From Candidatus Harrisonbacteria bacterium (GTDB taxonomy: Bacteria > Patescibacteriota > Minisyncoccia > UBA6257 > 02-FULL-45-10c): 64,000 nt of DNA. Each line of letters opens with the position of its first letter. Positions within the stretch are counted from its first letter, which is position 1. Of this stretch, positions 1 through 64,000 are shown piece after piece. Where the stretch lies: assembly GCA_016214655.1 (NCBI GenBank), contig JACROC010000005.1:131078-195077 (forward strand), written 5' to 3'. A model generated the notes under the pieces. That model was not told the origin of the DNA. It saw only the letters and a list, made by a program, of their open reading frames with translations, and ran no database searches. Position numbers and translations under genes: made by a program.

Positions 1-1055
1 CTAAGGCGCCGTGGAGCAAAAATAAGAAACGGAACAGCTAGCTGAATGAAAAACATTACCAATACCGATGATCTTTGGAACCATTCCGGCAATTGATGAG
101 CATACCAAGCTAGAATAGTAGGCAGGGGCTGAGTTTGATAATGATAGTTCAGAGCAGTTAAATTCCGCCAACTCGGATCACCACTCAATAATTTTACCGC
201 CCCCGATAAAAATATGAATTTAAACAATAATAGACGGAAAAGCCAGGTAACCGAAACCGAATAACTGAGTAAAATCGCTAAAAATCCGACTTCCAAAAGC
301 AAAATATCCCATTGATAAGACATAAAAATTTGACCTACTGGAACCAGCGACAAATAACTTAAAAACAAAACCAGCAAGGCCAGTTTTTCCCAAAATCCGG
401 TTATCAATACTAGAGAAAAAACCGCTCCAATAATACTTACAGCGACTAACAGCCAATCACCAGCATTCAGCCAAAAAATTGTCGGAGCCAGCCAATAGCC
501 CTCCAAACCGAAACGCTGCTGTATAATTTCTAAAAAAGAATTGGCCGGTAAAATGCCGCCTGCGCCGATTAATCCCAAAATCTGCCAGCCAAAAGAAACA
601 AAAGCGATTAAATAAATTACCCCAAAAATTCTCAAGAAAAGCCAGCGAACCAAAAAATACGTTGGCGGCTTAATTTCCTTACCCCAGAACCAGCGGGTTA
701 TTCTATAAAAGAATGCGCGGCGTCTAGAAATAAAATTATAAGCCAGTTCAGAAATCCAGGAGAATCCCGGCAAATAATTGTACAACCAGAGGATCCAGCT
801 TTTTTTACGGTTAACCGCCAAGGCGCGAAAAACCGCCTCGGCTCCCGCAAAAACTTCTCCGCCAGGCATTATTAAAATAACCGATTTTTGAAATTCTTCT
901 TTGGGTATGGCCGGAAATTTATCCGCTACCTCTTGAAAGGGTACATAAACTACTTTTGAGCCAGTCAAAACTTTCCAGTGATCAATCCAAATTCGGCAGA
1001 AGGCGCAATCGCCGTCATATATCAAAAATGGCTTGTCCAATTTCTTAATCTCCAT
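1..1055 (-). CDS. DCC1-like thiol-disulfide oxidoreductase (DUF393) fused to a lipase-maturation-factor-like membrane domain; the 3' end runs off the window
   Basis: Not in the ORF track because no stop lies in the window. My translation from the ATG at 1055 gives MEIKKLDKPFLIYDGDCAFCRIWIDHW (DxxCxxC motif), followed by multi-TM sequence with SYQWDILLLEVGFL typical of the LMF family. Confidence 0.6.
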   Translation of the reverse strand, partial: MEIKKLDKPFLIYDGDCAFCRIWIDHWKVLTGSKVVYVPFQEVADKFPAIPKEEFQKSVILIMPGGEVFAGAEAVFRALAVNRKKSWILWLYNYLPGFSWISELAYNFISRRRAFFYRITRWFWGKEIKPPTYFLVRWLFLRIFGVIYLIAFVSFGWQILGLIGAGGILPANSFLEIIQQRFGLEGYWLAPTIFWLNAGDWLLVAVSIIGAVFSLVLITGFWEKLALLVLFLSYLSLVPVGQIFMSYQWDILLLEVGFLAILLSYSVSVTWLFRLLLFKFIFLSGAVKLLSGDPSWRNLTALNYHYQTQPLPTILAWYAHQLPEWFQRSSVLVMFFIQLAVPFLIFAPRRL

Positions 1056-1142
1056 AATAACTATTTTAACAAAAAAAATTTATATGGTATAATAGCCGTA
1101 TAGTCGCAAATTATAAATTACATTTAATTAACCAACAAGAAT

Positions 1143-1535
1143 ATGAGTAAAAAATTGCTTTGGGGTATTTTAGCTTTAATAGTATTATTAGTTGCAGTTT
1201 TCTTAATTCGCCGCCAGCAGCCAACTGAAACCCCTGCTACAACGGCCACGACTGCCCCATCTGCCCAAAGGATAACTGTTACCTATGAAAATAATGCCTT
1301 TAATCCGCCTGAAGTAAAAATCAAGGTTGGTGATACTGTTATATTCGACAACCAGCACTCAGTTGCTATCCGGGTATCATCTGATCCGCACCCAATCCAT
1401 ACCAGTTTCCCAGAATTAGAATCCGATACTCTTGAACCGGGAAATACTTATCAGTTGACATTTACAAAGCCCGGAACCGTAAACTATCATAATCATTTAA
1501 ATCCAAAAGCTGGGGGTAAAATTATAGTGGAGTAG
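1143..1535 (+). CDS. membrane-anchored cupredoxin-like protein
   Basis: N-terminal TM helix, then a ~90-aa beta-type domain with conserved-looking His residues (SSDPHPIH, NYHNHLNPKAGGKIIVE) resembling plastocyanin/EfeO-type cupredoxins. Confidence 0.55.
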   Translation: MSKKLLWGILALIVLLVAVFLIRRQQPTETPATTATTAPSAQRITVTYENNAFNPPEVKIKVGDTVIFDNQHSVAIRVSSDPHPIHTSFPELESDTLEPGNTYQLTFTKPGTVNYHNHLNPKAGGKIIVE

Positions 1536-1537
1536 GT

Positions 1538-1566
1538 CAAAAATCCGCCTAAGGCGGATTTTTGAT
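1538..1566. terminator. bidirectional rho-independent terminator between convergent genes
   Basis: caaaAATCCGCCttaaGGCGGATTtttg, with A/T runs on both sides. Confidence 0.7.
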
Positions 1567-1569
1567 TTA

Positions 1570-1836
1570 TTAAACTAACTCTTTTTTCTTCTCCTCAAAT
1601 TCTTTCTTATCAATTTCTCCCTTAACATAACGCTCCTTTAAAATATTTAGCGCTGACTGGCTACCCATTTCTTTCCATGGTTCTGTGCGCCACAACCATT
1701 TTGCAAACCAAACAACAGCGGCAATTACCAATACCCACCAAGCAACCATCAATATAAAACCAAAAACTCCCATCCCCCAGCCGAACCCGCTATCCCCGTA
1801 TCCGGGATAACCATATCCCCACATATAACGCATCAT
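1570..1836 (-). CDS. SHOCT-domain membrane protein
   Basis: Start moved to the internal MMRYMWGYGYPGYG. Gly/Tyr-rich N-terminus, one TM helix, and the C-terminal SHOCT signature ALNILKERYVKGEIDKKEFEEKKKEL. Confidence 0.6.
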   Translation of the reverse strand: MMRYMWGYGYPGYGDSGFGWGMGVFGFILMVAWWVLVIAAVVWFAKWLWRTEPWKEMGSQSALNILKERYVKGEIDKKEFEEKKKELV

Positions 1837-1930
1837 AGATTTAGAATTAATAATTAATAATTGACCTTTAATCATATTATAGCAGAATATGCTATAATTA
1901 ATATGGTCGAAGAAGTTTAATAAATCATAT

Positions 1931-2131
1931 ATGAACAAAAGAAAAGTTTTAGGTTTAATAGTTACTTTTTTTGGTCTAATAATGGTAGGCGGAGCGGCAC
2001 AAAGCGGTTATGGATTAGTTGCGCCATTGAGCATGTCCCTGATAGTCCTTGCCGGCTTGGCAATGATGTTTTGGGATAAAGTAAGCACCTGGATGGGCAG
2101 CGACCAATCACAAAAACCACCAATGCAGTAA
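1931..2131 (+). CDS. small two-TM membrane protein
   Basis: 66-aa ORF with two hydrophobic helices, followed by a hairpin terminator. Confidence 0.4.
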   Translation: MNKRKVLGLIVTFFGLIMVGGAAQSGYGLVAPLSMSLIVLAGLAMMFWDKVSTWMGSDQSQKPPMQ

Positions 2132-2138
2132 TGAATAA

Positions 2139-2165
2139 AAACACTCCCTAGAGGAGTGTTTTTAT
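2139..2165. terminator. bidirectional hairpin terminator
   Basis: aaAACACTCCctagaGGAGTGTTttt between convergent genes. Confidence 0.7.
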
Positions 2166-2170
2166 TTCTG

Positions 2171-3769
2171 TTATTGTCCCGAAAGAACCCACTTCTTCCA
2201 CACCGCCTCTGCAGGTTTATTACGGATACTCGCCCCCAAATCGTTATAACGCACTGGCGTATACTCTGGTCCCATAAAATCATCCCACGCAAAAAATTGG
2301 GTTACCACGCCGGCAAAAGAAGTTCGTCCGGCTAGCGCCTGGAAAAACGCTTCGTAAGCATCAGCTTGCTCTTGCCAATTACGTTTGTATCCAGCTTGTT
2401 CAACCTCGATATAGTCCGCAAATTCCATGCCAGATTTCCCACTCGTGGCACCGTCATAACTCCCTGCTCCAACCTTCAAAAATATCGGCTTTTTGTAAGA
2501 TGCTAGATTCGCCTCAACTTGATTTAAAGCCCCTATCCATGCCTGGCGCATTTCAAGTATTGAGGCGTTAGGTCGTACTCTTATCCCAATAGAATAATAG
2601 AGTCCATCTACTACATCTCTAAATTTGGGATTTCCATCAAAATAAATTTTCCCTTTGTATACCTCGCGAATTGCCGTGATAATTTCTAGCCACTTTGCAT
2701 CAGCATAATCATTCAGCGGATCAACGGTTGGCGGCCTATAATGAGGATTAAGGTCAAAAGCGTCTATGCCAGCATTTTCTGCTCTTTTGGCCCAATCTAC
2801 CAAAACATTTTTCAACTGCCCGAAATACCTATCAAGCCATTCTTTCGTTTTTGACTCATATCTACCAAAATCTGTCCCCGCTCGGTTTTCTGCCGTGTTT
2901 CCTCCAGATCCCCTCGCCGCAAATGGATTAGGAGTAATATTAATATATTTTGTATAGTCAGCCCCCATATTGTAATAAAGCGTAGTTTTAAGTCCGTATT
3001 TTCGAGCCGTTTGCGCAATCATTTCCATTTCATCCGCGGTAATTGCGCCGTCACGCCCATATTTATGCTTCAACTGACCCCAAATAAATGTAGGCATTGG
3101 CGGATCTTCCTGAACAACAAAATTATCTTTATCGCCAAGCATTTCAATAAAACTATAAACACCGATTTCTTTACCACCCAAATCACGAATTCGCGCCATC
3201 GCAGAATCTAAATTCTTTCGAGTATCTTCAAAAAATTGAAAATTATAATTAATTGACCAGGTATCGTACATTTCAACACTGGGGAATAAAGCTTTTGAAA
3301 TAAACGGTATTTTCAGATCGCTCCAAGCTGACACATAATCATATATAGTTTTTTCAAACCATTTTACTTTGAGCTGTTTTTCTTCTGAAACAGAATTTTC
3401 ATTTTTTCGTAAATAGCGATAAACAAGATCTTCGCCAGTCGTAACTGGAACTGGAACTTCAAAAGTCGTACTATTTACTCGCTTCATTTCCGCCGGTTCT
3501 CTACCTTTAATTACTAGAAAGATTTTATCGGCAAGAGGAGTATTATACGGCACCGTTGTCCAAAAACTTAGCTTTGCCGGCTTCCCGACTGGCGCCTTAT
3601 CAAGCTTAGAAAACTCACAGACTTGCCGCGCCTGGGGGATTGGTAAAACCCCGCAGCTTGGCGGCCATACGTCAAAACGGATAGCCAAATACCCGAAAAA
3701 TATAAATATCAAAACCGGGCTAAGAAGAATCAGTGCCCAGCTTAATAAATTTAATAAGATTTTTTTCAT
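2171..3769 (-). CDS. membrane-anchored extracytoplasmic protein, possibly a TIM-barrel glycoside-hydrolase-like enzyme
   Basis: Start moved to MKKILLNLL, which gives an ATGA overlap with the upstream gene. Signal-anchor followed by a ~500-aa soluble domain. The hydrolase call is only a weak impression from alternating beta/alpha patterning. Confidence 0.4.
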   Translation of the reverse strand: MKKILLNLLSWALILLSPVLIFIFFGYLAIRFDVWPPSCGVLPIPQARQVCEFSKLDKAPVGKPAKLSFWTTVPYNTPLADKIFLVIKGREPAEMKRVNSTTFEVPVPVTTGEDLVYRYLRKNENSVSEEKQLKVKWFEKTIYDYVSAWSDLKIPFISKALFPSVEMYDTWSINYNFQFFEDTRKNLDSAMARIRDLGGKEIGVYSFIEMLGDKDNFVVQEDPPMPTFIWGQLKHKYGRDGAITADEMEMIAQTARKYGLKTTLYYNMGADYTKYINITPNPFAARGSGGNTAENRAGTDFGRYESKTKEWLDRYFGQLKNVLVDWAKRAENAGIDAFDLNPHYRPPTVDPLNDYADAKWLEIITAIREVYKGKIYFDGNPKFRDVVDGLYYSIGIRVRPNASILEMRQAWIGALNQVEANLASYKKPIFLKVGAGSYDGATSGKSGMEFADYIEVEQAGYKRNWQEQADAYEAFFQALAGRTSFAGVVTQFFAWDDFMGPEYTPVRYNDLGASIRNKPAEAVWKKWVLSGQ

Positions 3770-4152
3770 TTCCAAAGCCATTCTTTCCAATCTTTCGGCC
3801 AGCCGATGAACAGAAGCAGTGCAAGCGGAGCACCCCAATTTGCCCATCGTTCAACGAAATCCCAAACAGGCATTCCCACCAACGGACGCAAAAGCGCAGT
3901 CCAAAAACCCCAAAGAGTCATCCACAGAAGTGCAAGCGGCACTGGTCTAACTAAAACTAGAATTGCCAGCAAAACATCCATGACGCCAATCCAAAATAAT
4001 AAAGTTCCGGCAGTACCAGGATCCGCAACGCCAAATTGCGCAAACCAGCCAATCCAGTCTTTTTTGCCCTGCAAAGCAAACACGCCGTGACCTAAAAATT
4101 CTCCGGCCACAGCAACGCGTAATACCCACTCTGCCTTTTTGAATGAATCCAT
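3766..4152 (-). CDS. small 4-TM membrane protein (DoxX-like?)
   Basis: 128 aa, four hydrophobic helices, translationally coupled to the downstream gene. Confidence 0.45.
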   Translation of the reverse strand: MDSFKKAEWVLRVAVAGEFLGHGVFALQGKKDWIGWFAQFGVADPGTAGTLLFWIGVMDVLLAILVLVRPVPLALLWMTLWGFWTALLRPLVGMPVWDFVERWANWGAPLALLLFIGWPKDWKEWLWK

Positions 4153-4349
4153 GATTAAAAAATTGATTAATAATTTGTGACCTTTTATTATATTATATCA
4201 CTTTATTAAAAAAAATTCTCATCCCCAATAAGAACAAAATAATTGAGGTAATTGCAGAAAGCAGGCAATAAAGACAAAGCGCTTTTAATATAAAAACTTG
4301 TACAAAGACAAACTACAAAGATACAAGAAAACCGGCCATGGTTACGTCT

Positions 4350-6596
4350 TTATAATCGATGCCTACGGAGAAGAATAGCGTTGACGGCTACAATAACCGT
4401 TGAAAGCGACATAAAAACTGCGGAAATCGCCGGCTGAAGCAGAATACCTTTTGATACCAAAACTCCGGCCGCCAATGGCAAAGCTATAAGATTATAACCG
4501 GTAGCCCAAAAAAGATTTTGGATCATTTTATTATAGGTCAGACGGGAAAGTTTAATAATTTTTACGATATCCCGGGGGTCATTTCTCACTAGAATAATCC
4601 CTGCCGATTCAATCGCCACATTAGTACCGGCGCCGATTGCTATTCCCAAATCCGCCTGAGTAAGAGCCGGGGCATCATTAATGCCGTCGCCAACCATAGC
4701 AACTTTTAAAGCACGCGATTGAAGCCGCTTAACTCGATCAACCTTATCTTCCGGAAGCACCCTGGCAAAATATTCGTCTATCTGCAATTCATTGGCCACC
4801 CAATGCGCAACTTCTTCGGAATCACCGGTAAGCATTGCCGTTCTTACTCCCAAATTTTTTAATTCTTTGACTGCTTCTTTGGATTCTTCCCGGATTATAT
4901 CCGCCAGCACAATAACGCCAGCCGGCTGATCTCCGATTATTACATAATTAATCGTTTTGCCTTGCCGGGCTAAATCCAAAATCTGAGATTTCAATTCCTC
5001 CGGAATTTCCGCTTTAAACTCTTTTAAAATCTTTTCTCCGCCAACCGCCACTGTAATACTCTTCACCACCCCCCTGACGCCCTTACCCGGCAATCTCTCA
5101 AAATTTTCTACCGGCAATAATTCCACCCCCAATCTCTCAGCTTCTTTGACTATCGCCTTACTGGCAAAATGCTCAGACCGATTATCCACTGAAGCGGCGA
5201 ATTGCAGCAACTGGTATCCGGCAGCCGGAATATCCGTCCTCCTGGGCATAGTAAATTGCGACAAAGCAAATTTAAATATAGGAAACTGCGGATTGGGAAT
5301 TATTTTATCTATGCCATACTCGCCCCTGGTAAGAGTTCCGGTTTTATCAAAAAGCACGACATCAATCTTACGGGCGGCTTCCAGCGCCAGTCTTTGCCGC
5401 ACCAACAATCCATTTTGCGCGGATTTTGTGGTAGATATGGAAGCCACCAGCGGAACAGCGAGGCCCAAAGCATGCGGACAGGCGATTACCAGCACGGCAA
5501 CAAAACGCTCTAAGGCGAAAATCGCTCCCGCCCCGACGAAAATCCAATACCAAAAAGAGGATAGTCCGCTGACAATCGCTATAATAGTCAGATAGAATGC
5601 GGCGCGGTCGGATAAAATTTGAATACGCGATTTAGACGCTTGCGCTTCTTCCACCAATCTCATAACTCCGGATAAAAATGTATTTTCTCCTATTTTAGTT
5701 ATCCGTACCTTGAGGCTGCCGTCGCCATTGATGGTTCCGGCAATTACTTCGTCATTTTTTTTCTTTGCAACCGGCTTGGATTCACCGGTAACCATGGCTT
5801 CATTAATGTCCGAACTTCCATCAATTATCATCCCATCCGCCGGAATTTTTCCGCCAGGCCTGACCAAAACTACATTATCAACCCTCAATTCACTAATAGG
5901 AACGATCTTGGTTTTATCGTTCTTCATTAATATCTCCGCGGTATCCGGCAATAATTTAGAAAGTTCTTTAAGAGCGCGCTGCGCTCCCTGCACTGACCGC
6001 ATTTCTATCCAATGACCCAAAAGCATTATGGTAATCAAGCTTGTCAGCTCCCAGAACAAAGTGCTTGGCTCACCGGTAATGGTACCTAGCCGAATTAAAA
6101 GAATTTGTAAAACACTGTAAATATACGCCGCCCAGATTGCAATGCCAATCAAGGTCATCATCCCGGGAAGGCGTCCCTTAACCTCCAGCCATGCCCCGCG
6201 CGTAAATATCCAGCCGCCATAAAAAAATACAATTGTACTCAGGGCAAGCTGAATATAATCAGAACCGAGAAATGCCGGAGCTTGCCAACCCAAAAATCTT
6301 GCAGGAAGTTCCGAATAAAGCACTACCGGAATAGTCAGGGCTAAGCTAATCCAGAATTTCCGCAAAAACATCTGAGTACTGTGCCCAGCATGTTTGTCCG
6401 CAATAGATTCAGCATCGACGGATTTCCCTTCTTTTCTCTCTGCGGGTACCAGCTTCATTCCGCACTCCGGGCAAAGACCCGGTTTTTGCCGCTGAATCTC
6501 CGGATGCATCGGGCAGGTATAAATTATCCCCTCAGACACCTCTTTATCTTCATTCGCCATCTGATTATTTTTATTTTCCATATTGCAACAATCCAT
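4350..6596 (-). CDS. heavy-metal (copper) translocating P1B-type ATPase
   Basis: DKTGTLT phosphorylation motif, GDGINDAP hinge, TGES actuator motif, and the TM metal site ACPHALGL (CPH). The N-terminus has TCPMHPEIQRQKPGLCPECGMKL, a Cys-rich metal-binding module. Confidence 0.9.
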   Translation of the reverse strand: MDCCNMENKNNQMANEDKEVSEGIIYTCPMHPEIQRQKPGLCPECGMKLVPAERKEGKSVDAESIADKHAGHSTQMFLRKFWISLALTIPVVLYSELPARFLGWQAPAFLGSDYIQLALSTIVFFYGGWIFTRGAWLEVKGRLPGMMTLIGIAIWAAYIYSVLQILLIRLGTITGEPSTLFWELTSLITIMLLGHWIEMRSVQGAQRALKELSKLLPDTAEILMKNDKTKIVPISELRVDNVVLVRPGGKIPADGMIIDGSSDINEAMVTGESKPVAKKKNDEVIAGTINGDGSLKVRITKIGENTFLSGVMRLVEEAQASKSRIQILSDRAAFYLTIIAIVSGLSSFWYWIFVGAGAIFALERFVAVLVIACPHALGLAVPLVASISTTKSAQNGLLVRQRLALEAARKIDVVLFDKTGTLTRGEYGIDKIIPNPQFPIFKFALSQFTMPRRTDIPAAGYQLLQFAASVDNRSEHFASKAIVKEAERLGVELLPVENFERLPGKGVRGVVKSITVAVGGEKILKEFKAEIPEELKSQILDLARQGKTINYVIIGDQPAGVIVLADIIREESKEAVKELKNLGVRTAMLTGDSEEVAHWVANELQIDEYFARVLPEDKVDRVKRLQSRALKVAMVGDGINDAPALTQADLGIAIGAGTNVAIESAGIILVRNDPRDIVKIIKLSRLTYNKMIQNLFWATGYNLIALPLAAGVLVSKGILLQPAISAVFMSLSTVIVAVNAILLRRHRL

Positions 6597-6599
6597 ATA

Positions 6600-6869
6600 T
6601 TATTTTCGCTTTGAAAGTTTATAAATATCTAAAATCTCTTTCACTGACCTTGAAATGCTGCCCGACCTCATCTGATCCGCCGTATGCGTAGCAAGATGAT
6701 GCTCTAAAATCAGGTCCTCAATACCTGAAAGCGCCTGCTTTACCGCGGAAGATTGATGCAAGATCGTAACACAATATGCATCCTCATCGATCATTTTTTG
6801 AAGGCCGCGTATTTGCCCTTCAAGTATTTTTAATCTCCTCATGGCCCTTCTCTTTACCGCTTCTTTCAT
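6600..6869 (-). CDS. csoR: CsoR/RcnR-family metal-sensing repressor
   Basis: RLKILEGQIRGLQKMIDEDAYCVTILHQSSAVKQAL matches the DUF156/CsoR helix pattern with Cys/His ligands. Start moved to MKEAVKRR because the promoter and operator lie inside the longer ORF. Confidence 0.8.
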   Translation of the reverse strand: MKEAVKRRAMRRLKILEGQIRGLQKMIDEDAYCVTILHQSSAVKQALSGIEDLILEHHLATHTADQMRSGSISRSVKEILDIYKLSKRK

Positions 6870-6903
6870 ATTCCCATGATACCCTAGGGGGGTATTACTT
6901 GTC
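6863..6903 (-). promoter_or_regulatory. sigma70-like promoter with an embedded CsoR-operator-like inverted repeat
   Basis: The minus strand reads TTGACA-agtaATACCCccctaGGGTATCAT-gggaat-ATG. That is a -35 TTGACA, an 18-nt spacer and a -10 TATCAT. The GC-rich inverted repeat ATACCC-N5-GGGTAT (6879-6895) overlaps the spacer and the -10. Confidence 0.6.
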
Positions 6904-6908
6904 AAGAC

Positions 6909-8123
6909 CTATTCATATCTTAATGCCTCCGCCGGTTCCATTTGAGCAGCTTGCCGAGCCGGCAACAAACCGGAAACTATACCGGTAATAAAAGTTATAA
7001 TTAAAATAACTAAAAATCCGAAGAGGTCTAAGGCGGCAAATGAAAATAATCCCCGAATACCAAATTGAGCTGCGATTAATCCGACCAAATAAGCTGCAGT
7101 CACACCTAAAATAATACCCAAAATTCCGCCAACTAAACCTATCATCCCGGACTCGATCAAAAAGAGCGACAGAATACTGTCGGAAGATGCGCCAATTGCT
7201 TTCATAACTCCTATTTGCTTTGTCCGTTCCAAAACCGCTGTGTACATCGTATTCATAATGCCGACAGCGCCAACTAATAACGAGATAAGGGCAATAACAA
7301 ACAGAACTGTTTCCACGATAGTTAAAACATCCCCGATAATATTGCCGATTTTCTCCGGAGTCAGCACAGAAAAATCTTCCACTGCTTTTTGCTGGCTTAA
7401 CTGAAATTCAATCTGCTTGGTAACTAAATCCGGATTAACACCCGGTTCAATTTTAATAGCGGCAGAAATAATCCCCGGCCGCGCACCAGTTAATTGACGG
7501 AACATATTTAAAGACGCATATACAACGTTATCCGCCATTTGCTCCCCAATCGGCGAAAGCACGCCCACCACCTTCATTCTTTTAGATTTTAAAATTATTT
7601 CCTCGCCAACTCTCATTTTATTTTTAAAAAGATCTTCCGCAATCCTATGGCCGATTACTACTTCATTGATATCTTCATTTTCCGGCCAGCGACCATCGTG
7701 TAATTTTAATCCCTGCGACTCTTCATAGATTAATTTATATTTACTCCATGGGGCACCGTGAATCATGACGGGTTTTTTCTCGCCTCGAAATTCGCTATTA
7801 ACAACCGCTATATCCATTGGCGCCACAAATCTGACGCCTCTTATATTCGCCAAAGCCAGGATATCCTGATCTCTGAATCTGGCTCCACCCACTAACGTAG
7901 CGACAGATTCTATAGGATTAGTAACCTTACCCGGACGGATAATAATTAAATCAGATCCAAACATTTGCAGGGTCTTAGCGATACTATTTTTAATTCCGGA
8001 ACTTAGGGAAAGTATAATAACTACCAGCATTATTCCGATAATAATGCCCAAAATCGTGAGCCAACCGCGGATCGGGCGGTAACGGATACTTTTTAAGGTT
8101 AAAGATAAAAATTTCTTTAGCAT
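6909..8123 (-). CDS. ABC transporter permease, MacB/FtsX type
   Basis: N-terminal TM, a large periplasmic domain, and a C-terminal FtsX-like three-TM bundle. Adjacent to a MacB-type ATPase and an HlyD adaptor. Confidence 0.85.
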   Translation of the reverse strand: MLKKFLSLTLKSIRYRPIRGWLTILGIIIGIMLVVIILSLSSGIKNSIAKTLQMFGSDLIIIRPGKVTNPIESVATLVGGARFRDQDILALANIRGVRFVAPMDIAVVNSEFRGEKKPVMIHGAPWSKYKLIYEESQGLKLHDGRWPENEDINEVVIGHRIAEDLFKNKMRVGEEIILKSKRMKVVGVLSPIGEQMADNVVYASLNMFRQLTGARPGIISAAIKIEPGVNPDLVTKQIEFQLSQQKAVEDFSVLTPEKIGNIIGDVLTIVETVLFVIALISLLVGAVGIMNTMYTAVLERTKQIGVMKAIGASSDSILSLFLIESGMIGLVGGILGIILGVTAAYLVGLIAAQFGIRGLFSFAALDLFGFLVILIITFITGIVSGLLPARQAAQMEPAEALRYE

Positions 8124-8126
8124 AAA

Positions 8127-8984
8127 CTATTCGGTATAAATCTTTTGATGAACTTGGTGATTTCGCACTAAACGACCATCTTTTAAAGTAATGACTTGAT
8201 CCGCCTTTCCGGCAATATCTGCATCGTGAGTTATGATAATTAAAGTTTTTTTCTGAATTTTATTCAGATTAACCAGCATTTCTAAAATTTTATTGCCAGT
8301 TGCAGAATCCAAATTTCCAGTCGGCTCATCACCTAAAATTATTTTCGGGTCATTAGCCAAGGCCCGAAGCAACGCAGTCCGCTGCTGTTCGCCGCCAGAT
8401 AATTCAAAGGGGCGATGCGTCATCCGCTCCTTCAAGCCAGCCTCCCGGAAATTCGCCTCCAATCTGCTCTCATCAATCTTTGTCCCGGCAAATACCAGCG
8501 GCAAAATCACATTTTCATAAGCGGTCAGCCAGGGTATTAAATTATATTGTTGGAAAACAAAGCCAAAAACACTGGAACGAAGCTCAGCGCGTTCTTCATC
8601 CGAGAACAAAGAAATATCTTTTCCTTTAAAAAAAATTTTACCGGAAGTCGGGCGATCCAAGAGTCCAATCATATTCAAAGCTGTGCTTTTTCCGGAACCG
8701 CTGGCGCCAATGATAGAAACAAAATCTCCTTCCCAAACATGGAGATCCAATCCCTGCAATGCCATAGTTTCCGCCTTGCCGGTATTAAATACCTTCCACA
8801 CCGCACTTAGACGGATCAATGGTTCGCCCAGGAATTTTTCCGGATTTTTTTTAAACCGGCCCCCACATCCCCCGCTGCAAAAATAAACCGATTTCCCCTT
8901 ACGAATAATAGTAATAAGATCGGAAAATTCCGCGAGATCCATTCCGCAAACAGGATCAATTTTTTGATCAGACCATCCGCTCAT
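8127..8984 (-). CDS. ABC transporter ATP-binding protein (MacB/LolD type) with an N-terminal YHS/TRASH metal-binding domain
   Basis: Walker A GASGSGKST, signature LSGGEQQR, Walker B IILGDEPT. The N-terminal 50 aa are DPVCGMDL...YFCSGGCGGRFKKNPEKF. Confidence 0.85.
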   Translation of the reverse strand: MSGWSDQKIDPVCGMDLAEFSDLITIIRKGKSVYFCSGGCGGRFKKNPEKFLGEPLIRLSAVWKVFNTGKAETMALQGLDLHVWEGDFVSIIGASGSGKSTALNMIGLLDRPTSGKIFFKGKDISLFSDEERAELRSSVFGFVFQQYNLIPWLTAYENVILPLVFAGTKIDESRLEANFREAGLKERMTHRPFELSGGEQQRTALLRALANDPKIILGDEPTGNLDSATGNKILEMLVNLNKIQKKTLIIITHDADIAGKADQVITLKDGRLVRNHQVHQKIYTE

Positions 8985-9002
8985 AAATGAAATTTTTGTG
9001 TA

Positions 9003-10571
9003 TTATTCAGCCGAAACAGCAACCGTCTGTCCGTCTGTAAGTCCCTTGATTACCTCAACCAATTCTCCGTCAGATATTCCGGTTTCTATTTCGCTATCCA
9101 GTAAAACGCTTCCGGTACCCGCAGCTTTCTGTCCCGACGGCAACACTTTGACGAATTTTTTTCCTCCTTTTTCATAAACCGTCAAAGCTGGAATTTTAAT
9201 AACATCATTTTTAAAAGAAGTCATTATTTTAAGATCCGCACTCATGCCATTACGAACCGCTTCATCCGACTTCTCTAAATAAATAATAATCCGGTAATAT
9301 TTATCGCCTTCCTTGATAATTTCTTTCGGTTCAATAGAAAATACCTTGCCCTTAAAATCCTGCCCGGGAAACGCGTCAAACTGAACCGCAACATTATTGC
9401 CGTTAACTTCCCGGATTTTATATATATCCAACTCGGAAACATCGGCTTGAATTTTTTGACCCAAGGCATTCAAGGAAACTGCCGGCTGGCCCGGACGGAA
9501 AATTTCCCCCTCTTCCAGCCAGATCTTATTCAACATCCCCTGGGCCGGAGCAGATAATATTGATTTCCGCACTTTATCTCTTACTGAAGCAATCTGACTT
9601 TCTGCTTCTTTAATTCCAGCCTGAGCCGCGTCAAGATCTTCTTTTCGCGTACCAGATTTCTTAAAAATCAATTCATTCTCAGCGACCGATAAACTAGATT
9701 CGGCGCTCCGTAATTTTTCCTGCGCCGAAGAAAAATTGGTCAAAGCCGTATTGATATTGGCCCGAGCCGTAGATACATCTGATCGCCAGGAATCAATTGC
9801 AGTTTGGGTAAGATTAGCTCCGGGAGTAAGAGTGTTAATCGCGATTGCCGTAATATCCAAAAATTGTTTAGTTTGATTTAAATTCTTATTAGCCGTAAAA
9901 GCATAGTCACTTAAATTACTGCTTTTGTTAAGCAGAGACAGCGAAATATTCCAAGCAACCAGCATTGATTCAATTGCTACCCGCCCAGATTCCAAACTGG
10001 TTTTAAGCTGGCCATCCGATAATGAAAGGTTAACTTGCGGGTTAGAACTTCGCGGATTACTGAACCACTGATCGGTTTTACTTTTAATGGCATCGTCGGA
10101 TTTTGTATAAGCATCCTGAATTTTATCAATCAATCCCTGTTTGGCATCTTCTAATGCGATTTTAGCGCTGGAAACCTTTGCTTCCGAGATGTTTATCTCT
10201 TCCTGAGTTGCGCCCGATAAAAGCTTATTTAAATTCGCTTTTCTTTGATCCAAAACAGCTGATAATTTTTGTATTTCTATCTCCAAGTCGGTGGTTTCCA
10301 ATTTTACCAGCGGGGCACCCTTAGAAACGCTTTGTCCTTCCTTAACATAAATCTTTTCAATAATCCCGGAAAAGGGAAGCTCTAAGTTAAATTCTTTTTG
10401 TGACACGACTTCCCCCCTTACTCTCACCACTTCCTGAATACTTCCGCGTTCAACCGGGAATAACAAAAACGCCGGTTTTTCCTGCCGGAAATATTTCTGG
10501 TATACCCAAAAAGAGACAGTAGCCAACCCCGCAACTACAATTAAAATCAAATAATAAGATAGTTTTTTCAT
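9003..10571 (-). CDS. HlyD/MacA-family periplasmic adaptor with an extended coiled coil
   Basis: Signal-anchor, lipoyl-like motifs (KEGQSVSKGAPLVKL), a long alpha-helical hairpin and C-terminal beta domains. Confidence 0.75.
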   Translation of the reverse strand: MKKLSYYLILIVVAGLATVSFWVYQKYFRQEKPAFLLFPVERGSIQEVVRVRGEVVSQKEFNLELPFSGIIEKIYVKEGQSVSKGAPLVKLETTDLEIEIQKLSAVLDQRKANLNKLLSGATQEEINISEAKVSSAKIALEDAKQGLIDKIQDAYTKSDDAIKSKTDQWFSNPRSSNPQVNLSLSDGQLKTSLESGRVAIESMLVAWNISLSLLNKSSNLSDYAFTANKNLNQTKQFLDITAIAINTLTPGANLTQTAIDSWRSDVSTARANINTALTNFSSAQEKLRSAESSLSVAENELIFKKSGTRKEDLDAAQAGIKEAESQIASVRDKVRKSILSAPAQGMLNKIWLEEGEIFRPGQPAVSLNALGQKIQADVSELDIYKIREVNGNNVAVQFDAFPGQDFKGKVFSIEPKEIIKEGDKYYRIIIYLEKSDEAVRNGMSADLKIMTSFKNDVIKIPALTVYEKGGKKFVKVLPSGQKAAGTGSVLLDSEIETGISDGELVEVIKGLTDGQTVAVSAE

Positions 10572-11275
10572 GTTACTTTAATTCTATACCATTTTAGATG
10601 TTCATACACACTCGGCCAATAAAAGCCAAAGCTTAACGCGAAAATTAATTCTTCTATTGGCACGCCGAAGATTAAAATGCCAGAAATAGCGGACAAATTC
10701 CAAACTTGCTCAACATAACCAGGATAAAGAATGGTCAAGGTTAAAAAATATATGAAATATAAACCAATAAAAATAATAGCGCTGACAAACATCTTATTTT
10801 TAAGATCGGGGCGGCAATACCGGGTAAAAAGACCGGCCCCAACTAATGCCACAGACGCGGAATAAATATGATTCCAATCAGTGAAAATTAAAAGCAAGAC
10901 AAAAATTATCGGCCCAGAAACTAATGCCCAAAAATGATATCGGTGACGGGAATGCCGGCGCTCCTCATCAGACATCGCTTCATGCAAGGTTGGGAAAAAA
11001 TTCTCATAGATAACTACTGCCAATCCGCCTATTCCGAAAGAAAATAAAAAACTTTCAATATCAAATCCTGTTCTCAACGCTAAATCAAATAAAGACGGCG
11101 GGCTCCAATATTCCGGAACAAAAAGCGGCTCAGTTGCGCCAAGAAGCGATGTCCACAAGCTAACCCTCAACATCTCTTTACGGCTTTCTTGATTCCGCAA
11201 AAAAAAGTAGACCGCGAGCCAGATGGCCAAAAGCATTAGACTCCATACCAGCCAAGCGTAGTGCTGATCAAACAT
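10568..11275 (-). CDS. polytopic membrane protein, possibly a lycopene-cyclase-domain family member
   Basis: Seven hydrophobic helices. GVPIEELIFALSF resembles the PxEE motif of CrtYc/Yd-type domains. The family call is weak. Confidence 0.35.
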   Translation of the reverse strand: MFDQHYAWLVWSLMLLAIWLAVYFFLRNQESRKEMLRVSLWTSLLGATEPLFVPEYWSPPSLFDLALRTGFDIESFLFSFGIGGLAVVIYENFFPTLHEAMSDEERRHSRHRYHFWALVSGPIIFVLLLIFTDWNHIYSASVALVGAGLFTRYCRPDLKNKMFVSAIIFIGLYFIYFLTLTILYPGYVEQVWNLSAISGILIFGVPIEELIFALSFGFYWPSVYEHLKWYRIKVT

Positions 11276-11280
11276 AATTT

Positions 11281-11541
11281 TTATAAACGGTTATATAACG
11301 AAGCAAAAAGCCAGCCGCCTAGGTAAGAATAAACTACCGCCTGAATAAGTCCAGCCACAAATCCCCCGAAGGTTACAGCTACATCACCGGCAAACTTATC
11401 TACATTTACCAGATGAACTAACCAACCGAACGATTGCAAAGAAAACTCTGGCCATAAATACACAAATGCGGCGCAAATTAAATAGACAATACCCATTCCT
11501 AATGCAGCGGCTTTCGCAAATTTTGAAACATCTAATTGCAT
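11281..11541 (-). CDS. small membrane protein
   Basis: 86 aa with 2-3 TM helices, in an operon. Confidence 0.4.
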   Translation of the reverse strand: MQLDVSKFAKAAALGMGIVYLICAAFVYLWPEFSLQSFGWLVHLVNVDKFAGDVAVTFGGFVAGLIQAVVYSYLGGWLFASLYNRL

Positions 11542-11557
11542 AAATATTTTTTTAAAA

Positions 11558-12706
11558 TTAATTTAACGACCCTTTATTTAATACTTTTAAGACAAGTGAG
11601 GCGATATAATGGCCGTTAATAAAAGCATCCTCTGTGCCGGCCACATTGTGGTCATTAGCTAAAAATAGATTAGGTTCGGGATTTTCGTTTATATATTCAT
11701 TCCCATGGAAGAAAAGCGCCGGCCGCCACTCGCCCTTAGCAATGATCTCCCGTTCATCGAAATATTTGGCAATATTATCTTTGCTCCCGTAAAAATAGAG
11801 ATAGGTGCCATTTGGTTCACGAGAAATCGCCGCCTCTTCTTCTATCGGAAAAAAATTATACCAGGGAACATTGTATTCTTTTTTAATCCTTCCCCGTAGA
11901 TGGTAATAATTTACATTAATTCCGTCTTTAATTCTTTGCGGCTTTACTAATTGATTAGCAATATTCATCGGCGTGGCAAGGACTAAAATATCACCACCGT
12001 AGGCTTTGCCGGATTTGGTTTCGATTTTAAATTTTTGATTATCCAACCGCCTTACTTTTACAACTGAATCCAAAGTTATTTTATCCCGAAAAGGCGCCGT
12101 AAGCTTTCCAAAATTGAATTTAAAAGACCAGCTCGGGACAATAATTGTGTCCAAAACAGCGAGAAAGATAGCCGCAGAAACTTCCCGCGGATTAGTAAAA
12201 TACGCTGCCCATAAAAATTGCTCCAAATATTCCTTAGTTAGATCTTCCAATCCCTTTTCTTTTATATAATCCGCAGCTTTTTGATGATAGAATTTTTTAA
12301 GATAGGGGTCGGCTTCTATTAATTTTTGATAAGAAACATCCAGCGCTTGCTTGCGAATTTTTTGCACGTGGCTGCGGAATTTAAAAAGTTCCCGCAATAA
12401 TTTTATTCCAGCCGGAATATGCTTCAGCATCCGCAAAGAATAAGCATGATAATGCTCCTGGCCGCGATGAAAATGTGCCTTGGCAAAATGCATCAAATTC
12501 ACCTTTTCAATGTAAGGCAGAATATTATGGCAATCAGCGGTAACGTAATAAGCTCCATAATTCGTCTCGCCATCCGGAGAAGTCTTGATGCGCCCACCGA
12601 TATCTTCGGTAATTAATCTAAAATCGGCGCCATTCTCCTGAAAACGCTTGGCGCATCCGAGACCATTCAATCCGCCGCCAACAATTATGATCTTATAATG
12701 CTCCAT
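11558..12706 (-). CDS. FAD/NAD(P)-binding oxidoreductase (amine-oxidase / desaturase-like)
   Basis: N-terminal Rossmann dinucleotide motif IIIVGGGLNGLGCA...E. Confidence 0.7.
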   Translation of the reverse strand: MEHYKIIIVGGGLNGLGCAKRFQENGADFRLITEDIGGRIKTSPDGETNYGAYYVTADCHNILPYIEKVNLMHFAKAHFHRGQEHYHAYSLRMLKHIPAGIKLLRELFKFRSHVQKIRKQALDVSYQKLIEADPYLKKFYHQKAADYIKEKGLEDLTKEYLEQFLWAAYFTNPREVSAAIFLAVLDTIIVPSWSFKFNFGKLTAPFRDKITLDSVVKVRRLDNQKFKIETKSGKAYGGDILVLATPMNIANQLVKPQRIKDGINVNYYHLRGRIKKEYNVPWYNFFPIEEEAAISREPNGTYLYFYGSKDNIAKYFDEREIIAKGEWRPALFFHGNEYINENPEPNLFLANDHNVAGTEDAFINGHYIASLVLKVLNKGSLN

Positions 12707-12716
12707 AGCTCATTTA

Positions 12717-12971
12717 TTATCTTAAGCCCTCAAACTTTTTCCGAAACTGGTCTTCGGTCGCTCCGCCCATCATAAAAAATTCATCATTAACCAAAATGCC
12801 AGGGCTTGAAAGAATGCCATGCTTCTGAACCAGCGCCTGTCCTTCCGGCGTAACCATATCTATTTCCTCAACAACTAAATTTGAATTTTCTTTTAACAAT
12901 TTTTCTAAGACTTTCTTGACTGCAATGCAATGGGTACACCCCTTTGGCCTGATCAACGTTACTTTAATCAT
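12717..12971 (-). CDS. small thioredoxin/glutaredoxin-like protein
   Basis: 84 aa with the CxxC motif (GCTHC) near the N-terminus, and a Trx-fold length. Confidence 0.7.
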   Translation of the reverse strand: MIKVTLIRPKGCTHCIAVKKVLEKLLKENSNLVVEEIDMVTPEGQALVQKHGILSSPGILVNDEFFMMGGATEDQFRKKFEGLR

Positions 12972-12989
12972 AATTTTTTTATTAATTTA

Positions 12990-13181
12990 TTAGCCGACCT
13001 TATTCTCGGAAGAATCTTCTGTAATATATTTATTGGGATTTTTATCAAACTCTGCCGGACAGCTATCACAACAAAAATAATACTTTTTTCCTTTATATTC
13101 CCGAACCCACCCCATTTTTTCCGCAAACTCCTTGTCCGCAGGAATTTTCATAACCGGACAAATTATCTGGTCTTCCTTCAT
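12990..13181 (-). CDS. YHS/TRASH-domain metal-binding protein
   Basis: CPVMKIP...YYFCCDSCPAEFDKNPNKY. Confidence 0.75.
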   Translation of the reverse strand: MKEDQIICPVMKIPADKEFAEKMGWVREYKGKKYYFCCDSCPAEFDKNPNKYITEDSSENKVG

Positions 13182-13199
13182 AAAAGTTATTTAAATCTA

Positions 13200-13397
13200 T
13201 TAATTTTTGATATTCATTGACCTTTTGTGACGCATCCGCCGCGAAATAATAATTGTAAAAACAATAATAAGCAATGCTGTAATCGGGCCTGCCAATTCAG
13301 CTTCGGCCAAATTAGTTATTTCCTCTTCCGCCTCGCCGAGTTCATGAGCAAACGCGGATATCGGCACTAAAAAAAGATAAGTAATAAAAAATTTCAT
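13200..13397 (-). CDS. small exported/membrane protein
   Basis: Signal peptide (ISAFAHE), an acidic stretch, a TM helix and a basic tail. Confidence 0.4.
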   Translation of the reverse strand: MKFFITYLFLVPISAFAHELGEAEEEITNLAEAELAGPITALLIIVFTIIISRRMRHKRSMNIKN

Positions 13398-13404
13398 TTT
13401 TGTT

Positions 13405-14394
13405 TTATTGATCTAAATTATTATATTCCTTATTATAAGCCGCATCCCATAAAATAATTGCGCTAATGATGGCGGCAAAAACAATCCAGGGAATAATCCC
13501 GCCAATCCCCTCCGGCAAATTCAATGACGCTTCAATGATGGATGATTCGGCAATTTTCGGGAAAATAATTTCCAGCGCCCTATTCCAAGACTGATGAATG
13601 ATTGAGTTTTCGAACCAGGCCATTCCAAATGCGCCATAAGTGAAAATAAACGATCCTAATCCAACCAATGCCCAAGCAACCCAATGTTTAACTTTTATCT
13701 GGTAAGCACTCAGCCAATTCATGGCATTAACTCCCAAAACCGCCAAGACTACAAAAAATAATAGCGGCACCATTCTTCCTAAGCCATGCAACGCGCCCAG
13801 CGATGCGCCAATAACCGGATTTCCCAGCGTAGCGACATAACCAAAAATAATATAAAAAGCCGGGTTAGGACAACCCACTCCGGCGTTACCAAGGAAAAAC
13901 CCCAAAAAGAAACTGCGGATATAATCATTTTTATCCTGTAAAAAAACCGGGAGGATTGTTTGCTTAAAGGGTAATTTGAATTTAATCAGATCAAGTTCTG
14001 AAAGACCGAAAATCAACGCCGCCATCCCGCCGGCAATAAGCATATAACTGATGATCTTATATAACTCAATAAAACCGCCGAGCCAACCCAAGGCCATGCC
14101 ATAGATAGTAAAAGTTAACGTTAGTCCTGCTCCAAAAAGCAATGCCATTAGAATCCCCTTGCCATTTTTTTTAGAAAGCGCAAGTGGCACAATGATAAAT
14201 ATCAATGGGAAAGTGCATGGCAGAAAAATCATGGAAATGCCGGCAAGAAATGCCAGAGACAAGCCGGGAATAAACTGCGGCGAGGTCCAAAGGCTAAAAA
14301 GACCGATTAGAATAATCGAAAAAAGGATAAAGGCAGCAGCCACTAGCCATATTTTTATGCTATTCACTGGCATATTTATAATTATATACCACAT
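13405..14394 (-). CDS. divergent CcdA/DsbD-like thiol-disulfide transporter
   Basis: Polytopic membrane protein with two intramembrane Cys-Pro style motifs (IFLPCTFP and GVGCPNP), as in the DsbD/CcdA core. Its start overlaps the upstream stop by 13 nt. Confidence 0.55.
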   Translation of the reverse strand: MWYIIINMPVNSIKIWLVAAAFILFSIILIGLFSLWTSPQFIPGLSLAFLAGISMIFLPCTFPLIFIIVPLALSKKNGKGILMALLFGAGLTLTFTIYGMALGWLGGFIELYKIISYMLIAGGMAALIFGLSELDLIKFKLPFKQTILPVFLQDKNDYIRSFFLGFFLGNAGVGCPNPAFYIIFGYVATLGNPVIGASLGALHGLGRMVPLLFFVVLAVLGVNAMNWLSAYQIKVKHWVAWALVGLGSFIFTYGAFGMAWFENSIIHQSWNRALEIIFPKIAESSIIEASLNLPEGIGGIIPWIVFAAIISAIILWDAAYNKEYNNLDQ

Positions 14395-14564
14395 CCCCCG
14401 CCGCCTTTTATCGGCGTTGAAATTTCTTTTTGATCAGCCTGCCGAACCCCTTGCGTCTTGGCAGAAACTTGTTTACTGACCGAATAAATCCAGGAAGCAG
14501 AAACCAATAACGCGGCCATGACTATGCTTGCCGCTAAAAGATTATTCGCTGAATTATTCTTCAT
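14382..14564 (-). CDS. 60-aa signal-anchored protein ending in GGGGCGI
   Basis: One N-terminal TM helix, a polar linker and a C-terminal Gly4-Cys-Gly-Ile. Translationally coupled to the CcdA-like gene. Confidence 0.45.
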   Translation of the reverse strand: MKNNSANNLLAASIVMAALLVSASWIYSVSKQVSAKTQGVRQADQKEISTPIKGGGGCGI

Positions 14565-14583
14565 AATTTTTAGTTATTGATTC

Positions 14584-15501
14584 CTATAACCCGCAACCAC
14601 CTCCGCCGCCACCTTGAACCGGCTGTACTTGGGAAAGAATTCTTTGAAAACCAAGTGCGCTGGAAAAATCAGCCCCCAAAACTTCCCGGGGGTTAACAAC
14701 ATCCCAAGCAACCCCTTTTTGTTTAAAGTATTGCGCAATCGTCAAATAAGTATCCGGAAACCAATAAGAATTTACCCGGAGCGCAACCTTATACATCTCG
14801 GCTTCAGAAATTCCCTGCGAAGCCATAAGCTCCAAAAGACCAAGCATGGCCATGCCGTGATTGCAATCGGGAAAATAAGTTGAATTTCCACAGCACGGGC
14901 GATAAACATTTTTTGAAACTCTTTCCACTAAAGCCTTCTGCTCCGTAGTCAGCCGTAAAAATTCATGCGCGGAATAATGGTCCATCGCATCACCGACGGC
15001 CGCTGTCCATCCTCCGGTAGAAGCAAACCTGCCGGCGCCGCCGTAACGCGGATCTGACATCGGCCCCTCCTCCAAAACTTCACTTTTATTGCCGAGCCCC
15101 AAACCCCACAGCAAATTCAAAAGAAAACCTGAATTTTCCGGGGTAATCTTCAATCTTCCATTATCGGCTCCGTAAAGCAGTTTTCTTTCTTCTTCATTTA
15201 TTCCGCCCCGCTGGGAATAAATTTCCTCAAATTTTTCTTGATCCATCACGCCGCTTTCCGCCAGCCGCCTGCCCAGATCTCCCCACACTACTGGCAACTC
15301 TACGCCGTTGGACGGCAAAACCCGCTCCTCAAATTCCGTTTGTGAACCGATTTGCTTTGTAATCGCTGCCGTCTGGCGGCTAACCGGAGCCCCCAAACCA
15401 TTAGTGTATATCCATGCAAAAGCCATAATCACTAATGATAAAATCAGGCTAAACGGTAAATAATTCTTTTGATTTTCTATATTTTGATTTTGTTCTTCCA
15501 T
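14584..15501 (-). CDS. signal-anchored Cys-rich extracytoplasmic protein ending in GGGGGGCGL
   Basis: 305 aa with an N-terminal TM helix, the conserved-looking cluster RPCCGNSTYFPDCNHGMAM, and a C-terminal Gly6-Cys-Gly-Leu. Confidence 0.6.
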   Translation of the reverse strand: MEEQNQNIENQKNYLPFSLILSLVIMAFAWIYTNGLGAPVSRQTAAITKQIGSQTEFEERVLPSNGVELPVVWGDLGRRLAESGVMDQEKFEEIYSQRGGINEEERKLLYGADNGRLKITPENSGFLLNLLWGLGLGNKSEVLEEGPMSDPRYGGAGRFASTGGWTAAVGDAMDHYSAHEFLRLTTEQKALVERVSKNVYRPCCGNSTYFPDCNHGMAMLGLLELMASQGISEAEMYKVALRVNSYWFPDTYLTIAQYFKQKGVAWDVVNPREVLGADFSSALGFQRILSQVQPVQGGGGGGCGL

Positions 15502-15508
15502 AAATTTA

Positions 15509-15898
15509 TTAATTGTTTAATTTACACCTGCTCTCTTTAGCTAAATTCTCCAAGCCCTGTTCTCCGACTAATTTTTTGCCATCCGGAAAAATCCAAGTCG
15601 GGAAAGACTCAATTCCCGCAGCCAAACAACGCTTTGGATCTTTTGGACATTCAACATAAGGCACGAACCGGAAAGAGCGTCCGAATTGTTTTTTCTCGTT
15701 CTGGCAATGCGAACACCAATTCGCTCCATACATTACAATTTTTTCATCCGCTAAACATTGCGCAAATGAATCCATGATAGTATCGGTATTTCTATTATTC
15801 CATGAAATCCACCAAATGGAAAAGGCGGAAACTAAAACTATAATTGAAGCAATATAAGTTTTCTCAAGAAAATTATATTTATTCATCGCAGCAATCAA
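15509..15898 (-). CDS. membrane-anchored thioredoxin-like protein
   Basis: N-terminal TM helix. YGANWCSHCQNEKKQFG is the CxxC Trx-fold motif of the type fused to VKOR/DsbB analogs. Confidence 0.7.
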   Translation of the reverse strand: MIAAMNKYNFLEKTYIASIIVLVSAFSIWWISWNNRNTDTIMDSFAQCLADEKIVMYGANWCSHCQNEKKQFGRSFRFVPYVECPKDPKRCLAAGIESFPTWIFPDGKKLVGEQGLENLAKESRCKLNN

Positions 15899-16376
15899 CC
15901 AATTTATTTACGATATCCTGCAACGTCCATGGCTTCTCTTCCGCCGCGGCCTTTTTAAAACCGGAAACATCTATCAGCTTCAGCCGCAGACCCCAGAACA
16001 TTGAATAAATTTTATAGGCTTGCGAAAAGACTTCTTGCGCCTCGGTTTTTTTATTTTCCGAGTGAAGTTTAGTGCCGACTTCAATAAGTCTCATGGCAGT
16101 TGCAAGTAAATGCTTAGAAATACACCAGGTTTCTCCCTCGTGTTTATCAATCATCTTTCCTAGCAATACCTTTCTGATCGCGCGGGCATCATTTAGCAGA
16201 TCAAAATATTCCGGCTTACCAGTTTTAGCTCCCGTGAAAAAGAAATGTTCTTCCAAACTAATCAGGTTCATGACCGCAATACTCAAATCCTCTTCCGTTG
16301 ATAAATCGATTTGTCCAGATTTCTTCAATGCTTCAATTTTTTTAATCAATGCTTCCAAATTTTTTTGATTATCCAT
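15879..16376 (-). CDS. cytoplasmic helical protein ending in DCCDE
   Basis: 165-aa ORF with no TM helix and a C-terminal vicinal Cys pair. It overlaps the downstream gene by 20 nt. Confidence 0.5.
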   Translation of the reverse strand: MDNQKNLEALIKKIEALKKSGQIDLSTEEDLSIAVMNLISLEEHFFFTGAKTGKPEYFDLLNDARAIRKVLLGKMIDKHEGETWCISKHLLATAMRLIEVGTKLHSENKKTEAQEVFSQAYKIYSMFWGLRLKLIDVSGFKKAAAEEKPWTLQDIVNKLVDCCDE

Positions 16377-16382
16377 ATCAAT

Positions 16383-17210
16383 TTACAAAAAGAAAATTAA
16401 TAAACCCAAGACGACCATTGCTATGCCTCCCCAAAGACGCATATTATGGGTTTCTGCCTTTTTCCATTCCTGCACCTTAGCCAAAAGCAATTGATTGCTT
16501 GCAATCAGCAGAATGATAACTAATGGCAAAATGAAAATCGCGTTATATAGAAGGAGATAGCCAAGACCGCTGATAAATGTCGCTTTATCATGCAGCAAAC
16601 CAAGAATCATCAGATACGGTCCTCCAGTACAAGGAAACTCGCATAACCCGACTAAAACACCAAGTAAAAAGGCCGTTGGCGAAGACGCCTTTTCCATTAA
16701 TTCTGCCATTTTATGATGCGCCGCCTGCGGTATCCGCAATTTGACCGGAAAAGCCGGGAAAAACTCATTCATCAGATTAATCAATCCTAAAACCACCAGC
16801 AATCCCGCCCCTACTTTTGCCATAAAATGCGGGGTGTTAAAAAGATGAAGAACCTGCAAAATCCCGAGGCCGATCAAGATATAAACCAGAAAAATGCCGA
16901 ATATGTACATTCCGCCAATCTTAAGGATACCCGACCGCAGTTTACCGATACTAAGCAAAAAAGCGATCGTTAAAATTAGAATCGAAAAAGCGCAGGGATT
17001 AATACTATCTAGCAAGGAAGACACCAATACCAGAGGCAGCAGCCATTTCCCGCCATTGCTGAAACTCCACAAAAATGCCGTGCCGGCTCCGGTAAAACGG
17101 AAAAAGAAAAATAATCCGGCCAGCAAAATAACCGCCCCAACCAAAAATCCTAATTTTGATTTTGCATTATTGCCGCTTTGATTATTAAGCGGCTCATGAC
17201 AATTAGACAT
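16383..17210 (-). CDS. ccdA: cytochrome c biogenesis-type thiol-disulfide transporter CcdA
   Basis: Six-TM protein with DSINPCAF and CEFPCTGGPY motifs. Confidence 0.8.
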   Translation of the reverse strand: MSNCHEPLNNQSGNNAKSKLGFLVGAVILLAGLFFFFRFTGAGTAFLWSFSNGGKWLLPLVLVSSLLDSINPCAFSILILTIAFLLSIGKLRSGILKIGGMYIFGIFLVYILIGLGILQVLHLFNTPHFMAKVGAGLLVVLGLINLMNEFFPAFPVKLRIPQAAHHKMAELMEKASSPTAFLLGVLVGLCEFPCTGGPYLMILGLLHDKATFISGLGYLLLYNAIFILPLVIILLIASNQLLLAKVQEWKKAETHNMRLWGGIAMVVLGLLIFFL

Positions 17211-17231
17211 AGTTTTCGCAAAGATTAATTT

Positions 17232-17744
17232 CTACGGCCGGACCACTGCCGTAAATCCCAATTCAACTTCTCCGGAATCGGTTTCTACATAAACCGAGCG
17301 CTGGATCGGACCCACGCCAGCCGGACCATGCGCCGCCGGATCAAAAGTGGCTTCAATTCTTACTTCCTCGTCTCCGGAAATAACTTGGTTAATACGCGGC
17401 ACAACTCCATGCCCGGGCATGCCGAACGGCCCGCGAGCCTTCCCATCCTTCAGCATCAGCGTCGCCGTGGTGCACATGCAGGAAGTATAAATTTTATTGA
17501 TCGTCAGCGGATTCTCCGATCTATTTTTAAGAGTGAATACCTTGCTCACTTTGCCATCAGCCATAGAAATATCGCCAAAATCAAAATTAGACTCATCAGC
17601 AACTAATTTATTTTCCGAAACCGATGACACGGATGCCGTCTGAAGATTCTTGCTTGAAGAATCTGAAGATGCCAACCAAATAATTCCGCCAAAAACCAAG
17701 AAAGTAACGAGGGTGATTATAATGACTTCTTTGTAATGTTGCAT
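17232..17744 (-). CDS. DUF1573-domain exported protein
   Basis: Start moved to MQHYKEV. FDFGDI...FTLKNRSENPLTINKIYTSCMCTTA matches the DUF1573 pattern. Confidence 0.7.
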   Translation of the reverse strand: MQHYKEVIIITLVTFLVFGGIIWLASSDSSSKNLQTASVSSVSENKLVADESNFDFGDISMADGKVSKVFTLKNRSENPLTINKIYTSCMCTTATLMLKDGKARGPFGMPGHGVVPRINQVISGDEEVRIEATFDPAAHGPAGVGPIQRSVYVETDSGEVELGFTAVVRP

Positions 17745-17836
17745 AATAACTAAAAAATTAATTTTAAAAAAATAAAATGCCCCGTAAAAGGGGTTAGAGG
17801 ACGGCAAAACCGGAAGCTGTCGACAAACAACTCCGA

Positions 17837-18244
17837 TTAAGCGCCCGAAACTAACGCCGGACTATTCTCATGCAAAGCAATCCAACTGAGTAAAGGTTGA
17901 TTGATACTGCCCAGAACCACTGCCGCGCCCAATCTCCAAAAAGAATCTGAATGCGGCGAGACTAGAGATGCCGTAAAAGCTAAGCCAAGCAAAATAAAGG
18001 CCAATGCAGTTAGAAAAATCGAAGCCCAGCCCGCCACCGCTCTAGTAAAGGTGTGAAATGCCTGCATATGGAATCCAACCACCGCAAAAGGGTTGTTGCT
18101 TGTGCAAATCTTACCCTGAAGCATTTCGGCAACGCAGCCATGCCCATGAGCCATTGTAGAAAAACCAAAAATAGCAATAGCGGCAAGAACTACAATAAGA
18201 AGAATGGCCAGTATCGATTTCATATGATTAAAGTATACCACCAA
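17837..18244 (-). CDS. membrane protein with a His/Cys-rich loop
   Basis: 135 aa with 3-4 TM helices and MAHGHGCVAEMLQGKIC. Confidence 0.45.
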   Translation of the reverse strand: MVVYFNHMKSILAILLIVVLAAIAIFGFSTMAHGHGCVAEMLQGKICTSNNPFAVVGFHMQAFHTFTRAVAGWASIFLTALAFILLGLAFTASLVSPHSDSFWRLGAAVVLGSINQPLLSWIALHENSPALVSGA

Positions 18245-18264
18245 ATTAACTGTGACGCAAATTA

Positions 18265-19479
18265 CTATTCTTGCGCCTGATATTTTACCAAATAAACAAC
18301 TCCCGCTTTATCGTCGGAGATATAGATTTTTCCTCCGGGTTGGACTAAAATATCCACCGGCCGGCCGACTGCTGTCCCATCCGGGCGCAACCAGCCGGTA
18401 ATAAAATCTTCTTCGCCAAAATAAGCTTCCTGATTATCAAATTTATAACGCACAATCTTATAACCAGTCGGGACGCTGCGATTCCAAGATCCATGGTAAG
18501 CAACCAATAAATTGTGCCAATATTGCTGAGACCACCCCTCTTCTGGAATAAAAGCCAACCCCAATGGCGCCGAGTGCGCCGGAATATCTATATAAGATGC
18601 CGCCTCAAACGGCTCTGTACACGGGTTCCTAATATATACATTCCTATCAAACTCCGCGTCATGAACGTTTTTCCCGTAACAAATTGGCCAGCCGTAATTT
18701 TTCCCCTTTTCAATAATATTAATTTCATCCGGCGGCAAATCATCTCCCAATAGATCGCGTCCCATATCAGTTGCCCAAACCTTTCCGCTAACAGGATGCA
18801 AGGCCATAAATACCGAATTTCTGAGACCGGCCGCAAACCCCTTTAAATTGCCCCCATCCGCATCTGCAACCAAAATTTTTGCCCGCCGCCAATCACTTTC
18901 ATTGCACACATTACAGCCGGAACCGACAGAAATCAAAAGCTTATCATCGTTTGGCGGCGGTAAAAACATCAAAGTTCTGGTTACATGATTCCCGCCGCCC
19001 GGCAAATCGATAATTTTCCTTTTATTAATTGCTTTTAAGTCTTTATCATCGTAGTCATAAATTGCCACTTGGTCAGTTTCAGCGATATACAGCTTGCATT
19101 TTTCAGCGCATTTAAAAGCAAGCCCGTGCGGACGATTTAAATTTTCTATAACCGTTACAGCTTCATCCGCCAATCCATCTCTATTTTTATCAGGCAAAGC
19201 TACTACTTTCCCGGCCGAAGGAATGCTAACTAATAAATTTCCCCCTGGATCCCAAGCCATAACTCGCGGAGATTCCAAGTTTTGCGCAAAAACGGAAATA
19301 GAAAATCCGGGCGGCAATTGCAATGGCATACCGGTAGTATTAATAATTTTTGAAATATCCTCCGCCGGCTTATTAATAGCCGGGCCGATGCCGCGCAAAT
19401 TGCGCCAATAAAATATCCCAATCCAGACAACTAAAAACAATAAAATTATTCCAATTGCAATAAGAGAAAATCTTTTCAT
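18265..19479 (-). CDS. PQQ-dependent sugar (glucose/sorbosone) dehydrogenase-like beta-propeller
   Basis: Signal-anchor, GKNYGWPICYG motif, and repeated propeller blades. Confidence 0.75.
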   Translation of the reverse strand: MKRFSLIAIGIILLFLVVWIGIFYWRNLRGIGPAINKPAEDISKIINTTGMPLQLPPGFSISVFAQNLESPRVMAWDPGGNLLVSIPSAGKVVALPDKNRDGLADEAVTVIENLNRPHGLAFKCAEKCKLYIAETDQVAIYDYDDKDLKAINKRKIIDLPGGGNHVTRTLMFLPPPNDDKLLISVGSGCNVCNESDWRRAKILVADADGGNLKGFAAGLRNSVFMALHPVSGKVWATDMGRDLLGDDLPPDEINIIEKGKNYGWPICYGKNVHDAEFDRNVYIRNPCTEPFEAASYIDIPAHSAPLGLAFIPEEGWSQQYWHNLLVAYHGSWNRSVPTGYKIVRYKFDNQEAYFGEEDFITGWLRPDGTAVGRPVDILVQPGGKIYISDDKAGVVYLVKYQAQE

Positions 19480-19482
19480 GAT

Positions 19483-20082
19483 TTAACTTAGGTATTCATA
19501 AAACTCCGGCCAAGAATGAATTTTTTTATAAAAGTCTGTTTCCGGGAAAACCCGGTGGCGGTCAAATAAAAATCTATGCCTCACATCTGCCAATTTTTCC
19601 AATACCCGCCTTTCATCGTCTATATAATGAGTTACCCCGAATTCAGCGGCCTTAATATTTTTGTCTTCCGGCTCAACTACAAAAAAAGTATTTTTATCAT
19701 TGAAATATTCAGGCCATAAACCACGCTTTTCCAAAAGCTTCAGCGCTTGAACGGTGCTTTTTCTCCTGGAAATCAGCAGATAATCAATCTTATTTTTTTG
19801 GAAATTATTAAGCATGGATTTTGCGCCCCGCATTAAAGGAGACAAAAGCGATAATTTCGGATCTGAATATAACAAATGCTGCAATTCCCGCCAGCGCCCT
19901 TCAGGCAAAATCTTATTCATTACCTCGGTTGGAGTGTCTTTTGGCAACAAATTAAAACCCAATCTTTTCGCCAAACGGATTTTTAAATCAGTATGGTCAA
20001 CTAATACCCCATCCAAATCAAGCCCAATAACCATATTGATATTCCTCTTTGACATAAATGAATTTTGCCTTAATATTAACAA
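19483..20082 (-). CDS. HAD-superfamily phosphatase (5'-nucleotidase-like)
   Basis: The DLDGVLVD motif I follows the internal Met (MVIGLDLDG), so the true start is probably at that Met. Confidence 0.6.
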   Translation of the reverse strand: MLILRQNSFMSKRNINMVIGLDLDGVLVDHTDLKIRLAKRLGFNLLPKDTPTEVMNKILPEGRWRELQHLLYSDPKLSLLSPLMRGAKSMLNNFQKNKIDYLLISRRKSTVQALKLLEKRGLWPEYFNDKNTFFVVEPEDKNIKAAEFGVTHYIDDERRVLEKLADVRHRFLFDRHRVFPETDFYKKIHSWPEFYEYLS

Positions 20083-20110
20083 TAAATCAGCACCTTAACA
20101 AAACGGAAAT

Positions 20111-20830
20111 ATGGAGAGAGAAGCTGCCTTTGAAGAAAAGGCCAAGAGAATACTCGCATATCTGAAAACCGATCTCCGCTATGACGAAAAATTCCTGCCT
20201 CGGCCGTTTTTCCTGGAATTCACAGGGTCTCCTTCGGCCGGAAAAACCACTACCATTACCGAACTAGATAAATTTTTCCGGCGGCAAGGTTTCCGCGTGC
20301 TACGACCACAGGAAGGCGCTGAAGTTATCCGTCACATTTCCAGAACCACTCCGCTTTATAATATACGGACCGGCTTATATGCTCTGGAACTCTTAATTGA
20401 CCTGTCCAGCAGCCACCAGTATGACATTGTCATTTTCGACCGCGGAATATTCGATGTTTATTGCTGGATGATGTACTGGGAAGAAAAATTAAGGCTAGCT
20501 GGAAATCAAAAAAAATTAATCCAGTCATTTTTTCTGTCCCAGTTCTGGGTGGATAAAATCGATGTCGCCTATTTCATGATCGCCGATCCGAAAATCGCAA
20601 TGGAGCGCGAACTCCGCATTGCGCTTTCTAGCAAGCTAGGAGAAACCACCAATCCCAAAACTATTCAAACTCTGGTAGAAAGATACCGAATTGCCTATGA
20701 ACAGCTTTCGCCCCAATATCCTCAGCTCCACCTTCTGAATACCACCGAGATATCGGAACAAGAAATGATAGAACGGGTTGCTATCAATGTTTTGAATATC
20801 CTGGAACAAAAAGCAAAAAACAGCCGCTAG
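20111..20830 (+). CDS. P-loop NTPase / nucleoside(nucleotide)-kinase-like protein
   Basis: Walker A GSPSAGKTT and a Walker B-like IVIFDRG. Confidence 0.6.
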   Translation: MEREAAFEEKAKRILAYLKTDLRYDEKFLPRPFFLEFTGSPSAGKTTTITELDKFFRRQGFRVLRPQEGAEVIRHISRTTPLYNIRTGLYALELLIDLSSSHQYDIVIFDRGIFDVYCWMMYWEEKLRLAGNQKKLIQSFFLSQFWVDKIDVAYFMIADPKIAMERELRIALSSKLGETTNPKTIQTLVERYRIAYEQLSPQYPQLHLLNTTEISEQEMIERVAINVLNILEQKAKNSR

Positions 20831-20840
20831 GCTGTTTTTT
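20815..20840 (+). terminator. rho-independent terminator
   Basis: aaaaaaCAGCCgctaGGCTGtttttt, overlapping the stop codon. Confidence 0.6.
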
Positions 20841-20844
20841 AAAT

Positions 20845-21027
20845 CTATCTGGACTCTCGCCACAAGCCCCAGCCAAGAACCGCCGCCGCTAAAAAAGCGG
20901 CTGCGCTGGCCCAAAGCGGAATTTCCACGCCGCCGATTACCGCCTCCCAGCCATAAACTAAGCGCAGTCCATGTAATAAAGCGATAATTCCAAAAATAAC
21001 GGCAGTTAATTTTAAAAATGTTCTCAT
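20845..21027 (-). CDS. small 2-TM membrane protein
   Basis: 60-aa hydrophobic ORF. Confidence 0.4.
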   Translation of the reverse strand: MRTFLKLTAVIFGIIALLHGLRLVYGWEAVIGGVEIPLWASAAAFLAAAVLGWGLWRESR

Positions 21028-21105
21028 AATATATTAATTAGAAATCAATTTTCCGGCCTTTATTTAATTTTAACACTAATTTCTCTAATCCTGTTATTAA
21101 TATAA

Positions 21106-21948
21106 TCAAGACAGAATCACAAAAAGATAAGAAAGCAGGGCAGCCAAAAAATATAATAACAAACCGGCTGACCAGCGGGATGGAATAAAATTCTTAGCCA
21201 GGATATACAATGCGACAGTACTCATGGCAAAAGGTATAAAACCTATATAGCCGTAAACCGGCATCTCAAAAATATGCGGCGCATCCGGAAGAATAATATA
21301 TTGCCATTTCCCGCCAGCCCAATAATTTAAAAATTCCCAAAGAAAACCGCCGGTTAATCCGGTAGCTACCGCCAGCCACCAAAAATCTTTGTTGATAGAT
21401 TCCCTTGGGCCGCTGACAAACGGCAACAGCATAAAAAGAGGCCCTAACCACATCAGCTGATTCAAATAAAAATTGTTGCTGAAAAGCGGCAGAACTAAAA
21501 AAATCCATCCGATGGACATAAAGACAACCGGATATCTTTTTATTAAACTCAAATTTTTCTCGGAAAACGGCAACCGTTCCACCGGACCGTTTAAAAACCA
21601 AAGAATCTCTACGATAATCGGTATCACTGTTCCAAATGATAAAATCGAAAGCGGAACCCGGATCCAAATTCCGGAAATTATCCCCGCATAACCCCATTGC
21701 GGATATACAACATTGACTAATTCATAATAAAGCCAAAAAAGCGTGGATAACGGTAAAAGAATTAAAAAGAATTTTTTTGTTTGATTATGAATAATAGATT
21801 GCTTCCACTTCCAGAAATTAAGCGCATCAATAATAAAAATAATCCCCCACCAAAGGATGGGGTACACTACCGCCGAAATCACGCCGAAAGAAAATAACAA
21901 AACTGCAACGCCAAAAGTAACTAGAATCAAACCGGCTAGAAATTCCAT
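21106..21948 (-). CDS. polytopic membrane protein
   Basis: 280 aa with about 8 TM helices and no recognised motif. Confidence 0.5.
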   Translation of the reverse strand: MEFLAGLILVTFGVAVLLFSFGVISAVVYPILWWGIIFIIDALNFWKWKQSIIHNQTKKFFLILLPLSTLFWLYYELVNVVYPQWGYAGIISGIWIRVPLSILSFGTVIPIIVEILWFLNGPVERLPFSEKNLSLIKRYPVVFMSIGWIFLVLPLFSNNFYLNQLMWLGPLFMLLPFVSGPRESINKDFWWLAVATGLTGGFLWEFLNYWAGGKWQYIILPDAPHIFEMPVYGYIGFIPFAMSTVALYILAKNFIPSRWSAGLLLYFLAALLSYLFVILS

Positions 21949-21958
21949 CTTAATTTAA

Positions 21959-23347
21959 TTATACCCCAAATTTATTTTTATCTTCCCGGTTATAAAGCAA
22001 AGCCCAATCCTGCGAAGCATTTCGCAAAAAATCGCCTAATTTTAAGCTGGACGGCTTTTCAAAATCTTCTTTACTGATAGTATGTAATTCAATGTTACGG
22101 AAAGGATAAGATGAAGAAGGGCCTAAATAACTGCCAATCGCATCATGAATTAACTTTTCCTCCTGGCCATGCGGACCTTTTAAAAACCCATTTAAAGATT
22201 GCAATAAATCCCATCTAGTTTCTACCACTGCCAAAATATCAATATCCGATTGCAATTGCTTATAGCCGCGCGGGATACTCCCATAAAAATAAACTTTAAC
22301 CAGACTCCGGCCAAAAGAAGATTTTAACTTTTCCAGGATGGAATGCAAATCTTTATCCACCTCCGGATCCACCAATATTTCTGAACCTAAATTTATATCT
22401 TCTTGTCTTTGGATTTTCACTCCGCCAGCCCACCTGGTTGGCCGGCCGCTGGCCAAATCTTCCATCACCCTCCTTTCATTAAGCTTTTGCGGTAATTGTA
22501 AAACCACCTTCCCGTCCGCCAGCGATAATTCTTTCGGGACCTCTTCAGCTGGCGCCTGCTCCAAGACTTTCAGTAGCGACTCCGGATTCTCCCGTAAAAT
22601 TTCTTCAAAGATGGGGAGATTCTCCAGTAAAATTGTCCTGCTGATAATTCTTAATAAATTGCCGTCCTGATATTCACCGGCAACAAAAATCGTCTCATTA
22701 TTTCTATCGCGCGACTGGACTTTAATAAAAGAAACTAATCTGGAAGGATCTTTTTTAGAGACTACAATGCCATGCGTGACATAATCAATAGATTTTTCTC
22801 CAAACTCCGGCTGGGCATCTTCCCGGAAAACAGTCTCAATAATCGGATCTTTCTGGCCAACATTTAAATAGTTATATTGCTTATGTTCTTCTCCTTTGAG
22901 ATTAGATCCGGTTACAATCCGCGAAAGCCACACTTCCCGCTTCTCCTTAACTAAATCCGAAAACTGGGACTTCTGCCTAATCTGAAGATTTTTAACATCA
23001 AAGCCCGCATCGAATTCGGGCGGATTTCCTTCAGCCGCTCCCAGAAAAGAAAAAAATAAGTGCGGGGAATCGCCGCGATTGCTCTTAATAATCACGTATT
23101 CCCTTTGGGAAAGCGGGTTAATAAAAGACTTGCGATTAACTTTTCTGCCCACATACTGATACGGATGCCTTTCGGAACCTGTCTCCTGGGCCATTTCTGC
23201 CCTGGTAACCAATTGACGGGCTGGCAAAGCTTCATAAGGAATTTTAAAATCAGTGCCAGCTAAAACTTCCGGCATTAATTTTTTATTAAGCTTTTCCCAA
23301 AGATTCTCTTCGGGTGATTCTTTTATTAAAGTTTCTTCTTTAAACAT
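21959..23347 (-). CDS. protein with a C-terminal minimal nucleotidyltransferase (Pol-beta-like) domain
   Basis: VKVYFYGSIPRGYKQLQSDIDILAVV is the G[SG]-x(9-13)-DxD NTase signature. The ~340 N-terminal residues are unassigned. Confidence 0.6.
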   Translation of the reverse strand: MFKEETLIKESPEENLWEKLNKKLMPEVLAGTDFKIPYEALPARQLVTRAEMAQETGSERHPYQYVGRKVNRKSFINPLSQREYVIIKSNRGDSPHLFFSFLGAAEGNPPEFDAGFDVKNLQIRQKSQFSDLVKEKREVWLSRIVTGSNLKGEEHKQYNYLNVGQKDPIIETVFREDAQPEFGEKSIDYVTHGIVVSKKDPSRLVSFIKVQSRDRNNETIFVAGEYQDGNLLRIISRTILLENLPIFEEILRENPESLLKVLEQAPAEEVPKELSLADGKVVLQLPQKLNERRVMEDLASGRPTRWAGGVKIQRQEDINLGSEILVDPEVDKDLHSILEKLKSSFGRSLVKVYFYGSIPRGYKQLQSDIDILAVVETRWDLLQSLNGFLKGPHGQEEKLIHDAIGSYLGPSSSYPFRNIELHTISKEDFEKPSSLKLGDFLRNASQDWALLYNREDKNKFGV

Positions 23348-23350
23348 AAA

Positions 23351-26300
23351 TTAGCCGGCCGTTAATTTACGGAATATGGCTAAAATATCATCTCGCCTTT
23401 GCGATAGGGCTTTTTTTAAATAACCGGCCTCACCGCCCGCTTGTATTGCTTTAGAATAAGTATTAATAGCGGCCTCAGTTCTTATCCTGTCAGCGCCGGA
23501 CAAATCAGGCAGATCATTTTTTAAATCCCCGATTCTTTCCTGCAATGCCTTGATAGACCCTTCACCGTCCAAAAAACCCGCTTCGTCAATTACTGAATGA
23601 ATAAACGCGTCATCGATTTCCTCAAAACGCTTTAATATATTCTCTAATAACAATTTATTTTTTACAGTCACCTGGCCGTTTTTAATCTCAATTAAACTAT
23701 AGTATGCCTCGTTAACCGGTTTGCCCGCAAATTGCGGATTCGCTAAAATCTCTTCCAGCTGCTTAATGGTGAAATGCTCATCAAAGCCCTTATGTCCGCC
23801 CCGCGCCCGGGAAAAAAGACTGGCGCCATTATCAATAAAAGCTACTCCGCCATCCTTAGAAAATAGCAGGTTCCAGGGAGTCCGGTCGTATTGTCCAAGC
23901 AAGGCATCCACCAGCAGCCCCGCTTGAATTTTAGGATTGTTATGATGCTCTTCGGGCAAAGTAATCCCGCCCTCTCTCCAGCCTTCTAAAAATTCCATTT
24001 TTAATTTTAACTTTCTCTCTAAAGAAATCAATTCGGTTTTGGGAACCCTTATTCCAACTCGCTCCAAAAACCTCTGGCCGACAAAATCTGCCCGCACTGT
24101 ATGTTCCGGCCCGCCTTTTAAGAGAAATTTCCTTTTCTGGACATCCTCCCAAACTTGAATCATGTGCGTTCCGATATAATTGCCCCTCAACTCCTGAATA
24201 AAATGAAGGCCCTTAATCGGATTTTCCCGGTCATACTTAATCCGCATTTCCGGATTCAAACGCGGCGCAAAATTCCGAAAAGAAGAATGTTCCGCGGTCC
24301 AGGCTTTTAATTGCTCGTTAACTGCCCTGGGTTTTAATTCCGGCTGCAACTTCCCTTTTTCATCCAGTACTAACATTCTAGGCTTATCAATTGCTTTTGG
24401 CCGGTTCTCAAAACGTTCGATTGAATGAACTTGCTCACTGCTACCGCGTCGTTTTCTTGAGAGTTCTTTTCTCCCCATCATGGCGGAAGAAAATAATTTA
24501 ATTTTTTCATCAATAGCCTCGCGCGATAAAGATACTCCACCGGCTTCTGCCAATGATTTAATTGCGATTTCCGGCACCGATCCCCGAAAACCGGAATCCA
24601 CAAAGGTAAATTCCAAGGTCACGCCGTTTTGCTTTAAATATTCCGCGATAATTTTCATCTCTTGAATATCCTCGCGAGCCCTCTCTTTCATCGGACTGGT
24701 AATAACAACATACTTAATCTTTTTAGTTTTTAATCCCAATTCGCCGGCTTTAAGCGCGGTAAAAAAATAACGGCCGTCTCTTCCAAAAATAGCCAGCCGA
24801 TCCGCTCCAAAATTCTCCAGTTTTTCTTTGGCTTCCCAATAAAGCGGCACGTCTTCTTCTTCCAAAGTTTGGTATAAATTTAAATTTACCTGATATTGCC
24901 TGGCAATTTCCTGTAATCTTGCAAATGACGGTCCGGTAATCGGCAAAATATTTTCTCTTTCCCGCGAAAGCTGCAGATCGGTAAGATTATGAGAAAGATC
25001 ATTGGCAAGATACCAGCGGATTTTTTCTGCCAATAATTGCCGGAAGTCCGGTATTTGCCGGCTTTTTTCCAGAGATGGGTGATAAAGCATAAATGCCTTA
25101 GCGCTTTCCGGAAGCTTTGGCTCTTCCGCTATTCCCTTTTCCGAAATCTGGCCCTGCAATTCGCTTAACTGCCGGAAAAGCCCGATCATAAAACCGATTT
25201 CTTTCGGATCGGCAAGTTTTTCCGCCGAAACGCTTAAAAATTCTTTTAAGAATCCGATTTCAGCCACTGCGTCATTCGGACGATTTTCTAAATTCGCCAA
25301 ACTTAAAGCTCTGGCAAAAGCCAGCGCGGCCATACGATAGCCATCTTCAGAACTAATTTGTTCCGGAAGCTTAGTTTCCGCAAATTCTTTAGAAATGATT
25401 CCTGAAAGAAAATTTAAATAATCTTCCTGCTTCTCCTTGCCAGCGGCAGAAACCGTTGCCAAAAGCCCGGCTAAATAGGTATCACGATTTACCTCCGCCC
25501 CCTGTTCCGCCCTGGAAGTAAAACGGCCGTAAAAATTAAGAAATTTTCCTCTTTCCCATTCGCGTGACCGGGCGGCAAGGCCAAAACTAGATTCGGAAAA
25601 ACCAGTTGGCTCTTCTTTTTCCGGCATCCCTTGAATAACATCTCCGTGATAAATCTGCTCCGGTTCCAATTCCTGCCCCCAACTCCAATCGCTCTGTTCT
25701 ACAGACTTTTTCGGCTCTCCGGCCGCCACTGCTTTTTTATACTCTTCCTCTAAATTCTTTAATCTTTGCGCCTCTGCTTTTTCATTAAATTCATCAAATA
25801 CTAATTTGAGGGGGGCGTAATATGATTGTTCGCTAAATAAAGCCGCTTTTCTTTTTTCAAACCATCCGGAAAAAGTCTGATCTTCGTTAGCCAGCGTTTC
25901 TAAAATTTCTTTAGCCCCGTCTCCGAGAACTGACTTTAAGGCGCGGGCGGCTTCTCCTAAATCGCCGTCTAAAAATACTTTTCGTTTATATTCTTCCGAA
26001 GTGGCATTTTTTATAAAGCGGGTAATCGCTTCAGTGACAGCCGGATCTTTTTGGCTCGCAAAAAATTCTAAAATAACGTGCTGAGCGCTTCCATCCGCAC
26101 CAGCCCAGACAGTCTTATGATTCAATAATCCTCCAAGGGTAACCGGCGCATTTTTATATCCTAAAGATTTATAAATCCTAATATGTTCACACAGACTATA
26201 ATAACTAGCTTCACTGCCCTGGTCAGCGATTTTTTTAATTTTATCTTCAAAAAATGTTTCAAAAGCCGCTCCGCTTTTTTTCATTTCAAACCATAACCTT

Positions 26301-26536
26301 CGCGCCTCCAAAAGCTTTCCCGCGCCATATATATTGGAATGGCTCCAACTAGCCAAAAAACTATCAAAATTGCTTTGCTTCTCCAACTTTACCGATACAG
26401 GATAATGAAGAGAGTCGGCTACTAAAAATTCAAATTTTCCGATTTCTTCTGGAGACAATATCCCGGCTTCCAGTTTCTGCTTTTCAGATTTTTCTTTCTT
26501 GCCCGCTCTTTCTAAATTAAACGATCTGGTAGTCAT
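23351..26536 (-). CDS. 1061-aa multidomain protein: helical N-terminal half, HAD-like middle, protein/lipid-kinase-like C-terminus
   Basis: The C-terminus has FLLKGGPEHT, then DRTPWNLLFSKDGGVAFIDNGAS (a D-x4-N catalytic loop plus a DxG). The middle has IFGRDGRYF...FVDSGFRGS. Confidence 0.55.
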   Translation of the reverse strand: MTTRSFNLERAGKKEKSEKQKLEAGILSPEEIGKFEFLVADSLHYPVSVKLEKQSNFDSFLASWSHSNIYGAGKLLEARRLWFEMKKSGAAFETFFEDKIKKIADQGSEASYYSLCEHIRIYKSLGYKNAPVTLGGLLNHKTVWAGADGSAQHVILEFFASQKDPAVTEAITRFIKNATSEEYKRKVFLDGDLGEAARALKSVLGDGAKEILETLANEDQTFSGWFEKRKAALFSEQSYYAPLKLVFDEFNEKAEAQRLKNLEEEYKKAVAAGEPKKSVEQSDWSWGQELEPEQIYHGDVIQGMPEKEEPTGFSESSFGLAARSREWERGKFLNFYGRFTSRAEQGAEVNRDTYLAGLLATVSAAGKEKQEDYLNFLSGIISKEFAETKLPEQISSEDGYRMAALAFARALSLANLENRPNDAVAEIGFLKEFLSVSAEKLADPKEIGFMIGLFRQLSELQGQISEKGIAEEPKLPESAKAFMLYHPSLEKSRQIPDFRQLLAEKIRWYLANDLSHNLTDLQLSRERENILPITGPSFARLQEIARQYQVNLNLYQTLEEEDVPLYWEAKEKLENFGADRLAIFGRDGRYFFTALKAGELGLKTKKIKYVVITSPMKERAREDIQEMKIIAEYLKQNGVTLEFTFVDSGFRGSVPEIAIKSLAEAGGVSLSREAIDEKIKLFSSAMMGRKELSRKRRGSSEQVHSIERFENRPKAIDKPRMLVLDEKGKLQPELKPRAVNEQLKAWTAEHSSFRNFAPRLNPEMRIKYDRENPIKGLHFIQELRGNYIGTHMIQVWEDVQKRKFLLKGGPEHTVRADFVGQRFLERVGIRVPKTELISLERKLKLKMEFLEGWREGGITLPEEHHNNPKIQAGLLVDALLGQYDRTPWNLLFSKDGGVAFIDNGASLFSRARGGHKGFDEHFTIKQLEEILANPQFAGKPVNEAYYSLIEIKNGQVTVKNKLLLENILKRFEEIDDAFIHSVIDEAGFLDGEGSIKALQERIGDLKNDLPDLSGADRIRTEAAINTYSKAIQAGGEAGYLKKALSQRRDDILAIFRKLTAG

Positions 26537-26580
26537 TTTTTTATGATAATACCATAAATTTTATTAATTGGCAAATTTAT

Positions 26581-26901
26581 TTAGCTGATTTTAGTTCCGG
26601 GCAACACTTCTTTGTCCGGCATAAGTATAACCGGACCGCCTTCATCACTTGCCGCCAAAAGCATCCCCTGGCTTTCCAATCCCATCAGCATTCTTGATTC
26701 AAGATTGGCAACGATCACTATTTCCCTGCCAAGCAAAGATTCCGGTTCATAAACCCTGCCTACGCCGGCAATAATCTGCCTTTTTTCCTCGCCTAAATCA
26801 ACCTGCAATTTTAACAACTTATCCGAACCCTCAACCTGTTCTGCCCCCAATATTTTTGCCACCCTTAACTCTACTTTTTGAAAGTCTTCAAAATTAATCA
26901 T
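26581..26901 (-). CDS. tRNA-binding domain protein (CsaA/Trbp111/MetRS C-terminal type)
   Basis: FEDFQKVELRVAKIL...EKLLKLQVDLGEEKRQIIAG...LVANL pattern. Confidence 0.8.
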   Translation of the reverse strand: MINFEDFQKVELRVAKILGAEQVEGSDKLLKLQVDLGEEKRQIIAGVGRVYEPESLLGREIVIVANLESRMLMGLESQGMLLAASDEGGPVILMPDKEVLPGTKIS

Positions 26902-27262
26902 TATTAATTTTATAACAAAAAATTTGCCTTAATTCAAAAGTTAGAAAACTATATTCGCCTAACAAAAAACTTAATACGCATTAAAATTCATACCCTGTCA
27001 ATTAAACAAATTTGCTTTATAAGATAGTCAGCACTCCAAACTCAAATTAAGAGCAGGTCATGAAGCGCCTCTCCGGACTGAAAATAGCTTCATTCGGACC
27101 GACCGCAGAAGATAAACTGGAATTATAAAGCCCTTCGAGGCTTTTTATTTATGTCCTTAGATTATTAAGGCCTATTGCCAAAAATAATATACTGGCATAT
27201 AGTAATATGCTTGCTCGGGTAATACGGGCAAGCGTACGTTGACAAAACAAGGAGGCAACAAA

Positions 27263-28336
27263 ATGACGGAAAAGGAAAATATTGAGGTAGTTTTCTCATT
27301 TGATACCACCGGTTCAATGTATCCCTGCCTTAGCCAAGTAAGACAAAGAGTTGAATGGGCGGTCAGAAAACTTTTCAGCGAAGTTCCGAATATCCGTATC
27401 GGAATTATCGCCCATGGAGATTACTGCGATAAAAACAGCACATATGTCGTTAAAAAGCACAATCTTTCCAGAGATGCGGAAAGCCTTTGCAGATTTGTAA
27501 GAAACGTTGAGCCGACCGGTGGCGGCGACGCCCCCGAATGTTATGAGCTGGTGCTTCACGAAGCGCGGTCGCTTGACTGGACTCACGGTAAATCTAAAGT
27601 CGTAGTACTGATTGGCGACGATGTGCCCCATGGCCCGAATGAAGCCCAAAATTATAAAAAACTGGATTGGCGGAACGAAATCAATTTGCTCCTGGAAATG
27701 GGAGTAAATGTTTATGGCGTCCAAGCGCTTAACCGCTCTCATGCTACCCAATTCTATCGGGAAATCGCCCATAAAACTGGCGGCTATCATCTTACTCTTG
27801 ACCAATTTGCCAGCGTGACGGATATGCTTCTTGCGATCTGCTATAAGCAGGCCGGATCCGCGCAACTACAGGCATGGGAAAGCGAAGTTGAAAAAAGCGG
27901 CCGTATGAACCGCAATCTGGACAGCGTCTTTGCAACCCTCTCTGGACGAAAAGCCAAAACCCGCTATGCAAGAGCAAGAGACTTGGAAGCTGTGCCGCCT
28001 GGGCGATTTCAGGTCATGACCGTTGATGAAGACCAGGTTATTCGCGACCTCGTGGAAGATAATGGACTTCTTTTCCAAAAAGGACGAGGATTCTATGAAC
28101 TCACTAAGGCCGAAACAATCCAAGGATACAAAGAAGTTGTTCTTATGGATAACGCGACTGGCGATTTATACACCGGCGCCAAAGCGCGCCAAATGCTAAG
28201 TTTACCCGAAGGCGAGACGGCCAAAATAAGGCCAGTAGTGCCGGATGGATTCACTGCCTTTGTACAAAGCACTTCATATAATCGCCGGTTGGTCGGTGGA
28301 ACCAGATTCCTATACGAAGTTGATCTATCAAGATAG
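27263..28336 (+). CDS. von Willebrand factor A (vWA) domain protein with an unassigned C-terminal domain
   Basis: Start moved to the ATG preceded by AAGGAGG. MIDAS-like FSFDTTGSM, then the GGGDAPE and VVLIGDDVPH strand pattern. Confidence 0.65.
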   Translation: MTEKENIEVVFSFDTTGSMYPCLSQVRQRVEWAVRKLFSEVPNIRIGIIAHGDYCDKNSTYVVKKHNLSRDAESLCRFVRNVEPTGGGDAPECYELVLHEARSLDWTHGKSKVVVLIGDDVPHGPNEAQNYKKLDWRNEINLLLEMGVNVYGVQALNRSHATQFYREIAHKTGGYHLTLDQFASVTDMLLAICYKQAGSAQLQAWESEVEKSGRMNRNLDSVFATLSGRKAKTRYARARDLEAVPPGRFQVMTVDEDQVIRDLVEDNGLLFQKGRGFYELTKAETIQGYKEVVLMDNATGDLYTGAKARQMLSLPEGETAKIRPVVPDGFTAFVQSTSYNRRLVGGTRFLYEVDLSR

Positions 28337-28364
28337 AAAAATATTAGCTCGACTCTGTGTCGGG

Positions 28365-28712
28365 CTATTTTAATTCCATCGCAATCAAGCCGGACTTTCT
28401 AATTTTTTCTTTATAGTCCGGGAAGGTGTAATACATTTTTTCTAATTCTTCCCCCGATCTTACATTCGGATTTATTTGCTTGGCTTTGTATTTTTTAAGA
28501 AGCGCAGTAATAGTCTTAAAAACTTTGACTCTCTTAATTTTCTTTTCCAGTTTATTTTTACCGCAAATTAGTATCAGCGTATCCCCCACTTTTATATTTT
28601 TGTATCTTTCGGTCGCGGCCCGGGTTTCCACAGTCTTTCGTCCGCTTTTAACCGCCTCAAAAATATCCCTATCCACTTCACGAAATTTTAATTTTATTTT
28701 TTTATATTCCAT
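28365..28712 (-). CDS. ASCH-domain protein
   Basis: FEAVKSGRKTVETR...IKVGDTLILI is the typical ASCH N-terminal pattern. Confidence 0.55.
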   Translation of the reverse strand: MEYKKIKLKFREVDRDIFEAVKSGRKTVETRAATERYKNIKVGDTLILICGKNKLEKKIKRVKVFKTITALLKKYKAKQINPNVRSGEELEKMYYTFPDYKEKIRKSGLIAMELK

Positions 28713-28814
28713 AACATTATTGTAATTATGATCTCACACATTGACAATAACCGGAAATTTTGATAATATATAGTCACGTTCGTTAAAATCACTAACCTAA
28801 CAAAGGAGAATGAA

Positions 28815-29093
28815 ATGGAACATGAACGCTGGCCGAAAGATACAAAAGATACGCTCTACATCGAGAGTAGCTACAACAGCATTAATCTCGGAGAACTCTG
28901 GGGAAAAATCCAACTTAAATGGCCCAGCATCACTATGAAGGAATTGGAAATCACTGCGGAACACATCCATACCGACCATCTAAGTTATGACTTGTACGAC
29001 TCGAGCGATTATACTAACTTCCTCTGCATCACTGCTTCTCCGGAGTACTTCAAACGAACCGCCAAGCCGGAGGTCCTGACCGCGACAAAATGA
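28815..29093 (+). CDS. hypothetical protein
   Basis: 92-aa ORF with an upstream TTGACA-N17-TAATAT promoter, an AAGGAG site and a downstream terminator. Confidence 0.4.
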   Translation: MEHERWPKDTKDTLYIESSYNSINLGELWGKIQLKWPSITMKELEITAEHIHTDHLSYDLYDSSDYTNFLCITASPEYFKRTAKPEVLTATK

Positions 29094-29102
29094 TATTCAC
29101 CC

Positions 29103-29140
29103 AAGCACCCGTTGCATACGCAGCGGGTGCTTTTCATTTC
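29103..29140 (+). terminator. rho-independent terminator
   Basis: AGCACCCGttgcatacgcagCGGGTGCTTTT. Confidence 0.6.
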
Positions 29141-29151
29141 TAAATGAATAA

Positions 29152-29736
29152 CTAACTATCTAAAACCTCACCAAGTAATTTTTTAAGTAACGCCTTAGGT
29201 AAGCCCATAACGCTGTCTTTAGTTCCCTTAAACCCTTTAAGATATGGATCTAAAAGCGGATGTTCGGTGATAAAAGCCCCGGCGGAATTAAGAATATCTT
29301 CATCTTGAGATAATTTTTCTATAACCTCATCCGGAATCGGGTCAAAATACGCCGTGGCAATATCCGTGCCCTTAGCACTTTTACCGTTTGCGGTATTGGT
29401 AACCAGTACCGAACTGTAAGTCGAGGGCGGATACTGCGCATAACTTTTTAAAAATTCCTTCGCCTGCTCCGGATCATTCGGCTTTTCCCGGATTTCTCCG
29501 CGGCACACCACCACCTGATCGGCAGTTATTAAAATATGCGGTTCCTTTACCCGCCTCTTCAGCTCCTCTGCCTTTGCCTCGGCTAATGCCTGAGTTAATT
29601 TAGTCGGATCATCAAAACGTATCATCTTCTCATCAATTCCGGGCGAAATAGCCTCAAACTCGTAACCCATTTCTTCAAGCACTTTTTTCCGCCACTTAGA
29701 AGAAGAACCTAAAATTATTTTCATATCCATACTCAA
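29152..29736 (-). CDS. maf: Maf-like nucleoside triphosphate pyrophosphatase
   Basis: IILGSSSKWRKKVLEEMGY.FE start and the ADQVV..G.I.EKP motif. Confidence 0.85.
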   Translation of the reverse strand: MSMDMKIILGSSSKWRKKVLEEMGYEFEAISPGIDEKMIRFDDPTKLTQALAEAKAEELKRRVKEPHILITADQVVVCRGEIREKPNDPEQAKEFLKSYAQYPPSTYSSVLVTNTANGKSAKGTDIATAYFDPIPDEVIEKLSQDEDILNSAGAFITEHPLLDPYLKGFKGTKDSVMGLPKALLKKLLGEVLDS

Positions 29737-30515
29737 TATTTAAATTCTAAAAATAACGGTGCGTGGTCAGAAGCCATATCCGGCAAAACTTCAAATCGCT
29801 CTACGTTAATATCAGGCGAAGTCAGAACATAATCTGCGAAATTCGGTTCACTGGGATTTTCATAATGCCGATATAAAGGCGTGCGCGTAGATTTAATTTT
29901 ATAATCTTTCACCAGATTACGCATTCCTTTTTCTAATATCTTCAGCGATTCAGTATCAGGAAGCAGATTAAAATCGCCGCATAATATTTTAGGCCCATCA
30001 AAGCCGTCTAAAAATTGCTTAATCCGTTTGGATTGGCCGATCCGTTCAGGAGTATCAGTTTTTGGGCCATTATTCCAAAGACCGTGATAATTCGCAATCA
30101 GCATCTCGCGACCATTTAAGTCTAAAGTAATATATTGCAACTTGCGCGCTGAAAATACGGCGCTACCCGTTTCTTTGGGCTGTTCCGGTTTATAAACTAT
30201 AAAATCTTCGATTGTCTTAAGCGGTACATCCTGGCGCGCAAACACTGCCAAACTCATCCGATTCGGGTCGTCATCAAAATAAGCAAATGACCCCTCAAAA
30301 CCCTTCAGCTCTGCAGAAATTTTATCAAATAGCGGACCGTGTAAATGCTCATCCGGATGCCGCTGATCAGCAACCGCTTGCGGACTATTCCGAACTTCCT
30401 GCAGACAAAATATATCCGCATCCCCTGCCCGCCTGCGAAAAAATCGCATCAGCGGATGCAACGCCCGACCGCTCCAAGTATTCAAAGAAATTAGTCGTAT
30501 AGATTTATTTTTCAT
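29733..30515 (-). CDS. endonuclease/exonuclease/phosphatase (EEP) family protein
   Basis: LSLNTW...CLQEV, GDFN and SDHAPL motifs. Confidence 0.75.
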   Translation of the reverse strand: MKNKSIRLISLNTWSGRALHPLMRFFRRRAGDADIFCLQEVRNSPQAVADQRHPDEHLHGPLFDKISAELKGFEGSFAYFDDDPNRMSLAVFARQDVPLKTIEDFIVYKPEQPKETGSAVFSARKLQYITLDLNGREMLIANYHGLWNNGPKTDTPERIGQSKRIKQFLDGFDGPKILCGDFNLLPDTESLKILEKGMRNLVKDYKIKSTRTPLYRHYENPSEPNFADYVLTSPDINVERFEVLPDMASDHAPLFLEFKY

Positions 30516-30711
30516 TTTTCTTTCTCTTTATATATCGCGCCAATTCAATGACCAATCCGATTGGTAAACTGACTGCCATCATTATTCCAAAAAAATTAGA
30601 CGCCAGCTTAAAATGCCCTCCGGTTATAACCGCGAAAACCACAAAAACGACCCAACCCGCTGCTCCTATTATCGTTAAAATTGTCCAAAATAATAAGTTC
30701 CGCATTTCCAA
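30505..30711 (-). CDS. small 2-TM membrane protein
   Basis: 68 aa. It overlaps the EEP gene start by 11 nt. Confidence 0.45.
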   Translation of the reverse strand: MEMRNLLFWTILTIIGAAGWVVFVVFAVITGGHFKLASNFFGIMMAVSLPIGLVIELARYIKRKKNEK

Positions 30712-30978
30712 CTATTCCAGCGAAATAATCTGGATTCCATTTTGTTTAATCTGCTCTTCTGGCCAAAACAACTTATCAATCTTAAATTTCCCGATATAAG
30801 TGACTTTCTTTTCCTTTTTCCTGCCGGTATATTTTCCTATCTTGGGATCCCATTCTTCTAAAACCAGAACGTCGCCTTCTCCTACTTCAAAGTCATCTAA
30901 TCTCAATTCATATTTCTTTTTCCCGGAAGCTACCGCATCAAAATACTCCGGCCAGATTTTTTTCTTTATAATAGACAT
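30712..30978 (-). CDS. ASCH-like / DUF3850-like small protein
   Basis: KIWPEYFDAVASGKKKYELRLDDFEVGEGDVLVLEEW pattern. Confidence 0.55.
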   Translation of the reverse strand: MSIIKKKIWPEYFDAVASGKKKYELRLDDFEVGEGDVLVLEEWDPKIGKYTGRKKEKKVTYIGKFKIDKLFWPEEQIKQNGIQIISLE

Positions 30979-31069
30979 ATTATTTACACTATAATATTAC
31001 ACGATTCTTGATTGTTACGGCAAAATTTTATTATAATTAAAATTAGTTAATTGGCATTACTCGATAAAA

Positions 31070-31276
31070 ATGAAGAAGCGATGTCCGCGATGTAAGAGAG
31101 CCTTAATTGATGTCACCGCTGTCCGAGGAGTGTTATATTGCGAAGAATGTCCCTATTATCAATGTCCGAAGTGTAATAGCAAAATGACGGAGACTGGTAG
31201 AAGAGTGTGTGGTCATGCAGATTACCTAAAACTGAGGTGTACTAGGTGTGGCCACAGAACGGAGATCGAAAGTTAA
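31070..31276 (+). CDS. double zinc-ribbon protein
   Basis: Four CxxC pairs in 68 aa, followed by the terminator AAGCCCaaacGGGCTTTTT. Confidence 0.5.
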   Translation: MKKRCPRCKRALIDVTAVRGVLYCEECPYYQCPKCNSKMTETGRRVCGHADYLKLRCTRCGHRTEIES

Positions 31277-31316
31277 CGTAACCCCCCACAGAAGCCCAAA
31301 CGGGCTTTTTCTTTTC

Positions 31317-31667
31317 TCAGCGGCCTATGGCCCATAACATTCTGTCCGCATTGATTATCTGTTTCCCTATAGCTCCCGCAAAAAGTCGGTAGGCCGGACG
31401 CTTTTCTTTTTGATAAATGACTCGGATCCCTATCAAAGTTTTACACTTTTTACAGACCAAATCCTTTCCGTAGAACTCCGGGTTTACAATTCGGTCAATA
31501 TATAAACGCTTTAATATTCCGGGACCGTCTTTTTGATATGTCAATAATGGCTTTTTGCATTTTTCACAAAAAATGAGCAGCCATCTAGAATAACTGCCTC
31601 TGACTCTCTTAAATCTGTCATTCTTGAATTTTAGTGCTCTATTTTTCATAACATTTTTATACCTCAC
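31317..31667 (-). CDS. zinc-ribbon protein
   Basis: CEKCKK...CKKCK pairs in a basic protein. Confidence 0.45.
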   Translation of the reverse strand: MRYKNVMKNRALKFKNDRFKRVRGSYSRWLLIFCEKCKKPLLTYQKDGPGILKRLYIDRIVNPEFYGKDLVCKKCKTLIGIRVIYQKEKRPAYRLFAGAIGKQIINADRMLWAIGR

Positions 31668-31873
31668 AGCATTTTAAACAAAAGCTCATTTAATTCGCGC
31701 AATCGGGATTCTAAAACATAAAGCTCAGAATTAGCCTGGTCGAATGCCGAGTTCTCGTGCCAGCCGCCGCCTTCACGTATTGCCTCTCCCCTTTCCCGTA
31801 ATTTATTTTTTATCTTATCTTTTAAATCTTTTATTTGATTTTCTAAATCTATCCTATTATTTATATTTTCCAT
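31664..31873 (-). CDS. GreA N-terminal-domain-like coiled-coil mini-protein
   Basis: Start moved to MENINN to avoid a 65-nt overlap with secA. GGGWHENSAFDQANSELYVLESRLRELNELL resembles the Gre-factor coiled-coil tip region. No C-terminal globular domain is present. Confidence 0.45.
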   Translation of the reverse strand: MENINNRIDLENQIKDLKDKIKNKLRERGEAIREGGGWHENSAFDQANSELYVLESRLRELNELLFKML

Positions 31874-31925
31874 GGCACTTTTTATCCCGCAAAATTCGCT
31901 TCGCTTATCGCGGGATTGCGAGATA

Positions 31926-34289
31926 TCACTTGCCGTGACATCTCTTATATTTCTTTCCACTACCGCAAGGACACGGATCATTGCGCCCAACTTTGCCCGC
32001 CGTGGCCTTAACGAAAGCAGGCTTTATATTCATTTGTAAGTCTCCCGAGTGCTGTTCCTGTGTCTGGATTGGCTTTGGTGCGTGTTTATGTTCTGCTGCA
32101 GCTTGCGCAATGCGTTCTTTATTTTCTTCCATCCATTTATCAAAATCGGCTAACAATTGATCATATAACATCCGGCTTTCTCGGCGATATTCTACCAGAG
32201 GATCATGCTGGCCATAAGCTCTCAAACGTACGGATTCCCTAAGCGCCTCAATATTTTCCAGATGATTCATCCAAAGCATATCCAGCATCATCAGCACTTG
32301 AGGTTGCGTACCGTCTTCCAGCATTTTTTGTCTTTTTTCATAAATAGCCGTACGTTGTTTATTAAAAATATCATCATATTCAAGCAAGTGCTTACGCGCA
32401 TCAAAATTAAAACCCTCCACCCTACTTTGCGCCTGCGTAACAGCTTTAGACACCAATCCTGATTCAATCGGCATATCCTCCGGCACATCCAAAGTTTCCA
32501 TCAGGCTTTTAATCCGGTCCCCGCCGAAAATACGCATAAGATCATCTTCTACCGACAAAAAGAATTGAGAGGAGCCAGGATCGCCTTGGCGCCCGGAACG
32601 GCCGCGAAGCTGATTATCAATGCGCCGCGCGTCATGCCTTTCCGTACCAATCACATGAAGCCCGCCAAGCGTTTTCACTTTTTCTGATTCTAAAATATCC
32701 GGCGGATTCCCGCCTAAAATGATATCCACGCCCCGGCCGGCCATATTAGTTGCAACCGTCACTGATCCGGCTCTGCCAGCCTGCGCAATAATTGCGCCTT
32801 CACGTTCATTGTTTTTGGCATTCAACACTTCATGCCGCACCCCTTCTCGATTCAAATACTGCGACAATAATTCGTTTTTCTCTATTGAGATAGTACCGAT
32901 AAGAACCGGTTGTCCCTGTTTCTGTTTTTCTTTTACTTCCTTGGCTACGGCCTGAAATTTGGCATCGGCGGTTTTATAAATAACATCCGGCAAATTTTTA
33001 CGCTGAACGGGCTTATTAGTCGGAATCGTCACTGCCGGAAGCCCATAAACTTTATCAAACTCTTCAGCTGAAGTTTGGGCAGTGCCAGTCATGCCGGCCA
33101 ATTTTTTATACAAACGAAAATAGTTTTGAATAGTGATCTGCGCGTAAGTACGCGATTCTTGCTGAACTCGCACTCCTTCCTTAGCTTCAATCGCCTGATG
33201 CAATCCGCCGGAATAGCGCCGGCCGAGCATCAAACGGCCAGTATTTTGATCAACAATAATAATTTCGTTATCTTTAACTACGTAATCCTTATCACGCTTG
33301 AAAAGAGCATGTGATTTTAAACTTTCTTCCAGATAATGCGTCAATCTCAAATTTTCCGGCGCGTAAATATTATCTATCCGCAACGCCTTTTCAACTCTAT
33401 CAATTCCCGCTTCGGTAATATCCACCGAACGGTACTTCTCGTCCACAATATAATCTTCGTCTTTTTGCAATGAAGCGGCTAACCGTGAAAAAGTTTTATA
33501 AAGTTCGCTGGATTCTGTGTCCGGCGCGGAAATAATAAGCGGAGTGCGCGCTTCATCAATCAAAATACTGTCAATTTCATCAACGATCGCATAGTTATTT
33601 CCTCGGTATTGTACCTGCTGTTCTTTGGAATACGCTAAATTATCCCTTAAATAATCGAACCCAAATTCATGGTTAGTTCCGTAAGTAATGTCCGCAAAAT
33701 AGGCATCTCTCCGGGAGATCGGCCGAAGATATTCCTGCTGGACTAAAAAACTGCCGGTGGTATCCCGTTCTTTATCCACTAACTTTTCTGCATCTTGGGC
33801 AATGTATGCCGGATCATAGATAAAAGCTCCTTCGTGCACCAGACAGGCCACACTTAATCCCAGAAAATTATAAATCTGTCCCATCCACACCGCGTCTCTT
33901 TTAGCCAAATACTCGTTTACTGTTACTACGTGTACTCCTTTACCCTCAAGCGCATTCAAATAAACCGGCGCCGTAGAGGCCAAAGTCTTACCTTCACCAG
34001 TAGACATCTCGGCAATTTTTCCTTCATGCAAAACCATGCCGCCTATCAATTGAACGTCAAAATGCCGCTGGCCCAAAGTGCGCTTAGCGGCTTCCCGGAC
34101 TAAAGCAAAAGCCCTTGGCAAAAGACCATCTAAGTCAGAACCACCCTGCGCTGAATTCCGCAGTTTATTGCCTTCCTCCCGGATTTGAACATCAGTTAGT
34201 TTTGATATTTCCAGCTCCAGTGCATTGATTTCCCCAACTTGTTTCTCTAATTTTTTTGTCGGATTAAACAGAAAATTCAACAATCGCAT
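31926..34289 (-). CDS. secA: preprotein translocase ATPase SecA
   Basis: MSTGEGKT Walker A, DEID/DEAR box, [10 protein letters not shown], and the C-terminal zinc motif [14 protein letters not shown]. Confidence 0.95.
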
Positions 34290-34388
34290 ATTAAGATACT
34301 TTAATACAAAAAACTCTTAACTTAAAGTGGTTGCGCCGATCTGTCCAGTGTAGTACCCTGTATATAGCTAATTTACAACTATGAGTCA

Positions 34389-35156
34389 GTGGTGAAACAG
34401 CTCGAAGGCGGATTTATTAATAAAGTATATCTAGAAAATGGCATAGTTATAAAAGTTTTTGGCAACGATGAGCTGGTGGGCATACCTTCCGCAGAACGGC
34501 TTAAAAGAGAAAAAACAGCGCTGGAAATTTTTGGAGGTATGGTAGCGCCTCGCCTGTTGCATTCCGAAGGACTTATTCTGCATCAAGAATATATTGAGGG
34601 AGAAACGTACGAAATCAAAGCCCGGCGCGGTGAACAAGTATTTGAAGTAGCCGGAAAAATTTTAGCAAGAATTCATCGGCACCAAATAAACCGTGATCAA
34701 ACTTCTCAATCTTACTATGAAGCACGGTTTGCCAAGGCCTTGGCAATCGCAAAACCAATACTAGACACGGAACAACTGCCGGTAAAATTTGAGGTAGATT
34801 GGAAACTGGTACGCGCCTTTGGCGCATGCTACATTCACGGAGACTTTTGGCTGGCAAACATCATCGGCAAAGAAGAGGCGCCGAAAGTGATCGATTGGGA
34901 GTTTTCCGGCCCCGGATCCCCATATGAAGATTTCGCTATTGCTGATCTCTGGATACTTCGTGAATTTCCAGGATCAGAAACCAACTTCTGGAAGGGATAC
35001 GGCAGGAAGCCAGACCCAAAAACGGTCAATGCCTTCCTAGTTTTGAGGTGCATAGAATTCTTGGCAACAACAACGCTTGATAAATATCTTCTGGAAGAAA
35101 AAGACGGATTCTATCATAATAAAGTTGCTACCCTACATGAAATTAATCAAAGATAA
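34389..35156 (+). CDS. aminoglycoside/choline-kinase-family phosphotransferase (APH-like)
   Basis: YIHGDFWLANII catalytic loop (HGD...N) and IDWEFSG (DxE metal site). Confidence 0.7.
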   Translation: MVKQLEGGFINKVYLENGIVIKVFGNDELVGIPSAERLKREKTALEIFGGMVAPRLLHSEGLILHQEYIEGETYEIKARRGEQVFEVAGKILARIHRHQINRDQTSQSYYEARFAKALAIAKPILDTEQLPVKFEVDWKLVRAFGACYIHGDFWLANIIGKEEAPKVIDWEFSGPGSPYEDFAIADLWILREFPGSETNFWKGYGRKPDPKTVNAFLVLRCIEFLATTTLDKYLLEEKDGFYHNKVATLHEINQR

Positions 35157-35697
35157 TCACATAGACAGCGGCCACTTTCATGCCTGGTGCCGGTATGATC
35201 CGACTTCCTGGAAGCACTACGCCTATCTTTTCGCAAGTATCATGGTTTGTAAAATCCGCAGATTTAAAAGTGTAACTACCCACTTGCCACTGGAGCTGCA
35301 GCATCACATTTATCCTCGCCGAAAAAAAGGAGAAAGGTTAATAAAATTCGGTGAGTTTTTAGCGGCGCTTATCCAAGTAAATTTATACTGGGAGAATGCG
35401 CCGCTTTTTAATTTTGGAACCTGGGATTTAAAACATGGCCAAATCGAATGGGAACTTGTGCCAAAAAACATTCCTCTATGCTTTGATACCGGTCATGCCA
35501 TGCTCGGCGCGAAATCATCCGAAAAAGCAAGGGAATCGATACTGACTATTTTCAAAAAGCGGGCGGGGCAAATTAAACACCTCCATGTTCACGAAAATGA
35601 CTTAATACATGATACGCATACTACGCCAAATAAAATAATTACCAAAGAACTACTCCTAGAAATAACAAAAGGCAAAACTTATATTTTTGAAAAATAA
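35137..35697 (+). CDS. short xylose-isomerase-like TIM-barrel (sugar phosphate isomerase/epimerase-like) protein
   Basis: FDTGHAM and IKHLHVHEND...HDTH metal-ligand-like pattern. It is shorter than typical family members, and the start is uncertain. Confidence 0.4.
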   Translation: MKLIKDNHIDSGHFHAWCRYDPTSWKHYAYLFASIMVCKIRRFKSVTTHLPLELQHHIYPRRKKGERLIKFGEFLAALIQVNLYWENAPLFNFGTWDLKHGQIEWELVPKNIPLCFDTGHAMLGAKSSEKARESILTIFKKRAGQIKHLHVHENDLIHDTHTTPNKIITKELLLEITKGKTYIFEK

Positions 35698-35706
35698 AAA
35701 GAAATT

Positions 35707-36027
35707 TCAATGATCCGCCAGCTTTTCTTTATACTTGCTTAATTCTTTCTTCAATCTGTCCTTCAGCTTGTCTATGGCGGCATGCATTTCTTCATTTGTT
35801 TCTTCTATCCGCAAAACCTTCATTGGCAAATCCAGATTCGCCTCGGCATAAAATATATTTCCTTTATTGTGATGCTTAGTATTCTTGGCTAGTTCTACTC
35901 TTAAAAGAACTTCGGATTTTCTCTCCCACCGCGCCAATAACTTAGCTATTCCGCTCAGTTTCTGCTCAACTAATTGATTCAGCGACGGGGTCAAATCAAA
36001 TCCGGTTGCCTTAACTTGAATTTTCAT
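35707..36027 (-). CDS. hpf: ribosome hibernation promoting factor (short HPF/RaiA)
   Basis: Start moved to MKIQVKATGFDLTPSL. The length and pattern are typical of HPF. Confidence 0.8.
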   Translation of the reverse strand: MKIQVKATGFDLTPSLNQLVEQKLSGIAKLLARWERKSEVLLRVELAKNTKHHNKGNIFYAEANLDLPMKVLRIEETNEEMHAAIDKLKDRLKKELSKYKEKLADH

Positions 36028-36047
36028 AAAAATGCTATTTGCCTGTC

Positions 36048-36168
36048 CCGCACCAAAATTGAGCACTGAATCACTCTATGGAGTCATAATGGTGACCTCC
36101 AAAATGCTATTTGTATTTAGTGAGTGCTCTCTTATGACTCCAGAGAGCAATCCAATTTTTGGTGCGGG
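36048..36168. repeat. long imperfect inverted repeat in the hpf upstream region
   Basis: CCCGCACCAAAATTG...GGAGTCATAA pairs with TTATGACTCC...CAATTTTTGGTGCGGG. There are also the direct repeat TATTTAGTGAGTGCTCTC (36113 and 36170) and AAAATGCTATTTG (36029 and 36101). Confidence 0.6.
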
Positions 36169-36239
36169 ATATTTAGTGAGTGCTCTCCTACCACTCAAAA
36201 ATAAGTATAAAGTATAAGGTAAAAAGTGAAAAGAGGGTT

Positions 36240-36375
36240 AAAAACCAAAAGCCCCTTGCGGGGCTTTTGGCTACAAATAGCGGAGCATTCCTTAGTCGAT
36301 ATCATCGCTGAGGAACGGACTTCTGCTTTCGCCGAAGCCAAGACTTCTACTTGCGTAGAAACCTCACACTCACTA
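36240..36375 (-). ncRNA. candidate ~135-nt small RNA with its own promoter and terminator (family unknown)
   Basis: On the minus strand there is TTGCTT-N17-TATACT (36381-36409). Downstream are the hairpins UUCUAC-GCAA-GUAGAA and C(UUCG)G, enclosed by GAGG/CCUC, then the terminator AAAAGCCCCgcaaGGGGCUUUUGGUUUUU. No credible ORF or SD is present. Confidence 0.3.
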
Positions 36376-36459
36376 TAAATAGTATAGCATATACATATTT
36401 AAAAAGCAATAGTTTTAAGAAGCAATAATTTATGTATCATATATAAAAACGCCTCTTAA

Positions 36460-36735
36460 TTAAAGGCGTTTCCGCGGCTCGCAAAGTTCTTTCGGCATCC
36501 GGTAACAAAAGCCAAGCTTATCTTCCCACATTGATACAACAACAATCAACAATCCGATTAGTCCACAAAAAACCAGTGCAAGACACGATAACTCCTCCAT
36601 CCATGTATAACCAAAATTTCTGAATCTAAGAAGATATAAATTTTTTAAATGATTCTTAACTAAACCATAAGCCAAAATACCACAGACTAGCCAAAACACA
36701 AGCAATACAAGCACGACTCCGATATCAAACATCAC
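36460..36735 (-). CDS. small 2-TM membrane protein
   Basis: 91-aa ORF whose stop is embedded in the terminator AACGCCtttaattaagaGGCGTTTTT. Confidence 0.45.
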   Translation of the reverse strand: MMFDIGVVLVLLVFWLVCGILAYGLVKNHLKNLYLLRFRNFGYTWMEELSCLALVFCGLIGLLIVVVSMWEDKLGFCYRMPKELCEPRKRL

Positions 36736-36826
36736 CCACCCCCTTCCTGCAAGTTTTAACTGCCAACGATCTGGAAATATTATATATCAAAATCACGTAT
36801 TCGTCAAACCCCCGCTCACTCATCTC

Positions 36827-37056
36827 AAAAAAACACCCTAACTTTAAAAGCTGGGGTTCGGTATTATAGTATATTCAAATTTTTGGCTGATTTTCCGTGT
36901 TGTCGTAGAGAAACTACGGAACGCCGGCGCAGCTTGGTACTCCGACTTTAGTCGGAGACCGCCGGCGTGAGGCGTAGCGGGCTCTCGCCGCTGGAGCGAG
37001 AGAACCGCGGTTCTCATAGACAATCCGGTAAAGCAGCCATCTTCAATAATCGAACA
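36827..37056 (-). ncRNA. candidate GC-rich structured RNA downstream of the gtrA-like gene (family unknown)
   Basis: Four or five strong hairpins in an AT-rich genome: GAGAAC-CGCG-GUUCUC, CUCUCGC-N7-GCGAGAG, CGCCGGCG[..CUCCGAC-UAAA-GUCGGAG..]CGCCGGCG and CGUAG-N5-CUACG. A terminator with a U7 run follows at 36827-36857. Confidence 0.3.
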
Positions 37057-37650
37057 CTACCTCTTAAAAACAACAAACTTCATACCGATAAAATTCCAAA
37101 AAAGCGCAGTAACAGATGCAGTTACCGCACCCACATTTGCCCAAATCGTTTCGCTGATTCCCGGCGGCGCCCCAACCAAATTAACCACTGCCGAAGCTAC
37201 GCTGACATTAATTCCAAAGCCAATTAAGTTAACAGCAATAAACTTAGTAAATTCAACTGCTTGCGGCGCGCCCTCCACGTGAAAAGTCCAATACTTATTC
37301 CAGAAATAACTGTTAATAACAGCAAGAACAAACGAAGTTGCCTTAAAAGCGGTGTAGAAGTAACCAACGCTGATACCCGACAGAAAAATCAAAAAATTCA
37401 GCACCGCAAGATCAATAGTAAAATTCAGTCCGCCGACAATCGCAAATTTGATAAATTGCAGCATTACTGGCCACCATTGGCTTAACCAATAAGCCGCCGC
37501 ATAACCAGCGGGAGTAAGTACTGTTAAACCAACAATACTAATAGCTACAGAAGATAAATTAAATTGGACACCAAGGTTGCGCAACGTCGGCAAAAGCAGA
37601 ACGCCAGCCATGAAACCAACCAGCACGCTGATCTGAAAATCTTTTTTCAT
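37057..37650 (-). CDS. GtrA-family membrane protein
   Basis: FIKFAIVGGLNFTIDLAVLNFL motif and four TM helices. Confidence 0.75.
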   Translation of the reverse strand: MKKDFQISVLVGFMAGVLLLPTLRNLGVQFNLSSVAISIVGLTVLTPAGYAAAYWLSQWWPVMLQFIKFAIVGGLNFTIDLAVLNFLIFLSGISVGYFYTAFKATSFVLAVINSYFWNKYWTFHVEGAPQAVEFTKFIAVNLIGFGINVSVASAVVNLVGAPPGISETIWANVGAVTASVTALFWNFIGMKFVVFKR

Positions 37651-38426
37651 TTCATTAAAAATTCTTTAATTGCTTCAGTTAAATCTGGCTTCTCACTGAA
37701 GCCAAGTAAATCAGTTCCGTGTCCGGCGCTCTCATATAAAATCAATTGCTTATCAGAGGTCGGAGCCGAATCGTAATACTGCTGATTTTGAACCGCATTA
37801 TTTCCGGCTGCCCGATCATCTTTCTTACTGGCCACAAATAAAACTTTCTGATTTAGGCGTAATTTTCCCACCAAATGGCCGCTATCCAATCCTCGATAAT
37901 CGCCAGCCGACAATAAAACACCCCTCTGGACTTCCGGATTTTTGATCAAAAATTGGAGACTAAGATTTGCGCCTATTGATGCTCCGATAACGGTTAATTT
38001 ATCCGGAGTTGCGCCTCGCGACTTTAGAAATTCCCAAGCGGCCATTAAGTCTTGAATGCTCACTTGGTGTTCGGTGTCAGAAAATTTTTGATATCCATTC
38101 GGTCCCCCGTCTGATTCTCCGTGACCGCGAAGATCGATCGCTATACTCTCATATTTTTCTTTCTGCATTGCCGTGGCAAAATCCTTCCAAGATTCTTTAG
38201 TAGCCGGCATCATATGCACCAGAAAAAGCCATTCCTTGGGATTGCTAACCGGATACAAAGATCCAACTATTTTCACGTCATCCGAAGTGGTTAAATTAAT
38301 TTTTTCTATCATAAAATCAATTTCCCTTGCCCTTTGCCCATAATTAAGTAATAGAATCAATGCCAAAATCGCCGCAACAATCGATATAATAACGCCTGCC
38401 ACTTTACCTAATTTCATAGGTAACAC
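37647..38426 (-). CDS. alpha/beta hydrolase
   Basis: Signal-anchor, the HGESDG segment, and the nucleophile elbow GASIGAN. Confidence 0.7.
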   Translation of the reverse strand: MLPMKLGKVAGVIISIVAAILALILLLNYGQRAREIDFMIEKINLTTSDDVKIVGSLYPVSNPKEWLFLVHMMPATKESWKDFATAMQKEKYESIAIDLRGHGESDGGPNGYQKFSDTEHQVSIQDLMAAWEFLKSRGATPDKLTVIGASIGANLSLQFLIKNPEVQRGVLLSAGDYRGLDSGHLVGKLRLNQKVLFVASKKDDRAAGNNAVQNQQYYDSAPTSDKQLILYESAGHGTDLLGFSEKPDLTEAIKEFLMK

Positions 38427-39165
38427 TCACATTCACAGTCACCTCTTGACTGCCCGATTCAATACTCGGGGCCTTGGCTGCCGCAAAAGCGCCTCCGCGG
38501 CCAAATGTCTCATAAACAGGTATTGGGGGCGGATACCCGCCGGCAGACTCGGAAAAAGTCACTACCCGGCCTATCCGGACCCGATTTTGTTTTGCCATCT
38601 CTTTAGCTTTGATAGATGCTTTTTCAAAAGCTTCTTCCCTGGCTACTTTCAGATATTTATCCGGCTCATCAATATTAAAGTTCAGCGATCCAATCTGGTT
38701 AATACCCAATTCCGGCAAGGAGCCTAAAATTTTACCAATTTTAGAAAAATTGCGTATCTTCACCAAAACGGTTTGCGTTAAAGTATAGCCGCTGATAAAA
38801 GTTTTCTTCGCCTTTTCATCATATTCATAACGCGGAAACAAATTATATCCGACAGTCTTTACATCTTTATCCGCAACGCCTTGTTCTTTTATAAATTGAA
38901 TTGTGGTATTCATTGTTTTATTATTCTCATCCGCAATTTTCTCAGGATCTGCTCCCTCGCTTACTACCGAAAATGTAAAAGTTGTTACATCCGGAGAAAC
39001 CGTGGTTTTACCTTCCGCGCTGACTATTAAAGTCCGTGACGGATATAAAGATCCCTGATATTTATAAAGCGTTTTCAAAGAAGACAGCCCTAATAAAATT
39101 AATACTAATAAAGACGCGTTGACCAACCACCAAAACCAATTTTTTAATTTCTCTGGATTAAACAT
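38404..39165 (-). CDS. SIMPL (DUF541) domain protein
   Basis: Signal-anchor and the periodic pattern of 26-kDa periplasmic immunogenic-protein-like proteins (GYTLTQTVLVKIRNF..., VTVNVSVTYEI). Confidence 0.65.
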   Translation of the reverse strand: MFNPEKLKNWFWWLVNASLLVLILLGLSSLKTLYKYQGSLYPSRTLIVSAEGKTTVSPDVTTFTFSVVSEGADPEKIADENNKTMNTTIQFIKEQGVADKDVKTVGYNLFPRYEYDEKAKKTFISGYTLTQTVLVKIRNFSKIGKILGSLPELGINQIGSLNFNIDEPDKYLKVAREEAFEKASIKAKEMAKQNRVRIGRVVTFSESAGGYPPPIPVYETFGRGGAFAAAKAPSIESGSQEVTVNVSVTYEIR

Positions 39166-39877
39166 AAGAAATCATTTTTTTTACTTCTTCTTTTTTCAGA
39201 CTGGCGCCGCCGACAAGGGCGCCGTCCACCTCCTTATATTTTAAGTAGTCTCTTAGATTTCGGGAATCAACTGAACCGCCGTACAATATTTTAGGGTTTA
39301 GGGTATAGGGTTTAGCGTTCAGGATCTTTCTGATATATTTTATAGTTTCTAATGCTGATTCTGGGGTTTCGGGATTGCCAGTGCCGATTGCCCAAACAGG
39401 TTCATAAGCTACGATAAAAGGGTTTAGGGTATAGGGTCTAGGGTATAGAAAGAGGCCAATTTTTAATTGGCGCTCGATTACTGCTTCTTTTTTGCCAGCA
39501 TTTTTTTCTTCAATAGTTTCGCCAACGCAAAGAACCGGGATCAGTTTATTCTCGGCGGCGGCTTTCATTTTTTTAGCTACCATTTCATCTGTTTCATCAA
39601 ACTTATGCCGGCGCTCTGAATGGCCAATGATAACGTATTTCACCCTAACGCTTTTAAGTTCTTTTGCTGAAACTTCTCCGGTAAAAGCGCCTTTTTCTTC
39701 GTAAAAAAGATCTTGGGCTCCCAGCCGAGATTTTTTTAAAACTTTTCCTACTTCTTCCAAAAAAGGAAATGGCGGCGCCACTACGACATTTTTATAATCA
39801 CTGGCTTTTGCCAAAGAAAGCGCCTCTTTGAGAGTGGCTGGATTCATTTTCCAGTTTAAAATCAGCAGCTTTGTCAT
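39158..39877 (-). CDS. tpiA: triose-phosphate isomerase
   Basis: NWKMN, IIGHSERR and AYEPVWAIGTG motifs. Confidence 0.9.
   Translation of the reverse strand: MTKLLILNWKMNPATLKEALSLAKASDYKNVVVAPPFPFLEEVGKVLKKSRLGAQDLFYEEKGAFTGEVSAKELKSVRVKYVIIGHSERRHKFDETDEMVAKKMKAAAENKLIPVLCVGETIEEKNAGKKEAVIERQLKIGLFLYPRPYTLNPFIVAYEPVWAIGTGNPETPESALETIKYIRKILNAKPYTLNPKILYGGSVDSRNLRDYLKYKEVDGALVGGASLKKEEVKKMISYV
39292..39315. repeat. G-tract heptamer repeat copy inside tpiA (encodes KPYTLNPK)
   Basis: The plus strand reads AGGGTTTAGGGTATAGGGTTTAG. Confidence 0.8.
39419..39449. repeat. G-tract heptamer repeat copy inside tpiA (encodes YPRPYTLNPF)
   Basis: The plus strand reads GGGTTTAGGGTATAGGGTCTAGGGTATAG, with four GGG tracts spaced by 4 nt. 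Confidence 0.8.
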
Positions 39878-39926
39878 TGCCTAAATTATATAATTTTATC
39901 TATAAAAAGGGAAAGTTAAAAAATAT

Positions 39927-41001
39927 TTAATTTCGTAAAGAAAACCAAACCTCATTTAAAAGTCTCTCGCGTAACTCATAAGTGTTAGCATGAGACAAAG
40001 CGCCAAGATAAGATTGTAATGATTGTTCAAGTGTTATTTTAGTAATATATCCTAGGTTATATTCTTTGATGCGTTTCCGTATTTTTGTAAATATGCGATG
40101 TTTTGTCTTGATTCGTATCAACCGATACTTTGGAAATATCACATGGCCAAGAAAATCAATGCCTTGATGTAACTTACGAATTATGATTTTCTTTGGATGT
40201 AGCTCCAAAGCAAGTTTCGTCTCAAGAAACTCATTGATCTGCGGCAAAAATTTTTCTAAATAATCCTGATTTTTCGAAACAATAACAAAATCATCGGTAT
40301 AGCGAATATAGTATTTTACTTTTAACCTATGTTTCATAAACTGATCAAATTCGTTCATATAGATATTGGCGAAAAGCTGCGAAGTCAAATTCCCTATCGG
40401 AATACCTTGCGCGGCGATTCTACTCTCTCTCTCTCTCTCTCTCTCGGGCAAACGTCACGCTTTTATAACTTTCAATAATAGATTCCAGAAGCCAAATGGT
40501 GTCACTATCTTTGATACGCTTTTTGATGATGGAAAGCAGGGTTACGTGATCAACGCTGTCAAAAAACTTCCTAATATCGCATTTCAATATAAAGCAAGGA
40601 TTGGCGCCATTCTTACTGACCTTTCTCACTGCTCTTTCCAAAGCTTCCACGCCTCTATGAGTTCCGTAACCGATGCGACAGGAAAACGAGGTAGAAATAA
40701 AGGTCGATTCAAAAATCGGATTGATAATCGAGAAAATAGCATGGTGCAGAACACGATCCCGAACTACCGCTTTATGAATGTGCCGTTGTTTCGGATCCTG
40801 TATATAAAAACCGGTATATGGACCGTGTTGGTAAGTTTTATTTTTCAATTCTCGTTGAAGCTGAAAAATATTTTCCTCCAGATTCCATTCAAACCGAAGC
40901 GCATCAGATTTTTTCCGCTTATCGATTTTAAAAGCCTCCCAGGCTGAAAAAAGATTCTCCGATGAAATAATTTTTGTAAACAGATTTTTATAAATTTTCA
41001 T
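39927..41001 (-). pseudogene. DGR-type reverse transcriptase, split into two ORFs by a frameshift in a (GA)11 tract
   Basis: ORFs 40420-41001 and 39927-40451 are contiguous RT halves. The N-terminus is LFSAWEAFKIDKRKK, followed by KCDIRKFFDSVDH, GIPIGNLTSQLFANIYMNEFDQF (DGR hallmark) and the catalytic RYTDDFVIV. The downstream half is offset by 1 nt. Confidence 0.85.
40423..40445. repeat. dinucleotide microsatellite (CT)11C on the plus strand, which is (GA)n on the RT coding strand
   Basis: Read directly. It encodes the RERERERE at the junction of the two RT ORFs. Confidence 0.95.
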
Positions 41002-41015
41002 AAATAATTACCACT

Positions 41016-41366
41016 ATGGATGACTTCGATATACCAATCTTTAAAAAATCATATGAGCTCTATAAGACCTTTTACGGATATCGGCTCATGGTCTCCAAAC
41101 AAGATCGCTATACCCTGTGGCAGCGCTGTGAAAATACTATTTTGGATCTCTTGGAAAACATCTTATTGGCCAGCCAATTATCCAAAGAAGCTAAATTGCC
41201 GGCATTGGAAAAATCCAGCCTGAAATTGAATCTCCTTCGGATTCTCCTCAGGCTTTCCAAAGAAACCAAGGCAATCGACAATAAAAAATATCTTTACTTG
41301 GAAGAAATAATAGATGAAATAGGCAGGATGCTCGGCGGCTGGATCAAATCCACCAAAGATCGCTAA
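41016..41366 (+). CDS. avd: Avd-like accessory variability determinant (four-helix-bundle protein)
   Basis: 116 aa, basic and all-helical. It has the typical pattern IPIFKKSYELYKTFY...DRYTLWQRCENTILDLLENIL.A......LRILLRLSKE...IDEIGRMLGGWIK. Confidence 0.8.
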   Translation: MDDFDIPIFKKSYELYKTFYGYRLMVSKQDRYTLWQRCENTILDLLENILLASQLSKEAKLPALEKSSLKLNLLRILLRLSKETKAIDNKKYLYLEEIIDEIGRMLGGWIKSTKDR

Positions 41367-41368
41367 AC

Positions 41369-41400
41369 AAAACGCTCTCCAATTATTGGAGAGCGTTTTT
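41369..41400. terminator. bidirectional hairpin terminator between avd and the TR
   Basis: aaAACGCTCTCCaattattGGAGAGCGTTttt. Confidence 0.6.
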
Positions 41401-41416
41401 AGCGATGGGAGAAATG

Positions 41417-41535
41417 ACTTCCGAGAGGCACCGAGACCAATGTTGTTCCACCTGTTGTCATCCCAGTTGTTGTTGACGTTCAGGCCATTGCCGTCGAAGT
41501 TGCCCACATTGACGCGGTTGCCGTCCGACGTGACA
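41417..41535 (-). repeat. DGR template repeat (TR)
   Basis: 119 bp that align without gaps to 41952-42070. The TR reading frame carries 11 AAC codons (VTSDGNRVNVGNFDGNGLNVNNNWDDNRWNNIGLGASRK). Confidence 0.85.
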
Positions 41536-41821
41536 AATTTGCTCGCCCCCGTCTTTGGCACTGAAAGTCGAGGTTTGCTGTCGCCTAAGGCGACTTATAT
41601 CCTCTTCTTTCTGAATTTTATTTAGGAGCACTCCGATGTTCATCGGAGACCTCCGCTAGAAGCAAGCAAGAAGTTCTGTTCTCCATCTTTATTCACACGC
41701 TATCGCACTCCGTAGAGATGCGACACTCTGGTGACGTCTCAAAGATGAGACATCTTGCGGGATTAAACCGTGGCCTAATCTACATTAGCAAGATATTTAT
41801 ATTGTAATAAATTTGTAGAAA

Positions 41822-41861
41822 TAAAAAAAGAAGCCCCCGGCGCAAAAATCGCGCCGGAGGC
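41822..41861 (-). terminator. rho-independent terminator of the DGR target gene
   Basis: The minus strand reads GCCUCCGGCGCgauuuuuGCGCCGGGGGCUUCUUUUUUU. Confidence 0.6.
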
Positions 41862-41905
41862 TCAAGAGTTCAAGAGAGACAATCCCTCCAGAACTCAAAC
41901 TTCAT

Positions 41906-41945
41906 CCTTCGACTTCGCTCAAGATGACCCTGAGCTTGTCGAAGG
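41906..41945 (-). promoter_or_regulatory. two-part hairpin immediately 3' of the VR
   Basis: CCTTCGAC-aa-GCTCA-gggtcatct-TGAGC-gaa-GTCGAAGG (minus strand), starting 1-2 nt after the target stop codon. Confidence 0.5.
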
Positions 41946-41946
41946 G

Positions 41947-42774
41947 TCAGAACTTCCGAGAGGCACCGAGACCAAGGGAGCCCCCCCTGCCGTCATCCCA
42001 GCCGCGGAAGACGAACAGGCCATCGCCGTCGAAGAAGCCCACAACGACGCGGTAGCCGTCCGACGTGACATCCGTGGTTCGCGCATACCTCGTCGGGTTC
42101 AGATAGATGCCGTTTTTCCGGTAATAGAGAATGTCCTTGAGGACTTCCTCTACTGCGGTCGGCACCTCGTACCCTTGAGGCAGCATAGCCACTTGGTCCT
42201 GGTAGGTCTTAGACTCGGAGTTCGGAACGATCTCCAGAGGCATCAGATACCACCGGAACTTCGCGGTCAGCTTGGTTGCCCAGGTTTGCTGAGAATACCA
42301 CGAACTGGGCGCGTAGCTTGCGAACTTTGGCTGGCCGTTTTGCGGATGCAGCTCCTGCAAGTGGAGGATGGTGAGCGGTTTCCCGTTCACGTTCTCGAGC
42401 CCCAGAAACGCGAAGTGCGTTTCTTTGACTGTCTTGCCTTTGACGAGCGGGCAAGGGGCGTTGAGAACATCCTCTCCCCACGGGAACTCAGCCACTTCTC
42501 GGAGCTGCTTCTTGGTGAACTTCACGCTGTACAGCGCGGTCCACTCTTCCACTCCGAAGAAGTTCTTGCCCTGAATGGCGCGAACCACCTGGTGATTCGC
42601 CGAACCCGACGCTTTGCCGCGAAGCATGAACTCGGCTACGCGTTTCGCGTAATCCGGCTCAGCCCGCAAGCGAGCGAGGTGCTCGGTTGAGACTCCGTGA
42701 TCCTGGAGCGCTTTCAAGGTCGCTCCGACTTCTCCGTAACTGGCTTTCCAGAGACCGCCTGGGTTTGTGCTCAT
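41947..42774 (-). CDS. DGR target (variable) protein, 275 aa, with no signal peptide
   Basis: GC-rich ORF with AGGAGG 8 nt upstream of the ATG. The C-terminal 40 aa (VTSDGYRVVVGFFDGDGLFVFRGWDDGRGGSLGLGASRKF) are encoded by the VR. Confidence 0.85.
   Translation of the reverse strand: MSTNPGGLWKASYGEVGATLKALQDHGVSTEHLARLRAEPDYAKRVAEFMLRGKASGSANHQVVRAIQGKNFFGVEEWTALYSVKFTKKQLREVAEFPWGEDVLNAPCPLVKGKTVKETHFAFLGLENVNGKPLTILHLQELHPQNGQPKFASYAPSSWYSQQTWATKLTAKFRWYLMPLEIVPNSESKTYQDQVAMLPQGYEVPTAVEEVLKDILYYRKNGIYLNPTRYARTTDVTSDGYRVVVGFFDGDGLFVFRGWDDGRGGSLGLGASRKF
41952..42070 (-). repeat. DGR variable region (VR)
   Basis: There are 22 mismatches to the TR. 21 of them fall where the TR coding strand has A, and all 11 TR AAC codons are changed. 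The one exception is T->G (TGG->GGG). An invariant 3' block GGTCTCGGTGCCTCTCGGAAGT is shared with the TR. Confidence 0.85.
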
Positions 42775-42971
42775 GACACTTACCTCCTTTGTTTTCCGTC
42801 TTTCTCTCTTTGTCTTTTGGAGACTTTAGAGAGTTTGCCCTGTCCGGGGCACGGCCTCATCTCGGTAATGAGACGAGTATTTTAAAAACCAATTTTTGAT
42901 TTCCAAAATACTCGTCTCATATGTTTCAGTTTCAAGGTACATCAATCCCGCACTTTGCGAGAATTAAAACA

Positions 42972-43001
42972 AAGATAGCATATTTAGTGCTATTTTGTCA
43001 A
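42972..43001 (-). promoter_or_regulatory. promoter of the DGR target gene
   Basis: The minus strand reads TTGACA-N18-TATCTT. The same TTGACAAAATAGC module occurs at 55823-55852. Confidence 0.5.
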
Positions 43002-43634
43002 CCTCTCAGTCAAAAATTTCTTCTTCACTAAACCCCAAATCCTCTGTCGTTCATCCTTCTCCCGCCAGATATGTACCAAACTCGGCAAAATAGACAAGAA
43101 AATTATAAGCAGTATTATCGGCAATAAATATTGGTCAATGCCGGGAATCGTACTGCCAAGATAATATCCGAGTAACGGCAAACCCGCCCCCCAGAGTAAT
43201 CCGCCAATCAAGTTATATACAAAAAAAGTCGGGTAATGCATTTCCCCTACTCCGGCAAGAATCGGCGCAAAAGTCCTAATGCCAGGCATAAAACGCGCAA
43301 GAACAATTGCTTTTTTACCGTATTTTTCATAAAAAATCCGCGCCTTTTCTAAATGATCTTTATGAAACAAAATTGATTCTTCCCGGCTAAAAATCATCGG
43401 ACCGACTTTTTGACCGAAAGCGTAGCCGACGTTATCTCCCAAAACCGCACCAATAAAAACTAAAAGCGAAAGTGCCCAGATATTCAAGAATCCTTGCGAG
43501 GCTAAAAATCCGGCGGTAAAAAGCAAACTGTCTCCGGGCAAAAAAAATCCGATAAAAAAACCGGATTCGGCAAAGACAATGCCGAATACTCCAAGATAAC
43601 CGGCGGTTTTAATTAGAGATATTAAATCAAACAT
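42990..43634 (-). CDS. DedA/VTT-family membrane protein
   Basis: Typical DedA pattern: FIGFFLPGDSLLFTAGFLA, GDNVGYAFG and ARFMPGIRTFAPILAG. Confidence 0.8.
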   Translation of the reverse strand: MFDLISLIKTAGYLGVFGIVFAESGFFIGFFLPGDSLLFTAGFLASQGFLNIWALSLLVFIGAVLGDNVGYAFGQKVGPMIFSREESILFHKDHLEKARIFYEKYGKKAIVLARFMPGIRTFAPILAGVGEMHYPTFFVYNLIGGLLWGAGLPLLGYYLGSTIPGIDQYLLPIILLIIFLSILPSLVHIWREKDERQRIWGLVKKKFLTERLTK

Positions 43635-43638
43635 TCAA

Positions 43639-44634
43639 TTATTTCCTTAATAAATCGGCTGCTTCATCCGGATCCACGACATTAATAGTCACTCCGGTGC
43701 CAAGCTCAAATCCCGCTCGAATGGTCACCTTAGGAATCACTTCCAAATGCCAATGGTAATGGTTATATTTTTCTTTATCCCTGATTGGCGCAGTATGAAT
43801 AAAAAAATTATAATCTGGATCTTTCAAATTCTTTTTCATCTTTTTTAGAGACTTTTGCAATGCCTCAACCACATAATCCAAATCAACATCCAGGGTATTT
43901 TCAAAATACGGCAAATGTTTCTTGGGAAAGACCCGGAACTCAAACGGCTCCTTAGAAACAAACGGCACGAAAACCGCCGCTCCCTCATTTTGATAGATAA
44001 CCCGCTTACGATGCCTTAATTCCCAATCCATCATCACGCAATGAACGCATTGTTTATTTTCCCCAAAATACCTGCCGGAACCGTTTAAAGAGTGTTGGAC
44101 ATCCGGAGGCACTACCGGGATAGCGACAATCTGATAATGAGGGTGATAAACCGATGCGCCTGCCTTTAATCCCCAATTAAAGAAAATGGAAATATAAGCC
44201 ACGCAAGGATCATTAAGAAGCATCAAATAGCGGTCCCGAAAAGATTCAAACACCTGCTGGGCTTCATTTAAAGTCAAATCTGCCAAAGTTTTATCATGGG
44301 CTCTGGTTATCACCAGATCATGATGGCCGTCGGCTCCGCTAACCGAAAACGGGCCGTTTTTGGAAATAACCGAACAAACGTCCTGGTGCACAAAAGCCGG
44401 ATATTTATTCTCTATCACTTGGAGCTGCCAATCATTATTATTGCCGTAACTTAAAATCGGCCGCCCTTGGCCGGTCTTTTGTAAATCTTCAAACGGACAG
44501 TTTCTCTTAGGCGTCCCAATCCGAGGCTCAGTTTTTTTAATAATCGCATATGGACGCTTAGCCCGGCCAGGCGCAATTACAATCCAATCGCCGGAAACCA
44601 AATCCTGACGAAGTTGAGATTTCGATTTAGACAT
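43639..44634 (-). CDS. galactose-1-phosphate uridylyltransferase-family (HIT-like) protein
   Basis: HPHYQ active-site motif (His-Pro-His) and a duplicated HIT-like half-domain length. Confidence 0.65.
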   Translation of the reverse strand: MSKSKSQLRQDLVSGDWIVIAPGRAKRPYAIIKKTEPRIGTPKRNCPFEDLQKTGQGRPILSYGNNNDWQLQVIENKYPAFVHQDVCSVISKNGPFSVSGADGHHDLVITRAHDKTLADLTLNEAQQVFESFRDRYLMLLNDPCVAYISIFFNWGLKAGASVYHPHYQIVAIPVVPPDVQHSLNGSGRYFGENKQCVHCVMMDWELRHRKRVIYQNEGAAVFVPFVSKEPFEFRVFPKKHLPYFENTLDVDLDYVVEALQKSLKKMKKNLKDPDYNFFIHTAPIRDKEKYNHYHWHLEVIPKVTIRAGFELGTGVTINVVDPDEAADLLRK

Positions 44635-44650
44635 AATATCCTCAAAAATC

Positions 44651-44896
44651 TTATTTGAGTCCCAATTTCGCTTCTACTCTTTTAAGTCTTCGCTCCAGCC
44701 CCTGAACCTCAAAACGAAAGGCGGCTTGGCTAACACGTAACTTGAGATCTTCTAATTCCATTTTGATAGCCGAAACTTCTTCGCGTAATAAAGCAATATC
44801 ATTTTCTACCTTATCAAATCTCCCAGACATTTCATCAAATCCTTTTTGTACCATTCTAGCCAATTTTTCAATTGTCATATCTTTTTTCTTAGCCAT
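44651..44896 (-). CDS. coiled-coil hypothetical protein
   Basis: 81-aa ORF with heptad-like periodicity. Confidence 0.4.
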   Translation of the reverse strand: MAKKKDMTIEKLARMVQKGFDEMSGRFDKVENDIALLREEVSAIKMELEDLKLRVSQAAFRFEVQGLERRLKRVEAKLGLK

Positions 44897-44986
44897 GCTG
44901 AAATTATATCATGACTAAACTTTAAAAACAAAAACCCGATCTATAAAAGCATCGGGCACCCAGTGAAACGCTGGGATTTTACATAT

Positions 44987-45208
44987 TTATCGAGCAATCT
45001 TCTGCTTAATACTTGAAACATCCAAATCAATACTGCTTATCTTTCGCTCAACATTGCTAAGCTTTTGTTCCGCACTGCAACTGGCCATCATAGTTATGAA
45101 AAGCCAAAATATGATCAGGCCATGACCCTTGTCAGACGCCTCCTTCTTAACCTGGCCAATATCATCGCGAATATTCTTTAATTCCCTCCGCAGTTCACTG
45201 TCGTCCAT
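44987..45208 (-). CDS. hypothetical small membrane protein
   Basis: 73-aa ORF with one TM helix, followed by a terminator (CCCGATgcttttatagATCGGGTTTTT). Confidence 0.35.
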   Translation of the reverse strand: MDDSELRRELKNIRDDIGQVKKEASDKGHGLIIFWLFITMMASCSAEQKLSNVERKISSIDLDVSSIKQKIAR

Positions 45209-45257
45209 TGCTCCCCCTGGTTAAATTCAACCTAGGATGATAATAACATATGAATCC

Positions 45258-47132
45258 TTATTTTGTCAAGCGATTCCAGTAATACCAATTCAGAACATCT
45301 TTACCCACCGGAACTGCGTTCAAGCTCCCCTCTTTGGCATTTTCAATAAGAACTAAAATCGCGATCTGCGGATTATCTGCCGGCGCATAAGCAACAAAAA
45401 AAGCGTTTGTCCTGGTATTGTTGGCAACCTGGGAGCTGCCGGTCTTACCGGCAACGCTAATTGGAAGATCAGCAAGCAGGTGCGCGGTGCCGTATGGTTT
45501 ACGCACTGTATCTTTCATGCCCTCCCGCACCTCCTTCAGATAATTCCCTAAGTAAGAAAAATCCCTTGATAATTCCGGCTGAACTTCTCGCAAAACCATA
45601 TCTTCTTTTCCCTTTTCGCTTTTTACTATCTTCTTAATGATGTGCGGCTTAAAATACTTTCCCCCGTCTGCGAACGACGCAATATAAGCGATAAGCTGAA
45701 TCGGGGTCACCTGAAAATCTCCCTGGCCGATTGAAACGTTATAAGTATCGCCAAGCCGCCAAATATCTTTGGTGCGAATTTCTTTTTCTTCCGGATCAGG
45801 CAGAAAACCAACGCTCTCTGCGTCAAGATCAATGCCGGTTTTCTCTCCAAAACCGAACTTCTGCCAATATTCTTTTAATTTGTCAATGCCCAGACCTTTT
45901 ATACTTTCAGATCCCTGACCAGGCAGACCGCCGCCGACTTCATAAAAATACACATTACTGGAACGGGCGATCGCCGACCGTAAATCAACCCAGCCATGCG
46001 CCTTCCAATCAAGGAAACGGCCTGGCTGATCGGGAAAATAAGGATTGGGGATTTCTATAAAACCAGCAGAGTAAATTTGTTTTTGGGGAGTAATCACCTG
46101 CTCATTCAGCGCCGCCAGCGCCACCATCGGCTTTACAGTTGACCCAGGAGTGTACACGCCGGAAACCGCCCGGTTAAAAAGCGGCTCAAAAGATGCATTC
46201 AATAATGCGGCCCGCTTTTTACTTTCCTCAGTTCTAGTAAATACGTTATTATCAAAACTGGGCGCGTTTACCATAGCCAGAACTTCTCCGTTTTGCGGAT
46301 TAAGCGCAATTCCGACTCCCGCATTTCGGCCCAAAGAGCGCAAGGCTTCGCTCAAGCGATTATAAAAATATTCCTGCAAACCAGCGTCAATCGTCGTATA
46401 AACATGCGCGCCGTTTTTCGGCTCATCTAATAATTTTTCATCTAAAATATTTCCCCTCGCATCGCGATACATCAGCCGTACTCCATCTGACCCGGACAAA
46501 ACTTCATCGTAATATTTTTCCAGCCCTGCTTTGCCGCGCAGATCGTTAAATTTTGCGAGCCCGGTGTAGCCAAGCACATGCGAAAATGCCGGACCTTTAA
46601 TATAATTCCTCCGGTAATCATCCTGTATTTCCAGAGCTTTAACTTTAATCTTTTTAATTGCCTCCACTTGTTCACTGGATAAATTGCGTCCCAAAGTTAT
46701 CAAACCGCTTTTTTCCAAATCAGCTTTAGTAACGGCAGATAAAAGCTCGGCTTTATCTATTTCTAAAACCTCAGACAGATCTTCAAGAACCGTATCTAAA
46801 TCAAAGCTATCCCTTTTTGCCAAGCCCACATTTAACACGACCCGATAAGAAGATTCGTTCCCAGCTAACAATTCACCAAACCGATCATGAATAGATCCGC
46901 GAATTGCAGGGATGGTAATCGGATCTTCTACGTTCATATCTGCACGAGTTTTATAAAAATCCCCTCTTTCTCCTGCTAAATAGAAAACCCGCAACAAAAC
47001 AATACCGCTAAGAACAACTGCAGTAACACCCAAAAGCTGAAAAGTTTGCCTGGAAAGAGGCAACTCCAAAACTTCATAATGTTTCGTATTGCTTTCTATT
47101 ATGGCATGCTCTAAATCAAATTCGTCTCGCAT
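45258..47132 (-). CDS. mrdA: penicillin-binding protein 2 (elongasome transpeptidase)
   Basis: N-terminal TM helix, and the SxxK (GSTVKP), SxN (SSN) and KTG (GKTGSS) motifs. Confidence 0.85.
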   Translation of the reverse strand: MRDEFDLEHAIIESNTKHYEVLELPLSRQTFQLLGVTAVVLSGIVLLRVFYLAGERGDFYKTRADMNVEDPITIPAIRGSIHDRFGELLAGNESSYRVVLNVGLAKRDSFDLDTVLEDLSEVLEIDKAELLSAVTKADLEKSGLITLGRNLSSEQVEAIKKIKVKALEIQDDYRRNYIKGPAFSHVLGYTGLAKFNDLRGKAGLEKYYDEVLSGSDGVRLMYRDARGNILDEKLLDEPKNGAHVYTTIDAGLQEYFYNRLSEALRSLGRNAGVGIALNPQNGEVLAMVNAPSFDNNVFTRTEESKKRAALLNASFEPLFNRAVSGVYTPGSTVKPMVALAALNEQVITPQKQIYSAGFIEIPNPYFPDQPGRFLDWKAHGWVDLRSAIARSSNVYFYEVGGGLPGQGSESIKGLGIDKLKEYWQKFGFGEKTGIDLDAESVGFLPDPEEKEIRTKDIWRLGDTYNVSIGQGDFQVTPIQLIAYIASFADGGKYFKPHIIKKIVKSEKGKEDMVLREVQPELSRDFSYLGNYLKEVREGMKDTVRKPYGTAHLLADLPISVAGKTGSSQVANNTRTNAFFVAYAPADNPQIAILVLIENAKEGSLNAVPVGKDVLNWYYWNRLTK

Positions 47133-47151
47133 AATGTCGTTGTTAGTTTAA

Positions 47152-47430
47152 AACAAAAAAGCCCCTCTTTAAAGGGGCTCTCGGGTATTTTAATAAACCG
47201 CATTAAAACCCTACCTATTTATCTGCCGGCACCGGCGTTCGTCCCGTCCAGCGCGGGACGCCGCCCATGTCTCGGCGCCAAAAACCTGGTTTTGCTAAAG
47301 CAAAAACTCCGCTTCGCGGAGTACGGTTCCTAGCTTTTGGCGCCTCCGAAATTGCCGTACAACAAACAGATAGGGTTTCTAAAGAATTTCTATTTCGGTT
47401 TAATAAAATAACCTCACTTAACTATATAAA
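47152..47430 (-). ncRNA. candidate GC-rich structured RNA upstream of mrdA (family unknown)
   Basis: The minus strand has GGCGCCAAAA...UUUUUGGCGCC enclosing CUCCGC-GAA-GCGGAG and UUUUGC-UUUA-GCAAAA. It also has GGCG-UCCCG-N7-CGGGA-CGAA-CGCC and the long-range pairing CCGAAAU/AUUUCGG. It ends in the terminator GCCCCUuuaaagAGGGGCUUUUUUGUUUU (47152-47179). Confidence 0.3.
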
Positions 47431-47466
47431 AAGCCCTCACAAAGAAGGCTTTCAGACAATTACCGC

Positions 47467-48210
47467 TTACCTAAGGACGCTTTCTAGATTTCTAAGCAAT
47501 CGCAGACCCTGACCAGCGCGAACGGGATTGGCATTTTTAAAATTATTTATTAGAGTTCCAAAAAGTTTGGAAATACGAACCCGTTCTCTCTTATCTACGC
47601 CACGCCAACGCTTACGAAAAGATTTTGATTGAGCTAAAATCTTTAAGGCATTAGTCCTTTTTGCTAGTCCCCACAATAACTCAAAAATTTTCTTATCAAT
47701 CTTATCAATAAATGCATGGTCAAGTTTCTCATCCAATGTTTCATCTCCTTCCACCTTTACACAATTAGGACAAACATAAATTGTTTGACCGACAGATTCC
47801 CCGAAATCCGGCATCACCAACCCTCCATAATGATAAGGATAATGACTTTGCCTCAACTCTGTTTCTACAAATTGAACGGGCGGTTGCGGGTTTAATTTTT
47901 CGCCAGAATAAGTGGGGTTTGCCACCTCCATCGGTCTAATTTCAAACAATCTGGCGTTTGACAATTTTTCAGCCAATTTTGCATCTAGCGGTGGCCAATG
48001 CGGTTCAATACATGCACGGGCATCCAGAGATTGACCACCGTGGCCGTAGTCTGGCCTATAAACGCGAAATTTTAACGGGTCGCCATTACAAATAAAACAC
48101 GGAATCTCGCGCCTATCACCAAAGCCTGTCGAATCTAGCGCCATATGATATATCCTCATATTCTTTAAATGTTCTGAACAGAGCTTAACAACGATTATAG
48201 ATTTTGTCAA
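47467..48210 (-). CDS. hypothetical protein with two CxxC pairs
   Basis: 247-aa ORF with PCFICNG and YVCPNCVK. No family is recognised and the start is uncertain. Confidence 0.5.
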   Translation of the reverse strand: MTKSIIVVKLCSEHLKNMRIYHMALDSTGFGDRREIPCFICNGDPLKFRVYRPDYGHGGQSLDARACIEPHWPPLDAKLAEKLSNARLFEIRPMEVANPTYSGEKLNPQPPVQFVETELRQSHYPYHYGGLVMPDFGESVGQTIYVCPNCVKVEGDETLDEKLDHAFIDKIDKKIFELLWGLAKRTNALKILAQSKSFRKRWRGVDKRERVRISKLFGTLINNFKNANPVRAGQGLRLLRNLESVLR

Positions 48211-48246
48211 TAATCAAAAAACGAAAACCCCTCGGTTAAAGGGGTG

Positions 48247-48336
48247 TTAATCTCCAAAAATCAGCCAATAGAGAAAAGTAGATGCGACTGAGATCAAAAC
48301 CGCGACAGAACTAAAGACAATCAGTTCTTTCCACAT
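48247..48336 (-). CDS. candidate 29-aa single-TM peptide
   Basis: MWKELIVFSSVAVLISVASTFLYWLIFGD, preceded by AAAGGGGA and followed by the terminator CCCCTTTAACCGAGGGGTTTTCGTTTTTT. It is not in the ORF track because it is too short. Confidence 0.3.
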   Translation of the reverse strand: MWKELIVFSSVAVLISVASTFLYWLIFGD

Positions 48337-48395
48337 TCAATCTTCCCCTTTCATGAACCAAATATATAATACAATATTTTAACTAAAAAAGCAAC

Positions 48396-49445
48396 TTAGA
48401 TCTTTATATCGCGAGGCCGTAAAGGATTGTTGACTACTTGGTAGTACTTATCAAATTGCTCAACTGCAATGCCGCAGCCGCGAACTACGGCGGTAAGCGG
48501 GTCGTCAATAATTCTCACCGGAACCATCAATTCTTTTTCTAATAATTTATCTAGTCCCCTCAACAGCGATCCGCCGCCGCACATATGAATTCCATTTTTC
48601 AAAATATCGCCGACCAATTCCGGCGGAGTTGCCTCAATAACTTCCCGGATAGATTCCAACATTATTCTTAACGAGCGGGCTAACGCAGTCCGAACGTGTG
48701 TTTCTTTTAGTAAAACTTCTTTAGGAAGACCAGTAGCCATATCCCGTCCCCGGATAGCCATTTCCAATTTCTGATCAACCGGCAAAGCACTGCCAATCGT
48801 AATTTTCACCTCTTCCGCAGTCGGCTCGCCAATAGCTAATTTAAATTCGTCACGGACAAACCTGATAATATCATCATTTAACTTGTCACCTGCTAACTTT
48901 AGGCTCTTAGAAGTAACAATGCCACCCATGGAAATAATGGCAATTTCCGTAGTGCCGCCGCCAATATCAATAACCGCGTTAGCAGTTGGAGCGTCGATCG
49001 GCAATCTGGCTCCAATCGCTGCCGCTAACGGTTCTTCTAATACATAGGCTTTATTCGCACCAGCGCCAATAACCGCGTCTTCCACAGATTTTCTTTCTAC
49101 TTCGGTTAAATTGCTAGGCGCGCCAATCACAGCGCGATGATAATGAAAAAGACTATTAGTAGCTCCAATTTTCCTAAAAAAATACTTCAACATTTCCTGA
49201 GTCATTTCAAAATCAGAAATAACCCCGTTAATCAGCGGGCGGATAACAGTAATATGCGCCGGGGTCCGTCCAACCATTTTTTTTGCTTCATCGCCAATTG
49301 CCAGCACTTGGCCGGTCTTATTGTTTACTGCGGCAACTGACGGCTCGCTGATGACAATTCCGCGACCGGCTACATAAACCAGCGAATTGGCGGTTCCCAA
49401 ATCAACTCCGATACTTTTTGAAAAATAATTGGATAAATTTGCCAT
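48396..49445 (-). CDS. mreB: rod-shape-determining actin homolog MreB
   Basis: IGVDLGTANS, DIGGGTTE and CGGGSLL phosphate/adenosine motifs. Confidence 0.9.
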   Translation of the reverse strand: MANLSNYFSKSIGVDLGTANSLVYVAGRGIVISEPSVAAVNNKTGQVLAIGDEAKKMVGRTPAHITVIRPLINGVISDFEMTQEMLKYFFRKIGATNSLFHYHRAVIGAPSNLTEVERKSVEDAVIGAGANKAYVLEEPLAAAIGARLPIDAPTANAVIDIGGGTTEIAIISMGGIVTSKSLKLAGDKLNDDIIRFVRDEFKLAIGEPTAEEVKITIGSALPVDQKLEMAIRGRDMATGLPKEVLLKETHVRTALARSLRIMLESIREVIEATPPELVGDILKNGIHMCGGGSLLRGLDKLLEKELMVPVRIIDDPLTAVVRGCGIAVEQFDKYYQVVNNPLRPRDIKI

Positions 49446-49449
49446 GAAA

Positions 49450-49659
49450 TTATTCTCCGCTTTCTTCTTCAGATCCCTTAAATCCGGCTGCTGGCTGACG
49501 CCCTTCTATTGGCAAACCGGTTCCAAAATGTTTCCGTCCCCGGAGACGCGGGTTATTTTTCTGCAGCTTCTTCTCCGCAAGCGTCCTTATCTCCTCTAAA
49601 GTTTTTTCGTAGTCCAATTTTTTTGGATTTTTTTCTTTTTTAAATTTAGGATTTTCCAT
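49450..49659 (-). CDS. hypothetical basic protein
   Basis: 69-aa ORF in an operon between proS and mreB. Confidence 0.35.
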   Translation of the reverse strand: MENPKFKKEKNPKKLDYEKTLEEIRTLAEKKLQKNNPRLRGRKHFGTGLPIEGRQPAAGFKGSEEESGE

Positions 49660-49660
49660 T

Positions 49661-50914
49661 TTATGCCGCTAGTTTAAAAAACTCCTTAATACTCACCAAT
49701 TTAGCAGTTTTTTCCGATCGCCTTTTTACTTCAACCCTTTTTTCCGCCATAGTCTTCTCGCTAACTACTATCCTCCACGGCGCGCCTAAAAGATCGGCGT
49801 CATTAAGTTTCTCTCCCGCCGATGCATTTCTTTCGTCATATAATACCTCCAGTTCCCCGAAATGTCTAACCAAGTTTTCATAAGTCTTATCGGCTTCTTT
49901 TTGTGCCTTGGCTGAATCTCCAAGAACGATTAAATGAACCTTGAAAGAAGCAACTGAATCCGGCCAAATAATGCCTTTTTCATCATTGTATTCTTCAACT
50001 AATGTTCCCATTAATCTGGTCGGGCCAATGCCGTAAGAACCCATAACTACCATTTTTTTCTCCCCATTCTGATCAAGATAATTCAAGTTAAAGTCTTTGG
50101 AAAATTTCGTGCCTAAACGAAAAACATTGGCGACTTCAATCCCCCGATCTGATTTAACAACGCCCCCGCACTTCGGACATTTTCCGCCTTCCGCAACTTG
50201 CGTAATTTCTTTATTTTGAGCCCAGTCACATTTCTCGCAATGCATAACCGTATCCTCGCCGGCAGAATTTAAAACTTGAAATTCGTGAGTAAACTCTTTA
50301 GTAAATGCGCCGCCGCTGGCTTCGGTAACCAATGCCTTAAGGCATAACCGGTCCATTATTTTTTTATAAGCGTCAATTACCTTCCGGTAAAAATCGTTTA
50401 AATCTTTTTCATCCAGATGAAAACTATATAAATCTTTCATCAGAAACTCTCTGCCGCGCAAAAGTCCCGCCTGAGCTCTTGGTTCTGCCCGGAATTTTGT
50501 CTGAATCTGATAAACTGCCTTTGGCAAGTCCTTATAAGAATTAATAAAATGTTTTGCAATGGCGGAAATTACTTCTTCATGAGTCCATCCGAGTCCATAC
50601 TGCAAATCCTTCTCTGACTTTATCGTCTCACCGGTTTTATAAATTACATCAACGCCCCACCTTACAGACTGCTCCCAATATTTTTTCTGAACAAGCGATG
50701 GCATCAATAATTCCTCTCCGCCGATAGCATTCATTTCTTCCCGGATAATCTGATTAATCTTATTTAAAACCTTCAGCCCCAATGGCAGCATTGAATATAC
50801 GCCGGCAGAAGATTTATTAACAAAACCGCCCTTAGTTAAAAGCTGGGCATTTTTAGACTCCTCCCCCTCCGGGAGATTTTTAGTAGTCCGGCTGAATAAC
50901 TTGGATTGTAACAT
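49661..50914 (-). CDS. proS: prolyl-tRNA synthetase (compact form with a Zn-ribbon insert, no INS editing domain)
   Basis: Class II motifs (FRAEPRAQAGLLRGREFLMKD, GSYGIGPTR), a C-terminal anticodon-binding domain, and the insert CEKCDW...CPKCGG. Confidence 0.8.
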   Translation of the reverse strand: MLQSKLFSRTTKNLPEGEESKNAQLLTKGGFVNKSSAGVYSMLPLGLKVLNKINQIIREEMNAIGGEELLMPSLVQKKYWEQSVRWGVDVIYKTGETIKSEKDLQYGLGWTHEEVISAIAKHFINSYKDLPKAVYQIQTKFRAEPRAQAGLLRGREFLMKDLYSFHLDEKDLNDFYRKVIDAYKKIMDRLCLKALVTEASGGAFTKEFTHEFQVLNSAGEDTVMHCEKCDWAQNKEITQVAEGGKCPKCGGVVKSDRGIEVANVFRLGTKFSKDFNLNYLDQNGEKKMVVMGSYGIGPTRLMGTLVEEYNDEKGIIWPDSVASFKVHLIVLGDSAKAQKEADKTYENLVRHFGELEVLYDERNASAGEKLNDADLLGAPWRIVVSEKTMAEKRVEVKRRSEKTAKLVSIKEFFKLAA

Positions 50915-51948
50915 TACAGTAATGTTAATATATCTTTCACGGTTATCGCAAGAATAAGCAAAAGCAAAAATGCAAAGCCGGCGGCATTTACAATCATTTC
51001 TGTCCTTTGATTAATCGCCTTGCCTTTAATTTTTTCTATCAGCAAAAAAAACAATCTTCCGCCATCTAAGGCTGGTATCGGAATCACATTAAAAACGGCG
51101 AGATTCAAAGAAATCAAAGCTAGCAGCTGCAAAAAATGCGCCACTCCCAGTCTGGTACTCTGGATAGCGACATTCACTATACCAACCGGGCCTATAAAAC
51201 GCTCTAAAATACTGATGTCTGTAAAAATGCCGACAACCAGATCGATAATACCAACAAAAATGGCTCCCGTCATTTTAAGCGAAGTTTTCAAGCCGTCCCA
51301 AAAACTCCGGAAAAATCCGGTCTTCGGCAAACCGGATTCCACAATAAAGATCCCCAAATTACCCTCGCCTTCTGGGACATCAGCGCGAGGAATTACATTA
51401 ATGGTTAACTTTTCCTTACCTCGTTCGACATTCAAAATCATTTCTCCGCCCTTATTCTGTTCGACTGCCCCTAATAACTCCGGGATAAGCTTGAAATCAA
51501 CCAATCTATCGCCTTTTTGAATCCCAGCCAGCGCCGCAATACTGCCCTCCTTGATATCAGTAACCAAAACTGCCTGCGGAATACCAACCATAAAAACAAT
51601 GGTTATCAAAAGCCATCCCAGCAAAAAGTTCATCAAGACGCCGGCGACAATGATCAATGCTCGCTTAAAAATACTTTGATGGCTGAAGCTTCTCTGGACA
51701 TCCGCATAAGAAGTTTCATCCGCATGCCGCTCGCCGTAAATTTTTACGAAACCGCCAAACGGCAGCCAATTAAAACTGTAAATCGTCTCGCCGATTTTCT
51801 TGCCCCAAAAACGGGGCGGCAATCCAAAACCGAATTCTTCCACCAAAAGCCCGAACCACTTGGAGGCAAAAAAATGTCCGGCTTCATGAATAACTACTAA
51901 TACAGAAAGGCCGACAACTATTAAAATAACGGAAAGCACTTCAAACAT
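50914..51948 (-). CDS. rseP: RIP site-2 metalloprotease RseP
   Basis: HEAGHF zinc motif, a PDZ domain, and C-terminal NLLPIPALDGG. Confidence 0.85.
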   Translation of the reverse strand: MFEVLSVILIVVGLSVLVVIHEAGHFFASKWFGLLVEEFGFGLPPRFWGKKIGETIYSFNWLPFGGFVKIYGERHADETSYADVQRSFSHQSIFKRALIIVAGVLMNFLLGWLLITIVFMVGIPQAVLVTDIKEGSIAALAGIQKGDRLVDFKLIPELLGAVEQNKGGEMILNVERGKEKLTINVIPRADVPEGEGNLGIFIVESGLPKTGFFRSFWDGLKTSLKMTGAIFVGIIDLVVGIFTDISILERFIGPVGIVNVAIQSTRLGVAHFLQLLALISLNLAVFNVIPIPALDGGRLFFLLIEKIKGKAINQRTEMIVNAAGFAFLLLLILAITVKDILTLL

Positions 51949-51994
51949 TGCTTCTAATTATAACCTTGCCGCATTGATCTGGCTACATCAAAAA

Positions 51995-52021
51995 CAAAAT
52001 CCTCCTGGCACACAGGAGGAA
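51995..52021 (-). terminator. rho-independent terminator
   Basis: The minus strand reads UCCUCCUGugugcCAGGAGGAUUUUGUUUUU. Confidence 0.6.
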
Positions 52022-52029
52022 TAATCCTA

Positions 52030-53247
52030 TTAAGACAAGAGGAAGAGATATGTCTTAAAAACTTCGGGGCTACTCTTCACGTACATACAAAACCAATAAG
52101 TCAGTCCGGACATCACCAATCCCAACATCGCATAACCCCTCATACTTTCTACTGGTATCTCGGAAAGCTTCGTTAAAATGTAGAGAACAAAGAAAGTCCC
52201 TCCGATCTTCTGCAACTCGCCAATTCCATAAACTGAACCGAAGAACAGCGCCGCTACGCCCGCAGCAATAGTTATCATCTGAAACAGGATGTAATTGTAC
52301 CTCCGGTGGTCATACCACCGGGTAGAAGCAATCAAAAGACCCAGATAACCAACAAAACTGCCTAGAAAAAGAGAACCTCTTTCAAATATCTGAAACAATT
52401 GCGGATCTGCACCCGTCACTTTCACTGCCACGAAAAAAGTCAAAATAGCAAAAGCCACGGTTGTTGCCCGCCCCATAGCATCCTTATCATCAAATCCCAT
52501 TATTACTACAAACGGAAGAACAATCACCGCAAAACCAAGTAAGCCCATTAAGGCGCCGACAGAGATGAAACCGATAATCGCACTTTTATAAAGAAGTGCT
52601 ACGGCTGTCCATACCGCGAACAATATAGAAAAAACACCGGTAGGACTTCCTTTCCATTTACGGACACTGCGGGTAAAGAGCACTGCTCCGCCAAAACCAA
52701 GGCAACCAGTCAGTCCAACATATTGACCCACATCCGCTCCTAAGCTAGTGCCGTACCAAACCAGACCCAAACTCAACGCATAGAAAACTGATTCGTAAAG
52801 AATGGCAGGAATCTCCATTAACAACATCATTAAATCTTTAACAATCAATCCGAATAAATAAGAAAAACAAGCTACTCCGATGACAATTGCCAAGACCCAA
52901 AGGATATTTACAAAAGTGATCAGGCCAGCAAATCTCTGCAGCGGAGTAAGTTTTTGAACCGGCGCTAAAGTCGCATCTTCTAAAGAAAGTAAGTCTTCCA
53001 AAGATACCCGCTTCTTAACGAGTTTGGATGCTTGATCTAAATATTTCGCCGTGGCCAGAACTGACTCTTTCTGCGTGATTACTCCCGCGTCCGAAATTTC
53101 CTTAAGCACCAAAACAGACTGCTTCAGCGGAAGAAGCTGGCTGACTTCATATTCGCTAAATTGTGTTTTTTCCTGACCGGCAAAGCTATTACCGGTTATC
53201 AACAATAAAGCAATAAGCCACCCGCTCACTATCTGGATCGCCTTCAT
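52030..53247 (-). CDS. exported domain plus ~8-TM membrane protein
   Basis: 405 aa with a signal peptide, a ~100-aa soluble segment and a polytopic region. Confidence 0.5.
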   Translation of the reverse strand: MKAIQIVSGWLIALLLITGNSFAGQEKTQFSEYEVSQLLPLKQSVLVLKEISDAGVITQKESVLATAKYLDQASKLVKKRVSLEDLLSLEDATLAPVQKLTPLQRFAGLITFVNILWVLAIVIGVACFSYLFGLIVKDLMMLLMEIPAILYESVFYALSLGLVWYGTSLGADVGQYVGLTGCLGFGGAVLFTRSVRKWKGSPTGVFSILFAVWTAVALLYKSAIIGFISVGALMGLLGFAVIVLPFVVIMGFDDKDAMGRATTVAFAILTFFVAVKVTGADPQLFQIFERGSLFLGSFVGYLGLLIASTRWYDHRRYNYILFQMITIAAGVAALFFGSVYGIGELQKIGGTFFVLYILTKLSEIPVESMRGYAMLGLVMSGLTYWFCMYVKSSPEVFKTYLFLLS

Positions 53248-53388
53248 CGACTACCTCCTCTCAGTTTTCAACCGAGCTATCAACTCTGTTCTGGCTAGAT
53301 ATTATCATATAATTCTTCAGTTGTCAAAAATAAAAAACTGTGGTAATATACAAAACATTCACTTTAACAACCCGCGGAAAGGAGAAAT

Positions 53389-53712
53389 ATGATCCCAATC
53401 GAACCAAAATGGCTTTCTGCCCTGCCAGTTGTTGGTAACGATGTCAAAGTCCTTTTAAAAACCGGCGGCTATCTCCGCTCACCCCAAGCTCGAATCCGTC
53501 ATGACACCGTAAAACTTCATGTCGAGACTATTTCGACACCCCATACAACCAATAAATATCCCTATATTAGGCACACCGCCGAACTGCCAATTTCACTTTT
53601 ATTACTAATTCGGTTCACGGATCAAAATAACGAAATACAAACTCTAAGAAGTCCTTGTGTTGATTCAATTATCGATCTCGAATCACAAAATTTACAACTT
53701 ATAACATTATAA
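53389..53712 (+). CDS. hypothetical protein
   Basis: 107-aa ORF with AAAGGAGA 5 nt upstream of the ATG. Confidence 0.4.
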   Translation: MIPIEPKWLSALPVVGNDVKVLLKTGGYLRSPQARIRHDTVKLHVETISTPHTTNKYPYIRHTAELPISLLLLIRFTDQNNEIQTLRSPCVDSIIDLESQNLQLITL

Positions 53713-54247
53713 TTTCTTTAATCTTATTTAGTAAAAGTATTTCGATTTCACTATTTATCTCATCTACTAATTTTTGAACCTCTTCTTTTTGCTTAAAAGC
53801 CGCGTCCTCGGATAAATTTTTACCCTCCTCCATCTTTTTTATTTCTTTATTAGCCTCGTCCCGCGCGCCCCTTATCCTGATTCTAATTTCTTCCGTCATT
53901 TTGCGGACTACTTTTTCAAACTCCTTCTTACGCTCATCGGTTAAAGATGGGAGGTTAATTCTTATCAGATTGCCGTCAGTATTTGCCGGGACATTAAGAG
54001 ATGAGGTTTCAATGGCTTTTGCAACCGCAGCCACGACCGACTTATCCCAGACGCTTATCTGAATTTCCCGCGGCGGCACCACTGAAATAGAACCAAGCGC
54101 TTTCACCGGCATCTGCTGGCCATATACTTCAACTTTAATATCCTCCACCATCCGCGGAGACGGCCTCCCGCTCCGGATAGTCTGGAATTCGGTTCTAAGA
54201 GACTCCACTGCAGATTTTAATTTTTGTTCTAATGGTTTTAAGTCCAT
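53699..54247 (-). CDS. frr: ribosome recycling factor
   Basis: Full-length match to the RRF pattern (FQTIRSGRPSP, LNVPANTDGNLIRINLPSLTDERKKE). Confidence 0.9.
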   Translation of the reverse strand: MDLKPLEQKLKSAVESLRTEFQTIRSGRPSPRMVEDIKVEVYGQQMPVKALGSISVVPPREIQISVWDKSVVAAVAKAIETSSLNVPANTDGNLIRINLPSLTDERKKEFEKVVRKMTEEIRIRIRGARDEANKEIKKMEEGKNLSEDAAFKQKEEVQKLVDEINSEIEILLLNKIKEIIML

Positions 54248-54410
54248 TTTCTTATTTTAATTGATAAAAATTTTATTGTCATCAATACTTATCGCTTTAC
54301 CTGTTTATCTATCAACCACAAACTTTATTCAAATTCTGCCCAATAAACCAGCTAACCCTACTATCCTATCAGATAGCGATTCAAATATAATATAATTTTA
54401 AATTTTCTTT

Positions 54411-54869
54411 TTATAAAACTCGTCTTTTATTTAAAAATTTCCACCGCGGCCCATTTTTCTGTGGCATATTGTCAAACATAAATGCAATGTGATTAAACCA
54501 ATCATCCAAGAAAGAGCTAGCTTCAATTTTAAAATGGCCGGACTTTGGTTTTCTTATATTTTCTTTTTTACTGCGATGATAGCTTTTATATTTACCGTTA
54601 CCAAGTATAGATTTTTTAATGGCGCTAATGGTAAGAGGAGAAACCCACAATTTTCTGCTAATTTCTTTATAACTGACGTCTTTTCTTATAAGTGAGATAG
54701 TAGCCATGCGCCTTGCCATGGTTTCCCTTTCTTGATCCGTTGTAAATAAATTAAATAATCGTTCAATTTCTTTTGACGATTTCGCCTTAAAAAACTCCTC
54801 TATCAGCTTTTGCCAAATCAAATTTTCTATATCTTTAGCCGTTCTAATTATTCTTCTATCCACCTTCAT
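54411..54869 (-). CDS. TrpR/YerC-like helix-turn-helix protein
   Basis: TTDQERETMARRMATISLIRKDVSYKEISRKLWVSPLTIS. Confidence 0.6.
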   Translation of the reverse strand: MKVDRRIIRTAKDIENLIWQKLIEEFFKAKSSKEIERLFNLFTTDQERETMARRMATISLIRKDVSYKEISRKLWVSPLTISAIKKSILGNGKYKSYHRSKKENIRKPKSGHFKIEASSFLDDWFNHIAFMFDNMPQKNGPRWKFLNKRRVL

Positions 54870-55089
54870 AATATTTTTACTACCCCACTATCTTATAAGA
54901 TAGTATTTATAAAATACAAATAAAATTTATAGTAAAAGTAATTTTTACTCTCGGAGTTGAATCTTATTTGGGATATTTAATCCTCCAGTTTTGCGCACCA
55001 ACTCTTATTTTTTAATCTGAAATCATGACACAAAAGCCGTAGCCGTTGCGTGATGCATAACTTCCTAATCAAGATATCAAATTAATGTA

Positions 55090-55127
55090 AAATAGAAAAC
55101 CCCTGCATACGCAAGCGTATGCAGGGG
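55090..55127 (-). terminator. rho-independent terminator of the GC-rich paralog
   Basis: CCCCTGCATACGC-aa-GCGTATGCAGGGG, followed on the minus strand by a U-rich run. Confidence 0.65.
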
Positions 55128-55157
55128 TCTGTCCTAGGAACCAAAGTCCCAAGGTTC

Positions 55158-55694
55158 CTAAGAGTTGCGGGAGAAGACCTGGAAGCCGTCGTACCACACG
55201 TACGGATTCTCAACCGAGATGGCATCGACGCTCCAGCCAGCGCTGCGCCAGCGGACGCTCACCGCCCAGAGAACTCCTTTGGCATCGCGGACATAGAAGA
55301 TGTTCGCGTAGCCATTGGTAAGGAGTTTTCCGGACTCGCCTTTGGGCTGCTTTTTGAGAAGCTCCCAGATGCTGGCTAGGGTGGTCTCCGCCTTATCTCC
55401 CAGTTCTGCCAGGATCGGCGCCTCCGGAGAGGCCTTCTTGAGCTTACTGATGCGGAGCTCGGTTTCGGCTTGCGGCTCCTCCACTTTAGCGAGGAAGTGC
55501 TGCCGGAAGTTGTCTCCGAGGTAGGCGATCTTTACCTTTTTGTTGGTCGTAGTGAGGTGGTCGCTGGCGACGAACCTGCCAGCAGACATAAGCCTAAACG
55601 CGCTAACGAATTCCAAGAACAGCGAGTCCCAAGTCTTCTCCTTGCGGAGAAACTTCTTGAACTCTCTCAGCCACTGCGCGCCTTCTTCGCTCAC
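55158..55694 (-). CDS. GC-rich paralog of the DGR target protein (no cognate TR)
   Basis: 178-aa ORF with a GTG start. Its C-terminus VSVRWRSAGWSVDAISVENPYVWYDGFQVFSRNS parallels the target's VVVGFFDGDGLFVFRGWDDGRGGSLGLGASRKF. The promoter and leader box are shared with 42925-43001. Confidence 0.55.
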   Translation of the reverse strand: MSEEGAQWLREFKKFLRKEKTWDSLFLEFVSAFRLMSAGRFVASDHLTTTNKKVKIAYLGDNFRQHFLAKVEEPQAETELRISKLKKASPEAPILAELGDKAETTLASIWELLKKQPKGESGKLLTNGYANIFYVRDAKGVLWAVSVRWRSAGWSVDAISVENPYVWYDGFQVFSRNS

Positions 55695-55822
55695 CAGCTT
55701 CGTTAAGAAGTCTGTGAACGGTCAACTACGTCTTGGAGCGTCAACCGAGTGTCTTCCATGACAGTCAGTCTCCTTGCTTCAGTTTTAAGGTACATCAATC
55801 AAGCCTAAGCCTGATCAAAATA

Positions 55823-55852
55823 ATAATAGCACGTTTTTAGCTATTTTGTCAA
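55823..55852 (-). promoter_or_regulatory. promoter of the GC-rich paralog
   Basis: The minus strand reads TTGACA-N18-TATTAT, followed by the shared box GATTGATGTACCTTAAAACTGAA (55778-55800). Confidence 0.5.
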
Positions 55853-56024
55853 ATCTGAAACTAGCCCTAAACCCTACAAACGTACGGCAAAAAATAGAGT
55901 AAGATACCCAAGAAAATTACCATTACTATGAGAAAAAAAGCCTTATCCATTGCGGAGGACGCAGTACGTAGAACGTAGCCCGTAGAATAAATAAACCTAT
56001 GAACTACTGCCTATGACCCGCGGA

Positions 56025-56870
56025 CTAAATAGCTTCCAACTGAAGCCGTTTATTTACATTATAACTCTTTATCAAAAATAATCTATGCAGAACCGACTTT
56101 AACGCATCTAAATTTTTAACCGGATCCTGGCGCAGTTTTAAGATTAACGATTCAAAAAATTTATCCAATAATTCCGGCTTTTCTTTCTGTTCTTCCACCA
56201 GTTCCTTAATAAGATCAGATTTTGCTTTACCGTTCATTCTTAAAAAATTATTTACATAACCTTCGGCTTGTTTCATAAGATCATCGCTTAATAAGCGCAC
56301 TGCTCTCCCTGGCCTCCCCAGAGATAATTTCACAATTTTTTGGTCATCCGATGACCCAAAATTATCACTCTCAATATTAAGGTCATCCGATGACCTTATA
56401 TTTAGACATTTATATATCTCTTCATCGCTAAGGCGCCCAAAATAGATCTTCTGCATACGAGACAATAATGGCAGTAATAAATTATCCAATTGATTTACTA
56501 TTAAAATAATCAGAGAATGCTCCGGCGGCTCTTCGGTAATTTTCAAAATAGCATTCTGCGCCTGCGGAGTCAGATTTTCCGCGTCATTGATTACCACTAA
56601 ACGCTTTGAAGAAATATTTGGTTTCTGCCATAAAAAATTTTTAATCTCCCGCATGGCATCTATCCCACTTGAATCCGCCAAAATTAAAGCGTCGCTTAAC
56701 GGTCTAGCCGACAAATTTAATTCCCCGCTTTCCAATAAATTAGCCAAATGTTTTGCAAAATAGAACTTCCCCACCTCCGGCTCGCCAAAAAAAATATAGC
56801 CATGAGCTAACTTTCCGGATTTAACCAGCGTCTTAAAATCTTTAACTAAGTGTTCGTGGCCAACAAACAT
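56025..56870 (-). CDS. holB: DNA polymerase III delta-prime subunit
   Basis: LAHGYIFFGEPEVGKFYFAKHLA (degenerate P-loop) and LKITEEPPEHSLIILI (sensor region). Confidence 0.75.
   Translation of the reverse strand: MFVGHEHLVKDFKTLVKSGKLAHGYIFFGEPEVGKFYFAKHLANLLESGELNLSARPLSDALILADSSGIDAMREIKNFLWQKPNISSKRLVVINDAENLTPQAQNAILKITEEPPEHSLIILIVNQLDNLLLPLLSRMQKIYFGRLSDEEIYKCLNIRSSDDLNIESDNFGSSDDQKIVKLSLGRPGRAVRLLSDDLMKQAEGYVNNFLRMNGKAKSDLIKELVEEQKEKPELLDKFFESLILKLRQDPVKNLDALKSVLHRLFLIKSYNVNKRLQLEAI
56342..56395. repeat. two copies of the 15-nt palindrome GGTCATCCGATGACC inside holB
   Basis: The copies are at 56342-56356 and 56381-56395. Each encodes SSDD in RSSDDLNIESDNFGSSDDQK. Confidence 0.85.
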
Positions 56871-57880
56871 TATCGTTTATTAAGCAAAGTCCTTTTATAT
56901 ACATCTAAATGATTCAAGATAATGCCGGCGCCTTTGGCTACGCAGAAGATCGGTTCTTCGGCTATATAAGTTTCTACGCCGGTCATGCGCTTAAAAAATT
57001 CATCAATATAGCGGAGCTGAGCGCCGCCGCCGGATACGATAATCCCCTTTTCCATAATATCCGCCACCAATTCCGGAGGAGTTTCGTTAAACACATTTTT
57101 AACCGATCCGGCAATATCAATAAGATGCTGATTCAAGGCATCGGCGACCTCGTTGGAATTGACAATAATATCCTTCGGCAATCCGGAAACCATGTCCCGG
57201 CCCCGTATCTGCAATTCCAGCTTGTCTTTAGAGGGAAGCGCGGCGCCAACTTCAATTTTAATCAGCTCGGCAGTTTGTTCACCTATGTGAAGCGCGTATT
57301 TCTTTTTAATATAATCTGTAATAGCTTGGTCAAATTTATTACCGGCCACCCGCAAACTGGACCAAGATACAATACCACCAAGAGAAATAACCGCAACTTC
57401 CGATGTGCCCCCGCCGATGTTAATAATCATATTTCCGGAAGAATTATTAATAGGAATACCAGCTCCAAGCGCAGCCAGCAGCGGTTCTTTAACGATATAA
57501 GCCTCTTTAGCGCCTGCTTCTTTAGCGGCATTCATAATTGCCCGCCGTTCAGTCGGCGTAATGCCCGCCGGAGCGGAAATAACCACATCCGGCCTGACTA
57601 AATTAAATCGCCCGGTGGCTTTAGCAATGAAATATTTAAGCATTGCTTTGGTAATGTAATAATCAGCAATCACGCCGTCCTTAAGCGGCCGATAAGCGGC
57701 AATGTCGCCTGGAGTTTTACCAACCATATCTTTGGCTTCTCGGCCGACAGCTAAAACACCGTTATCAGGCAAACTAAGCGCAACAATAGTCGGCTCATTG
57801 ATAATAAATCCTTTCCCCGGAACAAATACGATTGTATTTGCCGTACCAAGGTCTATGCCTATTTTTCTAGTAAACATCAA
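56870..57880 (-). CDS. mreB: second MreB paralog
   Basis: IGIDLGTANT, NIGGGTSE and SGGGAQL motifs. Confidence 0.9.
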   Translation of the reverse strand: MMFTRKIGIDLGTANTIVFVPGKGFIINEPTIVALSLPDNGVLAVGREAKDMVGKTPGDIAAYRPLKDGVIADYYITKAMLKYFIAKATGRFNLVRPDVVISAPAGITPTERRAIMNAAKEAGAKEAYIVKEPLLAALGAGIPINNSSGNMIINIGGGTSEVAVISLGGIVSWSSLRVAGNKFDQAITDYIKKKYALHIGEQTAELIKIEVGAALPSKDKLELQIRGRDMVSGLPKDIIVNSNEVADALNQHLIDIAGSVKNVFNETPPELVADIMEKGIIVSGGGAQLRYIDEFFKRMTGVETYIAEEPIFCVAKGAGIILNHLDVYKRTLLNKR

Positions 57881-57883
57881 TTT

Positions 57884-57951
57884 AGTGGACTAGCCACTAG
57901 CGATTAGCCACTAGTATTTTTCTAGTCGCTAATCACTAAACACTAGTCGCT
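57884..57951. repeat. long imperfect intercistronic hairpin built from CTAG-containing short repeats
   Basis: AGTGGACTAGCCACTAGCGATTAGCCACTAG-tattttt-CTAGTCGCTAATCACTAAACACTAGTCGCT. The right arm overlaps the murA stop. Confidence 0.6.
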
Positions 57952-59202
57952 TCTTATAATGTCCGCTCCTAACTCTCTTAATCGTTCATCAAATTTTTCA
58001 TACCCCCTGTCGATCTGTTCAATGCTGCCAATCGCGCTCTGTCCTTTGGCAACTAAAGCGGCTATTACCAAAGTAGCGCCTGCCCTTAGATCTAAACTTT
58101 GAATTTCCGCGCCATGAAGCACTGTCGGGCCGTTAATTATCGCGCGATGCGGATCTAAAATTACCGCGTCTGCTCCCATTTTTCGGAGCTCATCAATGTA
58201 TTTTAATCTACCCTCATACATTATGTCAAAAATTAATGATGATCCCTTAGCCTGAGTAGCTAAAACCCCAAAAGGCGCTTGCAAATCCGTCGGCAAACCA
58301 GGATAAGGCAAGGTCTGAATTTTAGCCGCATGCAATCCAGATCTCATGCCATCAATCCCCAATACACTGCCCCTCAAATTAAAAACAACCCCGAATTCTT
58401 TGAGTTTGCGCAACGGCAATTCCAGATGACTTTCCTCAACGCCAACAATATTAATATTACTTCTGGTTGCCGAAGCCAGAACCGCAAGCGTCCCAGCTTC
58501 AATGGGATCATTAATAATGGTGTGTTCTATTGCGCCGCTTAATCCCTTACCGCTGTTAACTTTAAAAGTGTGGCTTTTGTCGCCGGCAACCGTAACTCCT
58601 AATTTAGCCAAAAAATCAATCAAATCCAGAACATGGGGCTCAATTGCCGCCAAAGCAATAGCGAAGGGGTGCGCTTTTGCCAGCATTAATAAATTTTCCG
58701 TAGCCGTAACGCTAAACTCTTTTAAACAAACCCGGTCATTTTTAAAATTTTTCAAAAAGATAGTATGTATTCCGGATCCATCATCAAATTCCACTATCGC
58801 ACCCAAATCCCGGAAAGCTTCCAAGTGTGTATCTATAGGACGACTCCCAATCTTACATCCTCCAGGAGTTACAAAACTCACCTTTCCAAACCTGGCTAAC
58901 AATGGACCCACTAATAAAATGGATGACCTTATTTGGCACATTAGGTTTTGATCCAGTTTTTCGGGATTAATATCGCTATTATCGATTTCTATACTGTGTC
59001 CCGAAAGCCATTTTTGTCTTGAACCGATGCTCTTTAATATTTCCAGAATAACCAGGACGTCACCTATCCGTGGAATATTGTGAAGGATGCAAGTTTGATC
59101 AGTTAATAAAGTAGCGGCGATAATCGGGGTAGCGGAATTCTTACAGCCGCCGACCCGAATATCCCCATCCAAAGCTTTCCCGCCATTGATAATAAACTTC
59201 AT
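57943..59202 (-). CDS. murA: UDP-N-acetylglucosamine 1-carboxyvinyltransferase
   Basis: GGCKNSATPIIAA and GGCKIGSRPID (active-site Cys loop). Confidence 0.9.
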   Translation of the reverse strand: MKFIINGGKALDGDIRVGGCKNSATPIIAATLLTDQTCILHNIPRIGDVLVILEILKSIGSRQKWLSGHSIEIDNSDINPEKLDQNLMCQIRSSILLVGPLLARFGKVSFVTPGGCKIGSRPIDTHLEAFRDLGAIVEFDDGSGIHTIFLKNFKNDRVCLKEFSVTATENLLMLAKAHPFAIALAAIEPHVLDLIDFLAKLGVTVAGDKSHTFKVNSGKGLSGAIEHTIINDPIEAGTLAVLASATRSNINIVGVEESHLELPLRKLKEFGVVFNLRGSVLGIDGMRSGLHAAKIQTLPYPGLPTDLQAPFGVLATQAKGSSLIFDIMYEGRLKYIDELRKMGADAVILDPHRAIINGPTVLHGAEIQSLDLRAGATLVIAALVAKGQSAIGSIEQIDRGYEKFDERLRELGADIIRSD

Positions 59203-59243
59203 GGAAACTAAGATGATGCTAAGTTATAATTCAATTATATATC

Positions 59244-60578
59244 ATGACCCTTCGAACTAGAAGAATCTTATTCTACGGATTAACGCTGGTTTTCATATTT
59301 ATCGGTACAATCGTTATTTTCTACTCCAGCGGCTGGAGGTTTGATCTGGAAACCATGCAAATCAATAAATTGGGGGCACTATTTTTTGAAACCATAACCC
59401 CCACCGACGCAACTATCACTATCGACAAAAACAAATTCGAATTCCACCAAGGGTTTCTGCAATCCGGAATTTTAATCGCCAATCTCTTTCCCAAAACCTA
59501 CACAGTCAGAATCACCAAGGAAGGCTATCAAAATTGGATCAAAGAGCTGGAAGTTTTTCCTTCATTAGTGACCACGGCCCCGCCAATCGTCCTTCTTCCG
59601 GAAAAACCGGATTTAAATAAACCGCTGGTGAACAAAATCGCTGATTTTTGGGTTACTCCTGAACATTTAATTACTCTTGCCAGTGACGGAACACTTGAAT
59701 TCGGAGGGCAAAAAATTATCGGCAACCAAATTTATAAATGGTCAAAAACCGAAAATTTAATTATCACCACCCAAAAAAAAGGTTCTTATTTTCTAATAGA
59801 TCTAGACCATCCAAGCAGCGCCACCAATCTCAGTTTAATATTCGCTAATCTTAAACCGGCAAAAATGCGGCGCGCGCAAATTCAAAGCATTGATTTTCAT
59901 CCGCTTAACGAAAATCAATTTATAATTTCTACCACCGAAGGACTTTTTATTTTAAATATTGACAAATTAGCCCTTGCATCTATTCACGAAAATCCGGTCA
60001 GCTCTTTAGATATAAATAATGCCGAGATTATTTTTACCGACAAAAATAAAATCTTTTTATACAATCTAACCATAGACACCAAAGAATTCCTGACTGATAA
60101 AGAATTTCAGGACATAAGAGACATTCAAATCTCTCCCTCGAAATATTTGGTGTCCTTACTGGAAAAGAACGGCCAGCTTTATATTTTCGACCGTAAATCT
60201 CTGAATTTAACAGAAATCGCGGAAAATATTTCTAAAGCGATCTTTGCTCCGGACAGTAAAAAAATCGCGGCGATCGGTAATAATAAAGAATTATCCATTT
60301 ATTATCTTGCGGACCCAAATCAAGAAAGTGAAAAAAATGAAAAACCGGCTCATTTCAACATCGGCTCCATCCAGGAAGAAGCCCTGAGCTGGCATAAAAA
60401 TTCTAATTATCTTTTTATTAAATATCCGTCCAATCTTTATCTCCTAGAGGCTAATAACTTATTGCCGATAAATTTTCAAATGATTGACCTGGAAAATAAG
60501 AAATATCAGTATGGCGCCGGAGAAAATTCCGTCTACCTATTAAAAAATGGCAGTTTATACAAACTGCCGTTAAATTGA
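59244..60578 (+). CDS. membrane-anchored PEGA-domain plus beta-propeller-like protein
   Basis: N-terminal TM helix and a PEGA-like segment (LFPKTYTVRITKEGYQNW), then a repetitive beta-rich C-terminus. Confidence 0.45.
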   Translation: MTLRTRRILFYGLTLVFIFIGTIVIFYSSGWRFDLETMQINKLGALFFETITPTDATITIDKNKFEFHQGFLQSGILIANLFPKTYTVRITKEGYQNWIKELEVFPSLVTTAPPIVLLPEKPDLNKPLVNKIADFWVTPEHLITLASDGTLEFGGQKIIGNQIYKWSKTENLIITTQKKGSYFLIDLDHPSSATNLSLIFANLKPAKMRRAQIQSIDFHPLNENQFIISTTEGLFILNIDKLALASIHENPVSSLDINNAEIIFTDKNKIFLYNLTIDTKEFLTDKEFQDIRDIQISPSKYLVSLLEKNGQLYIFDRKSLNLTEIAENISKAIFAPDSKKIAAIGNNKELSIYYLADPNQESEKNEKPAHFNIGSIQEEALSWHKNSNYLFIKYPSNLYLLEANNLLPINFQMIDLENKKYQYGAGENSVYLLKNGSLYKLPLN

Positions 60579-60968
60579 TCGTTGAGAAAAAAGATAAGTG
60601 ACGCCACCCAATATTCCCCCGACTAGATCAAAAAATAAATCAGATAATGTGTCAGTCAGGCTAAGTTCCAAGGTTTGTAAAAAATAATTAGTTGAATATT
60701 CATAAAATTCCCACAGCACTCCGATAAGCATCACAAAAGATACAATAAAAAGAAAGTTGGCATACCTGTTTCCGTTTGGCAGTAAGTTAAAATATTCAGC
60801 GGAAAAATTTAAAAACAGAGATGCAGTCAATAGTCCGCCAAGAAAATGCATAACCATATCCAGCCACCAAATTGCCTCAAGATCCGCAATTGAACTATTA
60901 GAATAGATCTGCCCGGCAATTAATAATAGAGCCGAAGCTAAAATAAATTTTTTATCAGCGAGAAACAT
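60570..60968 (-). CDS. 4-TM membrane protein (VanZ-like?)
   Basis: 132 aa and hydrophobic. The family call is weak. Confidence 0.4.
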   Translation of the reverse strand: MFLADKKFILASALLLIAGQIYSNSSIADLEAIWWLDMVMHFLGGLLTASLFLNFSAEYFNLLPNGNRYANFLFIVSFVMLIGVLWEFYEYSTNYFLQTLELSLTDTLSDLFFDLVGGILGGVTYLFSQRSI

Positions 60969-61418
60969 TTACCTCTTTGCCCATTGCGGAGCTCTTCTGG
61001 CCTTTTTAAGTCCGTACTTCTTACGTTCTACCATCCTGGCATCGCGAGTTAAAAATCCATGCCGCCTTAATCGCTTCCTGAAATCTGCATTAAAAAGCAC
61101 TAAAGCTCTAGAGATACCGTGGCGCACGGCCTCTGCCTGGCTGCTTAGTCCCCCGCCACTTACCTTAACCGTACCGCCAAGTTTATCTATAATATTCATA
61201 GTCTCCAAAGGTTTTAAAACCTCCTTCTGGAGATAGCTATCCTTAAAATATTCTTTATAATCCTTACCATTAATAGTCACGCCTTGATATTTGGTAGATA
61301 ATCTTACCCGCGCTACAGCAGTCTTTCTCCCGCCCCTGGCTTCGAAATACCTGGTCGGCTTAACCTCCGCCGGCCTCGCTGTTATTTTTTTTGTGGTTGT
61401 AGTTGATTTTTTCACCAT
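60969..61418 (-). CDS. rpsI: 30S ribosomal protein S9
   Basis: GGG.SGQA-like VSGGGLSSQAEAVRHGISRAL and a C-terminal KKARRAPQWAKR. Confidence 0.9.
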   Translation of the reverse strand: MVKKSTTTTKKITARPAEVKPTRYFEARGGRKTAVARVRLSTKYQGVTINGKDYKEYFKDSYLQKEVLKPLETMNIIDKLGGTVKVSGGGLSSQAEAVRHGISRALVLFNADFRKRLRRHGFLTRDARMVERKKYGLKKARRAPQWAKR

Positions 61419-61423
61419 ATAAC

Positions 61424-61762
61424 TTATTTTATTGTTAATCTTTTCATCCTTTTCGGCTTTAATGAATTCTTCGGCAGCATATGCCCTACCGCATCCCGCA
61501 AAACTTTGCCGGGATTCTTTTCAAATAATTCTTTAAGAGTCGCAGACTTAAGATGGCCCATATAACCGGTATGCCAATGATATTGCCTCGTTATGGGCTT
61601 ATTTCCGGAAAACGCCAATTCTTTGACATTCTCCACTACGACTTTATCCGCGCCAGCAAGACGAGGTTCGTAGTACGCGCTTTTCTTACCCTGCAAAATA
61701 CAAGCTATCTCTGAAGCCAACCGTCCTAGTCTTTTATTTTTAGCATCTAATCGATATTCCAT
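61424..61762 (-). CDS. rplM: 50S ribosomal protein L13 (short form)
   Basis: LGRLASEIACILQGK, HTGYMGHLK and AVGHMLPKN. Confidence 0.85.
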   Translation of the reverse strand: MEYRLDAKNKRLGRLASEIACILQGKKSAYYEPRLAGADKVVVENVKELAFSGNKPITRQYHWHTGYMGHLKSATLKELFEKNPGKVLRDAVGHMLPKNSLKPKRMKRLTIK

Positions 61763-61786
61763 AAACCAGATAAGTCCGATAGGACC

Positions 61787-62122
61787 TTATTGAACAAACT
61801 CAATTACTGCTTGTTGCGCCGCATCTCGTTTACGGCGAAGCGCTGTTTTTAAAATCCGCAAATATCCACCGGCGCGATTCTGATATTTCGGAGCGATATC
61901 ATAATAAAGTTTGGTAGCCGATTTTTTAGGAAGCTTGGACAACAAACGCCGCAGACTGGCTAAATTCTGCTCTTTAGCAATAGTTACCAGCTTTTCCACT
62001 AATGGCCTAACCTCTTTAGCGCGAGCCTCGGTTGTCTGCATTTTTTCTTTCATTATTAAATTATGTACAAGGGTTTGAACAAATAATTTTCTTCGCCCCC
62101 GAATTCTGTGGAATTTTCTCAT
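61787..62122 (-). CDS. rplQ: 50S ribosomal protein L17
   Basis: TTEARAKEVRPLVEKLVT.AK and GGYLRILK. Confidence 0.85.
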   Translation of the reverse strand: MRKFHRIRGRRKLFVQTLVHNLIMKEKMQTTEARAKEVRPLVEKLVTIAKEQNLASLRRLLSKLPKKSATKLYYDIAPKYQNRAGGYLRILKTALRRKRDAAQQAVIEFVQ

Positions 62123-62896
62123 CTATTTTTTCTTTTTTGAAGTCTTCTTTTTCGCGATTTTCTTTTCTTTTTCTGCTTCAACTGGTTTCACTTCTAATTC
62201 CTTGACTTCGATATTGGAAATTTTTTCAAAATGATCCTTCAGGATATTACTGGCTTTATGCAGGGCCGCCGAAGGAGTGATACTGCCATCCGTGGTAATG
62301 GAAACAATCAAACGATTATAATCGGTCCGGTCTCCAACGCGCATGTTTCCTACCGAAAAATTAGCCTTTACTACCGGAGAAAAAGAGGCGTCCAAAGCGA
62401 TTGCGCCAATTGGCAACTTTTCAGATTTAGCCGATTCAACTGGAACAAAACCCAATCCCCGTTCAACTCGTAATTCCATTTCCAATTCAGATGACTTACT
62501 GGTTAAAGTAGCAACTTTGACATCCGGAGTGATCAAGTCTACTTCAGAATTTAATTCGATATCAGAAGCCGTAACAGCTTTCCCGCCTTTTACTTTAAGA
62601 GTCAAAGTCTGCGGCTCGTCAGTATGCAGGCGGAAACGGATCTTTTTCAAATTCAATCCCATTTCTACCATGTCCTCCATAACGCCACTCAAACTGGAAA
62701 ATTGATGCTGTACATTTTTAACTTTAAATTGAGTTATGGCTGCGCCGGGCAAAGACGAAAAAAGAACCCGCCTCAGAGCGTTTCCGACAGTCAAACCATA
62801 ACCAGTATAGAGACCCTCAATTTCAAAAACTCCCTCGGTATCCGTCTCCGAAACCTTTTTAATAGTTACCGACTCACTTAAATAAGCAAATTGCAT
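62123..62896 (-). CDS. rpoA: RNA polymerase alpha subunit; N-terminal domain only, followed by a Lys-rich tail
   Basis: GYGLTVGNALRRVLFSSLPGAAIT and the rest of the alpha-NTD. The protein ends after ~235 aa of NTD with EKEKKIAKKKTSKKKK. Confidence 0.9.
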   Translation of the reverse strand: MQFAYLSESVTIKKVSETDTEGVFEIEGLYTGYGLTVGNALRRVLFSSLPGAAITQFKVKNVQHQFSSLSGVMEDMVEMGLNLKKIRFRLHTDEPQTLTLKVKGGKAVTASDIELNSEVDLITPDVKVATLTSKSSELEMELRVERGLGFVPVESAKSEKLPIGAIALDASFSPVVKANFSVGNMRVGDRTDYNRLIVSITTDGSITPSAALHKASNILKDHFEKISNIEVKELEVKPVEAEKEKKIAKKKTSKKKK

Positions 62897-62900
62897 TTTA

Positions 62901-62973
62901 GTTAGGGGTTAGGGGTTAGGGGTTAGGGGTTAGAAATTTACTAAACCCTCAACCCTATACCCTCGACCCTCAA
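62901..62973. repeat. (GTTAGGG)4 tandem heptamers facing a CCCT-rich inverted arm; rpsD-rpoA intercistronic hairpin
   Basis: GTTAGGGGTTAGGGGTTAGGGGTTAGGGGTTAG-aaattta-CTAAACCCTCAACCCTATACCCTCGACCCTCAA. Confidence 0.85.
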
Positions 62974-62982
62974 TTTATTAAT

Positions 62983-63594
62983 TTATTTAGAATAATAATC
63001 GACGACCATATTTACATCAAACAAAACCTCCATATCTTTAGGCAAGGAAACCACTTCGCCTTCAAATTTTTCCTTGTCCAATTTTAGCCAAATTGGCGCT
63101 TCGTATTTTTTTAATCGTTCTCCCAAATCTTTTAATTGCGCGATATCTTTAGATTGCGGTCGGATACCAATTTTATCTCTAACCCGCACCAAATAAGAAG
63201 GGATACCGACTTTTTTTCCGTTAACAACAATATGCCCGTGGCTGACCAATTGGCGCGCCAGAGATCTCGACGGAGCAAGGCCTAACCGAAAAACCGCATT
63301 ATCCAGTCTGCGCTCCAATAATTGAATGATCATCTGTCCGGTTACACCCGGATTCTTAACGGCAGTGACAAAAATCTTTTTCATCTGTGCTTCCCGGATG
63401 CCATAACTGTATTTAATTTTTTGCTTTTCCTGCAGCTGTTGGCCAAATTCCGAATAAGCATGCCGGTCTTTACCATGCAATCCAGGCCGATATGCTTTTT
63501 TGATCATTACACATTTTGGTGAATTACAACGATGCGCTTTCAAGAAAAGCTTAGTTCCCAATGACCGTTCTTTTTTTTCTCTGGTATCAAACAT
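62983..63594 (-). CDS. rpsD: 30S ribosomal protein S4
   Basis: The N-terminus has LFLKAHRCNSPKC, and the S4 domain has RLDNAVFRLGLAPSRSLARQLVSHGHIVVNGK. Confidence 0.9.
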   Translation of the reverse strand: MFDTREKKERSLGTKLFLKAHRCNSPKCVMIKKAYRPGLHGKDRHAYSEFGQQLQEKQKIKYSYGIREAQMKKIFVTAVKNPGVTGQMIIQLLERRLDNAVFRLGLAPSRSLARQLVSHGHIVVNGKKVGIPSYLVRVRDKIGIRPQSKDIAQLKDLGERLKKYEAPIWLKLDKEKFEGEVVSLPKDMEVLFDVNMVVDYYSK

Positions 63595-63612
63595 GTTGAA
63601 AAAATTAATTTA

Positions 63613-64000
63613 CTAAACGCGCCGAACCTTTGGCGGCCTAGGTCCATTATGCGGGATAGGGGTCATGTCTTTGATTGATAATATGTTAAAACCTTGATTC
63701 GCGAAAGAGCGGATTGCAGAATCCCGTCCACTGCCAACGCCATTCACAAAAACGTCTAAATCCGCTAAACCGGTTTTCTTCAATTTTTCGGCAATTGCCG
63801 AAACCACCCTAGAAGCGGCAAAAGGAGTCGCCTTTTTCGGTCCGGAAAAACCAAGTGATCCGGCAGATGCCCAAGCCAAAGTATTACCCTGCTGATCGGT
63901 AACAGTAATGATAGTATTATTGTACGAAGCGCCGATATAAACATTACCGCGCATCAATTTCTTTGCACCGGAAACAACCCTGGCTGATGTCTTGGCGATA
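63613..64000 (-). CDS. rpsK: 30S ribosomal protein S11; the 5' end runs off the window
   Basis: ASYNNTIITVTDQQGNTLAWASAGSLGFSG.KK.TPFAA and a C-terminal PHNGPRPPKVRRV. The frame stays open upstream of the listed Met to the window edge. Confidence 0.9.
   Translation of the reverse strand, partial: IAKTSARVVSGAKKLMRGNVYIGASYNNTIITVTDQQGNTLAWASAGSLGFSGPKKATPFAASRVVSAIAEKLKKTGLADLDVFVNGVGSGRDSAIRSFANQGFNILSIKDMTPIPHNGPRPPKVRRV

Follow-up and report, generated by a model that had tools for sequence, protein, structure and literature searches.

A probable stand-alone DGR variable-protein gene of a Patescibacteria family of small C-type-lectin-like proteins

The window analyzed here, the whole 64-kb (64,000-nucleotide) stretch of DNA from a Candidatus Harrisonbacteria MAG with a GC content of 41.8%, contains a gene on its minus strand that is probably a stand-alone DGR variable-protein gene. 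We refer to it as gene2. It belongs to a Patescibacteria family of small (~200 aa) CLec-like proteins, distinct from the family of target1, which is the target gene of the DGR located in the same window. Proteins identical to those of the window carry HZB99 locus tags. The window's RT and Avd genes are part of a DGR in which the TR has target1 as its sole match. The components referred to throughout are as follows.

55158–55694, minus strand: gene2, the long ORF, 178 aa from the GTG at 55694; GC3 0.76; probable small C-type-lectin-fold DGR variable protein
55159–55270, minus strand: VR of gene2, about 112 nt, placed by alignment to family TRs; its variable codons coincide with TR AAC/AAT codons
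41947–42774, minus strand: target1, the DGR target gene, 275 aa; VR at 41952–42070; GC3 0.74
42775–42924, minus strand: structured 5′ leader of target1, conserved across the target1 family and absent from gene2
41417–41535, minus strand: TR of the window DGR, cognate to target1 alone; 22 mismatches, 21 of them at TR adenines
41016–41366, plus strand: bAvd-like accessory gene, on the opposite strand to the TR and RT; Pfam PF22296, E 1.6e-15
39927–41001, minus strand: DGR reverse transcriptase, present as two ORFs split by a (GA)11 tract at 40423–40445

A homolog search with gene2, whose 178-aa NCBI model begins at the GTG, returns more than 270 relatives, essentially all of them from Patescibacteria and mostly 200–230 aa in length. 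Alignment of these reveals a C-terminal pattern, VLWAVxxxWxGxGWxVxAxSVxxPxxWxxGxxVFSRNS, in which invariant scaffold residues alternate with hypervariable positions. There is no Pfam domain in either gene2 or target1, and neither has a sequence relative in the PDB. The AlphaFold2 model of gene2 has a pLDDT of 89.9, and its predicted fold matches CLec/FGE-type domains, TvpA and Mtd among them; the model thus has the arrangement known from DGR variable proteins, with the VR lying in a variation-tolerant C-type-lectin fold.

The family is associated with DGRs of its own. We surveyed 80 related loci in GTDB genomes. At 35 of them the last ~115 nt of the gene are repeated imperfectly 270–380 nt downstream, and nearly all mismatches coincide with adenines of the downstream repeat. 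An RT is present at 30 of the 80 loci, usually starting 800–940 nt downstream, and these RTs are 41–58% identical to segments of the window RT. The same TR search recovered the TR/VR pair of the window itself as a positive control, and we therefore regard the gene2 family as an independent and genuine family of DGR variable proteins. At 43 of the 80 loci there is neither a TR nor an RT within 10 kb.

The VR of gene2 has the properties expected of such a family. The best family TR is from a foreign genome (locus L001) and is identical to the gene2 VR at 88 of 112 positions; of the 31 TR adenines, 16 are changed in gene2, compared with 8 of the 81 remaining sites (p 6e-6). The codons altered in gene2 (AGC, CGC, CGC, AGC, GAT, ATC, TAC, TAC and TTC) all correspond to AAC or AAT in the TR, and this coincidence argues that the VR was written by adenine-mutagenic retrohoming, as judged from the sequence. 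An initial reading made from the sequence of the window alone had taken gene2 to be non-diversified, and this is not borne out given so clear an imprint of adenine mutagenesis. The same reading had described gene2 as a gene of the DGR-target type lacking a TR match, and here it was right: the window TR at 41417–41535 aligns with the gene2 VR over only 39 nt at 64% identity, BLAST reports nothing, and the local DGR thus cannot template gene2. No cognate TR for gene2 was found within the 64-kb window.

The RT of the window DGR has a feature of its own. The (GA)11 tract at 40423–40445 is perfect, is the only dinucleotide repeat of at least six units in the window, and lies exactly at the point where the RT is split; one extra GA unit restores an ORF of 358 aa. 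A (GA)11 tract occurs at the same position in the RT of locus L060, likewise out of frame, and there are related tracts just upstream of the RT in L005 and L009 (both (GA)12) and in L071 ((TC)17). In-frame (ER)3–5.5 repeats are present in the same RT loop in six of the 120 closest RT homologs listed. These GA tracts point to a possible slipped-strand on/off switching of the mutagenic RT, and a literature search found nothing linking slipped-strand switching with a DGR RT.

Gene2 and target1 share upstream signals, and the elements concerned are these.

55823–55852, minus strand: gene2 promoter, sigma-70-type; −35 TTGACA at 55852–55847, an 18-nt spacer ending in TGC (extended −10), −10 TATTAT at 55828–55823
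42972–43001, minus strand: target1 promoter; TTGACA, an 18-nt spacer ending in TGC, TATCTT
55778–55800, minus strand: 23-nt leader box GATTGATGTACCTTAAAACTGAA, apparently a local form of the motif RWWCYTT[GAT]AWA
42925–42947, minus strand: second copy of the 23-nt box, in the target1 leader

The two promoters, which had been proposed to be common to both genes, are indeed matched in layout: both have TTGACAAAATAGC followed by the 18-nt spacer ending in TGC, and they are aligned in register (families D6 and D10). Their identity is nonetheless partly generic, since TTGACAAAAT is a common extended −35 that is present at four of the eight minus-strand promoter-like sites in the window. The same cannot be said of the box. 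The two copies, also reported from the sequence alone, are identical at 22 of 23 bases and are the only sites in the window with three or fewer mismatches, with none expected from shuffled sequences. The box itself is narrowly distributed: there is no copy with five or fewer mismatches across the 80 gene2-family loci, and searching related loci at up to five or six mismatches returns only L081, the closest homolog of gene2, where the core TTGATGTACCTTAAAAC is kept. The closest homologs of target1 carry TGTTCTTT(T/A)AAAT at the box position.

The underlying motif, RWWCYTT[GAT]AWA, is more widespread, and is found in the upstream regions of 15 of 77 gene2-family and 16 of 45 target1-family genes, compared with 2–3% of background windows. 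It is degenerate, and is present in just 20–35% of upstream regions. Its association with DGR targets is nonetheless strong: in the 50 nt that follow the −10, it is found at 23 of 91 promoter-like sites in front of DGR targets and at 3 of 227 other such sites from these loci (odds ratio 25, p 4e-11). This enrichment shows that the box is not a generic genome-wide promoter element, which was one of the two findings that the sequence-only reading had named as together counting against it. From its sequence and distribution, the box appears to be the local variant of a leader motif that is specific to DGR targets and common to two unrelated families. A common promoter and box would place gene2 under the same expression control as target1. 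Two further possibilities for these leaders were set aside. The ATG inside the box, chosen as the start codon of the L081 protein (P0002) by the gene caller, has no SD, and the segment downstream of it is not conserved as protein. Short hairpins of differing sequence precede the box in three leaders, with energies no better than those of shuffled sequence.

The 3′ end of gene2 is as well defined as its upstream region, and has two elements.

55132–55163, minus strand: 11-bp hairpin starting from the stop codon, −16.4 kcal/mol, in the position of a DGR target-site hairpin just 3′ of the VR
55089–55127, minus strand: intrinsic terminator at the 3′ end of the cassette, CCCCTGCATACGCTTGCGTATGCAGGGG followed by a T-run, identical in L081

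L081 has a hairpin at the same place as the first of these with changed bases, and the counterpart at target1 is a 7-bp hairpin at 41925–41949. From box to terminator, L081 and gene2 are 79% identical in blastn over 728 nt, and in the MAFFT alignment 86% of columns match. The similarity stops just past the terminator, of which the 28-nt hairpin is identical in both, and the genes on either side are different: holB and mreB lie upstream of gene2, with a TrpR-like gene and frr downstream, and the neighbors of L081 are an SMC-like ATPase and rpsP. By this comparison, the conserved unit is a cassette rather than a locus, consisting of the promoter, leader box, SD and ATG, coding sequence, stop-codon hairpin and terminator.

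It is apparent from windowed composition that gene2 and target1 are, as had been remarked, much richer in GC than their surroundings. They coincide with the only two large GC islands of the window (55051–55750 and 41801–42900, respectively, both peaking at 0.59), and their GC3 values of 0.76 and 0.74 compare with 0.32–0.48 in the remaining 44 ORFs of 150 aa or more. This property extends to both families. Genes of the gene2 family have a mean GC content of 55% (GC3 0.69), whereas their flanks average 43% and the RTs next to them 40%, and the target1 family behaves in the same way; at 45 of 56 loci of the gene2 family and 12 of 16 of the target1 family, no other ORF reaches the GC3 of the target gene (mean z 4.5–5.3). 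Several causes were considered and rejected. Amino-acid composition does not account for the excess because it sits at third codon positions, avoidance of adenine alone does not because A and T are equally depleted there in both genes, and a gradient emanating from the VR does not because GC3 is uniform along the target gene. Nor does one recent import, the bias being family-wide. Biased gene conversion, in multicopy genes that recombine often, or selection at the level of the mRNA are candidate explanations.

How gene2 came to resemble target1 can be considered in the light of these observations. Foreign origin had been put forward for the GC-richness, to be examined by windowed GC and codon usage, and in its simplest form gene2 would be an unrelated, recently imported GC-rich gene whose likeness to target1 amounts to a generic strong promoter. 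The GC content of gene2 is certainly far above that of the genome, and TTGACAAAAT is a common form of −35 in the window. However, high GC3 is common to about 130 family members in hosts ranging from 32 to 61% GC, with adjacent RTs that are AT-rich, and it is thus not the signature of one recent import. With a family that has its own TR and RT, a VR carrying the imprint of adenine mutagenesis, and a box that in the window is unique to gene2 and target1 and whose underlying motif is specific to DGR targets, the notion of an unrelated import is effectively refuted. At the other extreme, gene2 had been interpreted as a paralog of the target1 variable protein, and the two could have diverged from one ancestor with the fold and promoter retained and the sequence similarity eroded. 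They share the promoter and box; in both, the C-terminal VR is ~115 nt long, ends in ...SR(N/K)x and is succeeded by a hairpin at the stop codon; and the two families have the GC3 bias and the leader motif in common, along with related RTs, as indicated by the identity between the window RT and gene2-family RT segments. The proteins themselves, which were to be compared by pairwise profile methods, give no indication of homology, with a BLASTP E-value of 7.7 and an hhalign probability of 0.06% (a 20-sequence versus a 23-sequence profile). The target1 structure model (pLDDT 60, with the VR below 50) is too poor for its fold to be compared with that of gene2. Each family is 50–85% identical internally across many lineages, so that any split between gene2 and target1 must be ancient and is not paralogy within this genome. 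We therefore consider divergence from a common variable protein improbable, and gene2 is better placed in a different large family with its own TR and RT in other genomes. The 3′ ends of the two genes are only loosely alignable, as had been noted at the outset.

The leader of target1 has properties of its own. Its 150 nt appear as a conserved structured RNA, for which RNAalifold predicts 33 pairs, 15 of them with compensatory changes. A search of Rfam gave nothing at gathering thresholds in the window, and matched the target1 leader only to miRNA-like hairpins by chance.

The 5′ end of gene2 is unusual, and two segments are relevant.

55703–55775, minus strand: putative ancestral translation start; SD AAGGAG at 55775–55770 and ATG at 55759, now opening an 18-codon ORF that ends in TAA at 55705–55703
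55721–55724, minus strand: site of a putative 1-nt deletion, GTT-GAC versus CTCGGAC in L081, which leaves codons 1–13 out of frame with the remainder of the gene

The sequence-only reading had described this arrangement accurately: the SD and ATG open an ORF of only 18 codons (MEDTRLTLQDVVDRSQTS*), and the main ORF is in a different frame, begins at a GTG and has no SD. The arrangement AAGGAG-CTGAC-ATG is the start context typical of the gene2 family, and the homologs have a single continuous ORF from the equivalent ATG. Putting one G back gives an ORF of 200 aa that begins MEDTRLTLQDVVGPFTDFLTKLV... and matches the homolog N-termini. A 1-nt deletion after codon 13 thus appears to have broken the ancestral frame of gene2. 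Since the homologs are continuous and one base is missing relative to L081, the 18-codon ORF would be the severed true N-terminus, and neither a conserved uORF nor part of a programmed frameshift. Of the two possibilities raised earlier, a frameshift or translation coupled to a uORF, it is the frameshift that survives the comparison. The change is a single-base indel in a MAG consensus, and may reflect faulty assembly or a minority variant. Should the deletion be genuine, gene2 would yield either no protein or small amounts of it; in the latter case translation would restart at the GTG at 55694, 8 nt past the stop of the short ORF, and the product would be without its 22 N-terminal residues, which fall in the least conserved part of the family.

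What gene2 is doing at present can be read in more than one way, and the same 5′ end enters into each. That the short ORF and the out-of-frame main ORF together form a designed device for translational control, through a programmed frameshift or a regulatory uORF, would fit with an SD and ATG that open the short ORF and with a stop placed only 8 nt before the main-ORF GTG. It seems very unlikely, however, when homologs have one continuous ORF and the window differs from the closest of them by a single missing base; inspection of the plain sequence and of the L081 alignment gives no hint of a slippery heptamer or stimulatory structure, and the 178-aa NCBI model simply starts at the GTG. The suggestion that gene2 is a fossil or fixed copy is more serious, and stands alongside that of a remote target of a DGR located elsewhere in the genome. 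As a relic, gene2 would have lost its cognate TR and RT, with the VR frozen, the 1-nt deletion marking the onset of pseudogenization and the shared promoter a leftover; we put the chances of this at somewhat under even. The absence of a TR for gene2 in the window and the frameshift at its ancestral start are in accord with such a fate, as are the local RT, also out of frame as assembled, and the more than half of family loci (43 of 80) that have no TR or RT nearby. Against it, the 178-codon ORF is intact with a GC3 typical of the family, the promoter, box, SD and target-site hairpin are all intact, the terminator is that of L081, and the indel is possibly an error or minority variant of the MAG consensus.

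Comparisons among other genomes show that the family includes both conditions. The TR of L005 differs from the VR of the TR-less L016, on another contig of the same MAG, by 23 mismatches at adenines and 7 elsewhere, and the TR of L054 differs from the VR of the TR-less L061, on a separate contig of one MAG, by 11 at adenines and 3 elsewhere. Remote cognate VRs are thus documented in two other MAGs, which weighs against the relic. In a third MAG with several copies the TR-less VRs fit the local TR poorly, L027 with 18 mismatches at adenines and 15 elsewhere and L080 with 12 and 17, the latter two speaking for the relic. Taken together, these fits and misfits indicate that remote targets and true orphans both occur in the gene2 family. 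The MAG of the window itself contains a paralog of gene2 on another contig, P0028 (HZB99_03080, partial). Over the scaffold the two are identical at 59 of 81 positions (73%) compared with 75–84% for foreign homologs, and over the VR at 24 of 33 (73%) compared with 52–64%, the 33 residues being too few for significance alone. A VR that is closer than its scaffold is the pattern that a shared TR would produce, although the numbers are small, and it does not favor a frozen copy. With the repaired RT as query, no second RT from the MAG of gene2 is among the best 120 of 7,979 RT homologs. We infer that the cognate TR and RT of gene2 are, or until recently were, elsewhere in the genome, and there is about an even chance that gene2 is still an active remote target.

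Gene2 is another instance of a DGR target lacking a TR, a phenomenon that is already known. In the DGR literature searched, as far as its text was accessible, three regularities described here appear to be new: the status of targets as GC3 outliers beside an AT-rich RT in two unrelated CPR families, the leader motif of DGR-target promoters common to both families, and the finding that about half of the family copies have no TR or RT near them. Neither the GC3 excess nor the shared leader motif nor the cassette-like conservation is mentioned in the accessible portions of Wu et al. (2018) or Roux et al. (2021). If the three regularities hold, remote or orphan targets are far more common in CPR genomes than cassette-based surveys report, and DGR targets could be recognized by their expression signals and codon bias without a TR on the contig. 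A broader proposal is that the DGR variable genes of unrelated Patescibacteria families are self-contained expression cassettes (promoter, shared leader motif, coding sequence with strongly raised GC3, stop-codon hairpin and terminator) that form a leader-motif regulon and persist or move independently of the RT. In this proposal neither horizontal transfer nor amino-acid composition is the source of their synonymous GC excess, which is absent from adjacent RTs; it would derive from a process tied to DGR targets, for example biased gene conversion that is linked to recombination or to cDNA and extends along the entire gene. We offer this as speculation, and think it rather unlikely to prove correct.

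DGR targets that are not adjacent to their RT are documented, for example in Treponema denticola, whose DGR has extra TvpA-type targets (Wu et al. 2018, PMC5758913), and such remote targets are noted to be undetectable in fragmented metagenomes (Roux et al. 2021, PMC8144416). Gene2 resembles the T. denticola targets in lying away from an RT and TR and in having a C-terminal VR followed by a hairpin, and its family resembles them in having TRs that match VRs on another contig with mismatches mostly at adenines. It differs in that there is no TR match in the window and that the DGR 13 kb away serves a target family unrelated in sequence; moreover, Wu et al. report remote targets only outside the CPR set, whereas those of the gene2 family are in CPR MAGs. 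In its CLec-type predicted fold, C-terminal VR and variable codons derived from AAC/AAT, gene2 is similar to Mtd (1yu0), TvpA (2y3c) and the variable proteins of archaea and Thermus (PMC5006420, PMC6328139), but unlike these it has no sequence similarity to solved structures and no Pfam domain, and it is a very small protein, a single domain of ~200 aa annotated just as "hypothetical protein". Targets without recognizable domains are known from CPR organisms (PMC5758913, PMC8144416), and the closest parallels to gene2 among them are, in Wu et al. (2018), the unclassified classes UVR1–6 together with ungrouped CPR VRs, and, in Roux et al. (2021), CPR DGR clade 2, which similarly comprise Patescibacteria-restricted targets that have no recognizable domains and lie beside compact TR-RT cassettes.

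A single dinucleotide repeat of at least six units is present in the 64 kb window, a perfect (GA)11 tract lying inside the RT gene of the DGR (39927-41001, minus strand), and the break in the RT reading frame coincides exactly with this tract; adding one GA unit regains an RT of 358 aa. The same criterion was applied to loci from other genomes, comprising 80 loci (1.18 Mb) with relatives of gene2, the stand-alone GC-rich variable-protein gene at 55158-55694 (minus strand), and 50 loci with relatives of target1, the DGR target at 41947-42774 (minus strand). Of the seven repeats identified in the gene2-family loci, four fall within a DGR RT gene or closely upstream of one, and there are none in the 50 target1-family loci scanned. 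The RT-associated tracts, together with the accessory gene neighboring the window RT, are as follows.

Window, 40423-40445, minus strand: perfect (GA)11 tract inside the RT gene
L060, 2373-2394: (GA)11 tract
L005, 11381-11404: (GA)12 tract
L009, 8422-8445: (GA)12 tract
L071, 3936-3969: (TC)17 tract
Window, 41016-41366, plus strand: bAvd-like accessory gene, on the opposite strand from target1, TR and RT

The RT frame of L060 is broken at the same position as that of the window RT, and an in-frame (ER)3-5.5 is present in the same RT loop in six of the best 120 of 7,979 RT homologs. The GA-type tracts at the frame break, their recurrence at related RTs, and the in-frame (ER)n together suggest that the hypermutation enzyme would be subject to slipped-strand phase variation; a literature search gave no match linking such variation with a DGR hypermutation enzyme. 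L003 also has a (GA)10 tract (11367-11386), which immediately follows the beginning of a gene for a putative small membrane protein with the layout MKQNPQSNLQQS-(ER)n-...FFYTSLFFAILLLLTVIY; the portion of this gene downstream of the tract is in a different frame. This gene is a second candidate for phase variation, in a Patescibacteria MAG.

The start codons of the bAvd-like gene and the RT (start at 41001, minus strand) are separated by 14 nt, and because the two genes are on opposite strands a TR-RT transcript would be antisense across avd. L071 may have the same avd/RT layout, with its (TC)17 tract sitting in the gap.

The non-coding regions flanking the two variable-protein genes include the following.

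42775-42924, minus strand: target1 5′ leader, about 150 nt, compared with the upstream regions of the target1-family loci L085-L134
55089-55127: 28-nt terminator hairpin downstream of gene2 (counterpart at 8681-8719 in L081, the locus of the closest gene2 homolog)

The target1 leader is a predicted structured RNA of about 150 nt, conserved throughout the target1 family. It consists of a long hairpin (ATGAGACGAG...CTCGTCTCAT) followed by an ATGAGAC repeat, nested stems and the SD, and the ATGAGAC repeat could pair alternatively with the 3′ arm of the long hairpin. RNAalifold predicts 33 pairs in the family leader, 15 of them with compensatory changes, and an Rfam search of the target1 leader returned no match. 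A different long hairpin (GGTCATAGCGAAAAG...CTATGACC) is present in many gene2-family leaders.

Several other short elements are apparent. A strong promoter-like site at 53250-53327 (minus strand) is followed by GTTGAAAACTGAGAGGAGG, which is similar to the 3′ half (TTRAAACTGAA) of the 23-nt leader box shared by gene2 and target1 and lies immediately ahead of an SD; downstream is a 405-aa ORF (52030-53247) with no domain in a Pfam search. A 7-nt TTTAGGG-like unit forms two short tandem arrays, 126 nt apart (39290-39323 and 39419-39448), both inside a housekeeping gene, the triosephosphate isomerase ORF at 39158-39877; AGGGTTTAG is also found upstream of both the gene2 and target1 promoters. Two minor GC-rich patches (32501-32850 and 36901-37200) reach 0.52-0.53 in 300-nt windows.

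The terminator hairpins of gene2 and L081 are identical, whereas identity between the two coding regions is only about 79% and the genes sit in different genomic surroundings. Conservation in this cassette is higher at its non-coding ends than in the gene itself.

Follow-up and report, generated by a model that had tools for sequence, protein, structure and literature searches.

We find that the spacer between rpsD and rpoA in one lineage of Candidatus Harrisonbacteria (Parcubacteria, Patescibacteria) holds two tandem arrays of G-rich heptanucleotides in convergent orientation, an assignment that is well supported. The explanation that we favour, with a probability slightly above one half (about 0.55), is that these G-rich heptamer simple-sequence repeats (SSRs) are a recent insertion in this single lineage which would fold the mRNA into a hairpin. 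The element was studied within a window of 64 kb, the whole stretch of DNA that was analysed, which comes from a genome with a low G+C content (42%).

The rpsD-rpoA intercistronic spacer (positions 62897..62982, - strand) spans 86 nt from the rpsD stop codon to the rpoA start, as delimited by the open reading frames, the spacers of relatives, and an alignment with the five closest of them (alignment A2). The upstream cistron, rpsD (62983..63594, -), encodes ribosomal protein S4 (203 aa; orthologues labelled PF00163/PF01479), and the downstream cistron, rpoA (62123..62896, -), encodes a protein of 257 aa that has just the N-terminal domain and the insert domain. According to the Pfam labels of orthologues, the surrounding operon is the alpha operon, in the order S13-S11-S4-RpoA-L17-L13-S9. 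The first arm of the element is a perfect heptamer array of 33 nt, (GTTAGGG)x4 + GTTAG on the + strand (62901..62933). An A/T loop of 7 nt follows (62934..62940; AAATTTA on the + strand, UAAAUUU in the mRNA), and then the second arm (62941..62973), an imperfect heptamer array that reads CTAAACCCTCAACCCTATACCCTCGACCCTCAA on the + strand and is G-rich on the - strand, where the mRNA has UUGAGGG UCGAGGG UAUAGGG UUGAGGG UUUAG. A preliminary description of this DNA had given the same anatomy of two arms, a 7-nt loop, and an 86-nt spacer, and had placed it in the alpha operon; both points hold.

Tandem Repeats Finder assigns period 7 to both arms, with 4.7 copies, 100% matches, and a score of 66 for the first, and 4.3 copies with 78% matches for the second, whose AGGGTNN unit defines a family in common with arrays inside tpiA. 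The G-rich strand of the perfect array is antisense to the operon and the mRNA carries (CUAACCC)x4-CUAAC, a C-rich array that stops 4 nt short of the rpoA AUG. The second arm begins 9 nt past the rpsD stop codon, and its G-strand is the sense strand. Since TAA recurs every 7 nt in the perfect array, it occurs in all three frames of the sense strand, as TAG does in those of the antisense strand. There is no Shine-Dalgarno (SD) motif at rpoA; SD-like motifs precede 9 of the 64 genes of the window. The repeats stand out statistically: GTTAGGGGTTAGGG with at most two mismatches gives 5 matches for 0.41 expected, a count reached in none of 100 shuffles, and AGGGN3AGGGN3AGGG has 8 matches in the window for 0.31 expected, all of them in tpiA and the rpsD-rpoA spacer.

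The mRNA strand is predicted to fold into a hairpin (62904..62970, -) of five helical blocks and 21 bp at -29.7 kcal/mol, with energies for the strand of the element ranging from -29.7 to -30.7 kcal/mol. AGGG and CCCU blocks pair over about two thirds of each arm, as the preliminary description had proposed. The z-score of this fold is modest (-2.4 to -2.9) because the shuffled sequences retain the G-rich and C-rich composition, and an exact-seed search for inverted repeats did not pick up the hairpin because its pairing is block-wise. Rfam returned no family at gathering score anywhere in the 64-kb window. We found neither promoter-like nor terminator-like sites within the spacer. An intrinsic terminator was accordingly rejected, the stretch CUAACUAAAAUG coming after the hairpin.

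Canonical G-quadruplex (G4) motifs are present on both strands, again in agreement with the earlier reading: GGGG(TTA)GGGG(TTA)GGGG(TTA)GGGG on the + strand and GGG(TCGA)GGG(TATA)GGG(TTGA)GGG on the - strand. The window as a whole contains four such motifs, three of which lie within the AGGG heptamer family. The predicted energetics differ between the two nucleic acids. On the mRNA strand the hairpin (-29.7 kcal/mol) is about 21 kcal/mol more stable than the G4 of the G arm (-8.4 kcal/mol), so that an RNA G4 would be at best transient, and we rejected it as the main structure of the mRNA on these predictions. For the single-stranded + DNA, the prediction is -31.8 kcal/mol for the G4 vs -15.9 kcal/mol for the hairpin, with G4 energies that are RNA-derived. 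G4 formation would therefore be favoured only on the + DNA strand, when single-stranded.

To place the element in its phylogenetic context, we compared 13 relatives with RpoA identities of 60-90%. None of them carries the heptamer element. The rpsD-rpoA spacer is plain, AT-rich, and about 5-43 nt long in 11 of the 13, and the other two (L003 and L005) have an unrelated insert of ~95 nt that forms a different conserved hairpin with compensatory changes, for which an Rfam search at E up to 0.1 gave nothing relevant. In alignment A2 the element appears as an insertion of 60-66 nt, and the flanking ends of rpsD and rpoA align perfectly with those of the relatives. The element itself is known from one genome, a metagenome-assembled genome. 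Since no relative carries it, a conserved role in the control of rpoA is unlikely.

The heptamer family recurs in the window, and the outcome that the preliminary description had named as a refutation, a repeat found only here, therefore does not hold. The AGGG family has four arrays at two loci, the rpsD-rpoA spacer and tpiA (39158..39877, -), where the two arrays are coding. The first tpiA array (39290..39323, +) reads TTTAGGG TTTAGGG TATAGGG TTTAGCG and encodes, on the - strand, N-A-K-P-Y-T-L-N-P-K in the loop preceding the 'LYGGSV' strand. The second (39419..39448, +) reads AGGG TTTAGGG TATAGGG TCTAGGG TATAG, belongs to the AGGGTNN family, constitutes a canonical G4 motif on the + strand, and encodes L-Y-P-R-P-Y-T-L-N-P in the loop preceding 'AYEPVWAIGTG'. 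The aroA-mreB spacer (57887..57950, -) contains a related hairpin, whose two arms are heptamer arrays in inverted orientation sharing a CTAG/CTAA core and whose loop, AAAAAUA, has 7 nt. This sister hairpin (-34.1 kcal/mol, z = -6.05) fills a spacer of 65 nt that measures 13 nt in the relative L031. It has ~4 units per arm without G-tracts and cannot form a G4. The two hairpins have the CTAR core in common and no other sequence, and periodic matches to CTAA-N3 in the window are confined to tpiA and these two spacers. Together with the distinct rpsD-rpoA hairpin of L003 and L005, the aroA-mreB hairpin indicates that self-folding inserts recur in such spacers.

The most useful by-product of the analysis is the observation made in tpiA, where loops of distant orthologues retain the same heptamer string in their DNA. 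Of 120 orthologues, 11 carry the CCCTAWA sequence, identical in DNA and patchily distributed over two different loops of TpiA. The identical string of 18-24 nt, CCCTATACCCTAAACCCT, occurs in either of the two loops of orthologues that are only 53-83% identical, and its codons are rare, with a probability of about 2e-5 under the codon usage of the window. The G arm of the rpsD-rpoA spacer also contains this string, as do a prepilin-like leader (L048) and the DNA directly 5' of a tpiA start. The retention of the heptamer string at the DNA level argues against pure slippage.

Two further ideas about the arrays were considered and rejected. A reverse transcriptase (RT) is encoded 49 nt upstream of tpiA, but a telomerase-like or otherwise RT-templated origin does not hold: this RT, the only one in the window, is part of a complete diversity-generating retroelement (DGR; bAvd, TR/VR) whose TR/VR pair differs by adenine-specific changes, and no RT adjoins tpiA in the orthologues with the same arrays. 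The DNA-uptake sequences of Neisseria likewise come as inverted pairs and in-frame copies, a likeness that prompted the idea of an uptake signal, but four arrays in 64 kb are far under uptake-sequence densities.

We then asked how common heptamer arrays are in related DNA. In 327 kb of Patescibacteria DNA there are 15 tandem arrays of at least 4 copies with period 7, whereas every other period from 4 to 12 has at most one, and resampling of the same 327 kb yields no period-7 array of this length. Heptamer arrays are the dominant class of tandem repeats in the clade. The preponderance of period 7 shows clearly only from 4 copies upwards: when the 45 nt preceding each start codon are examined, 3-copy arrays of period 7 are as frequent as those of period 4 (4 of 366 genes each). 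At least 8 other heptamer arrays, from the window and from relatives, terminate 0-10 nt upstream of a start codon or overlap with it, and their sense strand usually contains CTAA (examples are the array at mreB in the window, L023:1295, L023:3870, L024:1674, L037:3395, L169:4882, L170:7353, and L170:2076). A scan of metagenomes with AGGGTNNAGGGTATAGGGTNNAGGG returned, among the matches listed, mostly telomere-like arrays, long and degenerate, from short contigs with about 45-60% GC, which are presumably eukaryotic; among the same listed matches the informative ones were few (L048, L044, and L128).

These observations are best explained by the following scenario. An insertion or expansion of 60-66 nt occurred within the rpsD-rpoA spacer. 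The (GGGGTTA)4.7 array is still perfect and therefore expanded recently, most simply by polymerase slippage, and the degenerate (AGGGTNN)4 array is older and belongs to the family that sits in frame in tpiA. Because the two arrays face each other, the polycistronic mRNA would form a stem-loop with imperfect pairing, at about -30 kcal/mol. It would occupy nearly the whole spacer, with its base 12 nt past the rpsD stop codon and 7 nt ahead of the rpoA AUG, and such folding brings stop and start close together again, which is probably why so large an insert is tolerated in a spacer that otherwise has ~20-30 nt. The hairpin may act as a barrier to 3'-exonucleases or as a processing point, separating the fates of the r-protein and rpoA-rplQ transcripts, and partial masking of the start-proximal C-rich array may mildly lower independent initiation at rpoA. 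The G-quadruplex would be secondary, restricted to the + DNA strand when unwound, and no specific regulator would be needed. An influence on rpoA translation or mRNA processing, which the preliminary description had suggested, is possible in this model; what the element does to mRNA stability and to the translation of rpoA we infer purely as one would for any stable intercistronic hairpin. A difficulty for an origin by simple slippage is that it leaves the DNA-level conservation of the tpiA arrays unexplained.

Several other readings have to be weighed against this scenario, and they differ in the part of the element that they regard as functional. The (CUAACCC)4 next to the rpoA AUG could be an unpaired, pyrimidine-rich landing pad for translation initiation or for a protein (S1 or a Csp/CsrA-like one) that the G-rich array sequesters, making rpoA translation switchable. 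The scarcity of SD-like motifs in the window, their lack at rpoA, and the other heptamer arrays ending 0-10 nt before start codons fit this idea, and such a role was proposed for TAACTGA repeats, including those in r-protein operons (MacGregor 2015, PMC4679880). We consider it unlikely, if not negligibly so: all the relatives translate rpoA from a plain AT-rich spacer without the array, the C-rich array is predicted to be base-paired rather than single-stranded, the candidate binding protein is putative only, and the enrichment upstream of starts is weak at the 3-copy threshold. The quadruplex, or an i-motif, might instead be what selection maintains, if (GGGG TTA)4 in the template DNA or (GGG N4)4 in the nascent mRNA paused RNA polymerase, the replisome, or ribosomes and tuned rpoA-rplQ. 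Canonical motifs on both strands, the concentration of three of the window's four motifs in the heptamer family, and the G4 advantage predicted for single-stranded + DNA are in its favour, and transcription reaches the G arm ~25 nt ahead of the C-rich arm, which makes a transient RNA G4 possible. The number of G-tracts in each array is exactly four, the smallest that suffices for a G4 and the preferred length in Rehm et al. (PMC4692102), who also found that related heptamers form G4 and i-motif in vitro; given this four-unit signature, G4 formation could be the selected property. However, the ~4 units per arm of the aroA-mreB hairpin, which lacks G-tracts, show that four units do not require selection for G4. 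The predicted lead of ~21 kcal/mol of the mRNA hairpin, the RNA-derived energies used for a DNA that is normally duplex, the lack of conservation among relatives, and the failure of Rehm et al. (PMC4692102) to find a regulatory role further weaken this alternative, which we regard as quite improbable.

The clean insertion of 60-66 nt and its palindromic nature also evoke a miniature mobile palindrome, REP- or MITE-like, in which the heptamer period would be incidental. The aroA-mreB spacer holds another palindromic insert, alike in size and design, and the patchy CCCTAWA in the tpiA loops (11/120, identical DNA), found as well in the pilin-like leader of L048, gives a mobility-like pattern. 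Yet the window and the related loci examined contain no second copy of the element, the two hairpins share only the CTAR core, neither terminal inverted repeats apart from the arrays nor a target-site duplication was seen, and local slippage better explains a perfect array of 4.7 copies, so this reading appears quite unlikely as well. The tpiA string leads to a broader and still more doubtful proposition, in which a binding protein, templated copy-and-paste or gene conversion, or a cis signal in DNA or RNA would maintain it throughout the clade, with the rpsD-rpoA hairpin as one of the functional sites of such a system. The alpha operon is under autogenous control in E. coli, and a stable predicted structure lies just upstream of rpoA in this same operon, in a spacer where L003 and L005 have their own conserved hairpin with compensatory changes. 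A dedicated cis-regulatory RNA, feeding back on rpoA through a site for S4, another r-protein, or RNA polymerase, is nonetheless very improbable: the element has no Rfam match, is absent from all close relatives, is a low-complexity repeat whose family also occurs inside tpiA, and contains a perfect array that signals recent expansion instead of a refined binding site. Least credible is an assembly artefact or chimera joining telomere-like eukaryotic reads to a bacterial contig, an idea suggested by the single metagenome-assembled genome and by the AGGGTNN arrays that are very common in eukaryote-like telomeric contigs among the AGGGTNNAGGGTATAGGGTNNAGGG matches listed. The array of 33 nt is below read size, the flanking genes are intact, correctly ordered, and aligned at their ends with the relatives, the element is not at the end of a contig, and members of the AGGGTNN family stand in frame in the tpiA genes of several assemblies that are independent of one another. 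The recent, lineage-specific insertion of a convergent heptamer pair remains the reading that we prefer.

It also provides a natural test case, since a minimal and SD-poor genome tolerates a structured insert of 66 nt directly before the essential gene rpoA.

How does the element compare with known repeats? Eukaryotic telomeric repeats have the units TTAGGG and TTTAGGG. The preliminary description had called the rpsD-rpoA repeat telomere-like, and its letters do resemble the telomeric unit in having a G-rich repeat of 6-7 nt, a TTAGGG core, and potential for G4 and i-motif. The likeness ends there: it is a bacterial heptanucleotide SSR, a 33-nt array internal to an operon and not terminal, and the RT of the window is of the DGR type and not a telomerase. 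REP elements and other intercistronic stem-loops set differential mRNA stability in operons of E. coli, e.g. malE-malF. REPs are ~35 nt long and form conserved families, whose near-identical copies number in the hundreds and which have a transposase of their own. Our element shares with REP-type stem-loops a stable hairpin, here predicted, between co-transcribed genes, for which protection of the upstream mRNA and uncoupling of the downstream one would be expected; unlike REPs, it is unique in sequence and built of tandem heptamers. The STRR heptanucleotide repeats, which Rehm et al. (2015, PMC4692102) cite, occur in heterocystous cyanobacteria (Calothrix PCC 7601). Like our element they consist of tandem 7-nt units, and they are dispersed mainly in intergenic DNA. 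Their unit sequences differ from those of the rpsD-rpoA arrays, their copies per genome are far more numerous, and they are not described as start-proximal hairpins.

A closer parallel is given by the TAACTGA heptamer direct repeats of marine Beggiatoaceae, Cyanobacteria, and Bacteroidetes (MacGregor 2015, PMC4679880). These arrays of 2-6 units lie a few nt upstream of SD-less start codons, including in r-protein operons (upstream of S4), show a patchy phylogeny, and occasionally occur in frame in ORFs, where they encode 7-residue peptide repeats; they are nearly all single direct arrays, predicted to be unstructured, and inverted in 1 of 170 cases. The rpsD-rpoA array is similar in ending 4 nt before an SD-less AUG, in having stop codons in three frames, in lying within an r-protein operon, and in its patchy family with in-frame members inside an ORF (tpiA). 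It differs in its sense unit, CUAACCC, and in being paired with an inverted G-rich partner.

The best match is found in the G-rich heptamer repeats described by Rehm et al. (2015, PMC4692102), with the units GGGAATC in Xanthomonas and GGGGA[C/T]T in Nostoc. There are ~180 loci per genome, mostly non-coding, with four units preferred and 70-75 convergent pairs per Xanthomonas genome; they are located between aligned ORFs, where the G-strand is either antisense, in the last 50 bp before an ORF, or sense, in the first 50 bp past a stop codon. The slippage hypothesis for heptamers is cited in the same work. Our element has the same head-to-tail 7-nt unit with a G3-4 tract (4.7 copies with 100% matches in one arm, 4.3 with 78% in the other), four G-tracts per arm, and convergent arms that are 7 nt apart and able to form a stem-loop. 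It lies between co-oriented ORFs, 4 nt from the rpoA start with the G-strand antisense and 9 nt from the rpsD stop with the G-strand sense, and varies in length and sequence among close relatives. Its units, GGGGTTA and AGGGTNN, differ from GGGAATC and GGGGA(C/T)T, although the design is alike, and the host is of another phylum, Patescibacteria, and has a low-GC genome; here the G4 is predicted and array counts cover 64 kb of a contig of 271.6 kb. The literature that we searched contained no description of such heptanucleotide arrays in Patescibacteria. The rpsD-rpoA element belongs to an already described kind of bacterial 7-base repeats and is no new regulatory principle, and it extends this poorly understood class of heptamer arrays by start and stop codons, often convergent and with G4 potential, to the ultra-small Patescibacteria.

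The spacer between rpsD (encoding S4; 62983..63594, - strand) and rpoA (62123..62896, - strand) is 86 nt long (62897..62982) and lies in a minus-strand gene order of S11, S4, RpoA, L17, L13 and S9 (ORF prediction, with Pfam labels from orthologues). Read on the + strand, it consists of TTT-A and a first arm, (GTTAGGG)x4-GTTAG (62901-62933), the loop AAATTTA (62934-62940), and a second arm, CTAAACCCTCAACCCTATACCCTCGACCCTCAA (62941-62973), after which TTTATTAAT completes the spacer. Tandem Repeats Finder gives the first arm 4.7 copies of a 7-nt period with 100% matches, and the second 4.3 copies of the same period with 78% matches. The arms, loop and inverted pairing are all laid out as in the preliminary description, and the canonical G-quadruplex (G4) motifs that it reported for both strands are found on both; the observation is confirmed in full. 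Three of the four canonical G4 motifs in the window belong to this heptamer family. In the window, the heptamer-array pattern (≤2 mismatches) occurs 5 times against 0.41 in dinucleotide shuffles, and AGGGN3AGGGN3AGGG 8 times against 0.31. CCC outnumbers GGG about threefold on the + strand of the window, which makes G-rich arrays stand out there. An 11-mer, TTTAGTAAATT in mRNA sense, is shared by the rpsK stop just upstream of rpsD (63600-63612) and the hairpin loop (62931-62941), which may be a trace of the insert's origin. The end of rpsD reads TTTAGTAAATAA in a relative's locus, L029.

The window comes from a Candidatus Harrisonbacteria genome (Parcubacteria, Patescibacteria); its RpoA and TpiA are 100% identical to MAG proteins in NCBI, and its best species-level relatives are MAGs of Harrisonbacteria and Paceibacterota. 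We compared the spacer in 13 such relatives and in the three closest RpoA relatives from metagenomes (90%, 90%, and 86% identity). It is a plain AT-rich stretch of 21-28 nt in the latter three, and is about 5-43 nt long in 11 of the 13 species-level relatives. A six-sequence alignment shows conserved gene ends and a gap of 60-66 nt opposite the element in all five relatives. The element thus reads, in these comparisons, as an insertion confined to one lineage and not as a conserved element, which leaves unsupported a conserved role in the control of rpoA. The preliminary interpretation is thus borne out in part: the structure is real. The spacers of two relatives' loci, L003 and L005, hold a different insert of about 95 nt. 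It folds into one conserved hairpin (about 78 nt; L003:2917-2993, -27.6 kcal/mol; L005:2912-2991, -24.4 kcal/mol) of the same architecture, in which some changes appear to be compensatory. No Rfam family matches this hairpin, perhaps a small mobile palindrome or a structured RNA not yet described. Because these relatives carry a different hairpin at this site, the spacer accepts self-folding inserts repeatedly. The downstream product, RpoA, has only 257 aa, made up of just the N-terminal dimerisation domain (PF01193), the insert domain (PF01000) and a tail rich in lysine. It lacks the alpha C-terminal domain, and as 120 of its 120 best homologues (241-289 aa) share this two-domain make-up, the alpha-CTD appears to be missing from the clade.

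Related arrays occur elsewhere in the window. The AGGGTNN unit forms two arrays inside tpiA (39158..39877, - strand), at 39290-39323 and 39419-39448 (Tandem Repeats Finder and pattern search). A sister hairpin of inverted heptamer arrays with a CTAG/CTAA core (57887-57950) fills the aroA-mreB spacer (57878..57942), which has 65 nt against 13 nt in a relative (L031). Its array reads CUAGUGG CUAAUCG CUAGUGG CUAGUCC, and the hairpin, with its 7-nt loop, is predicted to fold at -34.1 kcal/mol (z = -6). The stem contains the aroA stop codon and ends 10 nt before the mreB AUG. A CTAR-NNN register is common to the tpiA, aroA-mreB and rpsD-rpoA loci. When we scanned periods 4 to 12 for arrays with 4 or more copies and 85% or more matches, the window gave three arrays at period 7 and none at the others. 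In 327 kb (the window and 32 Patescibacteria loci), there were 15 period-7 arrays, none of which was left once the sequence was resampled, and no other period had more than one; several of the loci were retrieved via tpiA, which somewhat inflates the period-7 count, but many arrays are intergenic nonetheless. Like the rpoA array, at least eight others lie at a start codon, which they overlap or stop 0-10 nt short of; their sense strand is usually the one that contains CTAA. Further arrays follow stop codons or form hairpins. When three copies suffice, the enrichment before start codons cannot be told apart from that of period 4, and we claim no strong general rule.

Distant Parcubacteria carry further heptamer arrays (L169:20022-20090, L169:2602-2641, and L170:2076-2109), an inverted AGTAAGT/CTTACTG pair after groEL, (CAAAAAT/CAAAAGT)x5 within a DNA ligase gene, and (TTCATGA)x4.7 overlapping the mreB start. 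Perfect (GGGGTTA)4-5 or (AGGGTAT)4 arrays precede a C-rich arm of imperfect inverted heptamers in L168:842-960 and 2878-3000, L044:5851-5960, and L159-L167, which are unrelated viral and metagenome contigs, mostly of higher GC (0.49-0.66). Seven viral contigs that are nearly identical share one (GGGGTTA)3.6 locus.

The lead most worth following is the DNA-level conservation of the heptamer string in tpiA. The heptamers encode (L)YP[KR]PYTLNP(K), which the TPI alignment places in one or both of two loops, those that precede 'AYEPVWAIGTG' and 'LYGGSV'. The peptide occupies one loop or the other in 11 of the 120 best TPI homologues, patchily and down to 53% identity. The identical DNA string CCCTATACCCTAAACCCT, encoding YPKPYTLNPK in frame, occurs in tpiA of the window and of five relatives' loci (L033:10430-10474; L035:10435-10464; L037:10071-10110; L169; L170), despite 53-83% protein identity between the orthologues. 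These genes have about 70-73% overall nucleotide identity and use the same codon at only about 55% of identical residues. The codons of the string are rare (CCC 12%, CTA 5%, AAC 20%, CCT 15%), and its exact coding has a probability of 1.9e-5 under the codon usage of the window. Its recurrence is a DNA-level phenomenon, which simple slippage does not fully explain. In other tpiA orthologues, these loops hold heptamer arrays of unrelated sequence (GTCATNN, and AGTCAAA with its complement). L170 also has (CCCTAAA)4-5 in an intergenic position and, nine nt ahead of its tpiA start, (CCCTATA)6. A groundwater contig (L048:273-364, GC 0.41) holds two direct copies of AGGGTCTAGGGTATAGGGTTTAGGG, the first of which encodes, on the opposite strand, a type IV prepilin-like leader (MPLLYPKPYTLDPKHG/FSLIEILIALFFI; MPLLYPKPYTLDPKHG/FSLIE) built from the string found in tpiA. 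Coding use of the heptamer family thus extends beyond tpiA.

The window also holds a complete diversity-generating retroelement (39927-42774). Its target gene (41947..42774, - strand) has the VR at its 3' end (41952-42070), the TR is at 41417-41535 (21 of 22 mismatches at TR adenines, - strand), and a bAvd-like ORF is at 41016..41366 (+ strand). A frameshift at a (CT)11.5 run (40423-40445) divides the reverse transcriptase between two ORFs (40420..41001 and 39927..40451); the enzyme may therefore be phase-variable or inactivated.

The two arms could fold as a hairpin or as G4 structures. The predicted fold of the mRNA strand has five short helices and 21 bp (-29.7 to -30.7 kcal/mol, z = -2.4 to -2.9). 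With the G-quadruplex option of ViennaRNA, the mRNA remains a hairpin at -29.7 kcal/mol, while the G arm alone forms a three-tier G4 at only -8.4, which makes an RNA G4 in the mRNA unlikely. As single-stranded DNA, the - strand also remains a hairpin, whereas the + strand favours a four-tier G4 of (GGGGTTA)4 at -31.8 over a hairpin at -15.9, values that are only indicative, since the parameters for G4 come from RNA. For the alpha operon, the + strand is the template and, given the strongly negative GC skew (-0.09 to -0.22 throughout) and the 56 of 64 window genes on the - strand, probably also the leading-strand template; it would therefore rarely be single-stranded. The arms of the aroA-mreB hairpin are also about four units long but contain no G-tracts, and four-unit length is therefore in itself no argument for G4 selection.

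We favour, with a probability of roughly 0.55 for the whole, a recent heptanucleotide SSR pair that exerts its effects as an intercistronic hairpin; its identity as a recently gained SSR pair is held with much more confidence than the expression effects. The (GTTAGGG) array is perfect and hence young. The arrays would have grown by slippage, a hypothesis cited for heptamers in Rehm 2015 (PMC4692102). The predicted stem-loop starts 12 nt past the stop codon of rpsD and ends 7 nt short of the rpoA AUG, and the insert may be tolerated through its self-folding, which would hold stop and start close. We found no promoter-like or terminator-like site in the spacer, no Rfam family in the window, and no Shine-Dalgarno before rpoA; SD-like motifs precede only 9 of the 64 predicted genes. 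The hairpin would serve as a barrier to 3'-exonucleases or as a processing point, parting the r-protein section from rpoA-rplQ, and by masking the start-proximal C-rich array it would mildly lower rpoA initiation. Judging from the known ribosome footprint, a ribosome at the rpsD stop would fall short of the first base pair, which makes it unlikely that the upstream ribosome unmasks the array.

The element lacks a defining feature of each of REP/MITE elements, intrinsic terminators, Rfam leaders and telomeres, and the earlier label 'telomere-like' is superficial. The convergent-pair heptamer design is widespread, and the element adds to a type of bacterial repeat that is already known, here in Patescibacteria, a phylum for which the literature searched holds no paper on heptamer repeats or G-quadruplexes. 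The second close description is that of the TAACTGA repeats, whose arrays end about 1 nt before SD-less start codons, place stops in three frames, and lie within r-protein operons and, occasionally, in frame in ORFs (MacGregor 2015, PMC4679880). The closest is the class of G-rich heptamers of Xanthomonas (GGGAATC) and Nostoc (GGGGAYT), with four units preferred and 70-75 convergent pairs per Xanthomonas genome, located between aligned ORFs, where the G strand is either antisense and at most 50 bp ahead of an ORF or sense and at most 50 bp past a stop; they form G4 and i-motif in vitro, and no function was found (Rehm 2015, PMC4692102). Judged from the 64-kb window, the element shares each positional and architectural feature of this class and differs from it in unit sequence and phylum.
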